Positions 1-64,000 of a stretch of DNA of 64,000 nt are shown in pieces. How positions within the stretch are numbered: position 1 is the stretch's first letter; the number at the start of each line of letters is the position of its first letter. This stretch comes from Candidatus Shapirobacteria bacterium (GTDB lineage: Bacteria > Patescibacteriota > Microgenomatia > UBA12405). The translations under genes and the position numbers were made by a program. A model generated the notes under the pieces. That model was not told the DNA's origin. It worked only from the letters and a program-made list of their open reading frames with translations, and ran no database searches. The stretch is from NCBI GenBank assembly GCA_041659325.1, contig JBAZYN010000001.1, positions 131,428-195,427 on the forward strand. Direction: 5' to 3'.

Positions 1-1206
1 CACTAAATTTGCCACTTTAATCCCCTCCCGTACGGCATAATTTGTTCCTCTGTCTTCCGGAAATATTTGAGCAAAGTTCGCAGAATATACTTTGACTTTG
101 TTTAATTCGTAATTCGTAATTGGTAATTGAAAATTAGTTGTTACCACATGCTGGGCGTTTTTAAATCTAAACAAAAATTTTTTAATAATCTTTTTCCTGT
201 CAAACTCGGGATATATCTTTTTCAAATAATCAAAAAATTCGTTATAAACATTTTCGTCACTTTCGGTAAATAACTTATGATCATGAGGTATATATGCTCC
301 CATATAATAAACAAAATCACCCCCATATTGACAATACCCCACAAGGTTAGTGTGTTGGATAAACGCCAAAAAGGGGGACTCAATATCATTGATATTATGC
401 CAATAGTATTGACTCAAATTTTGTTTCGACGTAAATACTACGTTAACCGCCCCCAAATAATCAATTCCTTTTGACGGAATCGTCGATATCACCGCATCGT
501 AATCTTTTATATCCTGCTTCAAATCAGCATGTACAATTTTAGTCTTTGTTTTGATAACTCCACCCATTTTTGTAATTTCTCCTCGCAATCTATCAATAAT
601 CAGCCCAAACCCCCCATCCATGTACCCCAATCTTTCTTTCCCGTCGGCATCCTTCGACCCGCCCCGGGTATGAATCCGAGCCCACAACCAGGCCATCGAC
701 ACTCGCTTGTATTTATCACCAAACTTTCCGACCAAAAGTGGCTTCCAAACTACCTGGTAGGCTCTCTCTCCGCACCACTTTTTCATCCATTTATAAGCCG
801 GGGTTTTCAAATATTTTTTCCACTTAATATCTTTTTGAAGATAAACTGCAGCCAGTCCCATTCTGATTTTGTCAACAATTCCCAAAGGTTTAAATTTTAA
901 AAGATCAATCGGGGTGACAAACGGATACATTTTACCGTCGTAGTAGAGCCCAATCGAGCTTTCATACCACCTTAAGCGGTTAGCCAATCCCAATTCCCGA
1001 ATCAGTTCTATGATTGATTTGTCGGTTCTAAAGATGTGGTGGTAGGTTTTTTCAAGATAATAATCGTTTATCCTAAAACTGCCCAGTAGTCCACCTAGTT
1101 CACATTCCTTTTCGGCCACTGTTACTGAAATTTCATTTTTAGCCAATTCATAGGCCGCAGTTAAACCGGTCAGTCCTCCGCCGATTATCAAAATTTTTTT
1201 CTTCAT
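1..1206 (-). CDS. FAD/NAD(P)-binding oxidoreductase (amine oxidase / phytoene desaturase / protoporphyrinogen oxidase-like), 3' end truncated by window edge
   Basis: Own translation of the minus strand from the ATG at 1206: MKKKILIIGGGLTGLTAAYELAKNEISVTVAEKECELGGLLGSF... This is a classic GxGxxG Rossmann dinucleotide-binding N-terminus. The frame stays open to position 1. It was missed by the ORF track because there is no stop in the window. Confidence 0.7.
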   Translation of the reverse strand, partial: MKKKILIIGGGLTGLTAAYELAKNEISVTVAEKECELGGLLGSFRINDYYLEKTYHHIFRTDKSIIELIRELGLANRLRWYESSIGLYYDGKMYPFVTPIDLLKFKPLGIVDKIRMGLAAVYLQKDIKWKKYLKTPAYKWMKKWCGERAYQVVWKPLLVGKFGDKYKRVSMAWLWARIHTRGGSKDADGKERLGYMDGGFGLIIDRLRGEITKMGGVIKTKTKIVHADLKQDIKDYDAVISTIPSKGIDYLGAVNVVFTSKQNLSQYYWHNINDIESPFLAFIQHTNLVGYCQYGGDFVYYMGAYIPHDHKLFTESDENVYNEFFDYLKKIYPEFDRKKIIKKFLFRFKNAQHVVTTNFQLPITNYELNKVKVYSANFAQIFPEDRGTNYAVREGIKVANLV

Positions 1207-1358
1207 TTTTCTATTTGTAAATTTATTATCTCACTGATATCATATAACGATATTTGTCGTAATGTTTGCCTCAAATCAAAGTAAATGACAATCCGCCGTA
1301 AGGCGGGTATTATTTCTTAATACGATATCAGATATATTTAATTTAAGATTAAACAAAA

Positions 1359-3467
1359 ATGGCCGAAGCTATAAAACTAAGTAAAAACAGAGATGTCTCT
1401 ATGGACAAAGTCAGGAATATTGGGATTATTGCTCATATTGATGGGGGGAAGACAACTACCACTGAACGGATTCTTTTCTATACCGGCAAAATCCACAAAA
1501 TCGGCTCCGTCGACGAAGGCACCACCACCACCGACTCTATGGTGCAGGAGAGAGAGAGAGGTATCACTATTCAATCGGCCTGCATTACCACTTTTTGGCA
1601 CGATTATCGTTTCAATATTATCGATACTCCCGGGCACGTTGATTTTACCGCCGAGGTCGAAAGATCTCTTCGCGTTCTCGATGGCGCCATCATGATCTTC
1701 GATGGTAATGCCGGTGTCCAGGCCCAATCAGAAACTGTTTGGCGTCAAGCCGGAAAGTACGGCGTACCCCGCCTGGCTTTTATAAACAAAATGGACAAAA
1801 TTGGTGCCTCCTTTGAAGGTACTCTCAAAAGTATTCATGATAAACTGCATGCCCCCGTTGTTCCGGTGGTCGTACCGATTGGTGAAGAGCATGCTTTTGT
1901 CGGCATAATTGACCTCATGAACCAAAAAATGATTGTTTACGACAAAGACGATCAGGGTATGGAATTTACCGTTAAAGACGTCAGCCCTGAGTACAAAGAT
2001 CTGGTTGCAAAATACAGAAGCCTGATGGTTGAAAAAATTGCCTGCGAAGACGAGGCTCTTATGGAAAAATTCTTAAACGACCAGGAAATTAGCGTCGCCG
2101 AATTAAAAGCCACCCTCAGGAAGGCCACCATTGCTCAAAGACTATTTCCGCTCTACTGCGGGGCTGCCTGGAGAAACAAAGGCATCCATCCCATCCTTGA
2201 TGGCATAGTTGATTATTTACCCTCCCCGCTTGACCTCCCGCCCGTAGAAGGATTTGATATCAATACCCACGAAAAAATACTTCGTAAGCCGATTAAAACT
2301 GAATATTTATCCGCTCTTCTTTTTAAGGTTCAGTCCGATGCTCATGTAGGTACTCTTTCTTATGTTCGGGTGTACTCCGGAACCATCAAAACGGGGATGG
2401 AGGTCTACAATACCACCAAGCAAAAAACCGAAAGAATAGGACGTATATTGTTAATGCATGCCGACAAAAGAGAAGGTATCGAAGAGGGTTACGCCGGCGA
2501 GATTGTTGCCTGTATAGGTTTAAAAGAGTCGACCACCGGGGATACCCTTTGCGACAAAGATCATATTATTTCTCTTTCCCCCATCCAATTTTCTGAACCT
2601 GTTATCTCCTTATCGATCGAGCCGGAAACTGCCGACGATCAGGAAAAAATGGGTGCCGCTCTCAACCGCCTGTCGTCTGAAGATCCTACCTTCAGAGTCA
2701 GCTACAACCACGAAACCGGTCAAACTATTATTGCCGGTATGGGTGAATTATATTTGGAGATAATAGTTGACCGTTTGCGTCGGGAATTTGGAGTCAATGT
2801 TAAAACTGGAGCTCCCCAGGTCGCCTATCGTGAAACAATTAGCCTCAACGCAGAGGGAGAAGGTAAATATATCCATCAATCAGGTGGTCATGGTCAATAC
2901 GGCCACTGTAAAATCAGGGTTGAGCCAAAAAATCGCAGTGAAGGTATCGAATTTGTGAACGCCGTTAAAGGCGGTGCCATCCCTTCAAACTTTATTCCGG
3001 CAATCGAAAAGGGTGTCCGTGAAACTTTACAAAAGGGAATAATTGCCGGTTATCCCTGTACCGATATAAAGGTAACCGTCTACGATGGTACCTATCATGA
3101 CGTAGACTCTTCAGAAATGTCCTTCAAGCTAGCCGGTTCTTTTGCCATCAAAGACGCTTTTGTCCAAGCCAAGCCCTTAGTCCTAGAACCGATTATGAAG
3201 TTCGAGGTGGCCACCCCCTCAGAATTTTTGGGCACGGTCATCGGTGATCTTTCTTCCCGTCGTGGACAAATCATCGGAACTTCTGAGACTTTTGGTTTTA
3301 CCACTGTAAATGCTTTTATCCCCCTCGAAGAGGTTAGAGGTTATGCTACAGTTATTAGAAGTTTAACCCAGGGCAGGGGATCATTTTATATGGAACCCTC
3401 CCACTACGATCCTGTCCCCCGTGATGTTCAGGAGAAGTTGACCACCAAGACTCAAGCCGGTAAATAA
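1359..3467 (+). CDS. fusA: elongation factor G
   Basis: 702 aa. It carries a G-domain (AHIDGGKTT, DTPGHVDF, NKMD) and EF-G domains II-V. Confidence 0.95.
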   Translation: MAEAIKLSKNRDVSMDKVRNIGIIAHIDGGKTTTTERILFYTGKIHKIGSVDEGTTTTDSMVQERERGITIQSACITTFWHDYRFNIIDTPGHVDFTAEVERSLRVLDGAIMIFDGNAGVQAQSETVWRQAGKYGVPRLAFINKMDKIGASFEGTLKSIHDKLHAPVVPVVVPIGEEHAFVGIIDLMNQKMIVYDKDDQGMEFTVKDVSPEYKDLVAKYRSLMVEKIACEDEALMEKFLNDQEISVAELKATLRKATIAQRLFPLYCGAAWRNKGIHPILDGIVDYLPSPLDLPPVEGFDINTHEKILRKPIKTEYLSALLFKVQSDAHVGTLSYVRVYSGTIKTGMEVYNTTKQKTERIGRILLMHADKREGIEEGYAGEIVACIGLKESTTGDTLCDKDHIISLSPIQFSEPVISLSIEPETADDQEKMGAALNRLSSEDPTFRVSYNHETGQTIIAGMGELYLEIIVDRLRREFGVNVKTGAPQVAYRETISLNAEGEGKYIHQSGGHGQYGHCKIRVEPKNRSEGIEFVNAVKGGAIPSNFIPAIEKGVRETLQKGIIAGYPCTDIKVTVYDGTYHDVDSSEMSFKLAGSFAIKDAFVQAKPLVLEPIMKFEVATPSEFLGTVIGDLSSRRGQIIGTSETFGFTTVNAFIPLEEVRGYATVIRSLTQGRGSFYMEPSHYDPVPRDVQEKLTTKTQAGK

Positions 3468-3489
3468 TTATTAGTTATATATAAAAAAT

Positions 3490-3900
3490 ATGGCTTATCC
3501 TACCGAGATGTTACGAGAAGCAGTTAAATATTTAAGAGTTCATACTGGTAGATGTTATGACGACCGTGGGGATGAGTGGCCAAGATATGACGATGGTCCT
3601 GTTGTTTCAACTGCTGATAGTCTCGCCCGACGTCTTGAAGAACTTGCTGCCCATCCTGATAATTACAGTAAACCTCCAATAATTCAAATAAGTACCCGAC
3701 CCGGATTTGGATCTACTGCACACTCCCCTCAACAAGCGGTAGAATCTCTAAGGTGTGCGGCAGATGTTATTTCTTCCGTTCTAATAGTAGCAAGCCTCCC
3801 AATTCGAAGAGTTCAGTCTTCTCCTCAAGAAATTAATGAAGGCAGATCTCCCTACTTGATTGAAGTTGACCTACGGGAACTATCAATTACAAATCCATAA
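3490..3900 (+). CDS. hypothetical protein (ORFan inserted between fusA and tuf)
   Basis: 136-aa ORF with no recognisable motif. It is followed by a 130-nt AT-rich spacer and an AAGGAG SD before tuf. Its Arg-rich composition is atypical for neighbouring genes. Confidence 0.4.
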   Translation: MAYPTEMLREAVKYLRVHTGRCYDDRGDEWPRYDDGPVVSTADSLARRLEELAAHPDNYSKPPIIQISTRPGFGSTAHSPQQAVESLRCAADVISSVLIVASLPIRRVQSSPQEINEGRSPYLIEVDLRELSITNP

Positions 3901-4030
3901 ATGCAAATTTGCTCGATACTCCGCCTTGCAAACGGAAAATTAAGCTGATACAATTCTAAAGCGTTTTAAGCTAAAATTAAAATATTACATATTCGTCCAA
4001 AAGACACAAACAAACAAAAAAGGAGACACA

Positions 4031-5206
4031 ATGGCAGCAGATACATATAAAAGGTCCAAGCCGCACGTTAATGTAGGTACTATTGGTCACGTCGACCATG
4101 GGAAAACAACCTTAAGTGCAGCAATCGCGAAAGTTCAGGGGAATCCAAAATCATATGCCGATATAGCCAAAGGCGGAACTGTTAGAGATGCCAATAAAAT
4201 CGTCACTATCGCAATTTCTCATATCGAATACGAAACAGAAAAAAGACACTATGCCCACATTGACTGTCCTGGTCATGCTGATTATGTCAAAAACATGATT
4301 ACCGGTGCTGCTCAAATGGATGGTGCAATTCTGGTAGTTTCCGCTCCGGACGGCCCAATGCCGCAAACCCGCGAACACGTCCTTTTAGCCAAACAGGTAA
4401 ACGTCCCCAATCTAGTCGTATTTTTAAATAAAGTCGATTTAGTTTCCGACCCAGAATTTTTAGATTTGGTGGAAATGGAAATCCGCGATCTTTTAACCAA
4501 GTACGGCTATCCAGGTAGTGAAATCCCTATTATTCGTGGCTCTGCCCTGAAAGCCCTAAATGGTGATGCCGAAGGTGTTGAGTCCATCAAGAAACTCATG
4601 GAAGCTCTCGATACTTATATCCCTGAGCCAAAACGTGAACTGGACAAACCTTTCCTTATGCCTATCGAAGATGTCTTCTCTATCAAAGGTAGAGGCACTG
4701 TCGCAACCGGTAGAATCGAAAGGGGAATAGTCAAGATCAACGAAGAAGTCGAAATTGTCGGCCTAAGGCCAACCAAGAAGTGTGTTATAACCGGTGTCGA
4801 AATGTTTCACAAAATTCTTGATCAGGGGCAAGCTGGCGACAATGTCGGTCTTTTACTCCGCGGTGTTGAAAAAGATGATATCGAAAGAGGGCAAGTATTG
4901 GCCAAAGGTGGCACAATTACTCCTCACACAGAATTTAAAGCCCAAGTTCTTTTACTCAAAAAAGAAGAAGGCGGCCGCCACACCCCGGTTTTCACCGGCT
5001 ATCGTCCTCAAGTCTTTATTAGAACTACCGATGTTACCGGCGATGTCAAATTACCCGAAGGTATGGAAATGGTCATGCCCGGTGACAATGCCAATGTTGT
5101 TATTACCCTAATTAAACCGGTTGCTATGGAAGTTGGTTTCCGCTTCGCTATCCGTGAAGGTGGACTTACCGTCGGTGCTGGTTCTATTACAGAAATTATC
5201 AAGTAA
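4031..5206 (+). CDS. tuf: elongation factor Tu
   Basis: 391 aa with [17 protein letters not shown] and NKVD motifs. An AAGGAGA SD sits upstream. Confidence 0.97.
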
Positions 5207-5209
5207 AAA

Positions 5210-5521
5210 ATGACCAAAGGTAGCCGCATCCGCATTAGACTAAAATCATTTGATCATCGTATCATTGATGAAGCCGCCTCCAAAATAGTTGAGGTTGCGG
5301 TTACCGCCGGAGCTCATGTTCAGGGGCCTATTCCTCTTCCTACAGACAGGAAAATTATCACTGTGCTGACTAGTCCCCACACAGACAAAAACGCCCGGGA
5401 TCATTTCCAGGTGCTTACCCACAAACGCCTTATCGATATCTCCAATACCAGTTTGAGAACTGTCGATAGCCTTCAGCATTTAGATCTTCCCTCCGGCGTT
5501 GAAGTAGAAGTTAAGATGTAA
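5210..5521 (+). CDS. rpsJ: 30S ribosomal protein S10
   Basis: 103 aa. IRIRLKSFDHRIID...TSPHTDKNARDHFQ is a typical S10 sequence. It is the first gene of the S10 operon. Confidence 0.95.
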   Translation: MTKGSRIRIRLKSFDHRIIDEAASKIVEVAVTAGAHVQGPIPLPTDRKIITVLTSPHTDKNARDHFQVLTHKRLIDISNTSLRTVDSLQHLDLPSGVEVEVKM

Positions 5522-5523
5522 TT

Positions 5524-6147
5524 ATGATCTCAGGCTTCATTGCAAAAAAAGGTCCCATGACCAGCGTCTTTACTGAAAACGGCAAAAGAATTGGTGTTTC
5601 CAAGCTGATTGCCGCTCCTCTCACGGTGACCCAAATAAAAACACCCCAAAAGGATGGTTATCCGGCCATCCAGATTGCCTATGGTTCAAGAAAAAAAATC
5701 ACCAACAAGGCGGTTTCCTCCAAGATTACAAAATTAAAATTAGATATTACTCCAAAAGGCTTTAAAGAATTTGAAGTGGTATCTGACCAAATTCCTGAAA
5801 TTGGAAAGGAGATCGCAATCGACTCGGTTTTTTCTGTAGGTGATACGGTAAAAGTGACCGGGGTAACCAAGGGACACGGTTTTTCCGGTGTCATCAAAAG
5901 GCACGGTTTCCATCGTCAACCTGTTTCTGGCGGTCAATCTGACAGAGTCAGGGCTCCGGGTTCCATCGGTGCTCAAACCCCCGGCAAAGTTTTAAAAGGA
6001 AAAAAGATGCCCGGTCATTTCGGAAACACCCAAAAAAGTGTCCTAAATTTAAAAATAGTATCCATCAATCCAGAAACCTCAGAAATCACCCTAAGTGGCT
6101 CTGTTCCCGGTTCTTACAACTCCTGGGTAATTATTTCAAAAAGCTAA
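5524..6147 (+). CDS. rplC: 50S ribosomal protein L3
   Basis: 207 aa. L3 signatures (GxTKGHGFSGVIKRH...Q) and operon position. Confidence 0.95.
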   Translation: MISGFIAKKGPMTSVFTENGKRIGVSKLIAAPLTVTQIKTPQKDGYPAIQIAYGSRKKITNKAVSSKITKLKLDITPKGFKEFEVVSDQIPEIGKEIAIDSVFSVGDTVKVTGVTKGHGFSGVIKRHGFHRQPVSGGQSDRVRAPGSIGAQTPGKVLKGKKMPGHFGNTQKSVLNLKIVSINPETSEITLSGSVPGSYNSWVIISKS

Positions 6148-6150
6148 ACT

Positions 6151-6786
6151 ATGAAAACTCAACTTTACGACATTAACGCAAAACAAATTGGCGAAATAAC
6201 TTTGCCATCTACCGTTTTTGGCGCCCAAATATCCGAGCAATTAATCTCTAATTCTATCCGGACTTCACTTTCTAACAAAAGAAGCGCATTGGCCAAGACC
6301 AAGCATCGGGGAGAAGTTGCCGGAACTACCAAAAAAATGTGGGCTCAAAAAGGTACCGGTCGCGCTCGCCATGGTAGTGCCAAAGCCCCCATTTTTGTCG
6401 GTGGCGGAAGTGCTCACGGGCCGAGAGGTGAGCGAAATTTTGACACAAAGGTCAATTCTAAAGCCAGAAAAATGGCTGTTAACTCCATTCTTTCTAAATT
6501 CGCAAAAAATAAAAGTATTCTGGTTGTCGAAAAATTAAATACCATTTCTCCAAAAACCAAAGAGGGAATCAAACTAATTACTGGACTTAAAGGCGTTAAT
6601 GAAGTATTATCAAAAAGTTCAAAAGTGGGGATAATCAGTAGCAAAACACTGGTTAATGTCCGCCGGGCCTTTGGTAACATCCCAAAAGTCCGTCTTTTAT
6701 CCCTTAAATCGTTGAATGTCCTCGATCTTTCCAATCAAAATTCACTGATTTTTACCAAAAGAGCAATTGAGCAATTAACCAAATAA
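6151..6786 (+). CDS. rplD: 50S ribosomal protein L4
   Basis: 211 aa. L4-like KGTGRARHGS motif and operon position. Confidence 0.93.
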   Translation: MKTQLYDINAKQIGEITLPSTVFGAQISEQLISNSIRTSLSNKRSALAKTKHRGEVAGTTKKMWAQKGTGRARHGSAKAPIFVGGGSAHGPRGERNFDTKVNSKARKMAVNSILSKFAKNKSILVVEKLNTISPKTKEGIKLITGLKGVNEVLSKSSKVGIISSKTLVNVRRAFGNIPKVRLLSLKSLNVLDLSNQNSLIFTKRAIEQLTK

Positions 6787-6787
6787 A

Positions 6788-7096
6788 ATGAACCTATCTA
6801 GTCCCAACCATATTATTTTAAAACCGATCACGACCGAAAAATCTCTCAAGGATCAAGCTACCGGGAAATATCTTTTTCAGGTTGATCTGAAAGCCACAAA
6901 AAGTCAGATTTCTGCCGCCTTCAAAACCATTTTCGGAATAAGTCCGCAAACAATCAACACTAATAAAATCAAGGGCAAAATCAAAACCGACTGGAAAAAA
7001 CGTCGCCCGATCCGAAAGCCCGATATTAAAAAAGCCATAATTACTGTAAAAAAAGACCAAAAAATTGAATTATTATCACCTCCAAAAACTAAATAA
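6788..7096 (+). CDS. rplW: 50S ribosomal protein L23
   Basis: 102 aa. Position between rplD and rplB. L23-like N-terminus (ILKPITTEKS). Confidence 0.9.
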   Translation: MNLSSPNHIILKPITTEKSLKDQATGKYLFQVDLKATKSQISAAFKTIFGISPQTINTNKIKGKIKTDWKKRRPIRKPDIKKAIITVKKDQKIELLSPPKTK

Positions 7097-7099
7097 CCC

Positions 7100-7846
7100 A
7101 TGAGCTTTCCCCGTTCCTTATTAACTATTAAAAAGAAAATTACCGGCCGTGACTCAAAAGGCCACATTTCCGTCAGACATCGTGGCGGTGGCGAAAAAAG
7201 GTATCTAAGGGACATTGATTGGAAAAGGGATCAAATTGACATCAAGGCCAGAGTTATTTCAATCGATTATGATCCCAACCGCACTGCGGACATTGCTCTT
7301 TTATCATATACTAATGGTCTTAAATCATACATTTTGGCTACCAGCAAACTCAAGGTAAACGACGTTGTCGTATGTTCCCAAAACGCTCCCATTAAAGAAG
7401 GTAACCGTTCGTTTTTGAAAAATATTCCGGTTGGTATTCCTATCCACTGTCTCGAAATCAAACCGGGCAAACCGGCTCAGATGGTAAAAAGTGCCGGTTC
7501 TGCTGCCTATATCCAAAGTATAGATGGTGATAAAACCATCGTTAAGCTACCCTCTGGCGAAATCCGAATTTTCCACTCAGAATCCAAAGCCACCATTGGT
7601 CAGGTCGGAAATTCCGAACATAATACTCAAAAATTAGTAAAAGCCGGAGATTCTCGTCATCGCGGTATTCGTCCCACAGTTAGGGGTATAGCTCAGAATC
7701 CGCATTCCCATCCGCACGGAGGCGGTGAGGGCAGAAGTTCAATTGGTATGAATCCCAAGACTCCATGGGGTCGTCCGGCCATGGGAAAGAAAACCAGAAA
7801 ACTCAAAAAAGCTTCCAACAAACTAATTATTAAACATCGTAAATAA
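7100..7846 (+). CDS. rplB: 50S ribosomal protein L2
   Basis: 248 aa. L2 motifs GRDSKGHISVRHRGGG and SHPHGGGEGR. Confidence 0.95.
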   Translation: MSFPRSLLTIKKKITGRDSKGHISVRHRGGGEKRYLRDIDWKRDQIDIKARVISIDYDPNRTADIALLSYTNGLKSYILATSKLKVNDVVVCSQNAPIKEGNRSFLKNIPVGIPIHCLEIKPGKPAQMVKSAGSAAYIQSIDGDKTIVKLPSGEIRIFHSESKATIGQVGNSEHNTQKLVKAGDSRHRGIRPTVRGIAQNPHSHPHGGGEGRSSIGMNPKTPWGRPAMGKKTRKLKKASNKLIIKHRK

Positions 7847-7890
7847 TTTTAATTTTTTAACTTTATAACTTTATAAACTTTTAACTTATT
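7847..7890 (+). promoter_or_regulatory. AACTTTATAACTTT motif spacer (rplB-rpsS)
   Basis: AACTTTATAACTTTATAAACTTTTAACTT. The same motif occurs at 15056-15087 (secY-adk) and 16918-16964 (rpsK-rpsD). Confidence 0.3.
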
Positions 7891-8169
7891 ATGTCCCGAA
7901 GTTCACGAAAAGGTCCATATATCGACAAAAAGCTTCTCGAAAAAATAGGCAAGCAATCTCTTGCCGGTGAAGCCATAAAAACTTGGGCCAGAAAAAGCCA
8001 AATTTCCCCCGAATTTGTCGGTCACAACCTTGCTGTTCACAACGGTAAAAAATTCATTAACGTCCATGTTACCGAAGATATGGTTGGCCACCGTGTTGGT
8101 GAATTTTCTCCCACCAGAACCTTTAAAGGCCACGGACGTGTCGTTAAGAGAGTTATAGAAAAGACGTAA
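7891..8169 (+). CDS. rpsS: 30S ribosomal protein S19
   Basis: 92 aa. The [38 protein letters not shown] segment is typical of S19. Confidence 0.95.
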
Positions 8170-8172
8170 AAT

Positions 8173-8583
8173 ATGGTTAATCCTATTAAAAATACTAAGC
8201 CCCCTGAGGTCGAAAAAGCAGTCGAAAAGCCAGTTGCCCCGATTGTTCGCTATCTTAATAAAAATATCAAGATTTCCCCTCGGAAATTAAGACTACTGGC
8301 CAGGACTATCAAAAAAGTAACACCTCAAGTCGCCCTTACTCAGCTTAAGTTTACCAACAGTAAATCAGCCAGAGTACTCTTAAAAGCTGTCCAAACGGTA
8401 ATTTCTACCGCCAAAAGCAACTATAGCCTAGCTCCCGAAACATTAACATTTGATTCCATCCGTGTTGACGAAGGGCTAAAAATAAAACGTATGGACAAAT
8501 CTCACGGTTCCCGTTTTTCCCGTGGTTTAATCCAAAAAAGACACAGCCGTCTTGAAATAAAAGTTAAAGTTAAAACCAACTAA
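8173..8583 (+). CDS. rplV: 50S ribosomal protein L22
   Basis: 136 aa. Operon position between rpsS and rpsC. L22-like core. Confidence 0.9.
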   Translation: MVNPIKNTKPPEVEKAVEKPVAPIVRYLNKNIKISPRKLRLLARTIKKVTPQVALTQLKFTNSKSARVLLKAVQTVISTAKSNYSLAPETLTFDSIRVDEGLKIKRMDKSHGSRFSRGLIQKRHSRLEIKVKVKTN

Positions 8584-8587
8584 AAAT

Positions 8588-9229
8588 ATGGGTCAAAAAG
8601 TAAATCCTATCGGTTTTAGGCTAGAAACAACCAAGAATAGTCCTGAATGGCAATCTTCCTGGTATGCCGATAAGAAAAAATATTCGGCACTTTTAATTCA
8701 GGACAAGGTCATTCGTGATTATCTTCAGAAAAAGTTATATTCAGCCGGTGTCGTTGCTCTAAAAATAGAACGCTCAACCAAAAGACTGAAATTAGTTATT
8801 ATCGTTAGCCGTCCCGGCTTAGTAATCGGTCGTGGCGGTAAAGAATTAGAAGCGATAAAAAAGGATATCCTTAAGCTGTTGCCAAAAACCAGCGGTAAGC
8901 AAAATGTCGAGATTCAGGTCGAAGAATTTAAACACAGTGATTTGTCAGCTAAGCTGATTGGCGAAAAAATTGCCTATCAGTTAACCAAAAGATTACCCTA
9001 CCGACGGGCCGTATTATCAGCCATGGAAAAATCAATTCAAGCCGGCGCAAAAGGTATCAAAGTTATTTTGTCCGGTCGTATAAACGGTGCCGAAATTAGC
9101 CGTCGGGAAAAATTTTCCCAGGGGAAAGTTCCCCTAAGTACAATCCGCGCCAACATTGATTATGCAGAATGTCCCTCATTAACCAGATCGGGTTATATCG
9201 GTGTAAAAGTTTATTTGTGTTTATTTTAA
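8588..9229 (+). CDS. rpsC: 30S ribosomal protein S3
   Basis: 213 aa. KH domain, [13 protein letters not shown]-terminus and GRINGAEI motif. Confidence 0.95.
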
Positions 9230-9236
9230 TATCACT

Positions 9237-9638
9237 ATGTTACAACCAAGCCGAACAAAATATAGAAAAGCTTTCCGTGGTCGAAAACACGGATTATCTC
9301 AAGGGTTCCTGGTCTCCTTCGGCGATTACGGCCTAAAATCACTTGAAGCCAGTTGGATTACCGCCAACCAAATTGAATCTGCCCGTCGGGCTATCGCCCA
9401 TGCCACCAAAAGAAATGGTAAAGTGTGGATTAGAATTTTTCCGGACAAACCATATACCGCTAAAGGTGCCAATTCGATGGGTGCCGGAAAAGGTGACGTC
9501 AAAGGCTATGTTTGTGTTGTCAAACCCGGGAGGATAATGTTTGAAGTTTCTGGGTTAACTGAACCTCAGGCCCGCGAAGCTTTACTTTTGGCCTCAGCAA
9601 AATTGCCTGTTACTACAAAAATTATAAAAAGAAAATAA
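9237..9638 (+). CDS. rplP: 50S ribosomal protein L16
   Basis: 133 aa. [11 protein letters not shown]...RMGAGKG is an L16 hallmark. Confidence 0.95.
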
Positions 9639-9649
9639 ACCTGGATTTT

Positions 9650-9868
9650 ATGAAAAAAACTGATAAAATTGCCTACAGGCAGAAAAGCTCCGAAGAGCTC
9701 CAAAAAACACTTTCTGACTTAAGGAATAAAATAGTTGAGCTAAAAGCCAAATTTTATTCCGGTAATCAAAAAGATACTTCTGTATTTAAAAAAGTTAAAT
9801 ACGAAATCGCCCTGATTTCAACGGTTCTCCGTCAACAAGAGGGTCAGAAACAAAATGACAAGCAATAA
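9650..9868 (+). CDS. rpmC: 50S ribosomal protein L29
   Basis: 72 aa. Position between rplP and rpsQ. L29-like helical sequence (ELQKTLSDLRNKIVELKAK). Confidence 0.85.
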   Translation: MKKTDKIAYRQKSSEELQKTLSDLRNKIVELKAKFYSGNQKDTSVFKKVKYEIALISTVLRQQEGQKQNDKQ

Positions 9869-10112
9869 TAACAAAAAATTAGGCAAGACATTTATCGGTG
9901 AAGTAGTCTCTGATAAAATGAAAAATACCATTGTGATTACAATGGAATACAAAAGTCGTCATCCTTTATACAAAAAAATTGTCAAAAAAAATAAAAAGAT
10001 TTACGCTGAAAACAATCTCTCGGCTAAAATTGGCGATATCGTAAAGGTCCGGGAAACTCGGCCTTTAAGTAAACTAAAAAGATTTACTACGTTAGAAATC
10101 CAGACGAAATAA
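9855..10112 (+). CDS. rpsQ: 30S ribosomal protein S17
   Basis: 85 aa. GEVVSDKMKNTIVI...YKSRHPLYKK matches S17. Confidence 0.9.
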   Translation: MTSNNNKKLGKTFIGEVVSDKMKNTIVITMEYKSRHPLYKKIVKKNKKIYAENNLSAKIGDIVKVRETRPLSKLKRFTTLEIQTK

Positions 10113-10113
10113 C

Positions 10114-10482
10114 ATGATCCAGCTAAGAAGCACCATCACTGTTGCCGATAATTGTGGAGCTCGTACTGCTCAGATTATTCACATTTACAAGGGTTATTTT
10201 CACAAAAAGGGCGGTATCGGTGACATTGTCATGGGCGTGGTCCAGGACTCAATTCCAAACGGTATGGTCAAGGCCAAAGAAAAGATAAAAATGGTAATTG
10301 TCAGGACAAAAAAAGAGACAGGTCGTACCGATGGATCGTACATTCGCTTTAGTGATAATGCCGGTGTTATAATTGATTCTCAAAATAACCCCAGAGGGAC
10401 AAGAATTTTTGGTCCGATAGCCAGGGAAATTAAAGATTTGGGCTTCAACAAAATTGCCTCAATGGCAAAAGAGGTTTATTGA
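10114..10482 (+). CDS. rplN: 50S ribosomal protein L14
   Basis: 122 aa. MIQLRSTITVADNCGAR is a canonical L14 N-terminus. Confidence 0.95.
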   Translation: MIQLRSTITVADNCGARTAQIIHIYKGYFHKKGGIGDIVMGVVQDSIPNGMVKAKEKIKMVIVRTKKETGRTDGSYIRFSDNAGVIIDSQNNPRGTRIFGPIAREIKDLGFNKIASMAKEVY

Positions 10483-10814
10483 AAAATATGAAAATTCTTA
10501 AGGGCGACACAGTCAAAGTTTTAATTGGTAAGGACAAAAACCGTTCCGGTACGGTAGTTGCCAGCTTTCCCCGGAAAACGGCCGTTGTAGTCAAAGGTCT
10601 CAACATGTTCAAAAAACACATCAAGGCCTCGCAGGGTAAACCAGGTTCAATTATCGAAAAAGAAAGGGCTCTACAGGTTTCCAAGATAATCCTTGTCTGC
10701 CCAAACTGCCAAAAATCCACCCGGGTAGGTTACGAAATCGACAAATCCGGTGATAAATATCGTATTTGTAAAAAGTGCAAGACGATTATCCAAAACAAAG
10801 TCATTAAAAAATAA
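10479..10814 (+). CDS. rplX: 50S ribosomal protein L24 with C-terminal CxxC...CxxC zinc-ribbon extension
   Basis: 111 aa. A KOW domain (KILKGDTVKVLIGKDKNRSG) is followed by CPNCQKS...CKKCKT. Confidence 0.85.
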   Translation: MKNMKILKGDTVKVLIGKDKNRSGTVVASFPRKTAVVVKGLNMFKKHIKASQGKPGSIIEKERALQVSKIILVCPNCQKSTRVGYEIDKSGDKYRICKKCKTIIQNKVIKK

Positions 10815-10819
10815 TTAAA

Positions 10820-11359
10820 ATGCTAAGAAGTACTTATTTAAAAACAACAAACGAAGCTTTGGTAAAACTCCTGGGAAAAGACAGGAATACCAATTCATTC
10901 CCTAAACTTATTAAAGTTGTTATCAACTATCGGGTCACAGAAGGTCGTGAAAGCCAGGAGTCACTTGCAGCCGCCGAAGTCGACCTCTTATCCATTACGG
11001 GTCAAAAACCAAAACTTTGTAAAGCCAAAAAATCCGTTGCCACTTTTAAAGTCAGGCAGGGAGATCCATTGGCCCTAAAAGTCACTCTACGCGGTGAAAG
11101 AATGTACGATTTTATTGAAAAGCTATTCAACCTTGTTCTGCCCAGGCTCCGTGACTTCAAAGGTATGTCAGCTAATTCTTTTGATGAAAAAGGTAATTAC
11201 AACTTTGTTATCAAAGATCAAACTTATTTTCCCGAAATAAATCTTGATAAAGTCAATAAAATCAGATCTGTCCAGACTACCATAAGTATTTCTGCCTCTT
11301 CAAAAGAAGAGTCAAAAATGTTATTATCCGCCCTAGGGTTTCCGTTCGAAAAAAACTAA
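10820..11359 (+). CDS. rplE: 50S ribosomal protein L5
   Basis: 179 aa. Operon position. The LPRLRDFKG segment is typical of L5. Confidence 0.95.
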   Translation: MLRSTYLKTTNEALVKLLGKDRNTNSFPKLIKVVINYRVTEGRESQESLAAAEVDLLSITGQKPKLCKAKKSVATFKVRQGDPLALKVTLRGERMYDFIEKLFNLVLPRLRDFKGMSANSFDEKGNYNFVIKDQTYFPEINLDKVNKIRSVQTTISISASSKEESKMLLSALGFPFEKN

Positions 11360-11362
11360 CAT

Positions 11363-11548
11363 ATGGCCACAAAAGCAAAAATTGCACGAGAATCAAAAAA
11401 ACTTAAGTACAGCTGTCGTCATCATAATAGATGTCAGATCTGTGGTCGTCCACGCGGATTTATTAGATTATTTGGTTTATGCCGCCTTTGCTTTAGAAAA
11501 ATGGCAAATCAAGGAGTCCTTCCCGGAGTTAAAAGATCCAGTTGGTAA
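11363..11548 (+). CDS. rpsN: 30S ribosomal protein S14 type Z (zinc-binding)
   Basis: 61 aa with [28 protein letters not shown]. This is the Cys4 short S14. Confidence 0.9.
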
Positions 11549-11554
11549 ACAAAT

Positions 11555-11944
11555 ATGATCATCTCTCTCCCTATCGATTTTTTAATCAGAATCAAAAATG
11601 GTTACAAAGCAGGCCGCAAGACAATTACCGGTCCGGCCTCAAAATATTGCGTAGCAATAGCCGATCTTTTGAAAAAACATGGTCTCATATCCGGATATTC
11701 AGTCTCAGACGATGCCAAAAAAATAATCACCATCAATCTTGCCTACAACAACAATGAGCCGGCAATTTCAGATGTCAAAATCCACTCCAGGCCCGGGCGA
11801 AGAGTCTACGAAAAGTCCATATCCCTTCCCTGGGGTAAAGGTAAACAATCACTTTTTATTATTTCTACCTCAAGCGGTGTTTTTTCTCAAAAGGAAGCCA
11901 AGTCAAAAGGTTTAGGCGGAGAAATATTGGCCGAAATTAACTAA
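11555..11944 (+). CDS. rpsH: 30S ribosomal protein S8
   Basis: 129 aa. MIISLPIDFLIRIKNG is a canonical S8 start. Confidence 0.93.
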   Translation: MIISLPIDFLIRIKNGYKAGRKTITGPASKYCVAIADLLKKHGLISGYSVSDDAKKIITINLAYNNNEPAISDVKIHSRPGRRVYEKSISLPWGKGKQSLFIISTSSGVFSQKEAKSKGLGGEILAEIN

Positions 11945-11946
11945 AT

Positions 11947-12486
11947 ATGTCAAGAATCGGAAGATTACCAATATCAATCCCTGCCGGAGTTACCGTCAAC
12001 GTTAACTCCAATATTGTCACTGTCTCCGGGACAAAAGGAACATTAACCCTAAAGACTCCTCTCAAAATTGCTATCGACCAAAAAGATGGCCAAGTGGTTG
12101 TCTCCCGTCTTTCTGAAGACAAAAAAGTTCGCTCCAACCACGGTTCGATTCGTGCTCATATCAACAACATGATTCAGGGAGTGCAGACTCCCTGGCACAA
12201 AGAGCTCTTGATAAAAGGCACTGGTTATAAAGCCGTTTTATCCGGAAACAAGTTGATTGTCAGCGCCGGTTATATTCATCCGGTCGAGGTAATCGCTCCC
12301 GAAGGAATCCAATTTCAGGTCTTAGAGGACACCAAGGTTATCGTTACCGGTGCAGACAAAACTATTGTCGGCCAAGTAGCTAGCAACATCAGGAAAATTC
12401 GAACCCCCGAACCATACAAGGGTAAAGGAATCCGCTATGTTGATGAATTTATTAAGTTGAAAGCCGGAAAAACAGCCAAAGCCTAA
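11947..12486 (+). CDS. rplF: 50S ribosomal protein L6
   Basis: 179 aa. MSRIGRLPISIPAGV is a canonical L6 start. Confidence 0.93.
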   Translation: MSRIGRLPISIPAGVTVNVNSNIVTVSGTKGTLTLKTPLKIAIDQKDGQVVVSRLSEDKKVRSNHGSIRAHINNMIQGVQTPWHKELLIKGTGYKAVLSGNKLIVSAGYIHPVEVIAPEGIQFQVLEDTKVIVTGADKTIVGQVASNIRKIRTPEPYKGKGIRYVDEFIKLKAGKTAKA

Positions 12487-12492
12487 AAAATT

Positions 12493-12837
12493 ATGATCAA
12501 TCACAACACAAAAATTAGAAGGTTAAATCGAGTCAGGGCAAAGCTCGCCCGAAACGTTGGTATACCCAGACTCTCTGTTTTTCGCAGCAATCAGCATCTT
12601 TGGGCCCAGATAATTGACGACAAACACGGTCGGACCATTGTTTCTGCCTCGACGAAATCTCTCAAAAAAATTACCGGTACAAAAACAGAGAAAGCCATTG
12701 CTGTCGGGGCTGAGATTGCCAAGCTCGCTATAGAAAAAAAAGTTAACAAGGTTCGCTTTGACAGAGGCTTATACCGATATCACGGTCGGGTCAAATCTCT
12801 GGCGGATGAAGCCAGAAAAAACGGACTAAAATTTTAA
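12493..12837 (+). CDS. rplR: 50S ribosomal protein L18
   Basis: 114 aa. Position between rplF and rpsE. L18-like PRLSVFRSNQHLWAQIIDD. Confidence 0.9.
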   Translation: MINHNTKIRRLNRVRAKLARNVGIPRLSVFRSNQHLWAQIIDDKHGRTIVSASTKSLKKITGTKTEKAIAVGAEIAKLAIEKKVNKVRFDRGLYRYHGRVKSLADEARKNGLKF

Positions 12838-12844
12838 AGCAAAT

Positions 12845-13321
12845 ATGTACCAAGATAAACAAAACAATAGATCAGAGAGATACGAAAAACCAATCAGTGA
12901 ATTTACCGAAAAAGTCGTCCAGGTTAAAAGGGTATCCAAAAAAACTAAAGGCGGAAATCAGGCGTCATTTACTGCTCTGGTTGTCTCTGGTGACAAAAAA
13001 TCAAGAGTTGGGGTCGGTTTAGGCAAAGCAAAAAGTGTAGCTGATGCTATTCAAAAAGCCATCCTTCGCGCCAGAAAAACCATGATTACTGTCCCTATTG
13101 TCGACGGTACCATATCCAAAGAAGTTCGTCTAAAATTTAAAGGGGCACTTGTCCTTATCCGTCCGGGTAAAAAGGGAAGTGGCATCATCGCCGGCGGCCC
13201 TGTCCGTTCGGTTGTAGAATTAGCCGGTGTCAAAGATGTTGTCAGCAAAATTATTGGCTCAAAAAACAAGTCAATAAATGTTTGGGCCACCGTCCAGGCT
13301 TTAACCCAATTAGCAAAATAA
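12845..13321 (+). CDS. rpsE: 30S ribosomal protein S5
   Basis: 158 aa. S5 dsRBD + C-terminal domain with GKKGSGIIAGGPVR. It is followed directly by rplO with no rpmD (L30). Confidence 0.93.
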   Translation: MYQDKQNNRSERYEKPISEFTEKVVQVKRVSKKTKGGNQASFTALVVSGDKKSRVGVGLGKAKSVADAIQKAILRARKTMITVPIVDGTISKEVRLKFKGALVLIRPGKKGSGIIAGGPVRSVVELAGVKDVVSKIIGSKNKSINVWATVQALTQLAK

Positions 13322-13325
13322 ATAT

Positions 13326-13775
13326 ATGGAAATTCGAAATAATTTAACAAAAACAATTGACAAGAGTCTCAAGCGAAGAGGCCGCGGTATCGGTTCTGGT
13401 GTCGGTGGCCATACCACTGGCCGTGGTGCCAAAGGAGACAAGTCCCGTGGTCAAACAAAAATAACTTTTGACGGTAGCAAGATCAAAAAAGGTTGGATCA
13501 AAAGACTGCCTTTTTTGAGGGGTAAACACAGAACCAACAGAATGAGCCAATATTCTCTCATCACCCTCGAACAGATTGATAAGTGGTTCAAAACAGGAGA
13601 GACTGTTGACGCTACCTCAATCTCTAAGAAAGCAAAAATCTCTCAAAGAAAGTTAGGGGCAAGTATCAAGGTGCTTTCCCGTGGTAAGCTAACAAAAACA
13701 TTAACTTTTAAAGGCCTTAAATTCTCTGAAAAAGCCTTGGCACAAGTTACTTCGTCGGGTGGTAAGATAGATTAA
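13326..13775 (+). CDS. rplO: 50S ribosomal protein L15
   Basis: 149 aa. [21 protein letters not shown] matches L15. Confidence 0.9.
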
Positions 13776-15055
13776 TGAATCAATTCGTCAAGTCACTTTC
13801 CCTTTATCTCGAAGCCCTAAAAACACCTCTGATTAGGAAAAAAATTCTAATTACCCTCGGTATCCTGATACTTTTTCGATTTATCGCCCACATTCCCGTC
13901 CCCGGAGTCAATCTTAGTCTGCTAAAAAGCTTTTTTTCCCAAAATCAACTCCTCTCTCTGCTCGATATATTTTCCGGTGGAACCCTTGCTAATTTCTCTA
14001 TTGCCGCTCTGGGTTTGAATCCCTACATTAACGCCTCAATTATGCTCCAGCTTCTTTCTATGGTAGTTCCCCAACTCGAAGAATTACAAAAAGAAGGGGA
14101 ATACGGCCGGGCAAAAATAAATCAATACACCAGGATATTAACCATTCCTCTTTCCATCGTCCAGTCCATAGGTATGTATGGAATTTTAAGATCTCAAAAC
14201 ATTATCCAAAATCTATCTCCGCTAACACTTGTCGCTCTGGTCGCCAGCATGCTAGCCGGCACCATGATAATGATATTTCTTGGAGAAATGATAAATGTCT
14301 ATGGGGTCGGAAACGGAATATCTATGATCATTTTTGCCGGTATTATTGCCCGTCTTCCGGTTGGTTTGATCCAAACACTAAGCGTTACCGATCTTTCGAA
14401 TCCTCAAACAGGTCTCAATCTAATTGTTTTTGCCGCACTGGCCGTCGCTTTGGTCTTGGCAATAGTAATGGTTGAAGAAGCCATTTTGAGAATTCCCATC
14501 AGTTATGCCAAAAGAGCCCAAACAACTTATCTACCTATCAAGGTCGATACTGCCGGAGTCATGCCTATCATTTTTGCTATGTCCCTTGCTTCTATCCCTT
14601 CGCTTTTGGGGCAGTTTTTATCGAAACTTTCAAATTCCGTCATTGCTTCTTTTGGCTCATTAATCGGTAGGATTTTTCAATCCGGCAGTTATGTCCATAT
14701 ATTTTTATACTTCTTTTTAGTAATCGGTTTTACATTTTTCTATACCTCAGTCGTCTTTAAACCAAAAGATATTGCCGATGAATTAAGAAAGTCGGGCGGC
14801 TACATGCCCGGCATCCGGCCTGGTCTTGCCACTGAAAAACGTCTCAAGTATCTGATCAACCGGGTGATTGCTATTGGTGCCGTGTTTTTAGGGTTAATCG
14901 CTGTTTCCCCCTCAATTGTCCAAAAAATGACAAATATCACCACTCTCACTGTTGGCGGAACCAGCGTTTTAATTGTTGTCTCGGTAGTCATCGAGCTTAC
15001 CAGAAAAATCGAAAATGTTGTCCAAAGTTACAATTACGACAAACTAACATATTAA
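13775..15055 (+). CDS. secY: preprotein translocase subunit SecY
   Basis: 426 aa with a 10-TM profile. The start is TAATG-coupled to rplO. It occupies the canonical position after L15. Confidence 0.95.
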
Positions 15056-15087
15056 TCTTCTAAATTTATAACTTTACAAACTAATTT

Positions 15088-15675
15088 ATGTCACTGAACC
15101 TCTTCATAATTGGTCCCTCCGGCTGTGGCAAGTCCACCCAGGCTAAATTAATCGCTCAAAAGTACAATCTAACCCATTTTTCCATGGGACAGCTTCTTCG
15201 TGACGAAATCGCCTCTGGTTCAAAATTAGGTCTCGATACCAAGGCATCAGTCGATGCCGGTATCCCAACCCCAGACGACATCGTTCTTCCTATTCTTAGT
15301 CAAAAATTAATTTCACTTAGCAATCAGAACTTTATTGTCGATGGTTTTCCCCGCCTAATCCAACAGGGTCATTATATTGATCATTTTTTAATAGACAAAG
15401 GTCAATCAACTTCTCTCGTTATCCACCTTCTGGTAAATTTCTTAGAAATCCAAAAAAGACGCGAAAAGCTTGGAGTTAGTTTTCAAGACAACACTCGCAG
15501 CGACAATACACCGGAGGCAATTGCCAATCGTCAAAAAATTCTGTATGAACAGGGAATTGCCCCCATACTTGATCATTATCGAGTAGCCAACAGATTATAT
15601 GAAGTCGACGGCAACCGCCCGATAGAGCCAATTTTTGAAGATATCTGTAAAGTTATTGATAATATTAATAGTTAA
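15088..15675 (+). CDS. adk: adenylate kinase (short form)
   Basis: 195 aa. It has a GPSGCGKST P-loop and follows secY. Confidence 0.85.
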   Translation: MSLNLFIIGPSGCGKSTQAKLIAQKYNLTHFSMGQLLRDEIASGSKLGLDTKASVDAGIPTPDDIVLPILSQKLISLSNQNFIVDGFPRLIQQGHYIDHFLIDKGQSTSLVIHLLVNFLEIQKRREKLGVSFQDNTRSDNTPEAIANRQKILYEQGIAPILDHYRVANRLYEVDGNRPIEPIFEDICKVIDNINS

Positions 15676-15691
15676 ATATCCAATTTAATTA

Positions 15692-15898
15692 ATGCAAACC
15701 GAACCAACCGTAAAAGCCCTGGTAACCGAAGTTCTTCCAAATTCTTTATATCGGGTCAAGTTGCCCGATGACAAGGAAATAGTTGCCTATCTGGCAGGTA
15801 AATTAAGAATGCACCATATCCGTGTTATGACAGGGGACACTGTTTCGCTTATCCTTAGCCCCGAAGGCGACAAAGGCCGTATAGTCTATAGGAATTAA
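15692..15898 (+). CDS. infA: translation initiation factor IF-1
   Basis: 68 aa. S1-like OB sequence (LPNSLYRVKL...GKLRMHHIRVMTGDTV...GRIVYR). Confidence 0.9.
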   Translation: MQTEPTVKALVTEVLPNSLYRVKLPDDKEIVAYLAGKLRMHHIRVMTGDTVSLILSPEGDKGRIVYRN

Positions 15899-15953
15899 AT
15901 TGAAATTAGTCTTTGATATTCCGCCGAATTTAAGATACAATATCCCCAAGCTT

Positions 15954-16067
15954 ATGAAAGTCCAGTCAAGTATCAAACGCCGCTGCAAAAACTGTAAAGT
16001 TGTAATTCGTCGGGGAATTAGGCGCATTATTTGTTCTACAAAAAAACATACCCAAAAACAGGGCTAA
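15954..16067 (+). CDS. rpmJ: 50S ribosomal protein L36
   Basis: Not in the ORF track (37 aa). Own translation: MKVQSSIKRRCKNCKVVIRRGIRRIICSTKKHTQKQG. It has a C-x2-C...C-x4-H zinc ribbon and the canonical position between infA and rpsM. Confidence 0.85.
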   Translation: MKVQSSIKRRCKNCKVVIRRGIRRIICSTKKHTQKQG

Positions 16068-16072
16068 TCAAA

Positions 16073-16492
16073 ATGAGAATCATCGGTGTAGAAATTCCGG
16101 ATAACGAAAGGGCAGAAATTGGTTTGACCAGATTCTACGGTATTGGCCGCACCAACATTAAATCACTTGCCAAGTTGGCAAAGATTGATCTTAATACCAG
16201 AATCAAAGACCTAAGTCGTGACGATGTTGCTAATTTAATGAAGGCTTTGGAAACTTTTCGTGTCGAGGGTGATCTAAAAAAAGAAATTCGTGAAAGCATT
16301 GATCGTCTAAAAGCTATAAAATGTTACCGTGGCATTCGCCATATTGTCGGGCTTCCTGCTCGTGGTCAGCGGACAAAATCCAATGCCCGTACCCGTAAGG
16401 GCAAGAAAAAAACAGTCGGTTCACTTACCAAAGAAGCATGGGCAAAAATTGAATCTCAGCAAAAGGCAGCTTCGGTTGCCAAAAACGAATAA
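16073..16492 (+). CDS. rpsM: 30S ribosomal protein S13
   Basis: The ORF-track start at 16031 runs through rpmJ. The ATG at 16073 gives MRIIGVEIPDN..., a canonical S13 start, 5 nt after the rpmJ stop. Confidence 0.9.
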   Translation: MRIIGVEIPDNERAEIGLTRFYGIGRTNIKSLAKLAKIDLNTRIKDLSRDDVANLMKALETFRVEGDLKKEIRESIDRLKAIKCYRGIRHIVGLPARGQRTKSNARTRKGKKKTVGSLTKEAWAKIESQQKAASVAKNE

Positions 16493-16506
16493 CATGTTAA
16501 ATTAAT

Positions 16507-16917
16507 ATGGCAAATACAGAAACTAATTCCACCCCCCCAAAAACTACCAAAAAGAAAGTATACAAAAACGTGGCCGAAGGCCGCCTATACGTCAATTCGA
16601 CTTTCAATAATACCCTGGTAACCATTGCCGATGCCAAGGGAAATACCCTAGCCTGGTCAAGTTCTGGTAACTGCGGCTTTAAGGGAGCCCGAAAATCTAC
16701 TCCGTACGCCGCTACCACTGCTTTAGAAAAAACTCTTGAAGAAGCCAAAAAATATGGCATCAAGAAATTAGTTGTTTATCTCAAAGGTCCCGGTGTCGGT
16801 AGAGACGCTACTCTCCGTTATCTTCGCACCAAAAGGGATTTTGATGTTGAAGAAATTTCCGACGTCACCCCCGTCCCCCATAACGGTCCCCGGCCTCCCA
16901 AACAACGCAAAGTTTAA
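16507..16917 (+). CDS. rpsK: 30S ribosomal protein S11
   Basis: 136 aa. GRLYVNSTFNNTLVTIADAKGNTLAWSSSG is typical of S11. Confidence 0.95.
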   Translation: MANTETNSTPPKTTKKKVYKNVAEGRLYVNSTFNNTLVTIADAKGNTLAWSSSGNCGFKGARKSTPYAATTALEKTLEEAKKYGIKKLVVYLKGPGVGRDATLRYLRTKRDFDVEEISDVTPVPHNGPRPPKQRKV

Positions 16918-16964
16918 CTCTACAAACTTTATAACTTTTTACTTGATAACTTTATAACTAACCC

Positions 16965-17588
16965 ATGAGAATCACACTTAATACAAAATGCCGTCTTTGC
17001 CGAACCGAAGGCACCAAACTCTTTATTAAAGGGACCAGATGTATGTCATCTAAGTGCCCAATCGAAAAAAAAGGCGCCGTTCACCCGGGGATGCACGGTC
17101 TAAAAAGAGTTAAAAAATCAACCGATTACGGCATTCAACTCCGTGCAAAGCAAAAAGCCAAAAGACTATACGGAATACAAGAAAAACAATTCAGAAATTA
17201 TTATTTGAAAGCAAAGAAACTGAAAGGTCTTGTCGGAGACAATCTAATTTCGATGATTGAAACCCGATTAGACAATGTTGTTTATTTGGGTGGATTGTCC
17301 CAGTCAAGAACCCAGGCAAAACAACTTATTAGTCACAAACATATTCTGGTAAACGGCAAACCATTAAATATTTCTTCATACCTTGTTAGAATCGGTGACA
17401 TCATTTCAATCGATAAGAGCTCAAAAGTTAAGGACAATCTCCGCCTTGGCGACAAAGACTTCCGCTATCCTTCCTGGCACGATGTAAACAAACAAAACCA
17501 ATCCATAAAAATCACATCCATGCCCATTCGCGATGAAATAGGCAGTGGGGTAGATGTTAATTTAATAATTGAATATTATTCTAGATAA
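16965..17588 (+). CDS. rpsD: 30S ribosomal protein S4
   Basis: 207 aa. It has an N-terminal C4 zinc motif (CRLCR...CMSSKC) and an S4 domain. Confidence 0.93.
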   Translation: MRITLNTKCRLCRTEGTKLFIKGTRCMSSKCPIEKKGAVHPGMHGLKRVKKSTDYGIQLRAKQKAKRLYGIQEKQFRNYYLKAKKLKGLVGDNLISMIETRLDNVVYLGGLSQSRTQAKQLISHKHILVNGKPLNISSYLVRIGDIISIDKSSKVKDNLRLGDKDFRYPSWHDVNKQNQSIKITSMPIRDEIGSGVDVNLIIEYYSR

Positions 17589-17601
17589 AAAAGGAGATAA
17601 T

Positions 17602-18519
17602 GTGATAGATACAAGTAAATTCAACATAAAGACAGTTAAAACATCCAAGACTTATGGAAAATATGAACTTGGTCCGCTAGTCGGTGGTTTTGGTCACACA
17701 ATTGGCAACGCTCTCCGAAGAGTCCTTTTGATTACTGTACCGGGTGCTGCTATTACCCGTATTAGAATAGATGATGCTAGCCACCTTTTTGCCACTCTTC
17801 CCGGAGTAAAAGAAGACCTGGTCGAAGTTTCACTCAACCTCAAAAAAGTGAAATTTTCATACAAAAAAGAAGAACCGATCAAATTAATTTTGGACAAGAA
17901 AGGGCCGGGGGTTGTCACCGCCGCAGATATCTCAGACAATGAATTATGCCAAGTTGCCAATCCAGAGCAAATAATCGCTCATTTGGCCGATTCTAAATCA
18001 ACTCTGAGAATTGAAATGACCATTGAAAATGGCATTGGTTACACTATGGCCAAGGAGCAAAAAACCGATGTTGTCGGCGAAATAATTCTTGATGCCACTT
18101 TCACCCCGGTTTTAAAGTCCAACTACACTGTTGAGCCAACCCGTCTTGGTAAAAAGTCAAACTACGATAAGCTTATTATGGAAATATGGACCGATGGTTC
18201 TATCGATCCTCTTCAGGCCTTAAAATTTGCTGCCAAAGATATCATCAACTCTCTCAATCAAATTGTCGACCCCAAAGAATTTGACGAAGAAGTCATAACC
18301 TTATCTTCCACTCCCATGAACCAGGGGGTCGACATTTCTGTTGAAGAAATTGAGCTTCCTCTCCGGGTTACCAACGCCCTAAAAAAAGCAGGATTTGCCA
18401 CCATCGACGTTCTTCTGAAGGCCGGACGGGCTGAAGTCAGTAAATCAAAAAATGTTGGTGAAAAATCATTAAAAATTATTGACGCCTGGTTAAGAGACAA
18501 AGGGTTCACCTGGAAATAA
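17602..18519 (+). CDS. rpoA: DNA-directed RNA polymerase subunit alpha
   Basis: NTD + CTD of RpoA (GPLVGGFGHTIGNALRRVLL). The ORF-track ATG at 17569 overlaps rpsD. The in-frame GTG at 17602 is preceded by AAAAGGAGATAAT (strong SD) and starts just after the rpsD stop. That GTG is the likely true start. Confidence 0.88.
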   Translation: MIDTSKFNIKTVKTSKTYGKYELGPLVGGFGHTIGNALRRVLLITVPGAAITRIRIDDASHLFATLPGVKEDLVEVSLNLKKVKFSYKKEEPIKLILDKKGPGVVTAADISDNELCQVANPEQIIAHLADSKSTLRIEMTIENGIGYTMAKEQKTDVVGEIILDATFTPVLKSNYTVEPTRLGKKSNYDKLIMEIWTDGSIDPLQALKFAAKDIINSLNQIVDPKEFDEEVITLSSTPMNQGVDISVEEIELPLRVTNALKKAGFATIDVLLKAGRAEVSKSKNVGEKSLKIIDAWLRDKGFTWK

Positions 18520-18522
18520 TCT

Positions 18523-19011
18523 ATGAATCATCGGAAATTCGGTAAAAAACTTGGCAGAAACCACAACCAAAGACAGGCACTGTTCAGATCTCAGGTCAGG
18601 AGTTTCTTTACATACGGGAGTATTCAAACTACCGAAACTAAGGCCAAAGCTGTTTCCCCGATAATAGAACATCTTTGTCACATAATGGCTACAGAGCCCC
18701 AGTTGATAGCTTCAAGGGAGCTGTACCGTCATTTACAGGACAGAAACGATGTTAATCGGGTTACAAAAATTTTTAAGGAATCGTTTACTGATCAGTCTTC
18801 TAACTTTACAAGACTAACTCGAATTAAACGTCGAATCGGAGATGATGCTCTGATTGTAAGATTGTCATTTATCAAACCAGTCTCTTTTGTTGTTGTTCCA
18901 CCAAAAGTGGAAAAAGCTGAAACTAAAAAGCCAAAAGCAATAAAAGATAAAAAAATAGCCAAAACTAAAGACACCACTATAAAATTAAAGACAGCAAAGG
19001 AGCAGAAATGA
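18523..19011 (+). CDS. rplQ: 50S ribosomal protein L17 with Lys-rich C-terminal extension
   Basis: 162 aa. MNHRKFGKKLGRNHNQRQALFR is an L17 N-terminus. It has a KAKxK-rich tail. Confidence 0.9.
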   Translation: MNHRKFGKKLGRNHNQRQALFRSQVRSFFTYGSIQTTETKAKAVSPIIEHLCHIMATEPQLIASRELYRHLQDRNDVNRVTKIFKESFTDQSSNFTRLTRIKRRIGDDALIVRLSFIKPVSFVVVPPKVEKAETKKPKAIKDKKIAKTKDTTIKLKTAKEQK

Positions 19012-19430
19012 CAAACAAAACCTCAGTGACAAAGGGCAGTCTCGTTAACAGAAAATGGTATTTAGTCGATCTCTCCGGTAAAACTCTGGGGAGGATCTGT
19101 ACCGAAATTGCCGCTATTCTTATTGGAAAAGACAAAACTACTTTTTCCTATCATCGCGACGATGGTGACTATGTTGTTGCCATAAATGCCAAAGACGTTC
19201 AGGTTACGGGCCGCAAACCAAAGCAAAAATTATATCAGCATTATACCGGCTATCATGGAGGTATTAAGGAATTCACCTTTACCGAAATGATGAACAAGGA
19301 TCCTCGACAGATTATCATGCATGGTGTCAAAGGTATGCTTCCAAAAAACAAACTCCGTGACCGACGTATGACCCGATTAAAGGTTTTTGTTGATGGCGAA
19401 CACAAATACGCTGATAAAATTTCAAAATAA
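19008..19430 (+). CDS. rplM: 50S ribosomal protein L13
   Basis: 140 aa. WYLVDLSGKTLGRICTEIAAILIGKDK is an L13 hallmark. Confidence 0.93.
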   Translation: MTNKTSVTKGSLVNRKWYLVDLSGKTLGRICTEIAAILIGKDKTTFSYHRDDGDYVVAINAKDVQVTGRKPKQKLYQHYTGYHGGIKEFTFTEMMNKDPRQIIMHGVKGMLPKNKLRDRRMTRLKVFVDGEHKYADKISK

Positions 19431-19432
19431 AT

Positions 19433-19843
19433 ATGGTAAAAAAAGCATCCGCAAATACATACACATATGCCGTTGGTAGAAGGAAATCTGCCATCGCCAC
19501 GGTTAAAGTTTACCCGGGAAAAGGAGACCTTCAGGTCAACACCCAAACAATTGAAAAATATTTTCCGACCCCTACCGAGAAAATTATATATGAAAGACCA
19601 TTCGCTGCTACTGGCACAATGGGTAAATATCATTTTAGTGCCAAAATATTGGGTGGCGGAAAAAACGGTCAGATAAAATCATTAGTTTTGGCTATTTCCA
19701 GAGCCCTGAAAAAAATAGACAATACTTTTACTTCGGTCCTTCGCACCAATGGTCTTCTCACCGTTGACTCACGGGTACGGGAAAGAAGAATGGTCGGTAC
19801 TGGCGGTAAAGCCAGACGTCAAAAACAGTCTCCCAAGCGGTAA
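19433..19843 (+). CDS. rpsI: 30S ribosomal protein S9
   Basis: 136 aa. It ends ...GGKARRQKQSPKR, the S9 C-terminus. Confidence 0.93.
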   Translation: MVKKASANTYTYAVGRRKSAIATVKVYPGKGDLQVNTQTIEKYFPTPTEKIIYERPFAATGTMGKYHFSAKILGGGKNGQIKSLVLAISRALKKIDNTFTSVLRTNGLLTVDSRVRERRMVGTGGKARRQKQSPKR

Positions 19844-19847
19844 ACTG

Positions 19848-19902
19848 ATGTCATTGCGCCTGCCCGCCTTTGGTGGGAGGGGTTTATCTCCGAAGCAATC
19901 TG
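19848..19902. repeat. GC-rich structured hairpin element (dispersed repeat family member; likely operon terminator)
   Basis: GTCATTGCGCCTGCCCGCCTTTGGTGGGAGGGGTTTATCTCCGAAGCAATCT immediately after rpsI. It is near-identical at both ends to 42911-42961. The central stem carries compensatory changes (CCCTCC/GGAGGG vs CCCGCC/GGTGGG). Confidence 0.45.
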
Positions 19903-19916
19903 TGTTATTTTAACCT

Positions 19917-20645
19917 ATGACTTTAATCCAAAGTCTCATCTTGTCGGTTATTCAGGGATTTTCTGAATTCCTTCCCATTTCATCATCAGGCCATCTTAAT
20001 TTGGCCCAACATTATATGGGAGTCAGGCCTTCACTGGCTCTCGACATATTTTTAAACACCGCCACCCTTTTTTCAGTCCTGTATTTTTTTCGGCATCAGC
20101 TTTCTTATTTCAAAAATAATCTGCTATACATCATTATCGGTTCTCTCCCTGCCGGCCTGGTTGGAATTCTTTTGAAAACGCAGATTGAAACCATTTTTAG
20201 TAACCCGAAACTTCTACCTTTCTTTTTTATGATTACTGCCGGTCTTGTTTTTCTAACAAAATTTGCCAAAGAGAACGGTACCAAAATGGATTTAAGAAAA
20301 GCGATAGTTATTGGTCTTTTTCAGGCGTTTGCTATTCTTCCTGGTGTGTCACGTGCCGGTTCAACTATTTTTATCGGGTTAATGATGGGTTTAACAACTC
20401 AGGAGGCTTTCAACTATTCTTTTTCGCTATTTATTCCTGCCTCGTTAGGTGCAGTTCTTCTGGGTGCAAAAGAGATTCAAGGCTTAAGTATTCAAACTGG
20501 TATTCTCTCCCTGTCGTTCGTAATCACCTTAGTAGTTGGTATTTTTGCTCTGTCGGTTTTAAGAGGATCACTTCTGGCCAAAAAGTTCTGGGTGTTTAGC
20601 ATTTATATACTCCTACTCGCGTTGATTTCTTTCTTTACCCTCTAG
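19917..20645 (+). CDS. uppP: undecaprenyl-diphosphate phosphatase (BacA/UppP)
   Basis: 242 aa, polytopic. The N-terminal SVIQGFSEFLPISSSGHL and the later PGVSRAG motif are UppP signatures. Confidence 0.85.
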   Translation: MTLIQSLILSVIQGFSEFLPISSSGHLNLAQHYMGVRPSLALDIFLNTATLFSVLYFFRHQLSYFKNNLLYIIIGSLPAGLVGILLKTQIETIFSNPKLLPFFFMITAGLVFLTKFAKENGTKMDLRKAIVIGLFQAFAILPGVSRAGSTIFIGLMMGLTTQEAFNYSFSLFIPASLGAVLLGAKEIQGLSIQTGILSLSFVITLVVGIFALSVLRGSLLAKKFWVFSIYILLLALISFFTL

Positions 20646-20803
20646 CACTCACCCATTCTTCCGCAAATCCGATCCATTACCAGAGTTTTTACGTTTTGTT
20701 CGGTAACCCGTAGTATTTTCCTTTGTTTTTTCTCTTTAACCGACACTTCTTCCTGCTCAACCTGAAAATTTATTATTTCTTCTATTTTCTTATCTATATC
20801 CAT
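20642..20803 (-). CDS. hypothetical small charged protein (53 aa)
   Basis: Own minus-strand translation: MDIDKKIEEIINFQVEQEEVSVKEKKQRKILRVTEQNVKTLVMDRICGRMGEC. The purine-rich coding strand is consistent with a gene downstream of the DUF167 gene. It is not in the ORF track (<60 aa). Confidence 0.25.
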   Translation of the reverse strand: MDIDKKIEEIINFQVEQEEVSVKEKKQRKILRVTEQNVKTLVMDRICGRMGEC

Positions 20804-20845
20804 TTTCACTCAAAAACAAAGATTATCTATTATAAATCATAATGT

Positions 20846-21064
20846 CTAAATAATTCCGATCACTTTTAATCTGCTTCTTCCACCGCTGATTATTTCAACT
20901 CTGGACTTGGCTACCCCTAATTCTTTTGCCACTATTTCGGTGATTGCCATATTAGCTTTATTTTTTGTTGCAATTTTTGTTGTCCAAATTTCCCAATGAT
21001 TCTCATCACTCTTCTTAATCTGATTCTTGCCCGCTCCTGCCTTTGCCCGTACATATAGCCTCAT
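20846..21064 (-). CDS. DUF167 (YggU-like) family protein
   Basis: 72 aa. ...NHWEIWTTKIATKNKANMAITEIVAKELGVAKSRVEIISGGRSRLKVI matches the UPF0235/DUF167 pattern. Confidence 0.65.
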   Translation of the reverse strand: MRLYVRAKAGAGKNQIKKSDENHWEIWTTKIATKNKANMAITEIVAKELGVAKSRVEIISGGRSRLKVIGII

Positions 21065-21112
21065 GCGCTGATTATACCTTAATATTCACAATTATCTACC
21101 AAATTAATCAAT

Positions 21113-21185
21113 GTCCCTCCTTTTTTCAAAGGAGGGATTAAGCCTGCCTGCCGGCAGGCAGGGGTAGATTTTGATTTAGGGGGTT
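21113..21185. repeat. GC-rich hairpin repeat (family copy A)
   Basis: GTCCCTCCTTTTTTCAAAGGAGGGATTAAGCCTGCCTGCC|GGCAGGCAGGGGTAGATTTTGATTT. The first 42 nt are ~95% identical to 42871-42910. It contains a 10-bp perfect palindrome CCTGCCTGCC/GGCAGGCAGG. Confidence 0.5.
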
Positions 21186-21230
21186 TAGAAAATGTTAATC
21201 AGTCTTGTAAACGACCTAATATAGAAACAC

Positions 21231-22346
21231 ATGAAGCAAAAATTACATATTCCAAACATTCAAAACACCGTTATTACCCCGGCTTTAGTTAAAAATCGGA
21301 ATTGCGAAAACCTTATCGGCTCAACCCAGGTTCCACTTGGCCTTGCGGGGCCACTTTTGATTACTTTTCAAGACAATATTACCGATACTTACATGTTACC
21401 GCTCTCAACTACAGAAGGGGCCCTGGTCGCTTCCGTAAATCGTGGTTGCAAAGCAGTCGGCCTGTCTGGGGGTGTAAGGACATATTTTGAAGACGTTGGC
21501 GCCACCCGTGGCCCTCTGTTCCGGGTTAAAAACCTGGCTGAAGCTGCCAATTTAGTCAAATATGTTAGTGATAATCTAAACGATATCGCTCTGGTTGCCC
21601 AAAAAAACACTCCGTTTATAAAATTTCAAAAAGAAGAGCATCAAGTTATCGGCAAGAACGTCTTTTTTCGTTTTTATTTCAACACCTCTGAGGCTATGGG
21701 TATGAACATGGTCACCCAGGCAACAGAAAAAATTTCCCGATATCTGGAATCAGCGCTCAATATAAAATGTTTGGCCCTATCCGGAAATTTTTGTCAGGAC
21801 AAAAAACCATCCTTCACTGGTTTTTTATTGGGCCGGGGAAAAAAAGTTTGGGCTGAGGCCATAATTAAAAAATCATCGGTAACAGATATCCTAAAAACAA
21901 CTCCGAAAGATATTGTCGAAATTGTTCAAAAAAAGTCCCATCTTGGTTCAATTGTTTCCGGGTCTCTTGGATACAATGCTCATTTTGCCAACATCCTTGC
22001 CGCCATCTTTTTAGCTACCGGTCAGGATATCGCCCATGTTGTCGAGGGTTCTATGGGCATCACCGATGCCGAAATAGAAGACAACGGAGATCTCTATTTT
22101 TCAGTTTACCTTCCCGACATAATGGTGGGTACTGTCGGTGGGGGAACAGGCCTACCAACTCAAAAAGAAGCCTTGGGGATTTTGGGGTTAGACAGACACG
22201 AATCTGGTGATTCACTTAAACTTGCTCAAATAATCGCTGCCGGTGTATTGGCAGGCGAACTATCCCTAACCGCCGCCATCGCCGCCGGCCATCTGGCCAA
22301 GGCACACGAAAAACTTGGGAGAGGTATCAAAACACAAAAAATTTAA
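21231..22346 (+). CDS. hmgA: hydroxymethylglutaryl-CoA reductase, class I catalytic domain
   Basis: 371 aa. EAMGMNMV (the DAMGMN motif), GTVGGGTGL and the cis-loop region are present. It lacks the eukaryotic membrane domain. Confidence 0.85.
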   Translation: MKQKLHIPNIQNTVITPALVKNRNCENLIGSTQVPLGLAGPLLITFQDNITDTYMLPLSTTEGALVASVNRGCKAVGLSGGVRTYFEDVGATRGPLFRVKNLAEAANLVKYVSDNLNDIALVAQKNTPFIKFQKEEHQVIGKNVFFRFYFNTSEAMGMNMVTQATEKISRYLESALNIKCLALSGNFCQDKKPSFTGFLLGRGKKVWAEAIIKKSSVTDILKTTPKDIVEIVQKKSHLGSIVSGSLGYNAHFANILAAIFLATGQDIAHVVEGSMGITDAEIEDNGDLYFSVYLPDIMVGTVGGGTGLPTQKEALGILGLDRHESGDSLKLAQIIAAGVLAGELSLTAAIAAGHLAKAHEKLGRGIKTQKI

Positions 22347-22633
22347 CGACTCCGCCTCCTGTTCGTGCTGGCAGGGAACTCAGATGAGCCTTTTGCAATT
22401 GCATTTCCAATTCCTCCAAGTGTTCTATCTAATTTCTTTTCTTGTTCTTCGTTAAAATTGGCCTTACCCTCTTGTGTTTTTCTAAAGATCTCGTCTGGAG
22501 TAGTAACCTTGCCTTTTCCACCGCCACCCCATGCCACAACCCCCTCGGAGGGATTTAAATCTTGTTTAATATCAACTTCAAGCGGTTTTCTGTCTGAATG
22601 ATCCAAACCTCCCGATGATATTTCAAAAGCCAT
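22343..22633 (-). CDS. hypothetical Gly/Lys-rich small protein
   Basis: The ORF-track start at 22660 is a GTG. The first ATG gives MAFEISSGGLDHSDRKP...WGGGGKGKVTTPDE...GGIGNAIAKGS. That is loosely like KGG-repeat stress proteins. It is convergent with hmgA (4-nt overlap). Weak call. Confidence 0.3.
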   Translation of the reverse strand: MAFEISSGGLDHSDRKPLEVDIKQDLNPSEGVVAWGGGGKGKVTTPDEIFRKTQEGKANFNEEQEKKLDRTLGGIGNAIAKGSSEFPASTNRRRSR

Positions 22634-22844
22634 ATTTTTTCTATGTAGAATATATAACACTAACAGTATAACACTGCATGGTAATTTGCTACAAGTTTAT
22701 ATTTCGAATAACAATAAACCGTAACAAACCAAATCAAATTCAGGAAATAGTATAGAACTCTTAGGAGCTGTAGGCAATCACTTTGTCTTGCCTAGATCAG
22801 CTAGGCTTTATGCTCGTTCGAGAACCCGAAACACTTATGTTTTT

Positions 22845-22867
22845 GTCGGGGTTACTGGATTCGAACC
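22845..22867. repeat. 23-bp direct repeat = duplicated 3' end (T-arm + acceptor) of tRNA-Pro; att-like site
   Basis: GTCGGGGTTACTGGATTCGAACC is identical to 23146-23168 (the 3' end of the tRNA at 23147-23220). The upstream sequence does not fold into a cloverleaf. Confidence 0.7.
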
Positions 22868-23143
22868 TCAGCCAAAGGCTGATCCGCCTTTGGCGGAAGC
22901 AACAGATATGATTATGTTTCTAACATTCCTCCCAAATCCTGACTTATAAAACTTTTCCCGTAAGGCAGCATCTTCTTTGCACAAATATTTTTCAAAATAC
23001 AAAAGGATAAACGGCATATTTTCCTTTGTAAATTTATTCATCCTTCGATTATGTTCTTCAAGCCTTGTCTTCGGATCTTGACTGGTGCTACCAACATAAA
23101 TCTTACCGTTCCTTTGGCTCTTTAGAAAGTAAACATAGAACAT
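22868..23143 (-). CDS. GIY-YIG nuclease family protein (UPF0213/YhbQ-like)
   Basis: 91 aa. MFYVYFLKSQRNGKIYVGSTSQDPKTRLEEHN is a textbook GIY-YIG motif. The ORF exactly fills the space between the two 23-bp direct repeats. Confidence 0.8.
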   Translation of the reverse strand: MFYVYFLKSQRNGKIYVGSTSQDPKTRLEEHNRRMNKFTKENMPFILLYFEKYLCKEDAALREKFYKSGFGRNVRNIIISVASAKGGSAFG

Positions 23144-23146
23144 CGG

Positions 23147-23220
23147 TCGGGGTTACTGGATTCGAACCAGCAACCTCACGGACCCCATCCGTGCGCGCTA
23201 GCCAATTGCGCCAAACCCCG
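23147..23220 (-). tRNA. tRNA-Pro (anticodon GGG)
   Basis: Manual fold of the minus strand: acceptor CGGGGTT/AACCCCG, D-arm GCGC-AATTGGCTA-GCGC, anticodon arm CACGG-AT GGG GT-CCGTG, variable AGGTT, T-arm GCTGG-TTCGAAT-CCAGT, discriminator A. 74 nt. Confidence 0.85.
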
Positions 23221-23360
23221 AAGTACCAAGTATTCTACCATTTTATCCATCTATTTCCGACAACGAAAACAATAAGTATTCGTCTTTTCTTCGGTTTTCC
23301 TTATTGACTTGATATAGTCGGTGTTGGTATCTTCATATCGGTTAAACATTTTTAAAAAAT

Positions 23361-24467
23361 ATGGGACGACATCCAAAAATAGACAAAGCCAAACCAGTCA
23401 ATAGTAGTTCTTCACTTCAGGGCAAGAAATTTGAAGCCGTAAGGCTCGCCATGGAACAAATCACCAAGGCCTATGGTGATGGTGCCATCATGAAAATGGG
23501 AGAAAACAACGCCGATATGAAAATAGAAGTTATTCCCACCGGCTGTCTCCCGTTGGACATTGCTCTGGGTGTTGGCGGTTTACCCCGCGGCCGGATTACC
23601 GAAATTTATGGACCGGAAGCATCCGGAAAAACCACTGTCTGTTTACATGTCATTGCCGAGGCCCAAAAGCTTGGAGGCACTGCCGCTTTTATCGATGCCG
23701 AGCATGCTCTGGAGCCGACACGAGCCGCCACCATCGGCGTAGATTTAAATAATCTTTTAATCTCTCAACCCGACAATGGTGAACAAGCTCTGGAAATTGT
23801 CGAAACCCTAGTCAGGTCCAACGCTGTCGATGTTATTGTCGTCGACTCAGTTGCCGCTTTAGTCCCCAAAGCCGAAATCGAGGGTGAAATGGGTGACTCC
23901 ATGATGGGGCTTCAAGCCCGGCTTATGTCCCAAGCCCTCAGAAAGCTTACCGGCGCCATCTCTAAATCCAAAACTGTAGTCATCTTTACCAATCAGCTTC
24001 GCCAAAAAATCGGCGTAATGTTTGGTAATCCTGAAACCACCACCGGTGGTTTAGCCTTAAAATTTTACGCTTCTGTCAGAATCGATGTTCGAAAAACCGC
24101 CAATGTGAAAACCCCCTCCGGAGAGTCCATTGGCTCTCAGCACCGCGCCAGAATTGTTAAAAACAAGATTGCTCCACCGTTTAAAGAAGCCGAGTTCGAC
24201 ATTATGAACACAGAGGGAATTTCTGTATATGGTGGTCTTGTCGATTTGGCCGTTCAATACGGATTAATCACTAAATCAGGTGCCTTTTTCAAAGTCGGTG
24301 ATCAAAATATCCAAGGTAGGGAAGGGGCAAAACGGTATCTCAAAACCAATCCGACTTTAGCCCAAGACCTAAAAGAAAAAATCTGGGCTATTATCAAAAA
24401 TCCACCGGACGAATCTTTGTCAAAAAAACCTCTTTCCGAAGATGAGTCGGGCGATTCGGGTGAATAA
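23361..24467 (+). CDS. recA: recombinase RecA
   Basis: 368 aa. GPEASGKTT Walker A, the L1/L2 loops and IDAEHALEP are present. Confidence 0.97.
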
Positions 24468-25114
24468 TGCACATTACCTCTATTAAGCCTACCCGATCCT
24501 CGACCACTCTAATTCTAGTTTTTAGCAATGGTTCAATCCTGCCATTTTCTTCCGATGATTGGGTTAAGGCTGGCATAAAAAAATTTTCAGAGCTAGACCC
24601 CAATTTACTAGATCAAATATATAAAAAATCCGCAGAACACCAGTTAAAGGAATACGCCGTGAGGCAACTGGCCATGCGATCCCTTCCGGAGAAAATAATT
24701 AAACAGAAATTAAAACACTATTCCCAAAAATTTTTTCTCTCTGCAAATATCGAAAATTTTTCTGTAGATGTGGAGCCAATTATCACACAAATAATCGCAA
24801 ATCTTAGGAATCTGAAGCTAATAAACAATTCCGCTTACGCCTCTGGTTATGCCGCCAAAAGCACCCAGAAATCAAAACGGCAGATAATCGCCGAATTAAA
24901 TCAAAAAGGAATTAGCCCTTTGGACCAAAACCAAGCGGTATTGAATCTAAACGATTTAGAAAAAATCAAAAACTTTCTAAAAAAGAAAGGCTACACAAAT
25001 GAAAAACTATCCTCGTATGCCCAAAAAAATAAAATAATGGCCGCTCTTTATCGTCGCGGGTTTACAATTTCTGATATAAAGAGTGTGGTTGACGATTTGA
25101 TCAAAAATGGATAG
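24467..25114 (+). CDS. recX: regulatory protein RecX (putative)
   Basis: 215 aa, helical repeat protein. It is translationally coupled (TAATG) to recA in the conserved recA-recX arrangement. Confidence 0.55.
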   Translation: MHITSIKPTRSSTTLILVFSNGSILPFSSDDWVKAGIKKFSELDPNLLDQIYKKSAEHQLKEYAVRQLAMRSLPEKIIKQKLKHYSQKFFLSANIENFSVDVEPIITQIIANLRNLKLINNSAYASGYAAKSTQKSKRQIIAELNQKGISPLDQNQAVLNLNDLEKIKNFLKKKGYTNEKLSSYAQKNKIMAALYRRGFTISDIKSVVDDLIKNG

Positions 25115-25281
25115 AATATAAAAGATAATTTTATATCTTTATTTAATTTAATTTTTTTTACTTTTTATAATCCGACAGTACCAAGATGTTTAATTTTTGC
25201 CCAACCGAAATCTATTTGAACTTTGCAGATTTTGTCTAACGTTGGTCTGTCCATGTCGTAAAGAGTAGAGAGGGAGGTTTT

Positions 25282-26850
25282 ATGTTTAGTTATTTTCTAA
25301 CCAAAGTAAGGGGGATCTTTTCATCCGGGTCTAAATCCGAAAAGCCGGAAGCCAAAGTGCCGGCAGTTAAAACAAAAGTCAAGGAAGACACCTCGGTCTT
25401 AGCCGACAAAAACAGGGTGGTTTTTGCCCCGCCAAAGACCAACAAACCTCAACCCGCCTCCGTTCCTGTTCAGGACACCCGGGCAACAGATGTTGCCCTG
25501 CAAAATGCCAAAAGACTAGAGTCAGAAGCAAAACTCAAGGAAACCGAAATTTTTCAACGTCTATCTTCAATTTCAGAACGAGAGAGATACCTGCTTCAAA
25601 AGGAAAAAAACCTGGATTCCCAAACTACCGAAATAAAAACCAGATTGGCAGGTATTGACGATCTCTATAAAAAGCAGTTGGAAAAACTCGAACAAATTTC
25701 CGGGCTTGATGTTGAAAAGGCCAAGCAGCTGATATTAAGTAGCACTGAGAAGAGAATGAGTTCTTGGGTTGCCAAAAAAATTGATGAAGCCAGGGACGAT
25801 CTAAAACAGAGGGAAGATGAACTGGCCAAAGAAATATTGGTAGAAGGCATTCGACACGGAATCACCGAATATGTTGCCGAGTATACAGTTTCCACCATTT
25901 CTCTGCCTGATGAAAAAATAAAAGGTAAAATTATCGGTCGTGAAGGCCGAAACATTCGCGCCTTCGAAAAAGAAACCGGAGTAGAGCTTGAATTGGACGA
26001 AACCAATGACATCCGTATTTCATCCTTCGACTCCACCCGCCGAGAGATTGCCAGACTATCTCTGGAAAAATTAATCAAAGACGGCCGTATACAACCACTA
26101 AGGATCGAACAAATTGTTGCCCAAACCAAGGCCGACATGGACAAGATATTGGTAAATGAAGGTAAAAGAATTTGTCAGGAGGTTGGTGTGTTTAATCTAC
26201 CTGTTGACTTAATCAAACAAATTGGGAAATATAAATTTAGATTCTCCTATGGTCAAAATCTGGCCAAGCACACAGTTGAAGCCACAAAAATCGCTACTGC
26301 TATCGCCTATGAATTAAAGGCCGATATCAACACCGTCCGTCTGGGCGCGCTTCTACATGATATCGGTAAAGTGGTAACCGATCAGGAGGGCACCCACGTT
26401 GACCTGGGGATTGACCTTCTCCGTCAGTACAAAATATCAGAAGCAGTAATTAATTGTGTTGCCGAACACCACGAAGACAAAGAATTCTCTTCTGCCGAGT
26501 CGGCCATTGTTTATGTCGGTGATGCTGCCTCTGGCACAAGGCCAGGAGCCCGATACGAAGTCCACGAAGAGTATTTGAAGCGAATGAAAAACATCGAGGA
26601 AGTTGCCAAATCATTTCCGGGAGTTACTAGCGTTGCCGCCTATCAGGCGGGAAGGGAAGTGGTAGTTATTGTCGAGCCCACTCAGGTAAGCGACTCCGAA
26701 GCCACTGTGTTAAGTCAAAATATTGCCGATAAACTCGAGGAAGAGGCCAAATGGGCCGGCCAAATAAAAGTTACCGTTATTCGGGAATTGCGGACAAGTA
26801 GCGTCATTGTTGGCAATAAAATCAATAAAAATGCGGTTAAAACAGACTAA
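25282..26850 (+). CDS. rny: ribonuclease Y
   Basis: 522 aa with an N-terminal TM, coiled-coil, KH domain (GKIIGREGRNIRAFE) and HD domain (LLHDIGK). Confidence 0.9.
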   Translation: MFSYFLTKVRGIFSSGSKSEKPEAKVPAVKTKVKEDTSVLADKNRVVFAPPKTNKPQPASVPVQDTRATDVALQNAKRLESEAKLKETEIFQRLSSISERERYLLQKEKNLDSQTTEIKTRLAGIDDLYKKQLEKLEQISGLDVEKAKQLILSSTEKRMSSWVAKKIDEARDDLKQREDELAKEILVEGIRHGITEYVAEYTVSTISLPDEKIKGKIIGREGRNIRAFEKETGVELELDETNDIRISSFDSTRREIARLSLEKLIKDGRIQPLRIEQIVAQTKADMDKILVNEGKRICQEVGVFNLPVDLIKQIGKYKFRFSYGQNLAKHTVEATKIATAIAYELKADINTVRLGALLHDIGKVVTDQEGTHVDLGIDLLRQYKISEAVINCVAEHHEDKEFSSAESAIVYVGDAASGTRPGARYEVHEEYLKRMKNIEEVAKSFPGVTSVAAYQAGREVVVIVEPTQVSDSEATVLSQNIADKLEEEAKWAGQIKVTVIRELRTSSVIVGNKINKNAVKTD

Positions 26851-26914
26851 TGAAACTTGCATTTCGCGGATATTCGGCTAAAATTAGAATAATTATAAAT
26901 TAACGATAAAACTA

Positions 26915-27187
26915 ATGACCAAAAAAGATCTGATCGAATCAGTCTCACAAAAAGCCAAGTTAAGTAAAAAGGCTGCTAAGCAAGCTGTCGAAACATTTTT
27001 GACAGAAATTATGAAAGCTCTTGCAGGTGGTGAAGTTGTAAAACTTTCCGGCTTCGGAACCTTCAAGACAAAAATGTTCAAACCAAAAACCATCAAAGCT
27101 ATCGGTTCAAAAGAACCAAAGAGAATTGTGGCCCGCAGAATGCCTCGTTACATTCCCGGCACCAAGATCAAGAAGATGGTCAAGTAA
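26915..27187 (+). CDS. hup: DNA-binding protein HU/IHF family
   Basis: 90 aa. MTKKDLIESVSQKAKLSKKAAKQAVETFLTEI...GFGTFKTK is the HU fold signature. Confidence 0.85.
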   Translation: MTKKDLIESVSQKAKLSKKAAKQAVETFLTEIMKALAGGEVVKLSGFGTFKTKMFKPKTIKAIGSKEPKRIVARRMPRYIPGTKIKKMVK

Positions 27188-27206
27188 GATTTTATTCTTG
27201 TTGATT

Positions 27207-27241
27207 AAAAGCCCCCTGAGCTTGTCGAAGGGGGCTTTTTG
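27207..27241 (+). terminator. Rho-independent terminator after hup
   Basis: AAAAGCCCCCT-gagcttgtcgaa-GGGGGCTTTTTGG. It has a GC stem and a U-tract. Confidence 0.7.
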
Positions 27242-27254
27242 GTACAATGGATAC

Positions 27255-27890
27255 ATGAATAAAGTTTGTATAGTTTTGGGATATGGCATATTTTTACCGC
27301 CGAACCCCGAATACCAATTGTACTTTGAAAAAGCCCTAAAGCTCTGTCTTCAAGCCAAAGCTACATCAATAATAATCTGTGGCGGATGTAGCAACAAAGA
27401 TCACCCCGGTCTTTCAGAGGCCTCCAGTATTGCGAAATTGTTTACCGATTTGCACCCGGGGATAGAAAAATCAATTATTTGTGAAGACAAGTCCCTTACC
27501 ACTATCCAAAACCTGGAATTTTCCCACAACAGAATAAAAGCCACTGGCCAAGCCCTGGAGAAAATTACCATAATTTGCGATAGTATTCGGGTTCCAAAAG
27601 TTTTTACTTTATCACTGGAGTTGTTTGCAGATATCCTAAATTTTAAATTATCAGAAGAAGATCGTCTAAACATACTTCAGGATATATATCTTGGTCAAGA
27701 TCCGAATTTGGTTAGAGAAATTTCATTTGTTTATCAAAACCTCGAGGTAAAAGGCATCCCATTATCTCAATCACCCCAAATTGTGTCCTATCAAATCATT
27801 TCTTCCATGTGGGAAATGCGTGCCTTAAAATATCCAAAATTGCACCAAAAGTTCATAAACTGGCGGAAAAAGAAGTGGGGAATTAGCTAA
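27255..27890 (+). CDS. DUF218 (YdcF/ElyC/SanA-like) domain protein
   Basis: The ORF-track start (27126) overlaps hup. The ATG at 27255 gives MNKVCIVLGYG...IIICGGCSNKDHPGLSEASSIAKLF, which matches the DUF218 pattern. Confidence 0.55.
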   Translation: MNKVCIVLGYGIFLPPNPEYQLYFEKALKLCLQAKATSIIICGGCSNKDHPGLSEASSIAKLFTDLHPGIEKSIICEDKSLTTIQNLEFSHNRIKATGQALEKITIICDSIRVPKVFTLSLELFADILNFKLSEEDRLNILQDIYLGQDPNLVREISFVYQNLEVKGIPLSQSPQIVSYQIISSMWEMRALKYPKLHQKFINWRKKKWGIS

Positions 27891-27930
27891 CAGAATATTT
27901 TACCTCCCAATTTTTGCTATCATCAATTAG

Positions 27931-30393
27931 ATGGATTACATAACGTGGCATTATAGCCAAGGTGTCAGGATATACCTTCAGTCCCTGCTGCTTAACCTTA
28001 AAAAGGTATCTCACTTTTTTTCTTTGACGTTATTGCTCAAGACCTTATTTTCTCCCTGGAAGAGAATGATTAGTAGCAGTTATTTAGGTTTCAATTTTCA
28101 AAAAATGTTTGAAAACCTGACCTTCAACCTCATCTCAGTGTGGGTTGGTTTTTCCGCCAGATTAATCTTAATTTTTATTTGTTTTCTCAGCCTGCTGTTT
28201 TTATTGGCCGGTGGGGTAATTGGCTTGCTGATATTCTTAATGTTTCCTTTTTTTGGTTATTCAACCTATATAAATCAAGAAAAACAAAAAAAGCAGTCAT
28301 TTCAAAATTTAATAAAAAGTACCATTGAAAATCCCGATAAAGCCGGTCTCCTGCTAATCAATTCACTTTTTGGGAATTTTTTTATTCTTCATTTAAGCCT
28401 AAATGACGATCTGATAAACCTAATTAGTCAGGCTAAAATTGATCCCCTAAAAACAGACATGCCGTCCCTGTCTTCATTTGAAGACTACTTGAAATCGCTG
28501 TTGTCTGGCATAGACCAATTTGAGGATAATTTGAGAACTTTTGGCCTGAACAAAGATGACCTAATAAAAACTGCCCGTTGGTGGGATTTAATCTGCGATA
28601 AAAATACCCAAATATCCAAGCAACACGAAAACTTAGGTAAGCCCGGAATTGGAGCAAATCTTTTGGTTGGATATAGTCCAAAACTCGATAAATGTTGCGA
28701 AAACCTTAATATAAGCGATCAGCTTTCCCACAGTCTCATCGGTAGGTCTACTCTTGTAAACCGAATAAAAAATGTTATCGAGTCAGGTCGTAATATTATT
28801 TTAGTCGGCCAGCCCGGAGTTGGAAAAATGACGGTTGTCTTTGAATTCACTCACAAAGCTATAACCGGACAGCTCGGTAGTTTCTTCGTAAATAAACGCG
28901 TGCTAAGGCTTGATTACCAATTAATTCTTTCCCATGGGAGTCTTGAAGAAAAAAGACTCGCCATCAAACAATTATTAATCGAAGCCAAAACAGCCGGCGA
29001 TATAATCCTCGTCATCAAGGAATTTCATCGTTTAGTTAATTCAGACGCCGGTTACGATTTTATTGATATATTTACAGAAATTTTTGATCATCTAAAAATT
29101 CCAGTAATTGCTCTTACCAACAGTGTTGAATATCAACGCTTTATTTCCCGTGATTTCAGAATTAATAAATATTTTGAAATTATCGAGGTTCTCCCTCCAA
29201 ACAAAGATGAATCATTGGATATAATTTTCTATTCAGCCTGGGATAAAGAAAACACGGGTGGAATAGCCTTCACGACTCAAGCGCTCAAGCAGATCCTGAA
29301 TGCTTCAGATCGCTATATAACCGACACTCCTTTTCCCGAAAAAGCCATTGAGCTTATTGACGAATTAGCCACAGGTAAAATTTCTTCCGGCCAGTCGCTT
29401 GTTACTTTGGAGGATGTCAACGAAGTTATTTCTCAAAAAACCAAAATTCCTCTGGCCCGGTTGACGGAATCAGAGAAAAAACAGCTTTCTGATCTGGAAA
29501 ATATTATTCATCGGGAGCTAATCAACCAGGAAGCGGCCGTCTCACTCATAGCTAAAAGCTTGCGTAATCGTTCTGTAGGTCTTAAAGACGAAAATAGGCC
29601 AATAGGCTCATTTTTATTTTTAGGTCCGACCGGGGTTGGCAAGACACAAACTGCAAAGGTTTTGTCCAAAGTTTATTACGGGCCAGATACCAAAATTTTA
29701 AGATTTGATATGGCTGAATATGCCGGCAACGAAGGGATTGCCCGCCTTATTGGATCAATAAGCCAAAATCAACCGGGCGTGCTTACTTCAGCCATAAAAA
29801 ATAACCCGGCTTCGCTTTTGTTATTCGACGAAATTGAAAAAGCCCCACCTGAAATCATCAACCTATTCTTAACCTTACTGGACGAAGGTTATCTAACAGA
29901 TGTTTTTGGCCAAAAAATTAAATGCAGTCATTTATTTGTTATCGCCACCTCCAATGCCGGTGCCGAATTTATCAGACAGTCGGTAAACAAGGGAATAAAG
30001 GATTACCAGCTCCAAAAAAATGTTCTCGAACATGTTCAGCAAGAAAAAATATTCTCACCCGAGTTTTTAAACCGTTTCGACGGGGTAGTGGTTTTCGAGC
30101 CCTTGTCTCCCAAAAATTTGGTAAAAATCACCAATCTTATGCTCGGCGATCTTCAAAAAAATCTTAATTTACGAAATATTTTTCTTGAATTTGATAATAA
30201 AGTCGCAGAAAAGATTGTTGATGAAAACTATGACATGTCTCTTGGGGCCAGACCTATCCGGAGAGTCATCGACCTGGTTCTCTCCGATATTATAAGTCAG
30301 GCAATACTAAACAATACAATCAATCTCGGTGACAAGATAATGATTACTACCGGCGCAGAAAAAGACCAATACCTTTGGTCAAAAGTTGAATAA
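27931..30393 (+). CDS. membrane-anchored double-AAA+ ATPase, ClpA/ClpB/ClpC family
   Basis: 820 aa. The N-terminus has ~2-3 TM helices. D1 is GQPGVGKMT with a degenerate Walker B (ILVIKEF, D->K). D2 is GPTGVGKTQTAK with LLLFDEIEKA and a sensor-2 GARPIRR in a ClpB-like D2-small domain. Confidence 0.75.
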   Translation: MDYITWHYSQGVRIYLQSLLLNLKKVSHFFSLTLLLKTLFSPWKRMISSSYLGFNFQKMFENLTFNLISVWVGFSARLILIFICFLSLLFLLAGGVIGLLIFLMFPFFGYSTYINQEKQKKQSFQNLIKSTIENPDKAGLLLINSLFGNFFILHLSLNDDLINLISQAKIDPLKTDMPSLSSFEDYLKSLLSGIDQFEDNLRTFGLNKDDLIKTARWWDLICDKNTQISKQHENLGKPGIGANLLVGYSPKLDKCCENLNISDQLSHSLIGRSTLVNRIKNVIESGRNIILVGQPGVGKMTVVFEFTHKAITGQLGSFFVNKRVLRLDYQLILSHGSLEEKRLAIKQLLIEAKTAGDIILVIKEFHRLVNSDAGYDFIDIFTEIFDHLKIPVIALTNSVEYQRFISRDFRINKYFEIIEVLPPNKDESLDIIFYSAWDKENTGGIAFTTQALKQILNASDRYITDTPFPEKAIELIDELATGKISSGQSLVTLEDVNEVISQKTKIPLARLTESEKKQLSDLENIIHRELINQEAAVSLIAKSLRNRSVGLKDENRPIGSFLFLGPTGVGKTQTAKVLSKVYYGPDTKILRFDMAEYAGNEGIARLIGSISQNQPGVLTSAIKNNPASLLLFDEIEKAPPEIINLFLTLLDEGYLTDVFGQKIKCSHLFVIATSNAGAEFIRQSVNKGIKDYQLQKNVLEHVQQEKIFSPEFLNRFDGVVVFEPLSPKNLVKITNLMLGDLQKNLNLRNIFLEFDNKVAEKIVDENYDMSLGARPIRRVIDLVLSDIISQAILNNTINLGDKIMITTGAEKDQYLWSKVE

Positions 30394-30484
30394 TCTACTC
30401 AAAGTTAAACACCTAGTTATCTCCAGTTAACGCCGAAAAACTTTCCTGTTAAATTCCCTAAACAAACATATTATATAATCAACC

Positions 30485-32434
30485 ATGGATGAAACAGATA
30501 TATCAATCCCGTACGGCGCTAATTTTAATCCCGACCATCATGATCGTGTGGCAATCCGGGTAACGGATGGAGCGGTTATGGGATGGGAACAAGTTCCCAA
30601 GGATGATAGGCTACCTCCATATGTTCAGCTTTCTAGAGAAGTTAGAACGGTATTAAGTCAATCAGTCGAAAAAAATGGTTGGCCGGAATTGCCAAATAGA
30701 ATTGAAAGTGTAGAATCTTTGTTTGAAAAAGCCTCTGAAGCTGTAGCCCGGACTTGGCAAGCGGAATTACTGGGGGATAACGGTCTTTTTCAAAATAAAT
30801 GCATAGAATGGGCTGAAAACATTACCGGGGATTCTTATGAAGCCAAATCCGCACGGGCTCTATTACTTGATGCAGGTCAATTAGAAACTAAGTTACGGAT
30901 TCGTCAGTTCGGTTCATTAGAATCGATAAAAAGCACTAATCCTGAAATCTGGCGGTGCTTAATTCTGACCTCTTCAGAAAGACAATCAGCAGGGCTAACT
31001 TTAGTCCGGCATTGGTTGAAAGCTGTTCCAGAAGAACAAATGAGTCAGTTTGGTATGAGTAAGAACGAACTAAATTTATTTTTAGATATCGCAGGGGTTG
31101 TTGGTAAATATATTGATCATGCCTATATTAAACAAATCGAACTGGCCGGGGCACCCGGTGGATCAAGTGTTTCCCCAAATAGAAATATCAAGGGGGCAGA
31201 ATTTTTATATGACGTCAACGGGAAAGATGGCCCAATCTTACCTTTTATAGATGTTTTTCCCGAAGAGCTTACTCGCCTGGTTGACGGAATAAAAATGTTG
31301 GCCGATAAAACGGAATTAATGGTTGACTCCGGTCAATTACCTGCAGATAAATATCAAGGGGCTGCAGATTATTTACGTCAGTTTGCCGATGTATACGCGT
31401 CTACAAATACTCGTTCCAAAGTCAATGATGATCCCGAAGAACTCGAAGAAAAAGAGGTAGCCGGGGAATATGAAAGATTAATTGAAAAGGGTTTTAGGCT
31501 ATTATCCTCTGGTTGTCCGATTGCTTTAATTCCCCAAGGCACCCCGTCACACGCCGGAGAAGCTTATAAAGTTGATTTGGAAATAAGACTTGCTTCTAGA
31601 ACAGAAGAAACCCAAAAAATAGATGATGAGTTAAAAGAGTTAGTTCCTCACGCCCAAACCCTTGTCGATAGCCATATTGATATTTTAGACAAGCCTTATC
31701 GCCTTCCTGATCAGATAATAACCTTCCAGCCTTTCGCTTTCGGCCCCAACACTTTTTGGTACACAAGAGGAGACTCGATAGCAACGAGCGAAGGAGGTGC
31801 AATTATTACTCACTCGAATGCAGTTGAAGATGTGGCAAAAACCCAAAATTTACCCGTCCTGGGAAGAGTTTTTAATTACCATCCGGATTCAGCAGAATAT
31901 TCAAAAGCAGAAATTGTCGAAACAGTGGCCCATGAAATTGCTCATTGTGTTATGGGTACCGATGATAAAAATGTCAATGAAAGGATTGGTCAACTTAGTG
32001 AATCAGAAATTGTTGAGGAATTAAAAGCCGAAACTGTCGCTATGAAATTATTATGGGAAACCAAATTAAAAAGTGCTGATAGTCAGACAATAGAACTGCA
32101 ATTTATGGCCAAAGTAGCCACCCTATGTGATTATCTAAAAAATAAATCAGCCTCATTGGATGATGCTGGCGCTCCATATTACTATTGCGGAGTTGCAATT
32201 ATTTCCGAATTGCTCAATCAGGGGATTATTGTTGGCGAAGGAGAGGGGTATCGGGTTACTGATTGTAGAAAAGGCTGTGAAGTAATCGCCGCAATGGGGG
32301 ATAATATCCTGAATAAGTTTTATTTTAATCCTGAAACTAAACCGGAAAATGTTCAAAAATACGTTGTTTCAGACGTTACCTCAAAGACCAATGATAATGA
32401 TTTCCAAAAATTTTTAAGTGTAATAAAACAATAA
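30485..32434 (+). CDS. hypothetical large acidic protein with HExxH motif (putative zinc metallopeptidase-like)
   Basis: 649 aa with no TM or signal peptide. VAHEIAHCVMG (HExxH) lies at ~aa 477 with downstream Glu residues. No other recognisable domain. There is no SD upstream. Confidence 0.6.
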   Translation: MDETDISIPYGANFNPDHHDRVAIRVTDGAVMGWEQVPKDDRLPPYVQLSREVRTVLSQSVEKNGWPELPNRIESVESLFEKASEAVARTWQAELLGDNGLFQNKCIEWAENITGDSYEAKSARALLLDAGQLETKLRIRQFGSLESIKSTNPEIWRCLILTSSERQSAGLTLVRHWLKAVPEEQMSQFGMSKNELNLFLDIAGVVGKYIDHAYIKQIELAGAPGGSSVSPNRNIKGAEFLYDVNGKDGPILPFIDVFPEELTRLVDGIKMLADKTELMVDSGQLPADKYQGAADYLRQFADVYASTNTRSKVNDDPEELEEKEVAGEYERLIEKGFRLLSSGCPIALIPQGTPSHAGEAYKVDLEIRLASRTEETQKIDDELKELVPHAQTLVDSHIDILDKPYRLPDQIITFQPFAFGPNTFWYTRGDSIATSEGGAIITHSNAVEDVAKTQNLPVLGRVFNYHPDSAEYSKAEIVETVAHEIAHCVMGTDDKNVNERIGQLSESEIVEELKAETVAMKLLWETKLKSADSQTIELQFMAKVATLCDYLKNKSASLDDAGAPYYYCGVAIISELLNQGIIVGEGEGYRVTDCRKGCEVIAAMGDNILNKFYFNPETKPENVQKYVVSDVTSKTNDNDFQKFLSVIKQ

Positions 32435-32465
32435 ATATAAGATGTTTACAGTATAATCGTGTTAT

Positions 32466-33536
32466 ATGAAATTATCCATCGGCATCGTCGGCCTGCCAAA
32501 TGTTGGGAAGTCAACCCTTTTTAACGCCCTTCTGGGGAAACAAGTCGCCGATGCCAGTAATTATCCCTTTTGCACCATCGATCCCAATGTTGGGGTGGTG
32601 GCTGTGCCCGACGACAAATTGTCGGTACTTGCGCAAATTGTAAAAACCGACAAAATTGTTCCCGCCGCCGTTGAATTCGTTGATATTGCCGGATTGGTCA
32701 AGGGCGCCGGCAACGGTGAAGGGTTGGGGAATAAATTTTTAACCAATATCCGTGAATGCGAAGCTATTTGCCACGTCGTTCGAAACTTTTCCGACCCAAA
32801 TATTATCCGTGAAGGTTCAGTTGATCCTCAGGGAGATTTTGAAGTAATTTGTACCGAGCTGATTATCAAAGATCTCGAGACAATCGATAAATACATTGAT
32901 CAAAACAAAAATAATGCAATTGAAAAAAATAGTAAAAAATTTACTCTAGCCCAAAAAATCAAATCCGAATTGGAAAAAGGACTACTGGCCGTTAATTTAG
33001 CCTTAAGCGATAAAGAAAAAGACATATTGAAAGAATTTTTCCTCCTAACCGCCAAGCCATATTTTATTGTTGCCAATGTCAACGAAAACATATATAAAAG
33101 CATTACCAATTACCGGTTACCAATTACCGATTACCAAAGTGTCATCCCGATTTCTGCCAAAATAGAATTCGAGCTTTCAGAGCTATCCCCGGAAGATCGC
33201 GAAAACTATCTTTTGGAATTGGGAGTCAAAAAATCAGGCCTCGAGAGAGTTATCCAAAAAGCATACGAGACTCTTGGCCTCCAGTCATACTACACTGCGG
33301 GTATCAAAGAAGCTCGGGCGTGGACAATTTACCAAGGCGCTTCCGCCCCTCAGGCCGCCGGTGCCATCCATACCGATTTTGAAAGGGGCTTTATTATGGC
33401 CGAAATTGTATCTTTTGATGATTTTGTAAAATACGGTGGCTGGCAGGGTGCCAAAGATGCCGGCAAGCTCCGCCACGAGGGCAAAGAATACATTATGCAC
33501 CCCGACGATGTAGTTGAGTTTCGTTTTAATGTTTAA
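32466..33536 (+). CDS. ychF: ribosome-binding ATPase YchF (Obg-like GTPase family)
   Basis: 356 aa. GIVGLPNVGKSTLFNAL G1, NYPFCTIDPNVG and a C-terminal TGS domain. TATAAT lies ~10 nt upstream of the ATG (possibly leaderless). Confidence 0.93.
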   Translation: MKLSIGIVGLPNVGKSTLFNALLGKQVADASNYPFCTIDPNVGVVAVPDDKLSVLAQIVKTDKIVPAAVEFVDIAGLVKGAGNGEGLGNKFLTNIRECEAICHVVRNFSDPNIIREGSVDPQGDFEVICTELIIKDLETIDKYIDQNKNNAIEKNSKKFTLAQKIKSELEKGLLAVNLALSDKEKDILKEFFLLTAKPYFIVANVNENIYKSITNYRLPITDYQSVIPISAKIEFELSELSPEDRENYLLELGVKKSGLERVIQKAYETLGLQSYYTAGIKEARAWTIYQGASAPQAAGAIHTDFERGFIMAEIVSFDDFVKYGGWQGAKDAGKLRHEGKEYIMHPDDVVEFRFNV

Positions 33537-33756
33537 ATTAAATATTACTAATACAGAAAATCTTCATCCATACGGAGACGGATTTAATTCTCTTGATCAG
33601 ATAAAAACTGTCGTAAAACAGAGGATGGAAAGTGGTCTAATACCAATTAGGGGCGCAGCCGTATTTTGGCCAACAGAAAACGGTATAAAAGTTAGAAGGC
33701 CTGTTAGGATTTTACCCGATGGTGAAATTGATTTCGCTCATGCCGAATATTTTTAA
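33514..33756 (+). CDS. hypothetical small protein overlapping ychF end and miaA start
   Basis: 80-aa ORF of non-low-complexity sequence (LHPYGDGFNSLDQIKTVVKQRMESGLIPIRGAAVFWPTENGIKVRR...). It may be real if miaA starts at the ATG at 33740. Uncertain. Confidence 0.25.
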   Translation: MSFVLMFKLNITNTENLHPYGDGFNSLDQIKTVVKQRMESGLIPIRGAAVFWPTENGIKVRRPVRILPDGEIDFAHAEYF

Positions 33757-34678
33757 CAAAATTTTGATCATCTCCGGCCCAACCGCCACGGGAAAAACCT
33801 CTCTTGCCTGTATTTTGGCCAAAAAATTTAACGGAGAATTAATTTCAGCCGATTCCCGGCAAATTTATCGGGGCTTGGATATTGGTACCGGCAAAGATCA
33901 TCACAAAGACACGGTTATTCATCTCATAGACATTATCAAGCCAAACGAATCATATTCCGTCGCTCAATATCGGCGGTTAGCTTTGGAAAAAATAAAGGAT
34001 ATCCACTCTCGTGGTAAATTACCAATAGTTGTTGGGGGTACCGGCCTATACATTGATTCGATTGTCAATTACAAAGAAACATTTTCTATAAAACCCAACA
34101 ATTTCCTAAGATTTTTTTTAAATATATTTCCTTTAAAATTATTGCAATTAACTTTAAGACTTTCCGACTTTAAGACTTTTAGACTTTTAAATAATTCCGA
34201 CTGCTCCAACCCCCACCGTTTAATCCGCAAGATTGAAATAAGATTGCTTCGTCGTTTCTCTCCTCGCAATGACGTTATCGGAGTCTCCCCTCCTTTTTCA
34301 AGGGAGGGGACGGGGGTGGGTTTTGATTTCTTGCATCTTTCCCTTACCGCCCCAAATTCATTTATATTCGAAAAAATTATAAAACGAGTAGGGGACAGAC
34401 TAAAAAACGGTCTGTTAGAAGAAATCGAAACTCTATTGAAAAAGTACAAATGGACTGATCCCGGGCTAAACACCCTGGCCTACAAAGAATTTGCTCCGCT
34501 AAAATCTGGCAAAAATCTTGCCCAATGCATCACCCAATGGCAATCCGATGAGCGCAAGTATGTTCGTCGCCAAAAAACCTGGTTCAAAAAACAACCCAAC
34601 ATCTACTTTATCGATATTACCCAAACTAGCCAAAAACAAATCATCAACATCGCCTCCAAATGGTACAATAAGTCATGA
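33719..34678 (+). CDS. miaA: tRNA dimethylallyltransferase
   Basis: ISGPTATGKTS P-loop, DSRQIYRGLDIGTGK, VGGTGLY and an NPHRLIRKIEI (DPQRLxRALEV-like) motif. The start may be 33740. The body contains two in-frame repeat-derived segments (see findings). Confidence 0.85.
   Translation: MVKLISLMPNIFNKILIISGPTATGKTSLACILAKKFNGELISADSRQIYRGLDIGTGKDHHKDTVIHLIDIIKPNESYSVAQYRRLALEKIKDIHSRGKLPIVVGGTGLYIDSIVNYKETFSIKPNNFLRFFLNIFPLKLLQLTLRLSDFKTFRLLNNSDCSNPHRLIRKIEIRLLRRFSPRNDVIGVSPPFSREGTGVGFDFLHLSLTAPNSFIFEKIIKRVGDRLKNGLLEEIETLLKKYKWTDPGLNTLAYKEFAPLKSGKNLAQCITQWQSDERKYVRRQKTWFKKQPNIYFIDITQTSQKQIINIASKWYNKS
34151..34191. repeat. GACTTTTAGACTTTTAAA-type tandem mini-repeat (copy inside miaA CDS)
   Basis: TTTAAGACTTTCCGACTTTAAGACTTTTAGACTTTTAAA. 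It shares a core with 40164-40211 and 55647-55697. Confidence 0.55.
34283..34330. repeat. GC-rich hairpin repeat (family copy inside miaA CDS, in frame)
   Basis: GTCTCCCCTCCTTTTTCAAGGGAGGGGACGGGGGTGGGTTTTGATTTC. It has an 8-bp perfect stem. Its GGGGTRRTTTTGATT tail is shared with 21161-21176 and 43063-43078. Confidence 0.45.
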
Positions 34679-35649
34679 AATCACATCGTGTAGAAATTTC
34701 CCTCAAAACCATTCTTTACGTTCTGGTCATCGCCCTTGGCGCCATCCTGGCATGGTACCTACGAGACATAATAATCCTTTTGGTTATCTGTTTTATCTTT
34801 ATGGAAGCTCTAAACCCAACCATAAATCATTTGCAAAAATATAAAATATCCCGAATATTAGCCATTATATTAGTATACTTTTTTATCCTTGCTCTGGTTG
34901 CTGTGGTGGTAGCGGGGGTCTTACCGGCGTTGGTCGAACAGACGGCCAGTTTGGCGGCCGCTCTTCCCGATATTATCAGAAACACCTCTCTGTTTGGCGC
35001 TTCAGCTGCAGACATTTCTAACCAATTCAAAATTCTTGAGAGTTTACCTGGCGATATTGCCAAGGCAATAGTTTCCGTATTTTCCAATATCTTTTCTCTA
35101 TTCCTAACCATGGTTATCACCTTTTACTTGTTACTTGAAAGGGAAAATTTTGACGATTATACTGCGAAATATTTTGGAGAAAAAAACAAGGCAAAAGTCA
35201 AGAAAATATTGGTTGATTTAGAGTCAAGACTGGGATCATGGGTAAATGCTGAAATCATCCTGATGGTTATCATCGGAGTAATGTCCTATGTAGGATATCT
35301 GATTCTTGGTCTGAATTTTGCCCTACCCTTGGCAATTATTGCTGGTTTTTTGGAGATTGTTCCAAATATCGGCCCAATTGTCTCTACCGCTCTTTCCGCC
35401 ATCGTAGGTCTGACCATCTCTCCGCTTACTGCCCTCCTCGCCATTGTCTGGGGGATAATCGTACAGCAAACAGAGAATAACTTTATTGTACCTAAAGTCA
35501 TGAAAACACAAATCGGACTTAACCCATTGGCCACCATCTTCCTTTTGGCAACCGGAGCGAAACTTGGTGGGGTTATGGGGGCTATCCTGGCTGTGCCCAT
35601 CTATCTGACCATCGACGTTATCTTCAAAGTCCTACGCGACAAACAATAA
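34675..35649 (+). CDS. AI-2E family transporter (UPF0118/PerM-like)
   Basis: 324 aa, ~8 TM. The conserved C-terminal NNFIVPKVMK...GLNPLA region fits AI-2E. Confidence 0.7.
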   Translation: MKSHRVEISLKTILYVLVIALGAILAWYLRDIIILLVICFIFMEALNPTINHLQKYKISRILAIILVYFFILALVAVVVAGVLPALVEQTASLAAALPDIIRNTSLFGASAADISNQFKILESLPGDIAKAIVSVFSNIFSLFLTMVITFYLLLERENFDDYTAKYFGEKNKAKVKKILVDLESRLGSWVNAEIILMVIIGVMSYVGYLILGLNFALPLAIIAGFLEIVPNIGPIVSTALSAIVGLTISPLTALLAIVWGIIVQQTENNFIVPKVMKTQIGLNPLATIFLLATGAKLGGVMGAILAVPIYLTIDVIFKVLRDKQ

Positions 35650-35654
35650 AACCA

Positions 35655-35948
35655 AAAACTCCGGACAAACTGTTAAGCCGATTTCTGTTTATGGGTTATC
35701 AATCTAGTCTCTTTACCTGGAGCTCCCAAAAACAAGGTACAAACGCCCCAATTTAAGATTTCCACCAGAAGGATGCTCGTTCCACCTCAGTCGACTGCAA
35801 CCTTTCGGCACAGAAGACGTCCTCGTCTCTATAGCATTGCCTTTAGCTTACGCCAAACCCTAATCTTCGGGTTCTGTGTTTTTTGTGGTTCGGACTTTCC
35901 TGCCCCCGCTGTTGCGGGAGCCAAACCCCTCAGTTTCTCCGGAGTTAG
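35655..35948 (-). ncRNA. rnpB: RNase P RNA (bacterial type, compact ~285 nt)
   Basis: Minus-strand read. P1 is CTCCGGAGAAACTG...CAGTTTGTCCGGAG (14 bp). P2 is GGGTT/AACCC. P3 is CTCCCGC-AACA-GCGGGGG. The P4 5' strand is AGGAAAGTCCG and the P4 3' strand is ACAGAAATCGGCTTA. The pyrimidine-rich plus strand contains only a spurious ORF. Confidence 0.7.
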
Positions 35949-35967
35949 TTTATTTTACACTCAAACA

Positions 35968-36144
35968 CTACTGAAGCAAAGCCGCATCAGCAGCAGAAAG
36001 AATCTTAAACATCTTTGTTCCGGTTTCCGGATCAACTGCTTCAGCAGCTGGTCTACCGTTTTTAAGCATTACCTTCTTTACCTTGCTTACGTCAACTTCG
36101 ACTGATTTTCTCGATTTGACGGAATAAAATTTAATAGTTGGCAT
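35968..36144 (-). CDS. hypothetical small basic protein (58 aa) upstream of rnpB
   Basis: Own translation: MPTIKFYSVKSRKSVEVDVSKVKKVMLKNGRPAAEAVDPETGTKMFKILSAADAALLQ. It is preceded by AGGAGGTGAAAGAAG-ATG, the strongest SD in the window. Not in the ORF track. Confidence 0.5.
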   Translation of the reverse strand: MPTIKFYSVKSRKSVEVDVSKVKKVMLKNGRPAAEAVDPETGTKMFKILSAADAALLQ

Positions 36145-36176
36145 CTTCTTTCACCTCCTGCGAATTTAATAAATAT

Positions 36177-36296
36177 TTAACGTCCAAGATCAATGTAGTA
36201 CAAAACTATGATTGCGCCGATAGACAACAGACTCAAGACAAAACTCTTCACCAAATCCTTTTTCAAAAACATAATCTCATTTTGAGTTTGATTCAT
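36177..36296 (-). CDS. possible 39-aa membrane peptide
   Basis: MNQTQNEIMFLKKDLVKSFVLSLLSIGAIIVLYYIDLGR. It sits directly upstream of the 58-aa ORF on the same strand, with a TATACT -10-like box upstream. Weak. Confidence 0.2.
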   Translation of the reverse strand: MNQTQNEIMFLKKDLVKSFVLSLLSIGAIIVLYYIDLGR

Positions 36297-36343
36297 ACCT
36301 AAACGCCAGTATAGCACAACAATTCTGCTACAATTAGTCAGGC

Positions 36344-36700
36344 ATGTCAACAGGTTTGTTTATCATCATTTCAATTAACTTTCTCTGGCTAGCGTATCTA
36401 ACGTTCATTATTTATAAAAAAAATAGCACCAAAACCGTGAATGTTGCCGGCTCTATTGTTCCTCCGGTCGGGACCAAAATAAATTTAATACGATTTAATC
36501 CATTCGAAGATTTGGGAGGAGATCAGAGTTTTATTCTTGTCATGTTGGACAACACAAATTCTGGTGTTATTATTACTTCATTGCACAGTCGCGATGTTAC
36601 GCGAACATACGCAAAGGCCATAAAAAACGGAGAAGGATACAATACTACTCTCTCTAAAGAAGAAAAAATGGCGGTTGTCAAAACCATTAATAATTATTGA
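36344..36700 (+). CDS. DUF4446-like membrane-anchored protein
   Basis: 118 aa with an N-terminal TM. FNPFEDLGGDQSFILVMLDNTNSGVIITSLHSRDVTRTYAK matches the DUF4446 pattern. Confidence 0.55.
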   Translation: MSTGLFIIISINFLWLAYLTFIIYKKNSTKTVNVAGSIVPPVGTKINLIRFNPFEDLGGDQSFILVMLDNTNSGVIITSLHSRDVTRTYAKAIKNGEGYNTTLSKEEKMAVVKTINNY

Positions 36701-36713
36701 AAATTAACCAAAG

Positions 36714-37988
36714 ATGAGTTCAAAACTACTCAAACTATCATTTTATTCGGGGATGGGTCTCATAATTTTCGGTATATCTTATTTTTTATTTTCCTCCTTC
36801 CTGCCGACGAATATATCAACAATAAGAAACGATACTCCCGACAATTCCATTACGCCAACTCCCGTTAGCGGCAAAAAAACTGGCTATATTGTTTTTTCCG
36901 GTCCCAAAACAGAAATCTGCCCTCTAAACGGAGAAAAGTTTACCAAAGAAGAAAAGGATATCTGGTCGACTCGAAGACCTCTTATGGTCATGATTGAAAA
37001 TCATGTGGATTCTCGGCCGCAATCCGGGCTTCAGAACGCCGATATAGTTTATGAGGCGGTTGCCGAAGGAGGAATCACCAGATTCATGGGCGTATATTAT
37101 TGTAATGCTGTTAGAGGTGCTGGAAGTAAATATGATATCGGCCCCGTTCGATCAGCCAGAACTTACTACCTGGATTTGGCCTCCGAATTTTCTGATTATC
37201 CTCTTTACGCTCATGTCGGCGGGGCCAATTGCAGTGCTCCTATTGATCCGGCAACTGGACGCCAGGCCGGACCCTGTACCACAAATAAAAAAGCGTTAGC
37301 TATTGAACAAATTTCCGATTATGGCTGGAACAACAAAGGGACATGGAGTGATTTAAGTCAGTTTTCCCTTTCTTACAAAGCATGTCGCCGTGAACCGGAC
37401 CGTACCGGCCAGGTAGTCGCCACCGAACATTCAATGTATTGTTCGACTACTGAATTATGGAATGTTGCCGCCAGTAGGGGATTAACCGATAAAACCACTA
37501 TCAACAATACTTCATGGAACAAAAATTATAAGCAGTGGTCTTTTACTCAAAAAGACGAGGCCTCCGCCTCCCCATCTGCCGGCCAAATTGCCTTCGACTT
37601 CTGGTCAAGCGAAAAAGACTACTCAGTTGTCTGGAAGTATGACAAGAACACTAATTCATATCTGCGGGAAAATGGTGGAAAAGTTCACATCGACTTTAAT
37701 ATTGAAGAACCCCTAAGGGCGAAAAATATTATCGTTCAGCATGTCAAGGAAACCCGCTCTATCGATGAACACGCTCACAATCTATATGCAGTAATCGGTA
37801 CCGGGACCGGATATCTTTTTCAAAACGGTAATGTTACCGAGTTGGTTTGGTCAAAAGTCAGCCGTAGTTCGAGAACCACTTTCAAAGATAAAACCGGTAA
37901 GGAAATCAACTTAATCCCCGGCCAGATATGGGTAGAAATATTACCGTTAAATTCCAAAGTAAATTATGAAGGTCCACAACAGCCTTAA
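36714..37988 (+). CDS. DUF3048 (YerB-like) domain protein, secreted/anchored
   Basis: 424 aa with an N-terminal signal/TM. VMIENHVDSRPQSGLQNADIVYEAVAEGGITRFMGVY is the DUF3048 hallmark. Confidence 0.6.
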   Translation: MSSKLLKLSFYSGMGLIIFGISYFLFSSFLPTNISTIRNDTPDNSITPTPVSGKKTGYIVFSGPKTEICPLNGEKFTKEEKDIWSTRRPLMVMIENHVDSRPQSGLQNADIVYEAVAEGGITRFMGVYYCNAVRGAGSKYDIGPVRSARTYYLDLASEFSDYPLYAHVGGANCSAPIDPATGRQAGPCTTNKKALAIEQISDYGWNNKGTWSDLSQFSLSYKACRREPDRTGQVVATEHSMYCSTTELWNVAASRGLTDKTTINNTSWNKNYKQWSFTQKDEASASPSAGQIAFDFWSSEKDYSVVWKYDKNTNSYLRENGGKVHIDFNIEEPLRAKNIIVQHVKETRSIDEHAHNLYAVIGTGTGYLFQNGNVTELVWSKVSRSSRTTFKDKTGKEINLIPGQIWVEILPLNSKVNYEGPQQP

Positions 37989-38559
37989 ACGTCTCTTTGT
38001 CTCTCAAACCAGGCTTAAACTTCTAAATATTTTTTTTTGTTCACCAAAAGAAATTTTTTACGTCCGCCAATTGGTTCGTTTGTCAGAAGAAGAAATAAAT
38101 TCGGTACGACGTGAGCTAGAAAATCTAAAGTCAGCCGGTATCGTACTTTTCGAATGGCGTGGTAACAGACTCTTTTATTGGGCTAATCCCAATTGTCCAC
38201 TTTATCTTGACCTATTGGTAATTGCTTCCAAAAATTCCGGTCTCGGTCGAAATCTTTCTGAAAGATCACCAAAATCCGGCTCGATAAAACTACTGCTTTA
38301 TAGCTACAAGTTTATTTCCCGGGAAGAAAAAAAACCCGACGACATCGACCTTATTGTCATTGGTGATATTTCTATAAGAGAAATAGAAGAACATATCAAA
38401 GCAGTAGAATCAGAACACCATCAGGAAATTAACTATATGGTGATGAGCAAAGCTGAATTCCAGATGAGAAAACAAAAAAGAGATCCTTTTTTGATCGACT
38501 TTTTTCTAAATTGTCCGGCTGTCATCATTGGTAGCCCACAAGACGTAATCAATACATAA
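37966..38559 (+). CDS. winged-helix (ArsR/MarR-like) DNA-binding protein with possible minimal nucleotidyltransferase-like C-terminal region
   Basis: 197 aa. The N-terminus TRLKLLNIFF...YVRQLVRLSEEEINSVRRELENLKSAGIV is a wHTH. The C-terminus has SGS...DDIDLIVIGD, reminiscent of the GS/DxD NTase motif. Tentative. Confidence 0.45.
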   Translation: MKVHNSLKRLFVSQTRLKLLNIFFCSPKEIFYVRQLVRLSEEEINSVRRELENLKSAGIVLFEWRGNRLFYWANPNCPLYLDLLVIASKNSGLGRNLSERSPKSGSIKLLLYSYKFISREEKKPDDIDLIVIGDISIREIEEHIKAVESEHHQEINYMVMSKAEFQMRKQKRDPFLIDFFLNCPAVIIGSPQDVINT

Positions 38560-38760
38560 ATGGCTAAACTAAGAAAAGTCATTAAAACCGGAAATAGCCT
38601 AGCCATTACGATCCCTTCCGGGACAATAAAAGATTTTGGGATCAAAGAAGGAGACCCGGCTTTAGCCAAAATCAACAAAAGTAAGTCATCAATTACATTC
38701 GTCTTTTCCGGCCACCCTCGACAACTTTCCCTGATTGACAAAACAAGAGCAAAAGATTAA
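38560..38760 (+). CDS. AbrB/MazE/SpoVT-family swapped-hairpin DNA-binding protein (antitoxin-like)
   Basis: 66 aa. KVIKTGNSLAITIPSGTIKDFGIKEGD is a typical SpoVT-AbrB domain. Its start abuts the stop of the upstream wHTH gene. Confidence 0.6.
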   Translation: MAKLRKVIKTGNSLAITIPSGTIKDFGIKEGDPALAKINKSKSSITFVFSGHPRQLSLIDKTRAKD

Positions 38761-38781
38761 AAACAAGCAAGTCAAATTCCC

Positions 38782-40158
38782 ATGAGAAATAACACTAATC
38801 GAACAATAAAAATTTTTTGGACAATTGTCGGCATGACATTTATCTGTTTATTCCTAAACATGCCCTCGTCGCTTCCGGTAAATATCCACCTCGGTCGTAT
38901 CAACTGGGAACATACCTTTTATCGGCCCGAGCTAAATTTTAAACTTGGCAGCATAAATATTAAAAAGAATATTGACCTAAGATATGGTCTCGATCTGGCC
39001 GGTGGTGCCTCGCTGATTTTCGACATCGACACCACAAAAATCAAAAAAGAAGAAATTGCTCAGGCCCTCGAATCGCTCAAGGGAAACATCGAAAGAAGAG
39101 TTAATTTATTCGGTTTGAGCGAAGCCAACATTCAGATATCATCAAAAGGGGGCAACAATCGTCTTACCGTTGATCTGCCTGGTATCGAAAACGTTGACGA
39201 AGCTATAAGTTTAATCGGCCAAACTGCGCAACTCATATTTATGGGAGAAAATGAAATCGCCCCGGAAGCGACCGCTACCGCCACTTTTTATGACGTCTTT
39301 TCAAAAGACACCGGCTTAAACGGTTCCCATCTGGTCCGATCATCAGTCGAAATCAATTCCACCAACTCCGAGCCGGAAGTAGCCCTGGAATTTAACGGCG
39401 AAGGTGCCAAGCTTTTTGAAAAGGCCACGAAAGATTATCTGAACAAAAGAATTGCCATATTTCTCGACGAATATCCGATTACCTTTCCCACCGTCCAAAC
39501 TATTATTTCTGACGGTCGTGCTGTCATCAGCGGCAGTTTCGACATTAAGTCCGCCAAAGCCTTATCTGCCCAGTTAAATGCAGGAGCACTCCCCGCACCG
39601 ATAACACTTATTCAGCAAACCAAAATTGGTGCTACTCTCGGCAAGGAATCAATCGACAAGGGTATCAGAGCCGGTATTGTCGGATTAATTATTGTCTCCT
39701 TGTTTATGATTGGGAACTATGGTTATTTAGGGTTTATTGCCGACCTTAGTCTGATAATCTATGGTTTATTGACACTTAGTCTCTATCGCTTGATACCAAT
39801 TACCCTGTCATTTCCGGGGGTTGTCGGTTTTATCTTAAGTGTCGGTATGGCCGTCGATAGCAATATTTTAATTTTTGAAAGAATAAAAGAAGAAACTCGC
39901 CGCGGCAAATCGTTTAACACCGCCATGGAATTAGGTTTCGGCCGGGCCTGGGATTCCATAAAAGACGCCAATACCTGTACCATTATAACCGGTCTAATTC
40001 TTTTCAACCCTTTTAATTGGAGTTTTCTCAACACCTCTGGTATGGTTAGGGGTTTTGCCGTCACTTTAATTCTAGGCATTTTCATCTCCATGTTCACCGG
40101 TGTGTTTATAACCAGAAATTTATTACGTGTTCTTGCCAAAAGAAATGACAACAAATAA
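38782..40158 (+). CDS. secD: protein translocase subunit SecD
   Basis: 458 aa with an N-terminal TM, periplasmic domain (GLDLAGG) and C-terminal 5-TM bundle. Confidence 0.9.
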   Translation: MRNNTNRTIKIFWTIVGMTFICLFLNMPSSLPVNIHLGRINWEHTFYRPELNFKLGSINIKKNIDLRYGLDLAGGASLIFDIDTTKIKKEEIAQALESLKGNIERRVNLFGLSEANIQISSKGGNNRLTVDLPGIENVDEAISLIGQTAQLIFMGENEIAPEATATATFYDVFSKDTGLNGSHLVRSSVEINSTNSEPEVALEFNGEGAKLFEKATKDYLNKRIAIFLDEYPITFPTVQTIISDGRAVISGSFDIKSAKALSAQLNAGALPAPITLIQQTKIGATLGKESIDKGIRAGIVGLIIVSLFMIGNYGYLGFIADLSLIIYGLLTLSLYRLIPITLSFPGVVGFILSVGMAVDSNILIFERIKEETRRGKSFNTAMELGFGRAWDSIKDANTCTIITGLILFNPFNWSFLNTSGMVRGFAVTLILGIFISMFTGVFITRNLLRVLAKRNDNK

Positions 40159-40163
40159 TCTTA

Positions 40164-40211
40164 TTAACTTTCATACTTTTAAACTTTCGACTTTTAGACT
40201 TTTAAACTTTC
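40164..40211. repeat. GACTTTTAGACTTTTAAA-type tandem mini-repeat (secD-secF spacer copy)
   Basis: TCATACTTTTAAACTTTCGACTTTTAGACTTTTAAACTTTCAGG. Confidence 0.55.
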
Positions 40212-40221
40212 AGGCTATCCT

Positions 40222-41076
40222 ATGAATATCATGAAATTCCGCCCGATTTTTTATTTAATTTCCGCCCTGCTTATTGGATTGTCCATATTTTCCATTGTTA
40301 AGTGGGGTTTCAAAGCCTCCATTGATTTTGCCGGGGGTACTATCTGGGAGATAAGGACTCCAAACATTACCGACCAGTCAAAAATAGAAGAGATCTTTAA
40401 GTCAAATGATCTTTCAATAAATTCCATCACCAAATCCGGTGATTCGTATCTCATAAAATTTTCAAATATTGACCAGGAAAAAAAGATCGTATTATCTCAA
40501 GCCATTCAAAACATCGACAAAGACGTTACTGATTTGAGATTTGAAACATTGGGCCCCGTCTTGGGCAAAGAACTACTTCAAAAAACAATTGTCGCCATTA
40601 TACTCTCCTGTTTAGCTTTATTTATTTTCATCGGTCGTCGTTTTAATGATTTTTCATTTGGGATATCCGCCATTCTGGCCATGCTTCATGATAGTTTTAT
40701 CCTGATTGGTAGCTTTTCCCTATTAGGTCATTTTTTTGGGGCTGAGCTCGATTCCCTGTTTGTAACCGCTCTTTTAACCACTTTGTCTGCTTCGGTTCAC
40801 GATACGGTAGTAACTTTTGACCGTATCCGTGAGTTAAAACGCCAAAACTACAAACTTGACTGGGTAGACCTAGCCAATCGGGCTGTTTCCGAAGTTATTG
40901 TTCGCTCCATCAACAATTCCATGACTATCATTTTTATGCTTTTGTCACTGGTTGTTCTTGGCGGTTCTACCACTCGTTGGTTTTCTATCGCACTTCTGAT
41001 CGGAGTTATTTGCGGTACCTACTCCTCCACTGCAGTCGCCATCCCCCTGGTTCTGTTTTGGAAAAGAAAAAAGTAA
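40222..41076 (+). CDS. secF: protein translocase subunit SecF
   Basis: 284 aa. IDFAGGTIWEIR and a 6-TM core. Confidence 0.9.
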   Translation: MNIMKFRPIFYLISALLIGLSIFSIVKWGFKASIDFAGGTIWEIRTPNITDQSKIEEIFKSNDLSINSITKSGDSYLIKFSNIDQEKKIVLSQAIQNIDKDVTDLRFETLGPVLGKELLQKTIVAIILSCLALFIFIGRRFNDFSFGISAILAMLHDSFILIGSFSLLGHFFGAELDSLFVTALLTTLSASVHDTVVTFDRIRELKRQNYKLDWVDLANRAVSEVIVRSINNSMTIIFMLLSLVVLGGSTTRWFSIALLIGVICGTYSSTAVAIPLVLFWKRKK

Positions 41077-41089
41077 TCTTACACTTTGG

Positions 41090-41464
41090 TTATTTCACTT
41101 TCCATTCTTTATCCGGACTTAGAACTCGAACCACCAATTCTTGGTTATTTAACACCGATATCCCGGGAGAAGTAGGGATAAAATCAACCCTGTCTCCCGG
41201 TGCCAAGTGAATCCCTCTATAAATCAATTCGCTGTCGATTGGACTACCGCTACCATTAAGAGCTATTCCCTGAAAATTTCTACCAAATCCAACTATGGGC
41301 ACATTCCCCTCCAGACCCACAGTCATGGCTTCCGACAGATCATATAATCCAATCCTGTTTATGCCTATACTCCCATGATTTATATTAATACTTGCCCTAC
41401 TCACAACTTCAAAAGTATCAAGTTCTCTAAATCTGCCAGCCAGTATTTCTAACACGTGTGCCAT
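41090..41464 (-). CDS. dUTPase/dCTP-deaminase superfamily protein
   Basis: 124 aa. GSPIDSELIYRG (like motif III IDSDYRG) and APGDRVDFIP (like GDRIAQL). It lacks the C-terminal motif V. Tentative. Confidence 0.45.
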   Translation of the reverse strand: MAHVLEILAGRFRELDTFEVVSRASININHGSIGINRIGLYDLSEAMTVGLEGNVPIVGFGRNFQGIALNGSGSPIDSELIYRGIHLAPGDRVDFIPTSPGISVLNNQELVVRVLSPDKEWKVK

Positions 41465-41484
41465 ACGTAATAATTATAACACAA

Positions 41485-42840
41485 TTACTGACATTCTCTA
41501 ATAAAATTAAGCAATATATTCCGTTCATTTAGTTCCGGTTTCTTCTCAACCCTCGTAAATATCGAAAGTAACACCTTACCTACCTCTGGCCCTGGCCTAA
41601 TTCCCAATATTTCCATCACATCATTACCGTCAACCTTTAGATCCTTTACAGAAAAAGGTTGTTTTTGGACCTCAACAATTCTTTCTTTAAATAGCTCCCA
41701 TCTCCAGCTTGTCTCCTTTGCCCCACCCCCAATCCTATCTGCCCTTCTCATCGCAATCATTTCATCGATAAAGGGGACAGTTACGTTTCTGATAAATCTT
41801 CTTACGGCCTTGTCAGTTTGCGTTTCCTCCACCGTAAACATGTGCCATCTTACCAACCGGAACAACAAATCCAGCTCGTCGTTCGACAGCCTCAATCTTT
41901 TCCCAATCCGTACCGCCATTCTTGATCCGACTACCTCGTGGTTGTGAAATGTCCGAGCTTCCCCATGTCCTTTAGCCGCCCCAGGCTTCCCCACATCATG
42001 CAGGAGACACGCCAGTCGGGTAATCGGATTAATGCTCTGGCATTGGTCTAAAGTCTTCAAATTATGGTTCCAGACGTCGTCAACGTGGTGGCCCTTTTGA
42101 GAAAAATCAATCCCCTCGATTAACTCCGGAATTATTACTTTCAAAATACCAGTATTATTCAATAACCTTATTCCATCAGACGGCTTGCCCGACAAAAGAA
42201 TTTTAAATAATTCATCTCTTATCCTTTCTCCGGCGATTTTATTAATCAACAGAGCATTTTTTTGTATTGACTGAAAAGTACTCTCCTCGATGATAAATCC
42301 GATTTGTGAAGCAATTCTAACCGCCCGCATCATCCTGAGGGCATCTTCCGCGAATCTTTCATCCGGATTCCCGACAGCCCTGACCAACCGATTTTTTAAA
42401 TCCTCCTGCCCCCCATACATATCAATAATTTTTAAGTCTCCCTTGTCAAAGGGAGATTTAGAGGGATTTAATTGAATTGCCATGGCATTTATCGTAAAAT
42501 CCCTTCTTTGCAAATCTTCCTCCAGAGTTTTTCCCCATTTTATTTCGTCCGGATGTCGTGCATCAGAATAACCACGTTCAGTTCTAAAAGTTGTGACTTC
42601 AAAAATCTCCTTATCTTTTCCGACCACAGAAAAAGTACCAAAAACATTGTTGCAAAAACCATTTTTTGGAAACAATCTACTCATTTCATCCGGGGTCAAG
42701 TTAGTTGTAAAGTCCCAATCCTTGACCTCTCTTCCCAACATTAAATCTCTAACAGCTCCGCCGACTATATAAATCTCAGCGCCGTTATCTAAAAATTTAT
42801 TAATGATTTTCTTAACCTTAAGAGGAATTTCCAAATCCAT
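41485..42840 (-). CDS. cca: CCA-adding tRNA nucleotidyltransferase with C-terminal HD domain
   Basis: GGAVRDLMLG head-domain motif, DxD and LACLLHDVGKP (HD). The ORF-track start at 42915 lies inside a hairpin repeat. The ATG at 42840 (MDLEIPLKVKK) is preferred. Confidence 0.85.
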   Translation of the reverse strand: MDLEIPLKVKKIINKFLDNGAEIYIVGGAVRDLMLGREVKDWDFTTNLTPDEMSRLFPKNGFCNNVFGTFSVVGKDKEIFEVTTFRTERGYSDARHPDEIKWGKTLEEDLQRRDFTINAMAIQLNPSKSPFDKGDLKIIDMYGGQEDLKNRLVRAVGNPDERFAEDALRMMRAVRIASQIGFIIEESTFQSIQKNALLINKIAGERIRDELFKILLSGKPSDGIRLLNNTGILKVIIPELIEGIDFSQKGHHVDDVWNHNLKTLDQCQSINPITRLACLLHDVGKPGAAKGHGEARTFHNHEVVGSRMAVRIGKRLRLSNDELDLLFRLVRWHMFTVEETQTDKAVRRFIRNVTVPFIDEMIAMRRADRIGGGAKETSWRWELFKERIVEVQKQPFSVKDLKVDGNDVMEILGIRPGPEVGKVLLSIFTRVEKKPELNERNILLNFIRECQ

Positions 42841-42870
42841 ACCGTATTTTATCCTAAAAGTTATACTTTT

Positions 42871-42961
42871 GTCCCTCCTTTCTTCAAAGGAGGGATTAAG
42901 CTTGCCTGCCGTCATTGCGCCTGCCCTCCTATGGAGGGAGGAGCTTGCGACGAAGCAATCT
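42871..42961. repeat. GC-rich hairpin repeat cluster (family copy B)
   Basis: GTCCCTCCTTTCTTCAAAGGAGGGATTAAGCTTGCCTGCC matches 21113-21152. GTCATTGCGCCTGCCCTCCTATGGAGGGAGGAGCTTGCGACGAAGCAATCT matches 19850-19901. Confidence 0.5.
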
Positions 42962-43030
42962 TAAGGCCTATTCACCTCTGGGAGGAGATCGCCACGTACA
43001 CTTCGCACCACCCTCGCGATGACGAATTAT

Positions 43031-43128
43031 ATTTTCCCCCTCTTTCGTCAAAGAGGGGGTTAGGGGGTGATTTTGATTGTGGATGGGTTTCACCAAAAAC
43101 CCCCCTTTGATAAATTCAGGGGGGTTTA
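43031..43128 (-). terminator. hairpin repeat (copy C) + Rho-independent terminator for the RRM gene (minus strand)
   Basis: CCCCCTCTTTCGTCAAAGAGGGGG hairpin and GGGGGTGATTTTGATT tail. On the minus strand CCCCCCTgaatttatcaaAGGGGGGTTTTTGG is a stem plus U-tract. Confidence 0.55.
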
Positions 43129-43143
43129 AGTTACTCTCAATAA

Positions 43144-43422
43144 TTAGGCTTGAGGATTATCAGCAGGTCTCTCGGGTCGAGGTAAAGCCTCTTTAACCGC
43201 AATGTTGCGGCCATCCTGATCAGTCCCGTCGAGAGCTTGCATTGCTTTTTGCGCATCGTCTTCGGTTTCGAATTCGACAAAACCGAATCCTTTGCTTCTG
43301 CCGGAAAATTTATCTTTGACAACGGTAGCAGATACTATGTTGCCAAATGGGGCAAAGATCGCATTTAGCTGATCTTCAGTTATCGTGAAAGATAGATTCC
43401 CCACAAATAATTTTTTTGCCAT
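43144..43422 (-). CDS. RRM-domain RNA-binding protein
   Basis: The start at MAKKLFVGNLSF (RNP2) is preferred over the upstream ATG. KGFGFVEF is RNP1. A C-terminal disordered tail follows. Confidence 0.8.
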   Translation of the reverse strand: MAKKLFVGNLSFTITEDQLNAIFAPFGNIVSATVVKDKFSGRSKGFGFVEFETEDDAQKAMQALDGTDQDGRNIAVKEALPRPERPADNPQA

Positions 43423-43545
43423 GGTATTTTTCAATACTCCTTTTACTTTTATTATTAACAAGGAAATAACTCCTTAGCTGCGCGGGCTGGCTTGCCAACA
43501 CAACCGGGTTAATTATAACAAATTGAGTGTAAAATTGTATATTCC

Positions 43546-45564
43546 ATGCCACAATCAAAGATAATATTAAGTTCAAAACAAATCATTGACGGTCATACTA
43601 GCCGCCAGGAATTAGTCACGCTTCTTCTGAAAAACCGTCACGTTAAAAAGGAAAACCTAAATGATTTTCTTCACCCCCCCGTCCCTTCTTTATTTTTGTC
43701 CCATGATATTGGAATTTCGCAGAATAACCTAACCAAAGCCGTCGCCAGAATTAAGCATGCGATAAAAAATCAGCAAAATATTATTATTTATGGCGATTAC
43801 GACGTCGATGGTATCACCGCCACTGCCGTTCTTTGGCAAACTCTTAGCAAACTCGGCGCCAAAGTTATCCCTTTTATTCCCGATCGGGAAAAAGATGGCT
43901 ATGGTTTCAAAGCCAACTCTCTTCTTAGATTTGAAAAAGAAAAAAATGTTATATTTGACCTCCTGATTGCCGTGGATAATGGAATTTCCGCCAAAAAAGA
44001 ATTTGATAAATTGCTACCAAAAAAGATTGATCTGATAATCACCGATCACCATGTCGCCCCGTCGGAATTACCTGACTGTTATTCCCTAATCCATTCTGTC
44101 AAAGTATCCGGTTGCGGTCTCTCGTACCTTCTCGCCCGCGAGTTTGAACCTTGCGCCGATCTGGGTCTTGTTGCCCTCGGCACTGTTGCTGATTGTTTAC
44201 CCCTAGTTGGGATTAATCGGAGTTTTGTCGTCCATGGGCTCAAAGCCATCAATACCAGTCCATCTTTCGGGATTAAAAAACTAGTCGAGATAAGTGGTGT
44301 TAAACAAAACATAGTCTCGGCCTTTGAATTGGGTTACCTTCTCGGACCCCGTATAAATGCAATAGGTCGCCTGGCAAACCCCACCGATGCTCTCCGCCTG
44401 CTCTGCAGTACCAATTCCCAAATGGCATCAAAATATGCCCATGTTTTGGATGGTTTTAACAAAGATCGCCAGGAGCTCCAACAGGAACATATGGACTCAG
44501 CCGAAAAACACTTCCTCCCCTCAAAAGATAAGCTGATTTTTGCCGCTAATCCCGATTTTCACCCGGGGGTAATTGGTCTGATCGCCGGTAGGTTAACTGA
44601 AAAATATTACCTGCCCTCAATTGTCATTAGTGTTGGGCAAGATATCTCAAAAGGTTCCTGCCGTTCTATCCCGGAATTAAACATCATTGAAATGTTGTCC
44701 AAGCTAAGTAACATTTTTCTAGACTATGGCGGTCATACCCTTGCCGCCGGCTTCACCATCCGCAGTTCAAAGATCAAAACTTTACAAACAAAGTTAACCA
44801 AAATCATTAACAAAACTTTATCAGGTATTAATCTTCAACCCTCAATCCAAGTTGACGCCGAAATGAAGTTATCGGCGGTTAAACAGGAAAATATAAAAGC
44901 TATTACCTTACTTGAACCTTTTGGAATTGGCAATTCTGAACCGTTATTTTTATTCAAAGGTGTCACTATCTCCGAGAAGCAAACAATAGGTAGCTCCAAC
45001 AACCACCTAAAACTAAAACTCGATGACCCGGGTACCACCAAGAAAGAAAATATCGCTACCGACGCAATAGCATTCAAAAAAGGTCATCTTGGTAAGCAGC
45101 TAGAAATCGGAAACAAGGTTGACATTATTGCCTCCCTCTCTCTAAATACCTGGAATAACATCACCACCCCTCAGTTAATTATTAAGGAGATAATTCTCGA
45201 CCCTAAGTTTAAAATTTATCATAGTCATCGTACCGAGCCATATTTCAGTTTCCTCAATAACGGCCAAAAAACCATCGAAGGCAGGCTCAAAAAAGAGAAA
45301 TATGCTCGTATTAAACCCGGCGACCATATTGTTGTTAGCAACAACGAAGAAACAGACCACCTCGAAGTTATTGTCTTAAAAGTTACAAACTACTTATCTT
45401 TTAGAGAGATGCTGTCAAAAGAACCGCTTAAAGAAATCTTACCAAATGTCGATTCAATCGCCAAAGGTATAAAAATATATCAAAAATTTTATACCCCAAA
45501 ACAGGAAAAAGAATTTGGTGTTGTCGCCATTGAAGTCAGATTAATATCCACTATAGCGCCGTAG
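43546..45564 (+). CDS. recJ: single-stranded-DNA-specific exonuclease RecJ fused to C-terminal ASCH domain
   Basis: DHH motifs (IIIYGDYDVDGITA, ITDHH), DHHA1 (GGHTLAAGF) and an OB-like region. The last ~110 aa (KTIEGRLKKEKYARIKPGDHIVV...) resemble an ASCH/PUA-like domain. Confidence 0.8.
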   Translation: MPQSKIILSSKQIIDGHTSRQELVTLLLKNRHVKKENLNDFLHPPVPSLFLSHDIGISQNNLTKAVARIKHAIKNQQNIIIYGDYDVDGITATAVLWQTLSKLGAKVIPFIPDREKDGYGFKANSLLRFEKEKNVIFDLLIAVDNGISAKKEFDKLLPKKIDLIITDHHVAPSELPDCYSLIHSVKVSGCGLSYLLAREFEPCADLGLVALGTVADCLPLVGINRSFVVHGLKAINTSPSFGIKKLVEISGVKQNIVSAFELGYLLGPRINAIGRLANPTDALRLLCSTNSQMASKYAHVLDGFNKDRQELQQEHMDSAEKHFLPSKDKLIFAANPDFHPGVIGLIAGRLTEKYYLPSIVISVGQDISKGSCRSIPELNIIEMLSKLSNIFLDYGGHTLAAGFTIRSSKIKTLQTKLTKIINKTLSGINLQPSIQVDAEMKLSAVKQENIKAITLLEPFGIGNSEPLFLFKGVTISEKQTIGSSNNHLKLKLDDPGTTKKENIATDAIAFKKGHLGKQLEIGNKVDIIASLSLNTWNNITTPQLIIKEIILDPKFKIYHSHRTEPYFSFLNNGQKTIEGRLKKEKYARIKPGDHIVVSNNEETDHLEVIVLKVTNYLSFREMLSKEPLKEILPNVDSIAKGIKIYQKFYTPKQEKEFGVVAIEVRLISTIAP

Positions 45565-45578
45565 TATAAAATCAAACC

Positions 45579-46358
45579 ATGATATTTGTTTTGGTATTAA
45601 TAATTATTGTTTCTTGGCTAATAGGCTTTATCGTCCTAAACGATTTTTCCGTGCCATCAATTTCTGTTAAAGCAAAGCGAATTTTATTTGTCTTTCCTCA
45701 TCCTGACGACGAAATTAGTGTTGGCGGGCTAATAAAACATGTGGCCATACATTACGGCTTCGTTTCCCTGGCAATATTGACTCGGGGTGAACGCGGTACT
45801 ACCGATGGCCATCTTTGTGAGCAGTTAAAAATAATAAGGCGCGAGGAAATGTTAAAATCAGCCGAAAACTTAAGCGTTACCAAATTAATACACAAAGATT
45901 TTGGTGATGGAAAACTTGCCCAAAAGAAATTATTTTTGTCCAAATATTTACATAAATTAATAGACCGCGTAAAACCGGATTTAGTAATAACATACGACCT
46001 ATCGGGTCTCTACGGTCACGAAGATCACATGGTAGTATCCGAAATCGTCACTAAATTACTCCACAATAATTTCCCCAAAATCGATCTGTGGTATACCACC
46101 AGACCGCAAAAAGTGATTCAAATGGCAAGGCTACCGGAACATATGGCAAAAGACTTAAGTTTTAAAACAAAGCGGTCCTTGCCCACCCATAAATTTTTCA
46201 TAGGCTTAAATTTTATTTACAAAATAAAATCGATATTGAGTCATAACAGCCAAAAACAGTCGTTCAGAAACCCTCTCCCCAAGTTAATTCCTTTGTGGTT
46301 TGTTGTTTCCACTCAGCTTTTCGAATATTACTTCGTCACTTCAGCAAACAAGAAATAA
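45579..46358 (+). CDS. PIG-L/LmbE family deacetylase with N-terminal TM
   Basis: 259 aa. The PHPDDE motif and HEDH region are typical of the LmbE-like zinc deacetylase family. Confidence 0.7.
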   Translation: MIFVLVLIIIVSWLIGFIVLNDFSVPSISVKAKRILFVFPHPDDEISVGGLIKHVAIHYGFVSLAILTRGERGTTDGHLCEQLKIIRREEMLKSAENLSVTKLIHKDFGDGKLAQKKLFLSKYLHKLIDRVKPDLVITYDLSGLYGHEDHMVVSEIVTKLLHNNFPKIDLWYTTRPQKVIQMARLPEHMAKDLSFKTKRSLPTHKFFIGLNFIYKIKSILSHNSQKQSFRNPLPKLIPLWFVVSTQLFEYYFVTSANKK

Positions 46359-46603
46359 ACGATTCAAAATACTATTTCGTCAAAAAACTCTCTCTGATCA
46401 AATAAAACTTTTTGATACTAACAGACCATTTAACTTTATTATTTTTTACAGTAAAATACTCCCAGAGGCGCTTGAGTCCGACCAACACCGGACAAGCCGA
46501 GGGAAGAAAAGCTAATCACTTATTAGAACCCTCCGGAAATCCAACCGTAAAATGGGAATAAGTGTGTCGTATTTGCGGAGCACGAGAATGGCCAAAGAAT
46601 TTT

Positions 46604-46630
46604 CAAGTCCCGCAAATGCGGGATTTTTTT
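46604..46630 (+). terminator. Rho-independent terminator immediately upstream of aspS
   Basis: AGTCCCGC-aaat-GCGGGATTTTTTT ends ~25 nt before the aspS ATG. It is preceded by ~240 nt of GC-richer non-coding sequence. Confidence 0.6.
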
Positions 46631-46655
46631 ATATTATTAATAAACAAAAAAAATT

Positions 46656-48413
46656 ATGAAAAGGTCATATATAAAAGAATGTCTGAAAAAAGTCGGTGAA
46701 AAAGTCCTATTAAAAGGTTGGATCAGTAACATCAGAGACCATGGGCAATTGATTTTTATTGACCTTCGGGACTGGACTGGTATTGCACAAGTTGTCGTAA
46801 ACAGGGAAGAATCACCAGAAAATCATAAACTAGCAACCGATTTAGGAAAAGAATGGGTCGTAGAGATAGAAGGTGAAGTCAAAACCAGAGATCAAAAAGT
46901 TATTAACAAAAACTCAGAAACGGGAAATATCGAAATTAAATGTGAAAAAATTAGCGTCCTAACCAAAAGCGAAGTTGTACCTTTTCCACTCGACACGGAG
47001 GGAGTGGACATTGATGAATCCGTCAGGTTAAAATACAGATTTCTTGATTTAAGAAGACCAAGATTAAGCCGAATAATCCAGAAAAAGCACAAGTATATCT
47101 TGGCGATAAGAAATTGGATGGATAAAAACGGTTTTACCGAAGTAATTACTCCGTTATTAACTAGCACCTCCCCCGAAGGAGCCCGGGATTTTTTGGTCCC
47201 CTCACGAATTCACAAAGGTAAATTTTTCGTTTTGCCCCAAGCACCACAGCAATTTAAACAGTTACTCATGGTGGCAGGTGTTGATCGATATTTCCAAATC
47301 GCCCCATGTGCACGGGACGAAGATCCCAGGGCTGACCGTCATGCTGGTGTTTTTTACCAAATAGATATCGAAATGAGCTTCCCCACCATAGATGAGATTT
47401 TCGATGTTGCCGAAAGACTAATGAAAGACACCTACGCAGTAGTTGCCCCTGATAAAAAAATCGCTTCTTGCCCTTTCCCCAGGATCACTTACAAACAGGC
47501 TATGGAAAAATATGGCAGCGATAAACCGGACACCAGATTTGGATTGGAATTAAAAGATGTTACGAAATTACTGAAAGGAAAGAGTGAATTTAGTGTTTTT
47601 AACAACGCTAGCGTAATCAAATGTATAGTGGCCGACGGTGGTGGGGGATTCTCAAAAACCCAAATTGAAAAGTTGGAACTCCTAGCCAAAGAAAAAGGTG
47701 CCAAAGGCCTGGCCTATGCCAAAGTTACCGAATCAAGTTTAGATATTGGTGTCTCCAGATTTTTTAGTCAAGATTTACAAAAAGAGCTAATTACCAATCT
47801 TGCGGCAAAGTCGGGGGATTTAATTCTTTTTATTGCCGACGAGTTATCAGTTGCCAACAAGGTATTAGGTTCATTAAGAAATCATTTGGGAGATATCCTG
47901 GGTCTAAAAGATCCAAATATTTTATCGTTTGCCTGGGTTACAGGATTCCCTTTTTACGAAATAAACGGCGAAGGGAAACTCGATTTTGGCCACAACCCAT
48001 TCTCAATGCCAAAAGGCGGAAGGCAGGCACTTGATACAATGCCACCTCTGGAAATAGAATCGTACCAGTACGATTTAACCCTAAACGGCTTTGAACTCGC
48101 CTCTGGTTCAATCCGCAATCATGAACCGGAAACTCTGATAAAAGCTTTTGAAAAAATCGGTTATGGTAGAGAGGAAATATTGAGGAAATTTGGAGGCATG
48201 TACAACGCTTTTCATTATGGAGCCCCTCCGCATGGCGGTTGGGCAATCGGCCTCGACCGGTTATTGATGATTTTACTAGACGAATCAAACATTCGCGATG
48301 TTTACGCCTTTCCTCTAAATTCCAACGGGATTGATCTTTTAATGAATGCTCCGGGTGAGGTAGACAAAAAACAACTTGACGATGTTGGGTTAATATTAAA
48401 ACCTAGCGTTTAA
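46656..48413 (+). CDS. aspS: aspartate--tRNA ligase
   Basis: 585 aa. N-terminal OB domain, class II motifs 1-3 (FRDE-like, GGGSIR) and a GAD insertion. Confidence 0.95.
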
Positions 48414-48415
48414 AA

Positions 48416-48895
48416 ATGAACACGGTTCCCCAAATTTCTCTTTACGACAAACTAATAAGTTATCTCAAAGAAAAATCAGTTAATTTTAGAGAAATTTCTC
48501 ATAGAGAGACAAAAACATCGGTTGAATCCGCTGCTGCCCGGGGAACAAAACTCAAACAAGGTGCCAAGGCCTTACTCATGTTTGCCGACAACAACCCGGT
48601 TCTCATAGTTTTATCAGCCGCCAAAAAGTTAGACAACGCCGCTTTCAAAAAGCAGTTTGAAGTCAAAGATCTTCGCATGGCCACCCCCGAAGAAGTAAAA
48701 CAAGTCAGTCAGGTTGATATCGGGGCAGTTCCTCCGTTTGGTAATCTTTTTGGAGTTCCTGTTTATGTTGACGAAGGTTTCCTCTTGATCGAGGAAATTG
48801 CTTTTAATGCCGGATCGCTTTCCCGGTCAGTTATTATGAAATCAGCCGATTGGAAAAAATTAACCACCCCAAAAATCGGTACCTATGCTATCTAA
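48416..48895 (+). CDS. YbaK/ProX-type aminoacyl-tRNA deacylase
   Basis: 159 aa. KALLM...IGAVPPFG is the YbaK/EbsC trans-editing domain pattern. Confidence 0.7.
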   Translation: MNTVPQISLYDKLISYLKEKSVNFREISHRETKTSVESAAARGTKLKQGAKALLMFADNNPVLIVLSAAKKLDNAAFKKQFEVKDLRMATPEEVKQVSQVDIGAVPPFGNLFGVPVYVDEGFLLIEEIAFNAGSLSRSVIMKSADWKKLTTPKIGTYAI

Positions 48896-49826
48896 AATTA
48901 CGCCACCAAAACATCTTTTTTTTCCTATCATATTAGCCCTCATCGTCGTCAATCTGCTGTGCCTGTCAGTATTACTACGTTGGCGGCTTCGCTGGTCAAA
49001 AATTCATGCCGTAAACACTCAAGCCATATCAAAACTTGACCGATACCAACACCCGCAAATTCCGATAGTGTCCGCCCCGTCCGATATTTCTCTGACAGCC
49101 ACCAGTTTTATTTTGATAGATAATAATACAAATACCACCCTTATTTCCAAAAACCCTGACCAAAAGATTTTTCCGGCCTCAACCACCAAGCTGGCAACCG
49201 CCCTTACCGCTCTCAACATATATCCGCTGGACGAATTAATCACCATAAAAGAAAAATATGATGTTGGCAAAGTCATGAATCTGGTACCGGAAGAAAAAAT
49301 TACAGTAAAGTCTTTAGTTACAGCTCTTCTGGTATATTCGGCAAACGATGCCGCCTATAGTCTTGCCAATCACCATCAGGCAGGGGTAGGCGGCTTTGTT
49401 AATCAGATGAACTTAATCGTCAGTAAATACGGTCTTAAAAATACTCACTTTGCTAATTACGATGGTATTGATGACCCGGAAAATTATTCTAGTGTTTATG
49501 ATTTGGCCCAAATCGGCCGTATTTCTATCAAAAATCCGGTTATCAGGGAAGTAGTCAGGAACAAGGCAATTACTGTCACCGACATTAGCGGCAGTATAAA
49601 ACACGAACTAATTTCAACCAACGAACTTTTGGGTCTTTCGCCCGAAATAGAAGGCCTAAAAACCGGTTGGACTCCGGAAGCAGGTGGTAGTTTTGTTGGG
49701 TTGATAAATCGAAACGGTCATTATTTGATAAGTGTTGTTGCCAACAGTACAGACCGATTTTCCGATACCCAAAAAATTGTTGACTGGGCAAAAGAAAACG
49801 TGGTCTGGAATGACTACCTGTTTTAA
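48885..49826 (+). CDS. D-alanyl-D-alanine carboxypeptidase (PBP5-like serine peptidase S11)
   Basis: 313 aa with an N-terminal TM. SxxK (ASTTKL), SxN (YSANDAA) and KTG motifs are present. Confidence 0.75.
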   Translation: MLSKITPPKHLFFPIILALIVVNLLCLSVLLRWRLRWSKIHAVNTQAISKLDRYQHPQIPIVSAPSDISLTATSFILIDNNTNTTLISKNPDQKIFPASTTKLATALTALNIYPLDELITIKEKYDVGKVMNLVPEEKITVKSLVTALLVYSANDAAYSLANHHQAGVGGFVNQMNLIVSKYGLKNTHFANYDGIDDPENYSSVYDLAQIGRISIKNPVIREVVRNKAITVTDISGSIKHELISTNELLGLSPEIEGLKTGWTPEAGGSFVGLINRNGHYLISVVANSTDRFSDTQKIVDWAKENVVWNDYLF

Positions 49827-49833
49827 AATTAAT

Positions 49834-50871
49834 TTATTCTATCCATCCATCGATTATTGCTGGTACGTATCCGACAAAATTATTGTTTCCTTCAAAAACA
49901 AAAATCGGTTGTAAATACTGTGCCAACGTAAATGGTTCATAATAAGCCAGATAAACCCTCTTAATAGATACATTATTTCCGCTTATGTCAGATATAGGCC
50001 AGTAGTTTCCGGCTTCAAGATCGGCCATTGCTTCCCTGGTTGTCTTGATCGGATAGGTAGAATATGATTCTCTGTCTATATTTACCATCTTATAATTCAC
50101 TCCGATTACTTTTTTACTGTTTACAGATGAACCAGAAATCAGCACAGAAATTGGTGGACTGCCCAAGTTAGAGGGGATTATTTCATACTCATCTAATTTT
50201 TTTCTGGAAAAATCAACTCTTACCGCATTGGCATCAGATTGTGAATTTACCGCCTGAAGACCGTCATAAGATATTTTCCAATAAGTAACTCTTTGTTCTC
50301 CTTGCTCGATCTCGGTAGACAATTTATCAGCTGTTGATAAGTAACTTTTTGCAATTTGTATTGCACTGGTTTTATTAGGCAGACTTTCAGGGCTCAAAAG
50401 CAGTTGGTCGGATTGATAAGGATATTCAAGTTTAAAACTGGAGTCCAAAACATTCATTGTCAGTACCTGATTCGTCGTACTATTAGAAAATTCGTAGATC
50501 CCGGGGCTTATCTCTTTTTCTTTTTCCACAAAACCAAAAGCTTGGGCCACCCTCCTGTCTTTTTCCAAATTTAATATTACGTTATTAGACCGATATATAA
50601 AATACACCTTCATTTTGTCCTCAAAAACCGGCGGGGAATCATTGGAAAACTCAAAACTAAAAACTTTTTTTTGATATTGTTTCTCGGGAAAAATAATTTT
50701 TTTTAGGAGACCATATTTTGCTTCTGGAGCAATTTTGGGCGGATGAGCCAATTGATATGCTTTTATCGCCGCTGCTGTCCCAGTCCACAATAGCACCAAT
50801 CCTACCACAAAAACCCCACCATACTTGATAATATTTCTTGAATAGTGGGCGGTGTGCGTTAACGATGACAT
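49834..50871 (-). CDS. hypothetical membrane-anchored protein
   Basis: 345 aa with an N-terminal TM helix and no recognised domain. Confidence 0.5.
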   Translation of the reverse strand: MSSLTHTAHYSRNIIKYGGVFVVGLVLLWTGTAAAIKAYQLAHPPKIAPEAKYGLLKKIIFPEKQYQKKVFSFEFSNDSPPVFEDKMKVYFIYRSNNVILNLEKDRRVAQAFGFVEKEKEISPGIYEFSNSTTNQVLTMNVLDSSFKLEYPYQSDQLLLSPESLPNKTSAIQIAKSYLSTADKLSTEIEQGEQRVTYWKISYDGLQAVNSQSDANAVRVDFSRKKLDEYEIIPSNLGSPPISVLISGSSVNSKKVIGVNYKMVNIDRESYSTYPIKTTREAMADLEAGNYWPISDISGNNVSIKRVYLAYYEPFTLAQYLQPIFVFEGNNNFVGYVPAIIDGWIE

Positions 50872-50920
50872 AGAATAATTTTACATTAAAGTCGGTATAT
50901 TTTGATGATAGAATACTTTT

Positions 50921-52366
50921 ATGGCAGATGCAAAAGTTATCCGAACCAGAATGGCGCCCAGTCCCACGGGGGATATCCACATTGGCACCCTGCGTACCGG
51001 TCTCTATGCTTATGCCCTTGCCAAACAAAATGAAGGCCAATTTATTTTACGCATCGAAGATACAGATCAAAAAAGATTAGTCAGGGGTGCCGCCGAAAGA
51101 ACTTTAAAGGTTTTTAGAGACTATGGTTTGATTTACGACGAAGGTCCTGATGTCGGGGGACCTTTTGGTCCTTATGTCCAAACCGAGCGTCTGGCAATTT
51201 ATCAAAAATATATTCAGGAGCTTTTGCTCAAAAAGCTTGCCTACCATTGCTTCTGTACCCCGGAAAGACTTGATGAAATGCGCACGCTTCAAAAAGCCGC
51301 CAAAAAAATTCCCAAATACGATCGTCACTGTCTCGCCCTGACTCCTGACGAAATCAACCAAAAAATCGAAAACGGTCAGGAATATGTCATACGTCTAAGA
51401 ATTCCCGACAACGAAACTATTGTTTTTAACGACCTAATCCATGGTGAAATTAAATTCAATACCAATGACCTAGACGATCAGGTCCTGATCAAGAGTAACG
51501 GTATCCCTACTTATCATTTTGCTGTTGTAGTCGATGATCACCTCATGGAAATTAGTCATATCATCCGCTCCGACGAATGGATTTCTTCAACCCCAAAGCA
51601 CATTATCCTTTATCGATATTTTGGATGGGATGTGCCTCTTATTGCTCACCTTACAGTTCTTCTGGATCCGACACATCCCGGTAAAATGAGCAAGCGTTAC
51701 GGCTCAGTTTTTGCTCAGCAATTTATTGACGAGGGGTATCTGCCGGAAGCTATGTTAAATTTTTTAATGCTATTGGGCTGGAATCCCGGCACCGACCGTG
51801 AACTGTTCACCCTTCAGGAATTTGTTTCCGAATTTAGTATTAGCCATCTTCACAAAAAGGCGGCGATTTTTGACCGTAAAAAACTAGATTACTTTAATGG
51901 TATATACCTCCGGAAAAAGTCAAATGAAGAATTATCCCGACTTTTTAAAAAATTTTTACCCCAAGCCAACGATAATATCATCACTGCTTTAATTCCGATT
52001 TTAAAAGAAAGAATTGTAAAGCTTAAAGATCTTGTTGATCAAACCAAATTTCTTTTTGAAGATATAAAATACGAGCCGGCTCTCCTAATGCAAAGAGGTC
52101 TTAGTAAAGATTTGGCTGTCTCCATGCTAACCGAAGCCAAAAATTTACTGTCTCAGGTCGAATTATTCGAATTCTCTGTAATACAGGAAAAACTTATGAA
52201 TCTGATTAAAACCAACAATTGGAACACCGGTCAATTCTTCATGGTTTTTCGGGTTGCTATATGTGGTGTTGTTTTCACGCCTCCGGTTGTTGATTGTCTG
52301 CCGATTTTAGGTAAGGAAAATACCCTCCGCAAGATCAACCTTGCTTTGGCTAAGCTAGAAAAGTAA
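50921..52366 (+). CDS. gltX: glutamate--tRNA ligase
   Basis: 481 aa. PSPTGDIHIGTLRT (HIGH), KMSKR and an anticodon-binding C-terminus. Confidence 0.95.
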   Translation: MADAKVIRTRMAPSPTGDIHIGTLRTGLYAYALAKQNEGQFILRIEDTDQKRLVRGAAERTLKVFRDYGLIYDEGPDVGGPFGPYVQTERLAIYQKYIQELLLKKLAYHCFCTPERLDEMRTLQKAAKKIPKYDRHCLALTPDEINQKIENGQEYVIRLRIPDNETIVFNDLIHGEIKFNTNDLDDQVLIKSNGIPTYHFAVVVDDHLMEISHIIRSDEWISSTPKHIILYRYFGWDVPLIAHLTVLLDPTHPGKMSKRYGSVFAQQFIDEGYLPEAMLNFLMLLGWNPGTDRELFTLQEFVSEFSISHLHKKAAIFDRKKLDYFNGIYLRKKSNEELSRLFKKFLPQANDNIITALIPILKERIVKLKDLVDQTKFLFEDIKYEPALLMQRGLSKDLAVSMLTEAKNLLSQVELFEFSVIQEKLMNLIKTNNWNTGQFFMVFRVAICGVVFTPPVVDCLPILGKENTLRKINLALAKLEK

Positions 52367-52387
52367 ATCCATAGTAATATAAAAATA

Positions 52388-53605
52388 GTGATCATATTTT
52401 TATTTGTCATATGTCTGTTTCTTGTTCCCAAAATTGCCCACGCCCAAGTATCAATTTCTGAAATTTCTCCTGTAACCAATCCTGAATGGGTAGAAATATA
52501 CAACGCCTCTGATTCTGCCGTCATGCTAAACGGCTGGAAATTTGACGACATAGAATCCGATGGGGAAAGCCCCAAAGATTTATCATCAATAAATATTCAG
52601 GCACTTAGTTATTACATCATTGATCTTGGTAACGGCTACTTAAACAACGGGGGTGATTCTGCCCGTTTAATCAATAATCTTGGAAGTCAGGTAGATATTT
52701 TTACATACAGTACCAGTAATTCTGAGCTGAATTGGTCAAAACAGCCTAATGGTAATTGGTGTCAAGCTACTCCATCAAAGGATAATTCTAACAATAGTTG
52801 TTTTACTCCCACTTCAACCCCCACCCCCACAACTGTCATCGTTCCGTCTTCTACACCTACACCATCCAATGCTCCTACGCCAACATCCACACCGACAATA
52901 ACTACTACACTCACTCCCACACCTGCACCATCCACAACCAGCACCCCCACCCCTACTTCAGGGCCGATACACATTACGATCGACAACATTTCCTCCTCCG
53001 CCTCATTGGGAAGTACCTTTACAATAAGATTTATTGTTAACCATGCAAAGCCAAATACAGATTTTTACATAAAAGCCTATGGCGGTATCAATGACGACAA
53101 CTATTGTCTTGAAACTCAAAACGGGTCTTCCTGGTATGGTTTCAATTCAGCCTGGGATAACCTCCCGAAATTTCGATCCAATAACGATGGATATATCAGC
53201 AACTTATTGTTTGTCCGGTCCAAAACCGACAAAGAAATCGGAAATTACAAAGTAAAAGTAAAAATCAGAGATCCCGAGACCGAGAGCGAAATAAAATACA
53301 TTACCATCACCAAATTTGTCCCCTCTCCCACCCCGACTTTGGTTCCCACCCCAACCGTTGAGCCCACCCCCACCGAGTCCTTCGAAGAACCTACCCCGGG
53401 GCCTCTCCCCACCGATACTCCCGAAGCTATTCCCGATTCTGTAAACATCCTTGGTCTTTCAGATGCCAAGGGTTTGTCTCCTACAATTTCTCCCCCTCAA
53501 GACTCAAAATCAAAAAGGGGGATAATTCCGGTTATCTTCATCTCTGTTGGCGCCGTGTTTCTTCTGATTCCATTACTAGTGTCAAAAATACGAGGTGTCC
53601 AATAA
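52388..53605 (+). CDS. secreted lamin-tail-domain (LTD) protein with Thr/Pro-rich linkers and C-terminal TM anchor
   Basis: Signal peptide, then EISPVTNPEWVEIYNASDSAVMLNGWKFDD (LTD), then TPTPTST low-complexity linkers and a C-terminal hydrophobic anchor. Confidence 0.65.
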   Translation: MIIFLFVICLFLVPKIAHAQVSISEISPVTNPEWVEIYNASDSAVMLNGWKFDDIESDGESPKDLSSINIQALSYYIIDLGNGYLNNGGDSARLINNLGSQVDIFTYSTSNSELNWSKQPNGNWCQATPSKDNSNNSCFTPTSTPTPTTVIVPSSTPTPSNAPTPTSTPTITTTLTPTPAPSTTSTPTPTSGPIHITIDNISSSASLGSTFTIRFIVNHAKPNTDFYIKAYGGINDDNYCLETQNGSSWYGFNSAWDNLPKFRSNNDGYISNLLFVRSKTDKEIGNYKVKVKIRDPETESEIKYITITKFVPSPTPTLVPTPTVEPTPTESFEEPTPGPLPTDTPEAIPDSVNILGLSDAKGLSPTISPPQDSKSKRGIIPVIFISVGAVFLLIPLLVSKIRGVQ

Positions 53606-53963
53606 ATATAAAATAGTCAGGTTTTTACCGTCTCTGATCTGGATGATGGTTATCTTTTATTTTTCGGCACAGCAAACTACCGGCATTCAGGGTACATTTA
53701 ACCAGCGGTTTATAATCCTAAAAAGTTTTCATCTCATTGAATACGCAATTCTTTGTGCTCTCCTTTATGTTGGGTTTAAAAATTATAAATCATCCGTTTT
53801 GATAAGCTACTTTTATGCACTATCCGACGAACTGCACCAAAGCTATGTTCCGGGCAGAGAAGGTAAGTTGATAGATACATTTATCGATCTGTTTGGTATA
53901 TCAATTGGCGTCATTCTAATTCGCCACTTAATACCCCTGATAGTTAAATTCATCCGAAAGTAA
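53595..53963 (+). CDS. VanZ-like family membrane protein
   Basis: 122 aa. SDELHQSYVPGREGKLIDTFIDLFGISIGV matches the VanZ family. Confidence 0.7.
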   Translation: MSNKYKIVRFLPSLIWMMVIFYFSAQQTTGIQGTFNQRFIILKSFHLIEYAILCALLYVGFKNYKSSVLISYFYALSDELHQSYVPGREGKLIDTFIDLFGISIGVILIRHLIPLIVKFIRK

Positions 53964-54005
53964 TAATCTGTTGCCAATGGTTTAATTTCCCCCTATACTG
54001 AATTA

Positions 54006-54869
54006 GTGAATCGATTTTTATCGTTATTGATTATTCCACAGGAAAGAAATAATCATCGTGCCCTGTTGTTGCAACCGGGTTTTTTTGGAATTTTTATTGC
54101 CCTTTACCTTTTAAACCAGTCTTTCATCAAATCCATCACTATCGCTCGGCCGGGGATCCTGGGTTATTCTTCGGAAATCACCGCGCAGAAAGTTATTGAC
54201 CAAACTAATTTAATGCGCACCAAATCCGGTTTACCTTCTCTCAGGTACAATCCGCTCCTGGCTCAATCCGCTATCGCCAAAGCAAACGATATGTTTCAGA
54301 ATAATTATTGGGCGCACAACTCACCCTCCGGAAAAAATCCGTGGAGTTTTTTCAAAGAGTCGGGATACCAATATTCAGTTGCCGGAGAAAATTTAGCCAA
54401 GGACTTCTATGATACCGATTCTATGCTAAAAGCGTGGATGAAATCTCCTACACATCGGGCAAATATTATCCATGCGAAATACAAAGAAATTGGGGTAGGG
54501 GTAGTAAACGGTGTTCTTGGCGGAGTTAAAACCACACTAGTCGTGCAGCATTTTGGTGCACCGTTAAAAGCTTCGCTCGAAGAACCCCAAATTATTGAAA
54601 GCCTTCCTCAAGAAATTATTATTGACAATATCGCCGGAGCTGAATCGGTAATTCCCGCCATGGCTACAAATCCCACTAATCCGCTACTAATCAGTAAAAT
54701 TATCGGGGGAATAATGTTTTTTGTTATCATCGGAGTCCTTTTCATTGATGGCATAATCACCCTAAAAAATGGTACCCAACGCATGACCGGCTCATCGGCC
54801 GGACACATTGGTTTTTTGGCGATAATTTTTCTTTTAATGCTTTTTACCCGCCAGGGGGCGATATTTTAG
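54006..54869 (+). CDS. CAP (SCP/PR-1-like) domain protein with C-terminal TM
   Basis: YWAHNSPSG...GENLAKDF...WMKSPTHRANII...IGVGVV are CAP motifs. A C-terminal TM follows. Confidence 0.7.
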   Translation: MNRFLSLLIIPQERNNHRALLLQPGFFGIFIALYLLNQSFIKSITIARPGILGYSSEITAQKVIDQTNLMRTKSGLPSLRYNPLLAQSAIAKANDMFQNNYWAHNSPSGKNPWSFFKESGYQYSVAGENLAKDFYDTDSMLKAWMKSPTHRANIIHAKYKEIGVGVVNGVLGGVKTTLVVQHFGAPLKASLEEPQIIESLPQEIIIDNIAGAESVIPAMATNPTNPLLISKIIGGIMFFVIIGVLFIDGIITLKNGTQRMTGSSAGHIGFLAIIFLLMLFTRQGAIF

Positions 54870-54887
54870 AAAATATAAACTACCTGT

Positions 54888-55151
54888 ATGATATTTAAAG
54901 AAATTTCACAAAAACCGATTGAATATATCGCCCTACTCATTATCTTCATTTTATTTGCCACGGCTTTTTACCTGTTTAGCTTTGATCCTCATTCCCAGCG
55001 CCGGGTAATCTATGCTGCCTCAGGAAGCTATTTTTTGTGGAGTCTATATCACCATTACAAGAGGGGAGATTTACATATTTCGATCGTCATAGAGTACCTC
55101 TTGATCGCCATTTTTGGAATCGTTCTCCTCTCCAGCACCATGCTCTACTAA
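54888..55151 (+). CDS. hypothetical small membrane protein
   Basis: 87 aa with two predicted TM helices. Confidence 0.35.
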   Translation: MIFKEISQKPIEYIALLIIFILFATAFYLFSFDPHSQRRVIYAASGSYFLWSLYHHYKRGDLHISIVIEYLLIAIFGIVLLSSTMLY

Positions 55152-55185
55152 ATTATTCCTCTTTCTCGTTTTCCGGTAGACTATT

Positions 55186-55222
55186 AAAATTACTGATTAC
55201 CAATTACTGATTACACAATTGT
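55186..55222. repeat. GATTAC(T/A)-type tandem repeat
   Basis: TTACTGATTACCAATTACTGATTACACAATTGTAATTAG. A related array lies at 56637-56676, and ATTACTGATTACA is shared. Confidence 0.45.
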
Positions 55223-55224
55223 AA

Positions 55225-55914
55225 TTAGATCTTTATCTGTTCCCTCTGCCATTCCTTAATTTTTTTTGGGTCTCCCGATAATAGTACCTCCGGAACACTA
55301 TGCCCCAAAAATTTTCTCGGTCTTGTGTATTGAGGATATTCTACCACCCTCCTGATTTTTCCACCGACCTCTTGTTTCGAAAAACTTTCAACCTTGCTCG
55401 ATTCATCTTTCCCGAGAACTCCGGGCAATAGTCTGGTAACCGCATCGACTATCAGCATTGCCGGTATTTCTCCGCCGGTCAAAACAAAATCACCTATAGA
55501 TACTTCTTCGTCCACCATATAGTCAGCCACTCTTTGATCAAAACCTTCATAATGTCCACAAACAATTACTAAATTATCAAGTTTCGCCCACTTTTCCACA
55601 TTCTTTTGAGTCAATCTTTTCCCCCTTGCTGATGTCAGGATGATCTTCGACTTTTGACTTTTAAACTTTAAGACTTTAAGACTTTTAGACTTTATTTCAT
55701 CCAACGCTTTTGCGATCACATCAGCTCTAATTAGCATCCCCACATTTCCGCCGAATGGTTTATCATCCACTGCTCCATAATCATTCCACGCCCATTGCCT
55801 CATATCGTGTAAATTTAGTTCCAATATCTTTTTGTCAATCGCCCTCTTCATCATACTTTCCGCAAAAGGGGACTCAAACATTTTTGGAAACAATGTCACC
55901 ACATCAATTTTCAT
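55225..55914 (-). CDS. trmD: tRNA (guanine37-N1)-methyltransferase
   Basis: 229 aa. SPOUT knot motifs (LVIVCGHYEGFDQRV, IGDFVLTGGEIPAM). It contains a Lys-rich in-frame insertion encoded by the 55647-55697 mini-repeat. Confidence 0.9.
   Translation of the reverse strand: MKIDVVTLFPKMFESPFAESMMKRAIDKKILELNLHDMRQWAWNDYGAVDDKPFGGNVGMLIRADVIAKALDEIKSKSLKVLKFKSQKSKIILTSARGKRLTQKNVEKWAKLDNLVIVCGHYEGFDQRVADYMVDEEVSIGDFVLTGGEIPAMLIVDAVTRLLPGVLGKDESSKVESFSKQEVGGKIRRVVEYPQYTRPRKFLGHSVPEVLLSGDPKKIKEWQREQIKI
55647..55697. repeat. GACTTTTAGACTTTTAAA-type tandem mini-repeat (copy inside trmD CDS)
   Basis: TTCGACTTTTGACTTTTAAACTTTAAGACTTTAAGACTTTTAGACTTT. It encodes ...KSKSLKVLKFKSQKSK... in TrmD. Confidence 0.55.
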
Positions 55915-55922
55915 AGTCTATT

Positions 55923-56258
55923 TTACCTTGAACCTCTTCTTCTTATCGCAGTCAAAAATTCGTCTTGTCTATCAAACCCATGTTCCTGCGCCAACCTGTC
56001 ACCGCATAATCCGCTTTTATCTCCCCTCGTTTTTATATAGTCAGGCCCAACCACGTATACCCTCTCTTCAACACTTAACAACTCTACCTCTCTTGGATCT
56101 CTAGGGTTCCTGCACCGTCCATTTGACCTGCTTACAAACCTAACATATCTTACTCCTCTTAGCTAATCATTCAGTTGTAATTCTTCTTCTACTTCTTTTT
56201 CCGTCATCCTTCGATATTCTATTTCCTCGGTTGACAAAATTTCTCGTCTCCCTCTCAT
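55923..56258 (-). pseudogene. purine-rich ORF interrupted by one in-frame TAG (frame-disrupted gene or read-through candidate)
   Basis: It runs from the ATG at 56258 in a single frame: MRGRREILSTEEIEYRRMTEKEVEEELQLND-TAG-LRGVRYVRFVSRSNGRCRNPRDPREVELLSVEERVYVVGPDYIKTRGDKSGLCGDRLAQEHGFDRQDEFLTAIRRRGSR. There is strong purine skew on the minus strand. AAGAGGAG lies immediately downstream of the TAG. No family recognised. Confidence 0.3.
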
Positions 56259-56277
56259 GCACTAAAGTATATCATTA

Positions 56278-56556
56278 TCATTTAATCTGCCAATATTTTA
56301 TTTGTCCAGGATACAAGCAAATCGTAAACAAAACAGTCGCAATTAGCCCGGAAAAATCAGTCAAAAAATATCCAAAATCCACAAGGTTTTTGTTGTTGCT
56401 TATTCTTAGACCAATACCGGTAATAAAAATTAGAGGAATTACCAAAAATATTATTAACCTATTTTTCTTTATTTTAAAGTCAGATATCCAGTTTAAAAAA
56501 TATTTAATAAATATAAATAATACCAACAGTTGCGCTAATAAAAAGATTATTATCAT
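56278..56556 (-). CDS. hypothetical small membrane protein
   Basis: 92 aa with 2-3 TM helices in an AT-rich region. The overlapping plus-strand ORF looks spurious. Confidence 0.3.
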   Translation of the reverse strand: MIIIFLLAQLLVLFIFIKYFLNWISDFKIKKNRLIIFLVIPLIFITGIGLRISNNKNLVDFGYFLTDFSGLIATVLFTICLYPGQIKYWQIK

Positions 56557-56636
56557 ATGTTTTCGATTATGGCATTTAAAAAAAAGTTATACTTTAATAT
56601 TAATATTTCCACTTTAGCTATTATGTGTTACCACTT

Positions 56637-56676
56637 AGAGCTTACAGATTACTGATTACAGATTACAAATTACAAA
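56637..56676. repeat. GATTAC(T/A)-type tandem repeat
   Basis: AGCTTACAGATTACTGATTACAGATTACAAATTACAAAAC. Confidence 0.45.
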
Positions 56677-56715
56677 ACAATAATCCGTATCTAATTTATT
56701 TGTTATACTTTCCCT

Positions 56716-57924
56716 ATGACGAAAAATCTCCAAACCGCTGTTATTGTTATTCCCACCTACAACGAAGCCGAAAATATCGGTCGAATGATCGAAACTTTAT
56801 CCGAAAAAACTTTTGTTGATATCAAAAACAAGAAGAATGGTTTATCCGAAAAGTGGTCCATGAAGATTTTGGTGGTAGACGCTAATTCACCGGATGGCAC
56901 TGGTAAAGTCGTAGAAAAGTTAACGAAAAAATACCCGGACGTTCACCTTTATACCGAAACCAGTAAAGATGGTATTGGCGCCGCCTACCTTAAAGGTTTT
57001 AAGTATGCCATGGAGAAGTTAAACGCCGATTTTGTATTTGAATTCGATGGGGACTTCCAACACCCGGTGGAAACTATTCCTGTTATGTTAAAAGCTATGG
57101 AAGAAGGCTACGATTATGTGATCGGCTCAAGAAAAATAGAAGGCGGATCCAATCCAAAAGGCTGGGGATTCAAACGAGTTTTTTTTAGCGAATTTGGCGG
57201 TTTTACCGCCCGCTTTATAATGTTTTTCCCTTTTAATAATTTTTGGCGGGTAACTGATCCTACCACCGGGTTAAAAGTAACCCGGGTCAGGGGTTTTATT
57301 GACAAAATGGACATGGACTATGGCCATCTTTTAACCAAGAGTTTTGGCTACAAGCTCCAACTTCTGTTTGAAACTCTAAAAATGGGAGCCAAGTTCAAAG
57401 AAATTCCCCTCCAATTTCATGTCCGTAATGCCGGTGAATCAAAGATAGAGTCCAAAACTGCCAAGGACAGTCTACGTGTTGCCATTTTATTGCGTTGGCG
57501 CGATGAGTTTACTCAGAAATTTGTCAAGTTTGGTTTGGTGGGGGGGTTTGGTTTTATTATAAATATCGTTGGTGCCAGACTCTTTAAGTCTGCCCTGCTT
57601 CGCCCCGGTTCCAATATTAGTTTTATAAATGGCTTAAGTAACGCCCTTGCCGCAGAAATTTCCATAATTTCCAACTTTACCTGGAATAATATGTGGACAT
57701 TTTCAAATGAAAAAATTACCAATATCAACCAATTAATATCAAAATTTATCACCTTCAATCTGTCGTCCGTCCTGACTGGAATTATTATCCCCTCCGTTAT
57801 CATTGCCATGCTAACCACGTTTTTTGGTGACAGGTTATTCCTATATCAGGTCATCGCCATCTTTGGTTTGACCATCCCGCTCAACTGGCTGGTATACAAC
57901 AAATTCATTTGGAAGAAAAAGTAA
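56716..57924 (+). CDS. GT2 polyprenol-phosphate glycosyltransferase fused to C-terminal GtrA-like membrane domain
   Basis: VIVIPTYNEAENI...VVDANSPDGT...FEFDGDFQHP (DPM1/GtrB-like). The C-terminus has 4 TM (FVKFGLVGGFGFIIN), typical of GtrA. Confidence 0.8.
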   Translation: MTKNLQTAVIVIPTYNEAENIGRMIETLSEKTFVDIKNKKNGLSEKWSMKILVVDANSPDGTGKVVEKLTKKYPDVHLYTETSKDGIGAAYLKGFKYAMEKLNADFVFEFDGDFQHPVETIPVMLKAMEEGYDYVIGSRKIEGGSNPKGWGFKRVFFSEFGGFTARFIMFFPFNNFWRVTDPTTGLKVTRVRGFIDKMDMDYGHLLTKSFGYKLQLLFETLKMGAKFKEIPLQFHVRNAGESKIESKTAKDSLRVAILLRWRDEFTQKFVKFGLVGGFGFIINIVGARLFKSALLRPGSNISFINGLSNALAAEISIISNFTWNNMWTFSNEKITNINQLISKFITFNLSSVLTGIIIPSVIIAMLTTFFGDRLFLYQVIAIFGLTIPLNWLVYNKFIWKKK

Positions 57925-57982
57925 TCATTTGTTGTAGTAAAATGTAATTTGTTATTGGTTAAATCATTTACAAACCACACAC

Positions 57983-58699
57983 ATGAAAGGAATTGTTCTT
58001 GCCGGTGGCAAAGCCACCCGCCTTCGCCCGCTCACTCTGATTACTTCAAAACAATTACTGCCTGTTTACGACAAGCCGATGATTTATTACCCGATAGAAA
58101 CTCTGGTAAAAGCCGGAATAAAAGATATTCTGATTATTATTGCCCCCGATTATTCAGGCCAATTTTTAAATTTATTGGGTAACGGAGACGAATTTGGGGC
58201 CAAGTTTAGCTATGCCGTTCAAAAAGAGCCCAAAGGTTTGCCCGACGCCTTTATCGTCGGCAAAGATTTTATCGATAATGATAATGTGGCCATGATTTTA
58301 GGCGACAATATTTTCGATCAGGATTTCTCTAAAGACATTCAGGAGTTTAAAGATGGGGGATTAGTATTTGCAAAAAAAGTTCCCGACCCGGAGCGTTATG
58401 GTGTTGTTGAATTTGACCAAAACATGAAAGCGCTTTCTTTTGAAGAAAAACCAGCAATTCCTAAAAGTAATTATGCTTCAGTCGGGCTTTATGTTTATGA
58501 TAAAACTGTGGTTCAAATTGCTGAAAATTTAAAACCGTCAACTCGAGGTGAATTGGAAATGGTAGATATCCACAACACCTATCTCCGTCAGGGCAGCCTT
58601 AAGGTGAAAGTTCTTGATGGTCTTTGGGAAGATGCCGGCACTTTTGATAGTTTACTTCGTGTAAGTAATATCATGGCCGAAAAAGCCAAACAGTTGTAA
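57983..58699 (+). CDS. sugar-1-phosphate nucleotidylyltransferase (RmlA/glucose-1-phosphate thymidylyltransferase-like, short form)
   Basis: MKGIVLAGGKATRLRPLT...KQLLPVYDKPMIYYPIETL matches the RmlA N-terminus. 238 aa. Confidence 0.8.
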   Translation: MKGIVLAGGKATRLRPLTLITSKQLLPVYDKPMIYYPIETLVKAGIKDILIIIAPDYSGQFLNLLGNGDEFGAKFSYAVQKEPKGLPDAFIVGKDFIDNDNVAMILGDNIFDQDFSKDIQEFKDGGLVFAKKVPDPERYGVVEFDQNMKALSFEEKPAIPKSNYASVGLYVYDKTVVQIAENLKPSTRGELEMVDIHNTYLRQGSLKVKVLDGLWEDAGTFDSLLRVSNIMAEKAKQL

Positions 58700-58729
58700 C
58701 CCTCATCACTTAGTGATTTAATTAATCAA

Positions 58730-59203
58730 ATGACAGACTTAACAAAAAACAAATCCGACAATCAGATATCCATTGTAAAGTTAGAAGAATTTTTAGACCT
58801 CTATTTAGTCCAAAAAGCTCCGGCTTTACCGGACAACATCAAAGAGTTTATCGTCAAATACGGCCCTTATATCTCACTTGTAATGATGGTCTTAATGGCT
58901 CCGGCTCTTATCGGTCTAATCGGACTTAGCTCTGTCGCCATGCCCTTTGCTTATCTTGGCGGAGTCAGATCAGGTTTTAACTTTTCACTAAGCACTATTC
59001 TTATGATCGGGCAGTTGGCATTGCAGGTTATCGCTTTACCCGGTCTTTTCAAGAGGGCCAAATCTGCCTGGAGACTAATGTTTTATTCGGTATTAGTCAG
59101 TATTGTCTATTCACTTCTTGCCGGTAATCTCATAAATGGTCTTGTCAGTGCCCTAATCTCCTTTTACATCCTCTTTCAGGTCAAATCATACTACAAGAAC
59201 TAA
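58730..59203 (+). CDS. hypothetical membrane protein
   Basis: 157 aa with ~4 TM. Confidence 0.45.
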   Translation: MTDLTKNKSDNQISIVKLEEFLDLYLVQKAPALPDNIKEFIVKYGPYISLVMMVLMAPALIGLIGLSSVAMPFAYLGGVRSGFNFSLSTILMIGQLALQVIALPGLFKRAKSAWRLMFYSVLVSIVYSLLAGNLINGLVSALISFYILFQVKSYYKN

Positions 59204-60294
59204 AGAGTTTTAAGACTAATATCTGAAGTCGATCCGGCGCTCAACCAGTTATTCCCGTGGATAACTAATATCGCCTCGCCCTTTGTTAAGATCCCTTTAC
59301 CAACCAACTCGTCAAACACCGGATCCTCAATTCTAAACTCAGTATTTTCAAATTTTTTGTAATAGGGGAGAACCCCAAAAGACAAACTCAACAGCTGGAG
59401 AATCTCCTGATTATCCGTAATTGCCACTATTGGAGTTTTCAACCTATTGCTCGACAATTCTCTTACGGTGTTTCCTGACTGGCTAAAAACTACTACCGCC
59501 CTTATTGGTAATTCTTCGGATTTCTCTACGATCATCGAGGCCGCAGCAATCAGTATTTCGGTCGGACTTTTTGATAATTTAACTACTTTTTTCATTTCCA
59601 TTCTACCCTCGCAAAACATACAAATTTTCATCATCTGTTCCACTGATTGTACGGGGTATTTTCCAATCGCCGATTCCTCCGACAACATTATTGCATCAGT
59701 ACCGTCAAAAATTGCATTGGCTACATCGGTTGCCTCGGCTCTTGTTGGAGTAGGATTGTTAACCATCGACTGCAACATTTGAGTTGCCACAATAACCGGC
59801 TTATTCTTGGTCCGACACCAGTTAATAATTGTTTTTTGCCAAAAAGCCAATTGTTCAATCGGTACCTCAACTCCAAGGTCTCCCCGGGCAATCATTATTG
59901 CATCACTTATTTCAGCAATGTCCGATAGATTCTTAATCGCATCACCGTTTTCGATTTTGGCAATAATTTTTACCCCGATACCTTTTTCATCAAGAATTTT
60001 TCTTAACTCTTCAACTTCATATGCGTCCCTGATATATGACAATGCAATAAAATCAGCGTTGTAGATAATAGTCGCCATTTCGGGCTTTGGAATGTCAACA
60101 ATTATCCCGACAATTTTCCCAATTTGCCTGGATCTTTCCAATACCAGATTAATAGTTTTCTGATGCCATTCCGTTGTATTGTGTTTCAAATTAAATCTAA
60201 AAAGGTTGGCCCCGGCCAAAATTAATTTATCAATACCGTCTTGGTCTGCGGATGCCGGTCCGATAGTCGCGATAATTTTAGTTTTATTTACCAT
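59200..60294 (-). CDS. pyk: pyruvate kinase (short, no C-terminal allosteric domain)
   Basis: The start at the ATG at 60294 (MVNKTKIIATIGPAS) is preferred over the ORF-track start at 60354. MIARGDLGVE and TQMLQSM motifs are present. Confidence 0.85.
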   Translation of the reverse strand: MVNKTKIIATIGPASADQDGIDKLILAGANLFRFNLKHNTTEWHQKTINLVLERSRQIGKIVGIIVDIPKPEMATIIYNADFIALSYIRDAYEVEELRKILDEKGIGVKIIAKIENGDAIKNLSDIAEISDAIMIARGDLGVEVPIEQLAFWQKTIINWCRTKNKPVIVATQMLQSMVNNPTPTRAEATDVANAIFDGTDAIMLSEESAIGKYPVQSVEQMMKICMFCEGRMEMKKVVKLSKSPTEILIAAASMIVEKSEELPIRAVVVFSQSGNTVRELSSNRLKTPIVAITDNQEILQLLSLSFGVLPYYKKFENTEFRIEDPVFDELVGKGILTKGEAILVIHGNNWLSAGSTSDISLKTL

Positions 60295-60319
60295 ACTTAA
60301 TAATACTATATCAGTCGGT

Positions 60320-60754
60320 ATGCTATCATCAGATATGAAATCACTGCATGGCAAGGATGTCTACAGCTTTATGACTATCCTTTCTTCAGTTGTCCTTTTG
60401 CTATCCCTAGTATTAATTTGGCCCGATCTTTACAAAGCAAGACGTGTGTATGTATCTCAAACAGCGTCGGTTCCCTTGGTCGAAACCATAACTCTCTCGG
60501 GGACTGTGGTCCAGAATGTTCGCCCCGCTCCCGATATTAATTATGATTTTGCCCTTCAACTCGATGAGCCTTTTGTAAATGAACTTAGTGCTCAAGGATC
60601 GGATACCTTAGAGACCTCCTTGGTATTAATTGGCGCCACAGAGGATATCCAAAACCAAATAGCCTCAAATATCGATAGTCATGTTTCAGTCACCGCCACC
60701 CTCGAATGGGGTTATGCCGAATCACAATATCTAAAAGTTTTAGAGATTAAATAA
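60320..60754 (+). CDS. hypothetical exported/membrane-anchored protein
   Basis: The ORF-track start at 60179 overlaps pyk. The ATG at 60320 gives an N-terminal TM followed by a ~100-aa domain. Confidence 0.45.
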   Translation: MLSSDMKSLHGKDVYSFMTILSSVVLLLSLVLIWPDLYKARRVYVSQTASVPLVETITLSGTVVQNVRPAPDINYDFALQLDEPFVNELSAQGSDTLETSLVLIGATEDIQNQIASNIDSHVSVTATLEWGYAESQYLKVLEIK

Positions 60755-60760
60755 TCAATT

Positions 60761-61858
60761 GTGAAAATTCTCCTAACCGTTCCCGCTTATTTAGCTTATA
60801 GTTACGTTAACCAGGCCGAAGCCTTAGCCAGAGGTTTTACTTTTTTAAATATTCAAAATGAAGTTTTTAAAGCTAACAACTGCCCGGAATTATCTTCAAA
60901 ACTTCAAGAATATCAACCCGATTTTGTCATTGGTGTCGGCAACTGGACAGAATATGATTTATTTGTAAAAACGCCAAAATCACATGGATTTCCTTGTTTA
61001 CCATGGATAGTTCTTGATGAAAATCGTATCGATAAATTTATTAGCGAATATAATGATCTTGGTTTAATAACTACTCCAAGCCGTCATTGTCAAGATAAAC
61101 TCATAAAGAGTGGTATTAACAAAAACATCGTTAATGTCATCCCTGAAGCCGTTGACCCGGACCTTTGGTTCCCGATGGAGGAAAATGATTTACAACCATT
61201 TCTGGAATATTCCACTATTCCCATTGCCAATAGCTTACCTATAAACCAGTGGGACCTGGTAAAAATACACCAGGAAAAAATTCCGGTTATTTACACTGCC
61301 GGTGGCGATGCCACCAAAAAAGGTGCTCAGGAAGTTATCCAGGCCTTAGCACTTTTGGATCCGAAAATTCCTTGGGTATACATAATAAAAAGTTGGCCGG
61401 TTTCAATAGTTTTTAAAAGATCCATCGAAGAACTTGATCTTGCTGAAAAAGTTGGAATATTAAGTCGTATTAGGTATATTTCTGCCGAATATTCACAAAT
61501 TTACATGAGAGCCCTTATGAATATTTGTGATATATATGCCGCTCCTTCGCGTATCGAAGGCTTTGGCCTCCCTCATGTCGAAGCCCAAATGTGTGCTAAG
61601 CCCGTAATTTCTTTGGCTACTACGGCAACGGAGGAAACAGTTATCCACAACCAAACTGGTTTTCATGCTAAACGCGATTTTTCAGAAACCAATTTTGTAA
61701 AAGCCGATATTGATGACCTTTCAAACTGTCTTCATACCTTAATCACTGATAAAATTTTACGTCACAAAATGAGCGAAAACGCCATAAAACATGCTCACAC
61801 CAATTTCTCTCCACAAGTTATCGCCCAACAATTCTTAGACCTTATCAATAAAACCTAA
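60761..61858 (+). CDS. glycosyltransferase family 1 (GT4-like)
   Basis: C-terminal EGFGLPHVEAQMCAKPVI is the GT-B donor-binding motif. Confidence 0.7.
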   Translation: MKILLTVPAYLAYSYVNQAEALARGFTFLNIQNEVFKANNCPELSSKLQEYQPDFVIGVGNWTEYDLFVKTPKSHGFPCLPWIVLDENRIDKFISEYNDLGLITTPSRHCQDKLIKSGINKNIVNVIPEAVDPDLWFPMEENDLQPFLEYSTIPIANSLPINQWDLVKIHQEKIPVIYTAGGDATKKGAQEVIQALALLDPKIPWVYIIKSWPVSIVFKRSIEELDLAEKVGILSRIRYISAEYSQIYMRALMNICDIYAAPSRIEGFGLPHVEAQMCAKPVISLATTATEETVIHNQTGFHAKRDFSETNFVKADIDDLSNCLHTLITDKILRHKMSENAIKHAHTNFSPQVIAQQFLDLINKT

Positions 61859-62935
61859 ATTTTTTGCTGATAAATAAGTTGTCAAAAAAGAGAGGACAGA
61901 CTCCGCCCCTTGATTCAAGTTTACTCCTTCTTTCTCTAATCCGTCATAAACACCGCCACTTTCATTATCGACCAACGTTTTTCCTAATACATTATTTCCG
62001 TAAAACCAACCGTACGCGTCTTCTATTGCTTTAAGGTACTTGTTTTCCCTCGTAATCAGGTAAGCTTTTTCGCAGGCCTCAGCTATAGACCCAGCCTCTA
62101 TAGGTTGTTGTCCGAAGATTGATTTTTTACCATTCCTCTCAAACCATCCTTTGTAACCGGGGAAAGAAAAACACTTTAGATCTCTGTTATACATTTGCTT
62201 CAGCAAAAAATCTAGTGACTCTTTTGCAACATCAGCATATTTAATATCATCAAAAATTGAATATGCCCAAAACAAAGCTAGCGGTAAACGGCCATTATCA
62301 TAGGTAATTCTGTCCTCAAACCATTTCCACGAATTATTAGAAATATCACAATAAACAACAATCAATTGATCAGCTAACTTTTTCGCCATACCTTTATAGT
62401 CAAGTTTAACTACCGGTTCTATTTTTTTTTGAGAAGTCCGGACCTTACAATAGTTCTCTATCTTCAGCTCCAGTCTGGGGTCACACAAAGCCCGCGTCAG
62501 TAATCCATAGACCAACCAAGCTTTAACCCTGATCGTCTCTACATCTTTTATATATTTAATACACTGATCAAATATAAACATTCCTGTCAACTTATGATCC
62601 TCCCGTAGCCCAAACTTTCCCGCATCAGCCAAACCTGCCATCGCTCGACCAAAATTTTCTCCTAATTCTTCATTCTGCCAAACAAGTTCCCGACTTAAGT
62701 CATTCTTAATTCCTTTTTCACCTACTGCCGACACCAAGAACTTAAGATAGATATCAACCAACTTTTCTTCTCTTAATCTTATAGCTATTTGTAATGCTCT
62801 GGCATTATCATCTACGCAATATCCCTCCCTCAGATCTGGGGTTGCCATTATACAATGCTCCAATATTCCAACATTATCTGTCAGACGATATAGATGATCT
62901 AGATTTATACTTTTATTTTTATCAGTTTTTAACAC
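61835..62935 (-). CDS. hypothetical protein, possibly glycoside-hydrolase-like (alpha/alpha toroid)
   Basis: 366 aa, soluble and Trp/Tyr-rich. It sits in an operon context with two GT1 genes. No definitive motif. Confidence 0.4.
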   Translation of the reverse strand: MLKTDKNKSINLDHLYRLTDNVGILEHCIMATPDLREGYCVDDNARALQIAIRLREEKLVDIYLKFLVSAVGEKGIKNDLSRELVWQNEELGENFGRAMAGLADAGKFGLREDHKLTGMFIFDQCIKYIKDVETIRVKAWLVYGLLTRALCDPRLELKIENYCKVRTSQKKIEPVVKLDYKGMAKKLADQLIVVYCDISNNSWKWFEDRITYDNGRLPLALFWAYSIFDDIKYADVAKESLDFLLKQMYNRDLKCFSFPGYKGWFERNGKKSIFGQQPIEAGSIAEACEKAYLITRENKYLKAIEDAYGWFYGNNVLGKTLVDNESGGVYDGLEKEGVNLNQGAESVLSFLTTYLSAKNLGFIDKV

Positions 62936-63995
62936 TTTTCCCTTTTTTCATTTTTAAGACTTTCTGAAACAAATCTAAATGCTGTAAGGCTACGTTTGGC
63001 CACGTCATGTATCTTCCATAATCATAGGCCTTTTTTTGAGTCTTTTCTTTTAATTCAAAATCATCATTAAATCTTGTCACGGCTTTAGCAATTGCTTTTG
63101 AATTTCGGAATGGAACGATAACCCCTCTTTCATTGTCCAAGACTTCCTTTGCGTATAAATACGGGGTAGAAATACATAGTTTACCGGCCCCTATCGCATA
63201 TGCTAATGCCCCTGACGACACTTGGCCTGGATCCAGATACGGGGTAACATAAAAATCCATCAATTTTAACCACTCAATCAATTCCTCTAAAGTCACATAT
63301 CTGTTGATAAATTTTACATTTTTCGTAATTTTCAATTCTTTTACCAATTTAGTTAATTTATTTCTATAGACCTCACCACCACTCCACTCGATCTCTCCCG
63401 GATGTGTTTGTCCTACAACAAGAAGCAAAATATTAGGTATTTTTTTGACAATCTCAGCTGTAGCCTCAATCGAATATTCAATTCCTCGACTTGGAGAAAT
63501 CAAGTTAATATTTCCAAACAACACTCGTTTTTTAAAATTTTTCTTATATCTGCTGACTGCGCCATAAGCGAGATCAGGAGTTCCGTGTGGTATTATTGCT
63601 ATCTTATTCCTGGGAACCAGATATTTTTCCATAAGTTTATCGGCCACCTGATGCATCATAACTACCAATGCATCAGCTCTGGCAAGTACCCTTTTTAAAA
63701 TGATTCCTCCTTCACAATTCTGATCATCAGGTACCGTATGACACGTTACAACCAAGGGTTTGGTAATTTTCTCCACAAAGGGAACAATATACTCTCCCCC
63801 TTGTCCACCAAAGATACCAAATTCATGTTCCAACATTACTAAATCGGCTCCAGACTGATTAATGTAAGTCGCTGCCTCCAGGTAAGAATTTAAATCATTC
63901 CAATTTATTTTATATTTAACCTCCCACGGGTAATCCAAATTATCGTCCTGCCTATTTAATGCCATTATTTCTGCTAAATCAAATGGATTCAACAT
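62922..63995 (-). CDS. glycosyltransferase family 1 (GT4-like)
   Basis: 357 aa with GT-B fold motifs (GQTHPGEIEW..., EPFGI-like). The start is at the window end. Confidence 0.75.
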   Translation of the reverse strand: MLNPFDLAEIMALNRQDDNLDYPWEVKYKINWNDLNSYLEAATYINQSGADLVMLEHEFGIFGGQGGEYIVPFVEKITKPLVVTCHTVPDDQNCEGGIILKRVLARADALVVMMHQVADKLMEKYLVPRNKIAIIPHGTPDLAYGAVSRYKKNFKKRVLFGNINLISPSRGIEYSIEATAEIVKKIPNILLLVVGQTHPGEIEWSGGEVYRNKLTKLVKELKITKNVKFINRYVTLEELIEWLKLMDFYVTPYLDPGQVSSGALAYAIGAGKLCISTPYLYAKEVLDNERGVIVPFRNSKAIAKAVTRFNDDFELKEKTQKKAYDYGRYMTWPNVALQHLDLFQKVLKMKKGKSVKN

Positions 63996-64000
63996 ATTAA

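Follow-up and report, generated by a model that had tools for sequence, protein, structure and literature searches.

We studied a small open reading frame (ORF) of the GIY-YIG superfamily that lies beside a tRNA-Pro(GGG) gene of a Candidatus Shapirobacteria bacterium, and found it to be one of a family of 0.3-kb units in which such an ORF adjoins a tRNA gene and a partial copy of that local tRNA, the copy being interrupted by a double hairpin at one exact position. We document here the anatomy of these units, their linkage to tRNA genes, their presence/absence polymorphism, the covariation of their hairpin stems and the purifying selection on their ORF. Such units are very probably selfish mobile elements specific for tRNA genes, and they are best read, by analogy, as the bacterial tRNA-gene counterpart of the mORFs of fungal mitochondria. 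To the whole statement, i.e., a minimal selfish element on tRNA genes that spreads by a homing mechanism, we incline with caution. No published description of the element was found in the literature searched, and judged from that literature this design of a GIY-YIG ORF with a hairpin-split tRNA-gene copy would be undescribed so far across CPR bacteria.

The tRNA-Pro(GGG) locus and its duplicated end

The whole stretch of DNA analysed, called here the window, comprised 64,000 nucleotides (64 kb). The features of the element, in window coordinates, were the following:
23145-23220, minus strand: intact, functional tRNA-Pro(GGG) gene (ARAGORN; Rfam; 100% identical to the tRNA of empty sites L097 and L111)
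23146-23174, minus strand: tRNA segment copied downstream, linear positions 47-75 (GTTGCT plus the 23-mer; arm mapping)
22868-23143, minus strand: 91-aa stand-alone GIY-YIG ORF of UPF0213 / bacterial Slx1-like type (PF01541)
22898-22903, minus strand: 'stub', next to the hairpin on its ORF side, repeating 6 nt of the tRNA (positions 47-52, GTTGCT)
22868-22897, no strand assigned: 30-nt double hairpin, TCAGCCAAAGGCTGA followed by TCCGCCTTTGGCGGA on the plus strand; single copy in the window
22845-22867, minus strand: displaced tRNA 3' fragment (positions 53-75), outside any cloverleaf

The tRNA-Pro(GGG) gene was the only tRNA that ARAGORN called in the 64 kb, and Rfam agreed (RF00005, 59.5 bits, 23147-23220). 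A 23-mer, GTCGGGGTTACTGGATTCGAACC, occurred at 22845-22867 and at 23146-23168, with no third copy in the window even when 3 mismatches were allowed; the chance expectation for 23-mer matches was 0 (100 shuffles of the window). The proximal copy is the 3' end of the genuine tRNA: it runs from the final 2 nt of the T-stem 5' strand through the T loop and the 3' strands of T stem and acceptor to the discriminator A and a single C. The duplication is longer than 23 nt, since six more tRNA bases, GTTGCT (minus strand), were present at 22898-22903 as in the tRNA copy at 23169-23174. Both copies of the segment were identical at 29 of 29 bases, with 0 mismatches (a left arm of 6 nt up to position 52 and a right arm of 23 nt from position 53). 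Exactly 30 nt (22868-22897) separated the GTTGCT piece from the distal 23-mer; the distal copy therefore corresponds to tRNA positions 47-52, a 30-nt insert and positions 53-75. The GTTGCT stub was common to loci L108 and L122, and the stubs of L005 and L006 were mapped as well.

Neither ARAGORN nor Rfam found a second cloverleaf at the distal copy, and a permissive Rfam scan (E up to 10) of positions 22300-23700 gave no introns, ribozymes or tRNA-like elements beyond the tRNA. An earlier sequence-only reading of this DNA had reported the pair of 23-mers, the genuine tRNA at one of them, the 91-aa ORF between them with its start 2 nt from one repeat and its stop touching the other, a distal copy without upstream cloverleaf and the lack of an integrase, and all of these withstood our analysis. 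Its phrase 'precisely bracketed by 23-bp direct repeats' was only partly right: both 23-mers are real, and the 6-nt continuation and the double hairpin were overlooked, which leaves the description incomplete. The observation itself is confirmed, and a chance repeat is a most improbable source of the 23-mer pair.

The element is neighboured by genes for HMG-CoA reductase, a 105-aa ORF of no known type, recA, recX and RNase Y. No recombinase gene was present near it or among the called genes of loci L001-L003. In the gap from tRNA to ORF a promoter/terminator scan found neither signal, and it likewise left the tRNA's own promoter uncalled.

A stand-alone GIY-YIG ORF and a double hairpin

The ORF, co-oriented with tRNA-Pro(GGG), matched PF01541 with E=1.9e-14 (54.2 bits, the cut-off being 22.6). 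Its ATG (23141-23143) follows the end of the tRNA gene at a distance of 2 nt, and its TGA (22868-22870) directly adjoins the distal repeat; the final 12 codons come from the tRNA stub and the hairpin, the latter providing the stop codon. Among 18 relatives the catalytic-type residues Y5, Y16, R27 and E63 were invariant and H31 was at least 90% conserved, in a spacing that parallels their SLX1 counterparts Y17, Y29, R39, H43 and E82 (PMC8287910). Comparisons between the window ORF and its relatives gave dN/dS values of at most 0.08 at saturated dS; the ORF is under strong purifying selection. The GIY-YIG domain (residues 1-72) occupies the protein, with no separate DNA-binding domain such as those of I-TevI or the Seg proteins. 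A total of 10,569 cluster representatives matched at E up to 1e-3, and nearly all of the best 150 of these were 65-140 aa long, a few longer ones reaching 655 aa. Sequence matches in the PDB were limited to 1ywl (E=2.5e-6) and 1zg2 (E=1.1e-5). By these comparisons the protein is a predicted nuclease of the stand-alone Slx1-like/UPF0213 branch of the GIY-YIG superfamily. An exact-protein contig look-up returned no exact copy of it, and IMG/VR held no relatives in viral contigs, which argues against a viral origin. A group I intron endonuclease was also rejected: the TIGR01453 score was 25.3 bits against a cut-off of 56, Rfam detected no intron RNA, the tRNA is uninterrupted, and the group I introns of Patescibacteria tRNAs described in a published paper represent a different insertion.

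Read on the minus strand, the 30 nt at 22868-22897 form two neighbouring 6-bp hairpins, TCCGCCAAAGGCGGA followed by TCAGCCTTTGGCTGA, which interrupt the displaced tRNA copy precisely after position 52; no further copies were found in the 64-kb window. Across the family 97.6% of the stem cells paired and 8 of the 12 pairs showed double-sided changes, giving a covariation score of 0.402 versus 0.094 in shuffles (0 of 500 shuffles reached 0.402). The consensus, TCNNCC-ANA-GGNNGA followed by TCNNCC-TNT-GGNNGA, is identical when read on either strand. Because the loops of the window's own copy are AAA and TTT, its thermodynamic fold favours one long hairpin; as a family structure, a single 15-bp palindrome was rejected, with 28-34 of the 63 sequences unpaired at columns 3/28, 8/23 and 13/18.

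In 55 of 71 hairpins both flanks were contiguous on the adjoining tRNA (position p, then p+1), nothing being duplicated or lost. The break points fell in or beside cloverleaf loops and junctions (17/18, 12-14, 8/9, 35/36, 52/53 and 56-59, a slash marking a break between two positions), and on its truncated side the tRNA copy invariably stopped at a distance of 5-15 nt from the hairpin. Of the hairpins in 790 kb, 77 had a GIY ORF within 200 nt and 7 did not, six of the latter lying inside tRNA fragments; so few solo copies do not fit a dispersed MITE. Two other roles were also discarded: a Shine-Dalgarno sequence built from the hairpin end and G18G19 (GAGG), its distance to the ATG varying from 6 to 32 nt, and a D stem re-formed around the hairpin, impossible at the 12/13 sites with their too short stubs. 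We conclude that selection maintains the double hairpin as a structural component of the element, one which marks the break point; it may serve as a binding or cleavage site of the nuclease or as a disruptor of the target in the fragment.

Occurrence and mobility of related loci

In 76 of 80 genome loci with relatives of the ORF, nearly all from CPR bacteria, the ORF abutted a tRNA gene on the same strand; the remaining four were cut by contig ends or had visible tRNA fragments. The ORF was always oriented as the tRNA. At least 12 isoacceptors were used: Pro(GGG/CGG/TGG), Val(CAC/GAC/TAC), Ala(GGC/TGC), Asp, Lys, His and Ser, and also Ile, Met and Cys. About 70 related loci combined the ORF at its host gene with a duplication of one end of this gene, and in most relatives the duplicated part was the tRNA 5' end or began in the D loop. 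This 0.3-kb architecture was repeated in more than 80 independent assemblies from many studies. Loci L040 and L026 were tandem arrays, and L019, L073, L076 and L077 carried pseudogenised copies. In L014 the full tRNA copy and the fragment differed by a compensatory T-stem change (GTGGG/CCCAC versus GCCGG/CCGGC), and divergent copies were also present in L010, L036 and L081. Within the window clade the fragment bore the acceptor variant of its own tRNA in each lineage (AACCCCG, ATCCCCG or ATTCCCG) despite saturated synonymous divergence, which implies ongoing recombination between the two copies.

The comparison covered 60 loci from metagenomes that carry this same tRNA-Pro(GGG). The sequence-only reading had proposed a search for empty sites in relatives, and they were abundant: about 45 loci lacked ORF, hairpin and repeat, 7 were occupied and about 10 were scars without ORF. 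Two of the empty sites, L097 and L111, had a tRNA 100% identical to that of the window. No relative was close enough to have the downstream flank of the window in common; the empty site is thus established for the same gene and synteny, not for the allele. Occupied, empty and scarred loci were intermixed on the RecA tree (trees here are neighbour-joining trees of short or moderately diverged proteins). The same tRNA-Pro(GGG) had been invaded at 52/53 (window clade), 8/9 (L096 and L124) and 17/18 (L093), and adjacent ORFs on the protein tree belonged to different tRNAs. The window clade itself retained the element at one recA-tRNA-Pro locus. An association between occupancy and the T-stem allele (GCTGG versus GCAGG) was seen, and it was set aside since it is confounded by phylogeny. 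Mobility is well supported by these sequence comparisons.

Proposed mechanism, known systems and alternatives

Relative to an empty site, in which the tRNA is followed by the flank, the extra DNA measures about 301 bp and can be described as replacement tRNA positions 53-75, the dinucleotide cg, the ORF, the stub (47-52) and the hairpin, placed in the T arm. The predicted empty junction would read …CCCCGAC followed by AAAAACATAAG. As the inserted unit brings replacement positions 53-75, the tRNA remains complete and its second 3' end comes to lie downstream as a dead remnant. The nuclease would be made from the tRNA transcript; there is no space for a promoter or Shine-Dalgarno sequence of its own, and it would probably be translated from a near-leaderless mRNA after tRNA 3' processing. 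It would then break tRNA-gene DNA, and an element-bearing copy would be the template for repair of the break, the putative homology arms being the tRNA and the displaced fragment.

The closest known parallel is given by the mitochondrial mORFs of Allomyces macrogynus atp6 and Glomus atp6, atp9, cox2 and nad3, and endonuclease-driven mORF mobility was reported in Allomyces (PMC3630166). Both kinds of element combine a free-standing endonuclease ORF (GIY-YIG in the mORF of atp9) with a replacement copy of the host gene 3' end, displace the other copy of the gene end downstream as a fragment, leave the host gene functional and are patchy among relatives. Inserted and displaced copies are sometimes divergent in both, here in L014, L010, L036 and L081 (either copy may be the native one), whereas those of the window are identical. 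The elements studied here differ from mORFs in that the target is a bacterial chromosomal tRNA gene instead of a protein-coding gene of mitochondria, the duplicated part of the gene can be 3' or 5' within the family, the nuclease is a bare Slx1-like domain of ~80 aa, and a 30-nt double hairpin splits the displaced fragment.

Phage T4 SegB is a free-standing GIY-YIG homing endonuclease in a phage tRNA gene cluster (PMC2330249). Like SegB and I-TevI/I-BmoI, the element would have GIY-YIG catalytic chemistry (here predicted), be selfish and spread by break-induced gene conversion (here by the mechanism proposed above), and with SegB it would share a tRNA gene region as the site of action. Those enzymes differ in having C-terminal DNA-binding domains, long asymmetric sites and no duplication of the target gene, and the family studied here, unlike phage GIY-YIG homing enzymes, has no viral-contig relatives. 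Slx1-like stand-alone proteins represent the GIY-YIG variant in its minimal form, which lacks auxiliary domains (PMC1564403). The UPF0213 proteins (E. coli YhbQ, B. subtilis YazA; PDB 1ywl and 1zg2) are of the same sequence family and size; they are described as putative repair nucleases, unlike the mobile-element role proposed here, and the literature searched describes no link of UPF0213 to tRNA genes, hairpins or mobility. In REP/RAYT and IS200/IS605 systems a nuclease gene is flanked by hairpins on which the nuclease acts; the enzyme is there an HUH/Y1 transposase and not a GIY-YIG protein, and the hairpin studied here lies inside a tRNA-gene fragment. A short GC-rich double hairpin as an inserted unit is common to these systems, to our element and to the mitochondrial double-hairpin elements/RHEs, which behave as inserted units (PMC2800124). 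The hairpin differs from dispersed hairpin elements in occurring once in 64 kb, and in 77 of 84 cases within 200 nt of a GIY ORF.

Several observations weigh against homing. A catalytic domain of ~80 aa without DNA-binding domain is unlike the characterised GIY-YIG homing enzymes and could hardly recognise a long asymmetric site. The intact tRNA equals the fragment and no feature marks the occupied allele, so that immunity of the kind 'insertion destroys the target' is inapplicable to the intact tRNA. Homing also needs neither the hairpin nor the 5-15-nt stub and does not explain their constant presence. An alternative that we consider rather unlikely is a structure-specific mechanism: the Slx1-like nuclease, as a symmetric dimer, would act on its own double hairpin and/or on single-stranded loops of tRNA genes, not on tRNA sequence, and would nick a few nt outside the hairpin on either side, the staggered cuts leading to insertion and duplication as in a transposon rather than a homing ORF. 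The protein does belong to the structure-specific Slx1/UPF0213 branch; the hairpin consensus is two-fold symmetric with stems held by compensatory changes; insertion points lie at or near cloverleaf loops and junctions; and the truncated copy keeps its 5-15-nt distance. In the composite loci L010, L030 and L072 a block of tRNA and ORF lies between direct repeats of stub-hairpin-stub, distant ORF clades retain double hairpins whose sequence differs, and L036 has one hairpin in frame within a protein-coding gene. The same mechanism is at odds with the confinement of the hairpins (77 of 84 adjoin an ORF), with the lack of any full-length tRNA interrupted by a hairpin among the related loci, with stub lengths too variable for a fixed cleavage distance, with an ORF restricted to the strand of the tRNA where a symmetric site would permit either orientation, and with L075 and L060, tied to tRNA without a recognisable hairpin. 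Its bolder form, a new class of bacterial mobile DNA in which a GIY-YIG/hairpin 'transposon' makes staggered nicks around the hairpin and uses the single-stranded loops of heavily transcribed tRNA genes, is slightly more doubtful still; if true, the mechanism would differ from that of homing endonucleases, of integrases and of HUH transposases, and would also replace tRNA alleles horizontally.

It is quite improbable that the ORF is a domesticated or host-beneficial module, i.e., a housekeeping YhbQ-type repair enzyme co-transcribed with tRNAs by chance, the tRNA copies being by-products of replication slippage or serving the host, e.g., by offering tRNA-integrating phages a decoy attachment site. 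Integrases typically use the tRNA-gene region equal to the displaced fragment, which agrees with a decoy, as do the strong purifying selection and the retention of the window clade at its recA-tRNA-Pro locus with a housekeeping role. Patchy presence with many empty sites and ORF-less scars, pseudogenised copies, tandem arrays and jumps among at least 12 tRNAs are not expected of such a module, and housekeeping genes do not carry an exactly interrupted copy of whichever tRNA is next to them.

The sequence-only reading had offered a minimal tRNA-targeting mobile cassette or, instead, the remnant of an integrative element with a duplicated att site. The first is borne out by the empty sites, the interspersed states on the RecA tree and the at least 12 isoacceptors, the local tRNA being partially copied each time. 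Direct repetition of a tRNA 3' end classically points to integrase-mediated integration, and tRNA-targeting tyrosine-integrase islands and prophages do insert at a tRNA gene, regenerate it and leave a partial-tRNA direct repeat. A decayed island or prophage of this kind, reduced to attL/attR and one cargo gene, is nevertheless very improbable here, given that there is no recombinase nearby and no kb-scale cargo (only 278 bp lie between the repeats), the identical 0.3-kb unit recurs in more than 80 assemblies, most relatives duplicate the tRNA 5' end or a part beginning in the D loop, break points in the D loop are common, a conserved hairpin interrupts the repeat at the break point, and viral contigs hold no relatives. 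Repeats can mislead assemblers, and the chance of a fortuitous repeat or an assembly artefact is still negligible with 0 matches expected and the same architecture in many independent assemblies and studies.

A homing-type element, the reading we prefer, would extend the targets of such mobile ORFs to bacterial chromosomal tRNA genes, and would show how a gene that is essential and present once in a minimal genome can carry a parasite and still survive. It accounts for the recurrent tRNA-gene fragments of CPR genomes and for their mis-called, N-terminally extended 'GIY-YIG nuclease family proteins', and it suggests a route to horizontal replacement of tRNA alleles. For the UPF0213/YhbQ family of unknown function, with its 10,569 clusters, it provides a testable substrate hypothesis, namely tRNA-gene DNA or the 30-nt double hairpin, and a nuclease of ~80 aa with a defined structured target could have practical interest.

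The tRNA-Pro(GGG) locus of the window

Two copies of the 23-mer GTCGGGGTTACTGGATTCGAACC, at 22845-22867 and 23146-23168, are the only ones in the window, also when up to 3 mismatches are allowed (chance expectation 0). The proximal copy belongs to the only tRNA gene detected by ARAGORN in the 64 kb, tRNA-Pro(GGG) at 23145-23220 of the minus strand (Rfam, 59.5 bits); it runs from the final two 5'-strand bases of the T stem through the T loop, the 3' strands of T stem and acceptor stem and the discriminator base to one C. Neither ARAGORN nor Rfam detected a cloverleaf around the distal copy. Between the repeats lies a single ORF, whose ATG is 2 nt from the tRNA end and whose TGA abuts the distal repeat; it matched PF01541 (GIY-YIG) with E=1.9e-14 and 54.2 bits (cut-off 22.6). 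The two repeats, the tRNA gene and the placement of the GIY-YIG ORF had been proposed in the sequence-only reading and were all recovered, as was the absence of an integrase, i.e., no recombinase was found among the neighbouring genes. The description of the ORF as precisely bracketed by the 23-bp repeats held for the geometry of repeats and ORF but overlooked a 6-nt continuation, GTTGCT, and a 30-nt double hairpin (HP).

Features between the repeats
22868-23143, minus strand: GIY-YIG ORF of 91 aa
22898-22903, minus strand: stub GTTGCT, the bases ahead of GGTTCG in the intact tRNA
22868-22897: HP, a pair of adjacent hairpins, each with a 6-bp stem and a 3-nt loop

On the minus strand the ORF ends with …TCT GTT GCT, followed by TCC GCC AAA GGC GGA and TCA GCC TTT GGC TGA and then by GGTTCGAATCCAGTAACCCCGAC. 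Because the stub is tRNA sequence, the duplicated segment corresponds to tRNA positions 47-75 (linear numbering), and this displaced copy is broken exactly between positions 52 and 53 (break 52/53; GCT/GG in the T-stem 5' strand) by the 30 nt. The HP, present once in the window, codes for the ORF tail SAKGGSAFG and the stop codon.

The predicted protein falls by sequence in the stand-alone bacterial Slx1-like/UPF0213 group, with 1ywl and 1zg2 as the only PDB matches, and no DNA-binding domain was found in it. Residues Y5, Y16, R27, H31 and E63 are conserved and parallel the catalytic residues of SLX1 (PMC8287910). A full-library profile search returned 10,569 cluster representatives at E<=1e-3 (1,940 at E<=1e-10), and nearly all of the best 150 of the 10,569 were 65-140 aa long.

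Other features were noted close by. An HMG-CoA reductase gene adjoins the element in this CPR (Shapirobacteria) genome (21231-22346, plus strand; PF00368, E=2.4e-112), and directly downstream of the displaced fragment is a 105-aa ORF (22343-22660, minus strand) with a Gly-rich stretch, WGGGGKGK, no Pfam match and a promoter-like site at 22777-22749. The hairpin filter also caught GGGAAAAATTTTCCCAGGGGAAAGTTCCCC at 9105-9134, two adjacent palindromes unrelated in sequence to the HP.

tRNA linkage and the double hairpin across the family

Public data assign the window ORF to a Candidatus Shapirobacteria genome (CPR/Patescibacteria), and the contigs of three homologues showed the same design. Two of them (L001 and L002) are syntenic with the window, with recA-recX-rny on one side followed by tRNA-Pro(GGG), the ORF and the tRNA-end repeat; in the third, L003, the element is on tRNA-Pro(CGG) and the repeat, 57 nt long, begins in the D loop. 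A scan limited to one genome per species gave 80 loci, nearly all from CPR lineages (one was from an Omnitrophota and one from an Ignavibacteria genome), and in 76 of them ARAGORN placed a same-strand tRNA gene abutting the ORF; the remaining four were cut by contig ends or had tRNA fragments. The host tRNAs were Pro(GGG/CGG/TGG), Val(CAC/GAC/TAC), Ala(GGC/TGC), Asp, Ile, Lys, His, Ser, Met and Cys. Viral contigs yielded no relatives.

Two layouts were distinguished. In type A (about a quarter of the loci, the window included) the intact tRNA is followed by the ORF, a 5-11-nt stub, the HP and that tRNA's 3' part, complete to the 3' end; in type B (about three quarters) the tRNA 5' part from position 1 is followed by the HP, a 5-15-nt stub, the ORF and the intact tRNA. 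In the ORF tree the window and loci L004, L005 and L006 form a monophyletic clade with tRNA-Pro(GGG), break 52/53 and type A, and outside it neighbours differ in tRNA and layout. Many of the called family proteins are extended at the N-terminus by about 15-55 aa: the extensions of the two proteins checked (P0002 and P0005) are read from the adjacent tRNA gene, others probably from the 5' fragment or hairpin, and some 200-aa "proteins" with two matches are probably readthrough of tandem arrays.

In 55 of 71 hairpins both HP flanks were contiguous on the neighbouring intact tRNA, the left arm ending at a position p and the right one starting at p+1; therefore the HP insert causes neither duplication nor loss.

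Break points of the displaced tRNA copy (positions; number; location)
17/18 or 18/19; 33; D loop, just before GG
12/13 or 13/14; 13; D-stem/loop border
8/9; 3; acceptor-D connector
35/36; 1; anticodon loop
52/53; 3; window clade, T stem, two bases from the loop
56/57 and 58/59; 2; T loop

For a covariation test, hairpins were picked by the invariant CC…GG anchors alone and the pairing of the outer stem was then checked. Column 3/13 held A-T in 24, G-C in 17 and C-G in 16 hairpins and was unpaired in 3 of 63; over the whole structure 97.6% of the cells pair, with two-sided changes in 8 of 12 pairs. The score was 0.402 as compared with 0.094 when shuffled (none of 500 reached the observed value) and at most 0.053 in slid controls. 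A single long 15-bp palindrome was rejected, as the variable columns fail to pair. The consensus, TCNNCC-ANA-GGNNGA followed by TCNNCC-TNT-GGNNGA, reads identically on both strands, and more distant ORF clades keep the double hairpin with a different sequence, e.g., CCCC-AAA-GGGG followed by CCCC-TTCG-GGGG in L078 and L082.

Dispersal of the HP as a repeat was rejected: in 790 kb of fetched sequence, a GIY ORF was within 200 nt of 77 copies but not of the other 7, of which six lay in ORF-less tRNA fragments and one in frame within a protein gene. The latter, the sole copy outside a tRNA context (L036, 1509-1538), adds SARGGSAFGG near the N-terminus of a membrane-protein-like ORF.

Empty, occupied and scarred loci

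An exact tRNA-Pro(GGG) pattern, with degenerate codes at seven positions for the relatives' variants, retrieved 60 loci from metagenomes. About 45 of them had no ORF, hairpin or repeat; in two (L097 and L111) the tRNA is 100% identical to that of the window, and seven (L086, L099, L105, L132, L104, L117 and L123) match the window in their divergent recA-tRNA synteny. No relative was close enough to share the window's downstream flank, so the empty site, which had been suggested as a check, is shown for the same gene and synteny and not as a strain allele. Seven loci were occupied, among them L108, L122 and L092 with the window layout at 52/53, and L093 (17/18), L096 and L124 (both 8/9) with the other layout. 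About 10 were scars, i.e., ORF-less remnants (L084, L102, L116, L134, L139, L143, L100, L119 and L140). A neighbour-joining tree of RecA mixes occupied with scarred and empty lineages, as in occupied L015 beside empty L097 or scarred L102 beside occupied L001/L004. Pseudogene copies (L019, L073, L076 and L077) and tandem arrays (L040 and L026) were also present in the family. Together with the ORF tree and the lack of viral relatives and of a recombinase near the window element, the polymorphism, pseudogenes and arrays typify a selfish element going through invasion, decay and loss.

In the window (23145-24467) and in L086, L099 and L105, tRNA-Pro(GGG) and recA diverge, whereas in L097, L111, L124, L015 and L087 the tRNA gene precedes recA in the same direction; the tRNA module has therefore undergone a local inversion in evolution. 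Further remnants were observed. After tRNA-Pro(GGG), L100 (12443-12566, tandemly doubled), L119 (76-139) and L140 (433-490) carry an ORF-less unit, …ggatgagaagcaaggt…ccctttagggt plus the last 17 nt of the tRNA, apparently another type of scar or element at this gene. Fragments of tRNA-Pro(GGG) in L116 (7547-7633), L134 (984-1040), L143 (2844-2913) and L139 (6557-6608) contain other, unrelated small hairpin inserts at 13/14, 15/16 and the T loop. In L004 (2726-2810), L005 (2803-2850) and L139 (6609-6649) the displaced fragment is followed by further short units, each with a hairpin ahead of it and …CCCGAC at its end; they are possibly older scars of the acceptor 3' strand.

In the window-clade ORFs dS was saturated (>1.6 or not computable) and dN/dS was <=0.08; the window, L005, L006 and L108 nevertheless agree at all eight synonymous positions of the HP, variation being confined to the middle base of loop 2. 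Fragment and own tRNA share an acceptor variant in each lineage (AACCCCG in the window, ATCCCCG in L004/L108/L122, ATTCCCG in L005/L006), and long arms are mostly perfect (e.g., 57/57, 58/58 and 60/60). A neutral fragment would not track its own tRNA, and thus either the copies keep exchanging sequence or the element is often re-inserted; these comparisons indicate that parts of the element are under selection or concerted evolution. In L014 intact tRNA and fragment differ by a compensatory T-stem change (GTGGG/CCCAC versus GCCGG/CCGGC), both copies being from functional alleles, and the fragments in L036 and L081 are divergent too. Outside its block of tRNA-Val and ORF, L010 has the halves of a different tRNA-Val(CAC), each joined to the block via the same unusual hairpin variant; L030 and L072 share this composite form (5' fragment-HP-stub-{tRNA, ORF}-stub-HP-3' fragment).

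A probable mobile ORF of tRNA genes

We regard the anatomy, the tRNA-gene linkage, the polymorphism and the selection on parts as established; the mechanism is proposed from them. The ORF has no room for a promoter or ribosome-binding site of its own; in the window clade, L010 and L016/L017 just 0-3 nt separate its start from the tRNA. It would therefore probably share the tRNA's transcript, with 3' processing of the tRNA generating the 5' end of the translated mRNA. In type B the tRNA's upstream region precedes the ORF and the tRNA follows it, the ORF often reading into the tRNA. The predicted nuclease would break tRNA-gene DNA, and recombinational repair would copy the element, with intact tRNA and displaced fragment as homology arms. 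This full homing statement we hold at slightly better than even chances. It leaves unexplained the nearly universal HP and short stub, neither of which it needs, and has two weak points: nothing tells the intact tRNA at an occupied locus apart from an empty target, and the enzyme lacks a DNA-binding domain.

In the main rival reading a structure-specific nuclease, with the symmetric HP itself or loops in single-stranded tRNA-gene DNA as its substrate, nicks a few bases outside the hairpin. This would account for the preference of break points for loops, the stubs, the composite loci with their flanking stub-HP-stub repeats and the inverted copy in L031, where 5' tRNA fragment and hairpin (1844-1890) recur inverted downstream of the ORF (2375-2421), an inverted duplication centred on the palindromic hairpin. 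We consider this rival rather unlikely. Against it speak the lack of hairpin dispersal, the variable length of the stubs and the failure to find a full-length tRNA interrupted by a hairpin. Intron endonucleases, integrase islands (no recombinase lies near the window element) and dispersed hairpin repeats (HP copies cluster by GIY ORFs) were each dismissed on their defining tests.

The structural and population tests agree with a mobile ORF. In fungal mitochondrial mORFs, a core gene is followed by an inserted gene end, an endonuclease ORF and the displaced native end, and endonuclease-driven mobility has been reported (PMC3630166). The element has the same logic of duplication and probably of replacement, but departs from mORFs in its target, a tRNA gene, its minimal nuclease and its obligatory hairpin. 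It has chemistry and tRNA-region context in common with free-standing phage GIY-YIG enzymes such as T4 SegB, and a regenerated tRNA plus repeat with integrase islands; hairpin repeat elements (DHE/RHE, REP/RAYT) are also among the closest systems. A full-text literature search found no published description of it. The minimal tRNA-targeting cassette first suspected from the sequence is backed by the family-wide tRNA linkage and the empty, occupied and scarred loci, and is very probably a selfish mobile element specific for tRNA genes.

Follow-up and report, generated by a model that had tools for sequence, protein, structure and literature searches.

The window analysed here is a 64,000-nucleotide stretch of a Shapirobacteria (CPR) genome, and it carries two consecutive genes on the + strand, to which all coordinates below refer. 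Gene 1 (27,931–30,393) encodes an 820-aa membrane-anchored double-AAA+ protein derived from Hsp100/Clp, as read from the ORF, Pfam, NCBIfam and an alignment with ClpC. Gene 2 (30,485–32,434) encodes a 649-aa acidic (pI 4.78) cytoplasmic protein with a DPP III (M49)-like two-lobe metallopeptidase fold. A DUF218 gene (27,255–27,890) lies upstream of gene 1, and ychF (32,466–33,536) borders the gene 2 insertion on its downstream side. Both ORFs, their motifs and the exact 91-nt spacer reported by a first-pass annotation proved real when compared with the ORF list and the sequence. The spacer (30,394–30,484) has no purine-rich SD, as that annotation had said, and a search of it for a + strand terminator found none. 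It contains a perfect TATAAT at 30,474–30,479, with 5 nt between its end and the gene 2 ATG, which from its sequence and position could be gene 2's own, perhaps leaderless, promoter.

The Clp-type D1 and D2 modules assigned earlier to gene 1 were recovered by Pfam (AAA_2, AAA_lid_9 and ClpB_D2-small), and its best PDB sequence matches were ClpC, ClpE and ClpB (E about 1e-90). NCBIfam scores fell far under the ClpA, ClpB and ClpV cut-offs, the ClpA/ClpB score of about 364 bits being about a third of the equivalog cut-offs. We read the status of each motif against the ClpC alignment and then across about 96 family members, together with distant and sister members. The D1 Walker A, GQPGVGKMT (28,807–28,833), has Met in place of the Mg-binding Thr/Ser and reads GK[K/M/R]T family-wide, with GR in some members. 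The D1 Walker B, IILVIKEF (29,002–29,025), has Lys where the first acidic residue would stand, the family-wide form being [K/R][D/E]; its degenerate IKEF had been recognized before. The D1 pore-loop position (28,921–28,968) reads LILSHGSLEEKRLAIK, without the KYR aromatic. D1 is thus degenerate, whereas D2 has every ATPase element intact, with canonical Walker A (GPTGVGKTQ, 29,623–29,649) and Walker B (LLLFDEIEKA, 29,815–29,844), an Arg finger (FLNRFD) and sensor-2 (GARPIRR, 30,244–30,264). At the D2 pore-loop position (29,743–29,790), GYVG is removed by a 4-residue deletion (RLIGS----ISQNQPGVLTS) common to all gene 1 family members and to L110-type sister ATPases. The equivalent of the ClpP-docking loop (29,950–30,036) reads …VNKGIKDY…, without an [ILV]G[FL] tripeptide. 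Judged by these motifs, the degenerate D1 is probably non-hydrolysing.

The decay of D1 goes further than the first-pass annotation had noted, with GKM rather than GKT in Walker A and no Arg finger. The absence of both aromatic pore loops had likewise been overlooked.

The D1 KYR, the D2 GYVG, the ClpP [ILV]GF loop and the M-domain were all missing in about 96 gene 1 family members. Without aromatic pore loops, a ClpP-docking loop or an M-domain, gene 1 is not a partner of ClpP, nor is it a canonical unfoldase. The description "unfoldase-like" therefore does not survive, with the pore loops and the ClpP loop missing family-wide and D1 catalytically degenerate. The IGF/LGF loop proposed as a sign of ClpP binding is likewise lacking in gene 1 and its family, and a role as ClpP partner was ruled out on this ground.

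What did stand is that gene 1 is membrane-anchored and Clp-derived. Its family, membrane-anchored derivatives of Hsp100/Clp, spans the Patescibacteria, where it counts more than 100 clusters. Residues 1–61 (27,931–28,113) form a conserved N-terminal domain with the family consensus W.Y..G...Y....FS...LLKTLFSPWKR...GF, in which W6, Y8, Y15, F30, P42 and W43 are invariant, and which appears in the predicted structure as two helices and a loop. Conservation of the first 45 residues in the family confirms the start that gives 820 aa. The TM helices claimed for this region correspond to a strongly hydrophobic stretch at residues about 62–110 (28,114–28,260; motif FNLISr.IGa.VR ... W...P), where the Kyte-Doolittle peak is 1.9–2.7. 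Its sequence would fit either one long TM or a helical hairpin of about 45 residues, and it is homologous to a free-standing 86–116-aa membrane protein encoded upstream of sister ATPases. Between this segment and D1 lies an all-alpha region (residues ~120–240; 28,288–28,650) with 7–8 predicted helices (model m632cf6725e7b). Foldseek alignments of gene 1 grow from about 198 to about 320–357 columns against chains with a resolved N-domain, and Pfam Clp_N gave no match in gene 1. The modelled helices at residues about 120–230 are possibly a degenerate Clp N-domain; the TM module may then have been added ahead of the N-domain-like part, whereas the first-pass annotation had the N-domain replaced.

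In its two AAA+ modules, AAA_lid_9, ClpB_D2-small, canonical D2 Walker A/B, Arg finger and sensor-2, gene 1 resembles the class I Hsp100/Clp proteins ClpC, ClpA and ClpB. Unlike them, it has an N-terminal membrane domain and a degenerate D1 Walker A/B and Arg finger, and it lacks the four elements listed above. FtsH, a membrane-anchored AAA+ protease, combines a single AAA module, which has an aromatic pore loop, with an M41 HExxH protease in one chain. The AAA+ ring that gene 1 presumably forms would similarly be tethered through N-terminal hydrophobic helices, whereas the HExxH protein here is encoded separately and has an M49-like fold that is unrelated, and aromatics are missing from the pore loops of the ATPase. 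Torsins, eukaryotic AAA+ proteins of the ER and nuclear envelope related to the Clp/Hsp100 D2 clade, also lack aromatics in the pore loop, and their action is believed to be remodelling, not threading. They are lumenal, with a single AAA module and no Arg finger of their own, whereas gene 1, for which they are a tentative parallel, keeps the D2 Arg finger and has an apparently dead D1.

Searched as a single query, gene 2 had no match in Pfam, NCBIfam or PDB sequences, in line with the first-pass annotation. The label "ORFan" is nevertheless wrong, as the gene 2 family comprises 221 representatives at 50% clustering; all named relatives are Patescibacteria. HExxH occurs once, as stated, in the form HEIAH (residues 483–487; 31,931–31,945), a putative metal-binding/catalytic pentapeptide. 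In the family alignment H483 is found in 79/81, E484 in 81/81 and H487 in 80/81 sequences. Downstream, EELKAE (residues 511–516; 32,015–32,032) fits the second M49 signature, defined as EEXR(K)AE(D) (PMC9820243), with E512 in 80/81 and K514 in 77/81. Because HExxH and E512 are conserved in 79–81 of 81, the motif is not a chance occurrence. The family profile matches both characterised pentapeptide-motif DPP IIIs with both motifs aligned, HEIAH with HELMH and HEISH, and EELKAE with EEAKAD and EECKAD of the solved structures. E512 is likely the third metal ligand, and the gluzincin arrangement proposed earlier is borne out as a predicted His-His-Glu site, carried by the DPP III/M49 fold of known metallopeptidases. 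A thermolysin, M48 or anti-sigma fold, considered as candidates, was rejected in favour of this fold.

Gene 2 shares with the bacterial DPP IIIs of Corallococcus (CoDPP III, 5zum) and Caldithrix abyssi (CaDPP III, 6eom) the two-lobe fold, an HExxH pentapeptide rather than HEXXGH, the second motif EExKA[ED], a profile match across the catalytic region and an association with NUDIX hydrolases. It differs from them in having only about 12–14% identity, about 100 more residues, an inter-motif spacer 4 residues shorter and no Pfam M49 match. Tyr565 (32,177–32,179) aligns with the catalytic/oxyanion His of DPP III, whose role is known for His465 of CoDPP III (PMC9820243); the position holds Y in 78/81 family sequences and H in 2/81. 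A NUDIX hydrolase adjoins gene 2 homologues in 6 loci, echoing known NUDIX-DPP III fusions (PMC5805324, PMC9820243). We class gene 2 as a divergent, cytoplasmic metalloenzyme of the DPP III fold (M49-like); its chemistry is uncertain because Tyr replaces the catalytic His and no Pfam M49 score was reached.

The first-pass annotation had suggested that the two genes form a dedicated module, and in most relatives this fails: none of the 79 ATPase loci (0/79) carried a homologue of gene 2, and a Clp gene is missing from most gene 2 loci, the gene 2 homologues lying in many unrelated contexts. Most relatives do not have the two genes side by side, which rules out a fixed protease machine. Across the CPR, gene 1 is a core gene, in conserved synteny among housekeeping genes. 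Its neighbours differ among loci, with FtsH directly upstream of homologues in 8 loci and the DUF218 gene missing from its upstream place in L042, where an HD-domain gene occupies the junction 3' of gene 1. One relative (L008) reads gene1-ychF-miaA-AI2E, ychF starting 34 nt after gene 1. Because the closest relatives keep gene1–ychF–miaA without gene 2, gene 2 is an insertion at a variable gene 1/ychF junction. What speaks for the module is a second, independent CPR lineage (L101, L104, L108, L110/L130), in which a gene 2 homologue lies directly 3' of a sister membrane Clp-like ATPase with a stop/start overlap; comparison with L136 indicates an insertion 3' of the ATPase there too. The adjacency recurs yet is facultative. 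Two such independent insertions (2 observed) exceed what a naive chance model predicts, about 0.04–0.1 by our rough estimate; high turnover at the ATPase 3' junction could explain the recurrence.

The membrane ATPase and the DPP III-like enzyme might instead cooperate in at least two CPR lineages, a possibility we regard as less likely. The ring could, for example, free or remodel proteins or peptides associated with the membrane, which the peptidase would then trim, or it could bring the peptidase to the membrane or activate it there. The same-orientation adjacency is found in two lineages, and the family tree does not place their gene 2 copies as sisters; both events look like gains immediately 3' of the ATPase. 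The two ATPases have diverged within one superfamily and have in common the D2 deletion and an N-domain or small membrane partner; in the L110 clade the overlap and pairing are kept among members with gene 2 copies 64–81% identical, and in L004 a gene 2 homologue adjoins HSP20. Against cooperation, besides the zero count among ATPase loci, the pairing is missing in L103, inside the L110 clade, and in L136, L137 and L138 of the same ATPase subfamily. The 3' junction also holds an unrelated HD-domain gene, a sortase and a secreted protein, and stop/start overlaps of unrelated genes (recA/recX, miaA/AI-2E) are common in this compact genome. The ATPase has no pore loops for polypeptide delivery, and characterised DPP IIIs cut short peptides, with no AAA+ partner reported in PMC9820243 or PMC5805324.

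Less probable still is that gene 2 is a DPP III-fold metalloenzyme of non-peptidase chemistry, like PolE or DUF6421, with an amino acid or a small non-ribosomal peptide as substrate. PolE oxidises a free amino acid in an Fe(II)/pterin-dependent reaction, and DUF6421, mainly actinobacterial, carries HE/DxxH-X(21-23)-E without the DPP III catalytic His (PMC12614342). The gene 2 family has the same DPP III-like fold and putative HExxH...E metal triad and has likewise lost this His, with an acidic pair 24 and 25 residues past the second His. In 7 loci gene 2 homologues share a cluster with ATP-grasp ligases, methyltransferases and an Orn/DAP/Arg decarboxylase, enzymes that modify amino acids or peptides; PolE/DUF6421 genes too are often found among genes that modify amino acids. 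However, the family profile matches DPP III and no PolE chain even at E <= 10, Pfam DUF6421 has no match in gene 2, PolE has 370 aa against 649, and the named relatives are all Patescibacteria. The EExKAE second motif is the M49 signature, and Tyr or His at position 565 are typical zincin oxyanion stabilisers. Pterin synthesis and O2-dependent metabolism are generally missing from CPR fermenters, which also counts against a PolE-like gene 2. It is very improbable that the pair, as AAA+ ATPase and metallopeptidase effector, makes up an anti-phage defence or a toxin-like system: the junction is variable and gene 1 and the L110 ATPase match DolB and PDC-M37B in PADLOC (E 1e-24 to 1e-35), but these matches cover no more than the generic AAA module of Clp-D2 and fall far short of the ClpA/ClpB scores, no defence family matched gene 2, its L110 homologue or the 107-aa protein, and gene 1 is, as noted, a core housekeeping neighbour.

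On balance we lean towards two separately evolved neighbours, gene 1 a putative membrane remodeller and gene 2 a DPP III-fold metalloenzyme, rather than a fixed unfoldase-protease machine. They most likely work as enzymes independently of each other, perhaps with joint expression that serves the turnover of proteins and peptides, and their link is most likely co-expression in a proteostasis context, with gene 2, inserted beside gene 1, possibly under its own promoter. Gene 1 would form a D2-driven ring at the cytoplasmic membrane face and serve in remodelling or assembly by way of the conserved membrane domain at its N-terminus, threading no polypeptide into a protease; we propose this function only because of the elements it is missing. 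In gene 2, zinc would be held by H483, H487 and E512, with E484 as general base and Tyr565 stabilising the oxyanion, and short oligopeptides would be trimmed in the inter-lobe cleft. DPP III acts on 3–10-residue peptides in final cytosolic peptide turnover (PMC9820243), and gene 2 may serve late peptide turnover or peptide salvage in an auxotrophic CPR cell.

Two open reading frames lie next to each other on the + strand, gene 1 (27931–30393, 820 aa) and gene 2 (30485–32434, 649 aa), within a housekeeping gene order of recA, recX, rny, HU, DUF218, gene 1, gene 2, ychF, miaA and AI-2E permease. As the first-pass annotation had described, they are separated by a 91-nt spacer with no Shine-Dalgarno-like purine run; the spacer also lacks a + strand terminator and matched no RNA element in Rfam. 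A perfect TATAAT at 30474–30479 ends 5 nt before the gene 2 ATG, which, from the sequence, suggests that gene 2 may have its own promoter and possibly a leaderless mRNA. The DUF218 gene just upstream of gene 1 (27255–27890) was missing in the related locus L042. The sole tRNA in the 64-kb window, tRNA-Pro(GGG), lies just upstream of recA (23145–23220, − strand). An RNase P RNA (35663–35940, − strand) was best described by the archaeal model RF00373, not a bacterial type, despite the bacterial genome (99.6 bits, gathering score 84, full model 1–288 covered), and a 110-aa ORF overlapping it at 35773–36105 is probably spurious.

Gene 1 contains the ClpB/ClpC-like D1 and D2 modules first read from its sequence. 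Pfam matched AAA_2 (556–717), AAA_lid_9 (441–524) and ClpB_D2-small (725–805) plus a second AAA stretch in D1, and alignment to ClpC agreed on tandem AAA+ modules with a Clp-type lid and D2-small domain. Gene 1 missed the NCBIfam equivalog cut-offs for ClpA (364.7 vs 993), ClpB (363.4 vs 1232) and ClpV (269.6 vs 885). Residue by residue against ClpC, the D1 Walker A reads GQPGVGKM (Thr to Met), the D1 Walker B reads IKEF (Asp to Lys), and RINKYFE stands in place of ALxRRF at the Arg-finger site. An alignment of ~96 relatives gave GK[K/M/R]T (GR in some) and [K/R][D/E] in D1, with the Arg finger absent. The elements of a catalytic D1 (GK[ST], hhhhDE and the Arg finger) are therefore missing family-wide, and the degeneracy of Walker B noted in the first pass (IKEF in gene 1) is a trait of the family. 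D2 is canonical in Walker A, Walker B, Arg finger and sensor-2, and its ATPase elements were fully conserved across the ~96 relatives.

Gene 1 had also been called unfoldase-like, which does not hold in the canonical sense since both pore loops are lost, a feature overlooked at that stage. The D1 pore-loop site is SHGSLE, with KYR missing, and a 4-residue deletion removed GYVG from D2, leaving no aromatic; pore-loop aromatics were absent from both modules in ~96/96 family members. No ClpP-docking tripeptide [ILV]G[FL] (VGF/IGF) was found in the loop region of gene 1 or of the family in the ~96-relative alignment, and a ClpP-binding IGF/LGF loop is thus absent family-wide. The M-domain (ClpC residues ~422–467) had no counterpart in gene 1 in the ClpC alignment. 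In the accepted Hsp100 mechanism, as outlined in PMC6593972, mobile pore loops thread the substrate, whereas gene 1 lacks the very loops that do the threading. Annotation of gene 1 as 'ClpA/ClpC, ATP-dependent Clp protease subunit' is probably misleading.

The N-terminus of gene 1 carries a strongly conserved ~60-residue motif, W.Y..G...Y...FS...LLKTLFSPWKR...GF, followed by a ~45-residue hydrophobic stretch, and because the motif is conserved, the 820-aa start is right and the 775-aa JGI call too short. An apparent N-terminal truncation of the L042 homologue (P0229, 597 aa) proved to be an artefact of a masked N-run at ~4530–4640, upstream of which the conserved N-terminus was found. A model of residues 1–440 (pLDDT 78) contained a long hydrophobic helix and then 7–8 helices ahead of D1 (residues 120–230), and its Foldseek alignments lengthened for Clp chains with a resolved N-domain; in the model, this region gives a hint of a Clp N-domain remnant. 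Clp_N had no Pfam match in gene 1 even at E ≤ 10, residues 110–262 included. Of the initial proposal that transmembrane helices replace the N-domain, the membrane segment stands, and the module may either be such a replacement or have been placed before a degenerate N-domain.

Scanning one genome per GTDB species specifically for this family gave 79 gene 1 loci. Records naming a lineage were nearly all Patescibacteria, covering Woese-, Shapiro-, Ames-, Beckwith- and Gottesmanbacteria; distant members fell in Portnoy-, Berkel-, Saccharibacteria and Sungbacteria. Neighbours differ by clade and include glycosyltransferase/GH57 genes, Kbl/Tdh and SOD. Among these loci (L008–L086), FtsH lies immediately upstream in eight and the membrane Clp-like ATPase occurs as a tandem pair of paralogues in ~10, making hetero-oligomers or a link to FtsH possible. 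We found no description in the literature of a membrane-anchored, pore-loop-less Clp in CPR.

Gene 2, first taken for an ORFan, belongs to a sizeable family: a word-indexed search returned 8 relatives and a full profile search 221 representatives at 50% clustering, with all three organism-named members from Patescibacteria. Single-sequence searches against Pfam, NCBIfam and PDB gave no useful match, weak sub-threshold matches to PDS5, Zincin_1 and Aminopep were discarded, and Pfam Peptidase_M49 matched neither gene 2 (E ≤ 0.1) nor 10 distant relatives (E ≤ 1). The family profile did match two dipeptidyl peptidase III (DPP III, M49) enzymes, CoDPP III from Corallococcus (5zum, E 5.4e-6) and CaDPP III from Caldithrix abyssi (6eom, E 0.022), making a link to DPP III detectable in sequence; among these M49 comparisons, E 5.4e-6 was reached solely by the family profile against the 5zum sequence. 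M49 is defined by HEXXGH (or HEXXH in an atypical subgroup) together with EEXR(K)AE(D), which gives the third zinc ligand, and both enzymes are characterised members with the 'atypical pentapeptide motif' (PMC9820243; PMC5805324). In gene 2, HEIAH at residues 483–487 is the pentapeptide form of the zinc motif (H483/E484/H487 kept in 79–81 of 81 sequences) and aligns over HELMH and HEISH, while EELKAE at 511–516 (E512 in 80/81, K514 in 77/81) aligns over EEAKAD and EECKAD. Across the family, the HExxH and E-E-x-K-A-E positions are conserved in 77–81 of 81 sequences. The fold of gene 2 is likewise that of DPP III, built of two lobes, one containing a beta-sheet and the other helical and catalytic. 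The gluzincin arrangement read in the first pass is thereby upheld, gene 2 being a gluzincin-type, peptidase-fold protein, and its present label 'hypothetical' can give way to DPP III-like.

Gene 2 departs from DPP III at one catalytic position. The catalytic/oxyanion His of yeast DPP III is His578 (PMC12614342). In CoDPP III, His465 and zinc stabilise the scissile carbonyl (paper numbering, equal to PDB chain + 27, an offset derived from the profile alignment), and its Glu245, Tyr247 and Asn326 anchor the N-terminus of the substrate. Gene 2 lacks this defining His and has Tyr565 aligned there instead (Y in 78/81, H in 2/81). A Tyr in the oxyanion-stabilising role is common among other zincins, so peptidase chemistry is still plausible. 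The metal motif of DUF6421/PolE, Fe(II)/pterin oxidases of the DPP III fold, is HE/DxxH-X(21-23)-E (PMC12614342); in the gene 2 family, the spacing is 23 residues to E/D511 and 24 to the near-invariant E512. No sequence similarity of gene 2 to DUF6421 or PolE was found. The family forms a bridge between the M49 peptidases and DUF6421, whose Fe/pterin oxidases are a recent discovery, and with its His-to-Tyr swap it lends itself to asking how a single fold changes its chemistry. We found no published description of this DPP III-like family. Three distant representatives (P0150, P0151 and P0154) had sub-threshold matches to Pfam DUF7897 (profile length 595, E 5e-4 to 8e-3), a catalogued family of unknown function that, by sequence, may be related; in P0154 a GNAT acetyltransferase domain is present at the C-terminus as well.

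Homologues of gene 2 occur in several other contexts. NUDIX hydrolase genes lie near six of them (L088, L089, L090, L099, L101, L119), which parallels the NUDIX–DPP III fusions known in the pentapeptide subgroup (PMC9820243; PMC5805324) and in plants (PMC5805324), as well as the 'MutT/NUDIX' annotation of the C. abyssi enzyme. In a recurrent cluster (L002, L006, L098, L107, L116, L121, L123), the gene 2 homologue is accompanied by a 457-aa gene of unknown function, a double ATP-grasp ligase of 807 aa, a further ATP-grasp gene of 444 aa and an Orn/DAP/Arg decarboxylase, in some cases also by methyltransferases; the cluster resembles a pathway that modifies amino acids or small peptides. At L133 (5308–8719), DUF218 genes flank the gene 2 homologue on both sides; at BLAST sensitivity, co-occurrence of DUF218 and gene 2 was seen in the window and L133 only. 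A distant 717-aa relative at L135 (1–10421) lies among Nramp, MgtE, TerC, Fe-SOD, Fur and ZIP, a metal-homeostasis neighbourhood that may hint at metal-dependent regulation.

The two genes had been proposed as a possible dedicated module, with co-occurrence across relatives as a test. No gene 2-family member was found around gene 1 homologues at any of the 79 loci, searching up to 10 kb on each side with 15 diverse queries. The closest relatives share the backbone without gene 2: L008 has gene 1, 34 nt, ychF, then miaA and AI-2E permease, and L042 has recA-recX-rny-HU-gene 1, a 199-aa HD-domain gene and ychF. Gene 2 is therefore an insertion at a variable junction. Conversely, no Clp gene was near gene 2 homologues in six exact-look-up contexts, nor adjacent in three more. 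The pair is not a conserved module.

Adjacency does recur elsewhere. A metagenome scan with a 9-sequence gene 2 alignment gave 46 further loci, and one clade contributed four distinct contigs (L101, L104, L108 and L110; L130 is identical to L110) where an 816-aa ATPase is followed directly by a gene 2 homologue, with one additional ORF between them in L104. In L110, the ATPase spans 1198–3648 and the gene 2 homologue 3648–5555. Two TM helices stand at the N-terminus of this ATPase. Its D1 Walker B is degenerate (GN) and an Arg finger is absent; it shares the 4-residue D2 deletion with gene 1, and lacks pore-loop aromatics and a ClpP loop. Its nearest matches, at 37–41% identity, are distant members of the gene 1 superfamily, a Ryanbacteria protein among them, and its own subfamily is Patescibacteria/Kazan. 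Three members of that subfamily (L136, L137, L138) have no gene 2; the ATPase of L137 is followed by a 574-aa gene, which on testing proved not to be a gene 2 relative. The flanks of L110 (small protein-ATPase-70-aa gene-RecO) recur in L136, which here as well points to insertion of gene 2 immediately behind the ATPase. Neighbour joining did not place the window's gene 2 as sister to the L110 clade, and L103, inside that clade, has no ATPase neighbour. Adjacency is thus recurrent in two lineages and facultative. We roughly estimate a chance expectation of ~0.04–0.1 adjacency events among ~30 independent contexts, an estimate weakened by the demonstrable turnover of genes at the ATPase 3' junction, where genes for an HD-domain protein, a sortase and a secreted protein are found as well.

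A membrane protein of 86–116 aa always precedes the L110-type ATPase (L101, 554–877; L110, 873–1196; L136, 358–618; L137, 4658–4990; L138, 4612–4962). In L101, L110, L136 and L137, its C-terminal half matches the gene 1 membrane segment (HMM E 3e-4 to 4e-7, in small databases), with an hhalign probability of 82% against 0.6% for a reversed control. The L138 copy had no match at E ≤ 10 and resembles the other copies by eye only. These matches suggest that the small protein and the gene 1 N-domain may be linked by the fission or fusion of a domain within the ATPase superfamily.

Beyond the motif status of both proteins, the gene 2 fold, the distribution and the lack of general synteny, which we regard as established, gene 1 would be a D2-powered ring at the inner membrane face that remodels or assembles something via its conserved membrane domain, neither threading substrate nor docking ClpP. 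Gene 2 would be a putative zinc oligopeptidase with ligands H483, H487 and E512, base E484 and oxyanion helper Y565, trimming short peptides in the manner of DPP III, which acts in the final steps of cytosolic peptide turnover and whose closing cleft takes peptides of ~3–10 residues (PMC9820243). A facultative link between the two is possible. Proteostasis genes are occasional neighbours (the two ATPase lineages, and HSP20 beside the gene 2 homologue in L004), which is compatible with co-regulation. A coupled machine like ClpAP or FtsH is argued against, since a DPP III-type cleft takes short peptides and not unfolded proteins delivered by a ring. We rejected an anti-phage defence system, for which no support was found. 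The first-pass observation was largely right, and its interpretation partly supported.

More speculatively, and in our judgement improbable as a whole, the Patescibacteria-wide membrane-anchored Hsp100 derivative could be a new type of AAA+ machine that works without threading, functionally a bacterial counterpart of torsins, with a dead D1, a live D2 and a conserved small membrane domain, fused or as a separate subunit; in some lineages it would recruit downstream-encoded enzymes, including the new DPP III-fold peptidase family, onto membrane-associated substrates. Of the two genes, the ATPase with its family is of greater interest. It is a widespread uncharacterised branch of Hsp100/Clp that lost exactly the elements the accepted threading mechanism needs, while its D2 ATPase stayed complete and a conserved membrane domain was acquired. 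Its function, once known, would test the reach of Hsp100 repurposing and inform the minimal membrane and proteostasis biology of CPR.

Follow-up and report, generated by a model that had tools for sequence, protein, structure and literature searches.

A predicted reduced type-A RNase P RNA of a Microgenomatia CPR bacterium and the separate small protein gene upstream of it

The RNase P RNAs of CPR bacteria have been described by Lui, Nielsen and Arkin in 2021 as diverged and reduced, being without P13, P14 and P18 and performing poorly on the bacterial class-A model (PMC8172020). Many of them are without P13, P14, P16 and P17, P12 is missing in the RNA of two Microgenomatia genomes, the motif for binding the CCA of the tRNA is absent in about two-thirds of 35 CPR RNAs, and their detection took lowered thresholds for RF00010 (PMC8172020). 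A naturally small bacterial example is the RNase P RNA of Mycoplasma fermentans, which has 276 nt and belongs to type B (PMC8172020). The compact form of rnpB is typical of CPR bacteria and already published (PMC8172020), and what our analysis contributes, independently of that work, is the covariation of P4 and P6 over 77 species as well as the organisation of the locus.

We analysed a 64-kb stretch of DNA, called the window throughout, and are highly confident that its minus strand carries at 35944..35659 the rnpB of a CPR bacterium of the Microgenomatia, which encodes a reduced type-A RNA, has a putative promoter of its own and is preceded by a separate gene for a 58-aa protein (Table 1). 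Its product would be a ribozyme removing the 5' leader from pre-tRNAs, an activity that is putative here. A scan of the whole window with Rfam cmscan returned two RNAs, namely one tRNA and an RNase P match at 35940..35663 of the minus strand. The latter covers the model RNaseP_arch (RF00373) in full length (1-288) with 99.6 bits (E 1.3e-26), where the gathering score is 84, and by this curated score the RNA belongs to the RNase P RNA clan CL00002. As cmscan reports only the best family of each clan, an alignment of the syntenic orthologue L083 to the bacterial class-A model RNaseP_bact_a (RF00010, gathering score 100) was used as a proxy for the window RNA. L083 and L084 each reach 125 bits on this model, and L094 reaches 49.6 bits. 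The best Rfam model is an archaeal one because P13/P14 and P18 are lost, which results in the architecture of archaeal type A. An earlier note on this DNA had proposed that a bacterial RNase P RNA of about 285 nt folds on the minus strand, and both the Rfam match and the covariation over 77 orthologues bear this out, with a measured length of 286 nt from the start to the end of P1. It had also named RNaseP_bact_a and RNaseP_bact_b as the models to use; a significant RNase P match was indeed obtained, with RF00373 rather than one of these two as the best model.

For the comparative analysis one genome per GTDB species was scanned with the family of the 58-aa protein, resulting in 80 loci. With nhmmer and the window RNA as query, 77 of these loci proved to have a homologue directly downstream of the small ORF and in its orientation. 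The RNA alignment (MAFFT) contains 77 full-length sequences, the window RNA and 76 others, with one RNA truncated at a contig end left out, and the length of the RNA varies from 246 to 347 nt across the clade. From these 77 sequences RNAalifold derived 58 pairs, 51 of them with compensatory changes, which make up P1, P2, P3, P5, P7-P11, P15 and P16. A structure with named helices, which also includes P17 and the pseudoknots P4 and P6, was written by hand on the basis of the window sequence, and its pairs were counted explicitly on the alignment. In this structure 93.0% of the cells are paired, compared to 78.8% in shuffles and at most 53.6% in controls with slid partners, and 64 of the 76 pairs have changed on both sides; none of 500 shuffles reached any of the measures. 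The columns of P3 are paired to 53-57% in the MAFFT register but are well paired in the register of RNAalifold, the low value being due to the misregistration of a length-variable hairpin by MAFFT. The compensatory changes, found in nearly every helix, show that selection continues to act on the fold. The minimum free energy fold of the single sequence has a z of -3.4 and reproduces only P1, P3 and P8 of the native helices; the structure described here is not based on it.

P1 is formed by CUCCGGAGAAACUG and CAGUUUGUCCGGAG and has 13 standard pairs as well as a G-G mismatch (RNA positions 8/279), at a position which is G-C in 71 of the 77 orthologues. The 14 bp claimed for P1 before are thus present as two strands, with one pair less than stated, and the strands named for P2, P3 and P4 were each found on the minus strand, those of P4 inside AGGAAAGUCCG and ACAGAAAUCGGCUUA. 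The P4 pseudoknot, of which both strands (AGGAAAGUCC and ACAGAA..GGCUUA) are present, is 100% paired in the 77 sequences and two of its pairs covary, with C-G replaced by U-A in 13 sequences and G-C by A-U in 10. P6 is paired to 97-99% and each of its six pairs shows compensatory changes, and P15, P16 and P17 are paired to 95-100% over the same sequences. GNRA loops are found in P9 (GUAA) and P12 (GAAA). The region of P12 comprises 37 nt in the window, and counting of alignment columns revealed a linker of 5 nt and no P12 in 12 of the 77 orthologues. In type-A RNAs the GGU of the P15/P16 loop binds the 3'-CCA end of the tRNA, and this GGU loop, P16, P17 and the P6 pseudoknot mark the window RNA as type A, rather than P5.1, P10.1 and P15.1 as in type B.

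P13/P14 and P18 are usual in type A, even if they are outside the minimal consensus. The window RNA has no sequence for any of them, as J12/13 leads directly into the 3' strand of P11 and P15 directly into J15/2. When L083, whose mean column identity to the window RNA is 76%, is aligned to RF00010, the 43 model positions of P13/P14 are filled by 0 nt and the 25 of P18 by 1 nt, and P16/P17 are aligned. The loss of peripheral helices implied by the earlier note is therefore found in P13/P14 and P18; of the helices it had suspected to be missing, P13/P14 are absent but P16/P17 are present and covary. Judged from its sequence, the window RNA belongs to the bacterial type A of RNase P RNAs and is without P13/P14 and P18.

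Table 1. Features of the rnpB locus in window coordinates.
Feature	Position	Strand	Remarks
rnpB	35659..35944	-	P1-P12, P15, P16, P17, P4 and P6 pseudoknots; without P13, P14, P18; Rfam, covariation
P1	35944-35931 / 35672-35659	-	CUCCGGAGAAACUG with CAGUUUGUCCGGAG
P2	35928-35924 / 35697-35693	-	GGGUU/AACCC
P3	35920-35903	-	CUCCCGC-AACA-GCGGGGG
P4, 5' strand	35890..35897	-	AAG-U-CCGA, within conserved AGGAAAGUCC; pairs 35897-35890; partner 35675-35681 (UCGGCUU)
P4, 3' strand	35675..35681	-	within ACAGAAAUCGGCUUA, conserved region V; pairs 35681-35675
P6, 5' strand	35878..35883	-	AAAAAC (J5/7); partner GUUUUU in L17
P6, 3' strand	35728..35733	-	GUUUUU, P17 loop; pair counting
P12	35790..35818	-	GUC..CUGUGCC-GAAA-GGUUGCAG..GAC, GNRA loop; sequence reading
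GGU of P15/P16 internal loop	35715..35717	-	G228, G229, U230 invariant in 77 sequences
Putative rnpB promoter, -10 box	35952..35957	-	TAAAAT, about 7 nt upstream of P1
-35-like element	35974-35979	-	TTGCTT, 16-nt spacer; within last codons of 58-aa ORF
U-rich tail	35644..35658	-	UUUUUGGUUUUAUUG, directly 3' of P1; probable termination signal
58-aa protein gene	36144..35968	-	basic; cysteine-less DUF5679 orthologue; predicted five-strand barrel and C-terminal helix
Shine-Dalgarno sequence	36152..36159	-	AGGAGGTG, 7 nt upstream of ATG of 58-aa ORF
39-aa ORF	36296..36177	-	one hydrophobic helix; upstream of 58-aa gene
Promoter-like element	36322..36350	-	TTGACA-17-CAGAAT, upstream of 39-aa ORF; consensus 10/12, pattern match only
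110-aa ORF	35773..36105	+	antisense to rnpB and 58-aa gene; spurious

In about 67 of the 77 loci an element TAnnnT (TAAAAT, TATAAT or TAGAAT, often as TGnTAAAAT) precedes P1 by 12-14 nt, whatever the distance to the ORF, and the tRNA-Pro of the window is preceded by a similar element of the TGnTAnAAT type, TGGTAGAAT. As the -10 box is conserved across species, we regard a promoter of rnpB itself with TAAAAT as -10 box as probable; the promoter scan omits it because the -35 element matches at only three of six positions. From this promoter, transcription of rnpB would probably begin on the first base of P1 or on an adjacent one. Within 15 nt past P1, 70 of the 77 loci have four or more consecutive T, and the transcript probably ends at the corresponding U-run behind P1, where a transcript reading through from the 58-aa gene would end as well.

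Alternatively, rnpB might mainly be transcribed together with the genes of the 39-aa peptide and the 58-aa protein, at the 3' end of a polycistronic RNA from which it would be released by processing, which we regard as unlikely. All three genes are on one strand, only 23 nt without a terminator separate the stop of the 58-aa ORF (35968) from P1 (35944), similarly short gaps of 4-38 nt occur in about 25 relatives, and the adjacency is retained in 77 of 80 loci. However, the -10 box keeps its distance to P1 regardless of the length of the gap, and in about 47 of 76 relatives a terminator consisting of a GC-rich hairpin and a T-run lies between the stop of the ORF and the -10 box. Moreover, the adjacency does not stand out in its conservation from the rest of the SecD...YchF block, whose flanking genes are retained in 64-74 of the 80 loci (DUF4446 in 74, DUF3048 in 72, AI-2E in 70 and MiaA in 64) and which is also the same around the Cys-containing orthologues of the 58-aa gene. 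In none of the seven loci that are rearranged or more distant (L037, L079, L080, L088, L090, L092 and L094) does rnpB lie directly downstream of the small gene; in L094 the RNase P match is 2.5 kb away from it, behind two genes of the opposite strand. From the transcription unit of small protein and rnpB suggested in the earlier note the common strand and the short gap remain, but the -10 box of rnpB, the terminators in relatives and the synteny of the whole block argue against it. With the promoter of rnpB itself as the preferred reading, it is still plausible that some read-through from the 58-aa gene reaches rnpB in this genome, where no terminator intervenes, and that it may add to rnpB synthesis.

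The 58-aa ORF, noted before as a basic ORF upstream on the same strand, proved to be a real gene with 111 homologues at 70-93% identity. The strong Shine-Dalgarno sequence claimed for it is also present and is conserved among relatives: the octamer AGGAGGTG occurs twice in the window, a count that 27 of 100 shuffles reach and that is not significant alone, and in the 72 correctly parsed loci inspection by eye showed the start codon to be preceded by AAGGAGGTGA, AAGGGGGTGA or a sequence close to these. A scripted count over 76 loci found AGGAGG in 34 and a 5-mer Shine-Dalgarno match in 50; in this count as well as in that of the terminators the short-gap loci L003, L006, L008 and L009 were left out. 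The 58-aa gene is thus separate from rnpB and real, and it is probably well translated. Upstream of it, the possible transmembrane peptide of 39 aa turned out to be an ORF that tblastn recovers in 52 of the 80 loci with position and strand unchanged, and in L083 a 63-aa gene has been called at its place. Its product is probably a genuine small membrane protein.

Compared with DUF5679 (PF18930) the 58-aa protein scores 15.4 bits (E 0.021), which is under the Pfam gathering score of 27. A profile search starting from it reaches PF18930-positive proteins with 61-65% identity and an E of 1e-23, and a precomputed PF18930 match exists for two close homologues (P0067 and P0091) and for all Cys-containing orthologues. 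The latter occupy the same syntenic position between DUF4446 and rnpB/AI-2E. In the window protein the zinc-ribbon motif CxxC...CxxC is changed to SxxS...DxxT, with S8, S11, D38 and T41 at the positions where P0117-P0123 have cysteines. Due to the profile homology, the matching Cys sites and the shared synteny we regard the 58-aa protein as orthologous to a small zinc ribbon but devoid of its cysteines. The product is probably nucleic-acid-binding and would have arisen from a DUF5679 zinc ribbon by the loss of the four cysteines. A PDB sequence search with the profile of the small protein gave nothing meaningful, the best hit being a fragment of a hantavirus nucleoprotein (E 0.02) that was judged to be due to chance, and the literature on DUF5679 contains only incidental mentions and no reported function.

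One could imagine this Cren7-like protein to be a new cofactor associated with RNase P or an RNA chaperone, which would compensate for the lost P13/P14 and P18 in a similar way as additional proteins do for the archaeal type-A RNAs that depend on them. The two genes being neighbours on one strand in 77 of 80 loci, and also in the case of the Cys-containing orthologues, the very strong conservation and the likely nucleic-acid-binding fold would fit such a role, but with an equally syntenic block, a probable promoter of rnpB itself, terminators in most relatives and the pairing lost in all seven rearranged or more distant loci we consider it very unlikely. That the small ORF is functionally connected to rnpB had also been considered as the main explanation of the locus and was rejected, as the flanking genes are equally conserved and rnpB is not adjacent in the distant contexts.

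The ORFs in the neighbourhood are bacterial (YchF, MiaA, an AI-2E transporter and SecD) and the named records of homologues belong to Shapirobacteria, Woesebacteria or Patescibacteria, from which we infer that the host is a member of the CPR and there belongs to the Shapirobacteria/Woesebacteria group of the Microgenomatia. An rnpA gene was found in the 64-kb window neither by tblastn with the RnpA sequences from E. coli and B. subtilis as queries nor with a regular expression for the RNR motif. The bacterial context also bears on the idea of an archaeal-type RNase P RNA that was obtained from archaea or is located on an archaeal contig. RNaseP_arch is the best model here and in most relatives, and the absence of P13/P14 and P18 equals the architecture of archaeal type A. 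Nevertheless, we judge this to be highly improbable, as the flanking genes and all named homologue records are bacterial, the syntenic orthologues with 76% column identity to the window RNA reach 125 bits on RNaseP_bact_a, and with helices lost, the archaeal model is mechanically favoured by being the shorter one.

The locus could further be a degenerate remnant of rnpB, with the 5' processing of tRNAs performed by a second rnpB or by the protein-only HARP. The small size of the RNA, its missing stabilising helices and the mismatch in P1 would agree with this, and the sequence at hand is a 64-kb window of the genome. Against it, all conserved regions are intact with many positions invariant over 77 species, nearly every helix shows compensatory changes and one copy per species is found at a conserved locus in 77 species, which makes a remnant extremely doubtful. 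Finally, that a protein is really encoded by the plus-strand ORF 35773-36105, the likeness to RNase P being incidental, has a negligible probability, since despite its uninterrupted ATG frame of 110 codons it has no match in Pfam, the equivalent frame is open over at least 100 aa in three of 76 relatives and closed in 73, it was not called in the copy of the contig in the public run SRR18595301, where the 58-aa ORF was called, it overlaps two strongly conserved features of the opposite strand and the covariation at the locus follows RNA pairing rather than codons, so that the earlier note was right to treat it as an artefact.

The locus illustrates that a standard ORF caller can put a phantom gene of 110 aa over an essential ribozyme, and that rnpB of CPR bacteria is best caught by the archaeal Rfam model. 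Pipelines using only bacterial models would miss or mislabel it because the archaeal model matches better. Our analysis adds a well-supported structure for the type-A RNase P RNA in the reduced form that Shapirobacteria-like CPR bacteria have, and leaves the general knowledge of RNase P unchanged. The 58-aa protein, with an identity of 80-93% across species, is the more open question, and it may merit study as a candidate nucleoid or RNA-binding protein of the CPR. Cren7/Sso7d-type chromatin proteins form an SH3-like barrel of five strands and bind and bend double-stranded DNA; Cren7 is the nearest solved fold to that predicted for the 58-aa protein, even if there is no sequence similarity between them. 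The zinc ribbons of DUF5679 possess four zinc-binding cysteines, whereas all four are replaced in the 58-aa protein.

In comparison with the known RNase P RNAs, the window RNA shares with bacterial type A (RF00010, as in the M1 RNA of E. coli) the P1-P12 core including the P7-P11 cruciform, P4, the GGU loop, P16/P17/P6 and the bacterial host, but it differs in the absence of P13/P14 and P18, in its 286 nt compared to a model of 367 positions and in that RF00010 is not the top-scoring family. With archaeal type A (RF00373) it has the helix inventory in common and it passes the gathering score of this family, yet it is located in a bacterial genome and its orthologues score as bacterial class A. 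The RNAs of archaea work with the proteins POP5, RPP30, RPP21 and RPP29. The RNA of Mycoplasma fermentans is of type B and without P12, whereas the window RNA is derived from type A and has P12. Closest are the CPR RNAs described before, which come from the same group of organisms and show the same loss of P13/P14 and P18 (PMC8172020). P12 is lost in some Microgenomatia among them, as it is in 12 of the 77 relatives analysed here. The window RNA differs from them in keeping P12, P15, P16/P17 and the GGU, and since P12, P16/P17 and the GGU are retained it belongs to the less reduced members of the CPR RNAs.

The small DUF5679 gene, whose orthologue in the window encodes a 58-aa protein directly upstream of rnpB, also lies beside the DUF4446-DUF3048 pair in more distant lineages, even where no rnpB is nearby, and DUF4446 and DUF3048 are therefore its more constant neighbours. 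Just upstream of the 58-aa gene a 39-aa ORF is found. Of 80 related loci, at least 52 keep this ORF at the same position and on the same strand, and it probably encodes a real small membrane protein. Of the GTDB genome records in which this Microgenomatia gene block occurs, many bear the title 'uncultured Gammaproteobacteria bacterium' (e.g. L001, L003, L006, L009). L061 and L037 are also among the oddly titled records; a single record each is named 'Candidatus Methanoperedens sp.' and 'Bacillota bacterium'. These titles likely result from placeholder names or mis-binned contigs.

The sole tRNA gene within the 64 kb is tRNA-Pro(GGG). As the gene ends in ...ACCG, CCA is incompletely encoded. 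An extended -10 box, TGGTAGAAT, is located upstream and would as promoter give the tRNA a very short 5' leader.

Features and loci (L-numbers are related loci from GTDB species genomes, found via the small-protein family)
Feature	Location	Strand	Remark
tRNA-Pro(GGG)	window 23145-23220	-	upstream part to 23240
39-aa ORF	window 36177-36296	-	single hydrophobic helix
DUF5679 gene with DUF4446-DUF3048, more distant lineages	L079:2501-4378; L088, L092, L094
GCCGCCUUCGCAAGAAGCUACGGCG module in P12	L001, L003, L025, L059		examples
GCCGCCUUCGCAAGAAGCUACGGCG module in P3	L017, L029		examples
GCCGCCUUCGCAAGAAGCUACGGCG module in both	L014, L033, L040		examples
RNase P RNA without P8-P9	L047:2704-2961		entire region absent
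RNase P RNA lacking 24 nt	L013:2700-2945		J15/2, P2 3' strand, J2/4 start
rnpB with linker for P12	L011, L012, L019, L022, L031, L051, L057, L066, L068, L070, L073, L077

A hairpin module about 24 nt long, GCCGCCUUCGCAAGAAGCUACGGCG, recurs among the orthologous RNase P RNAs: it is part of P12 in about 19 relatives and of P3 in about six to nine. Its loop is GCAA and its internal loop is asymmetric; the RNase P RNA of the window is without the module. The module resembles a structural insert that could be transferred, or else a conserved element for docking or binding.

Two orthologues deviate in other helices, and that of L013 scores 83.1 bits, slightly under the Rfam threshold. Genuine variation, pseudogenes or errors in MAG assembly could each account for these two RNAs.

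P12 itself can be lost, its site being reduced to a 5-nt linker in 12 of the 77 RNAs, which are then 246-253 nt long. This agrees with the P12 loss described for the RNase P RNA of two Microgenomatia genomes (PMC8172020).
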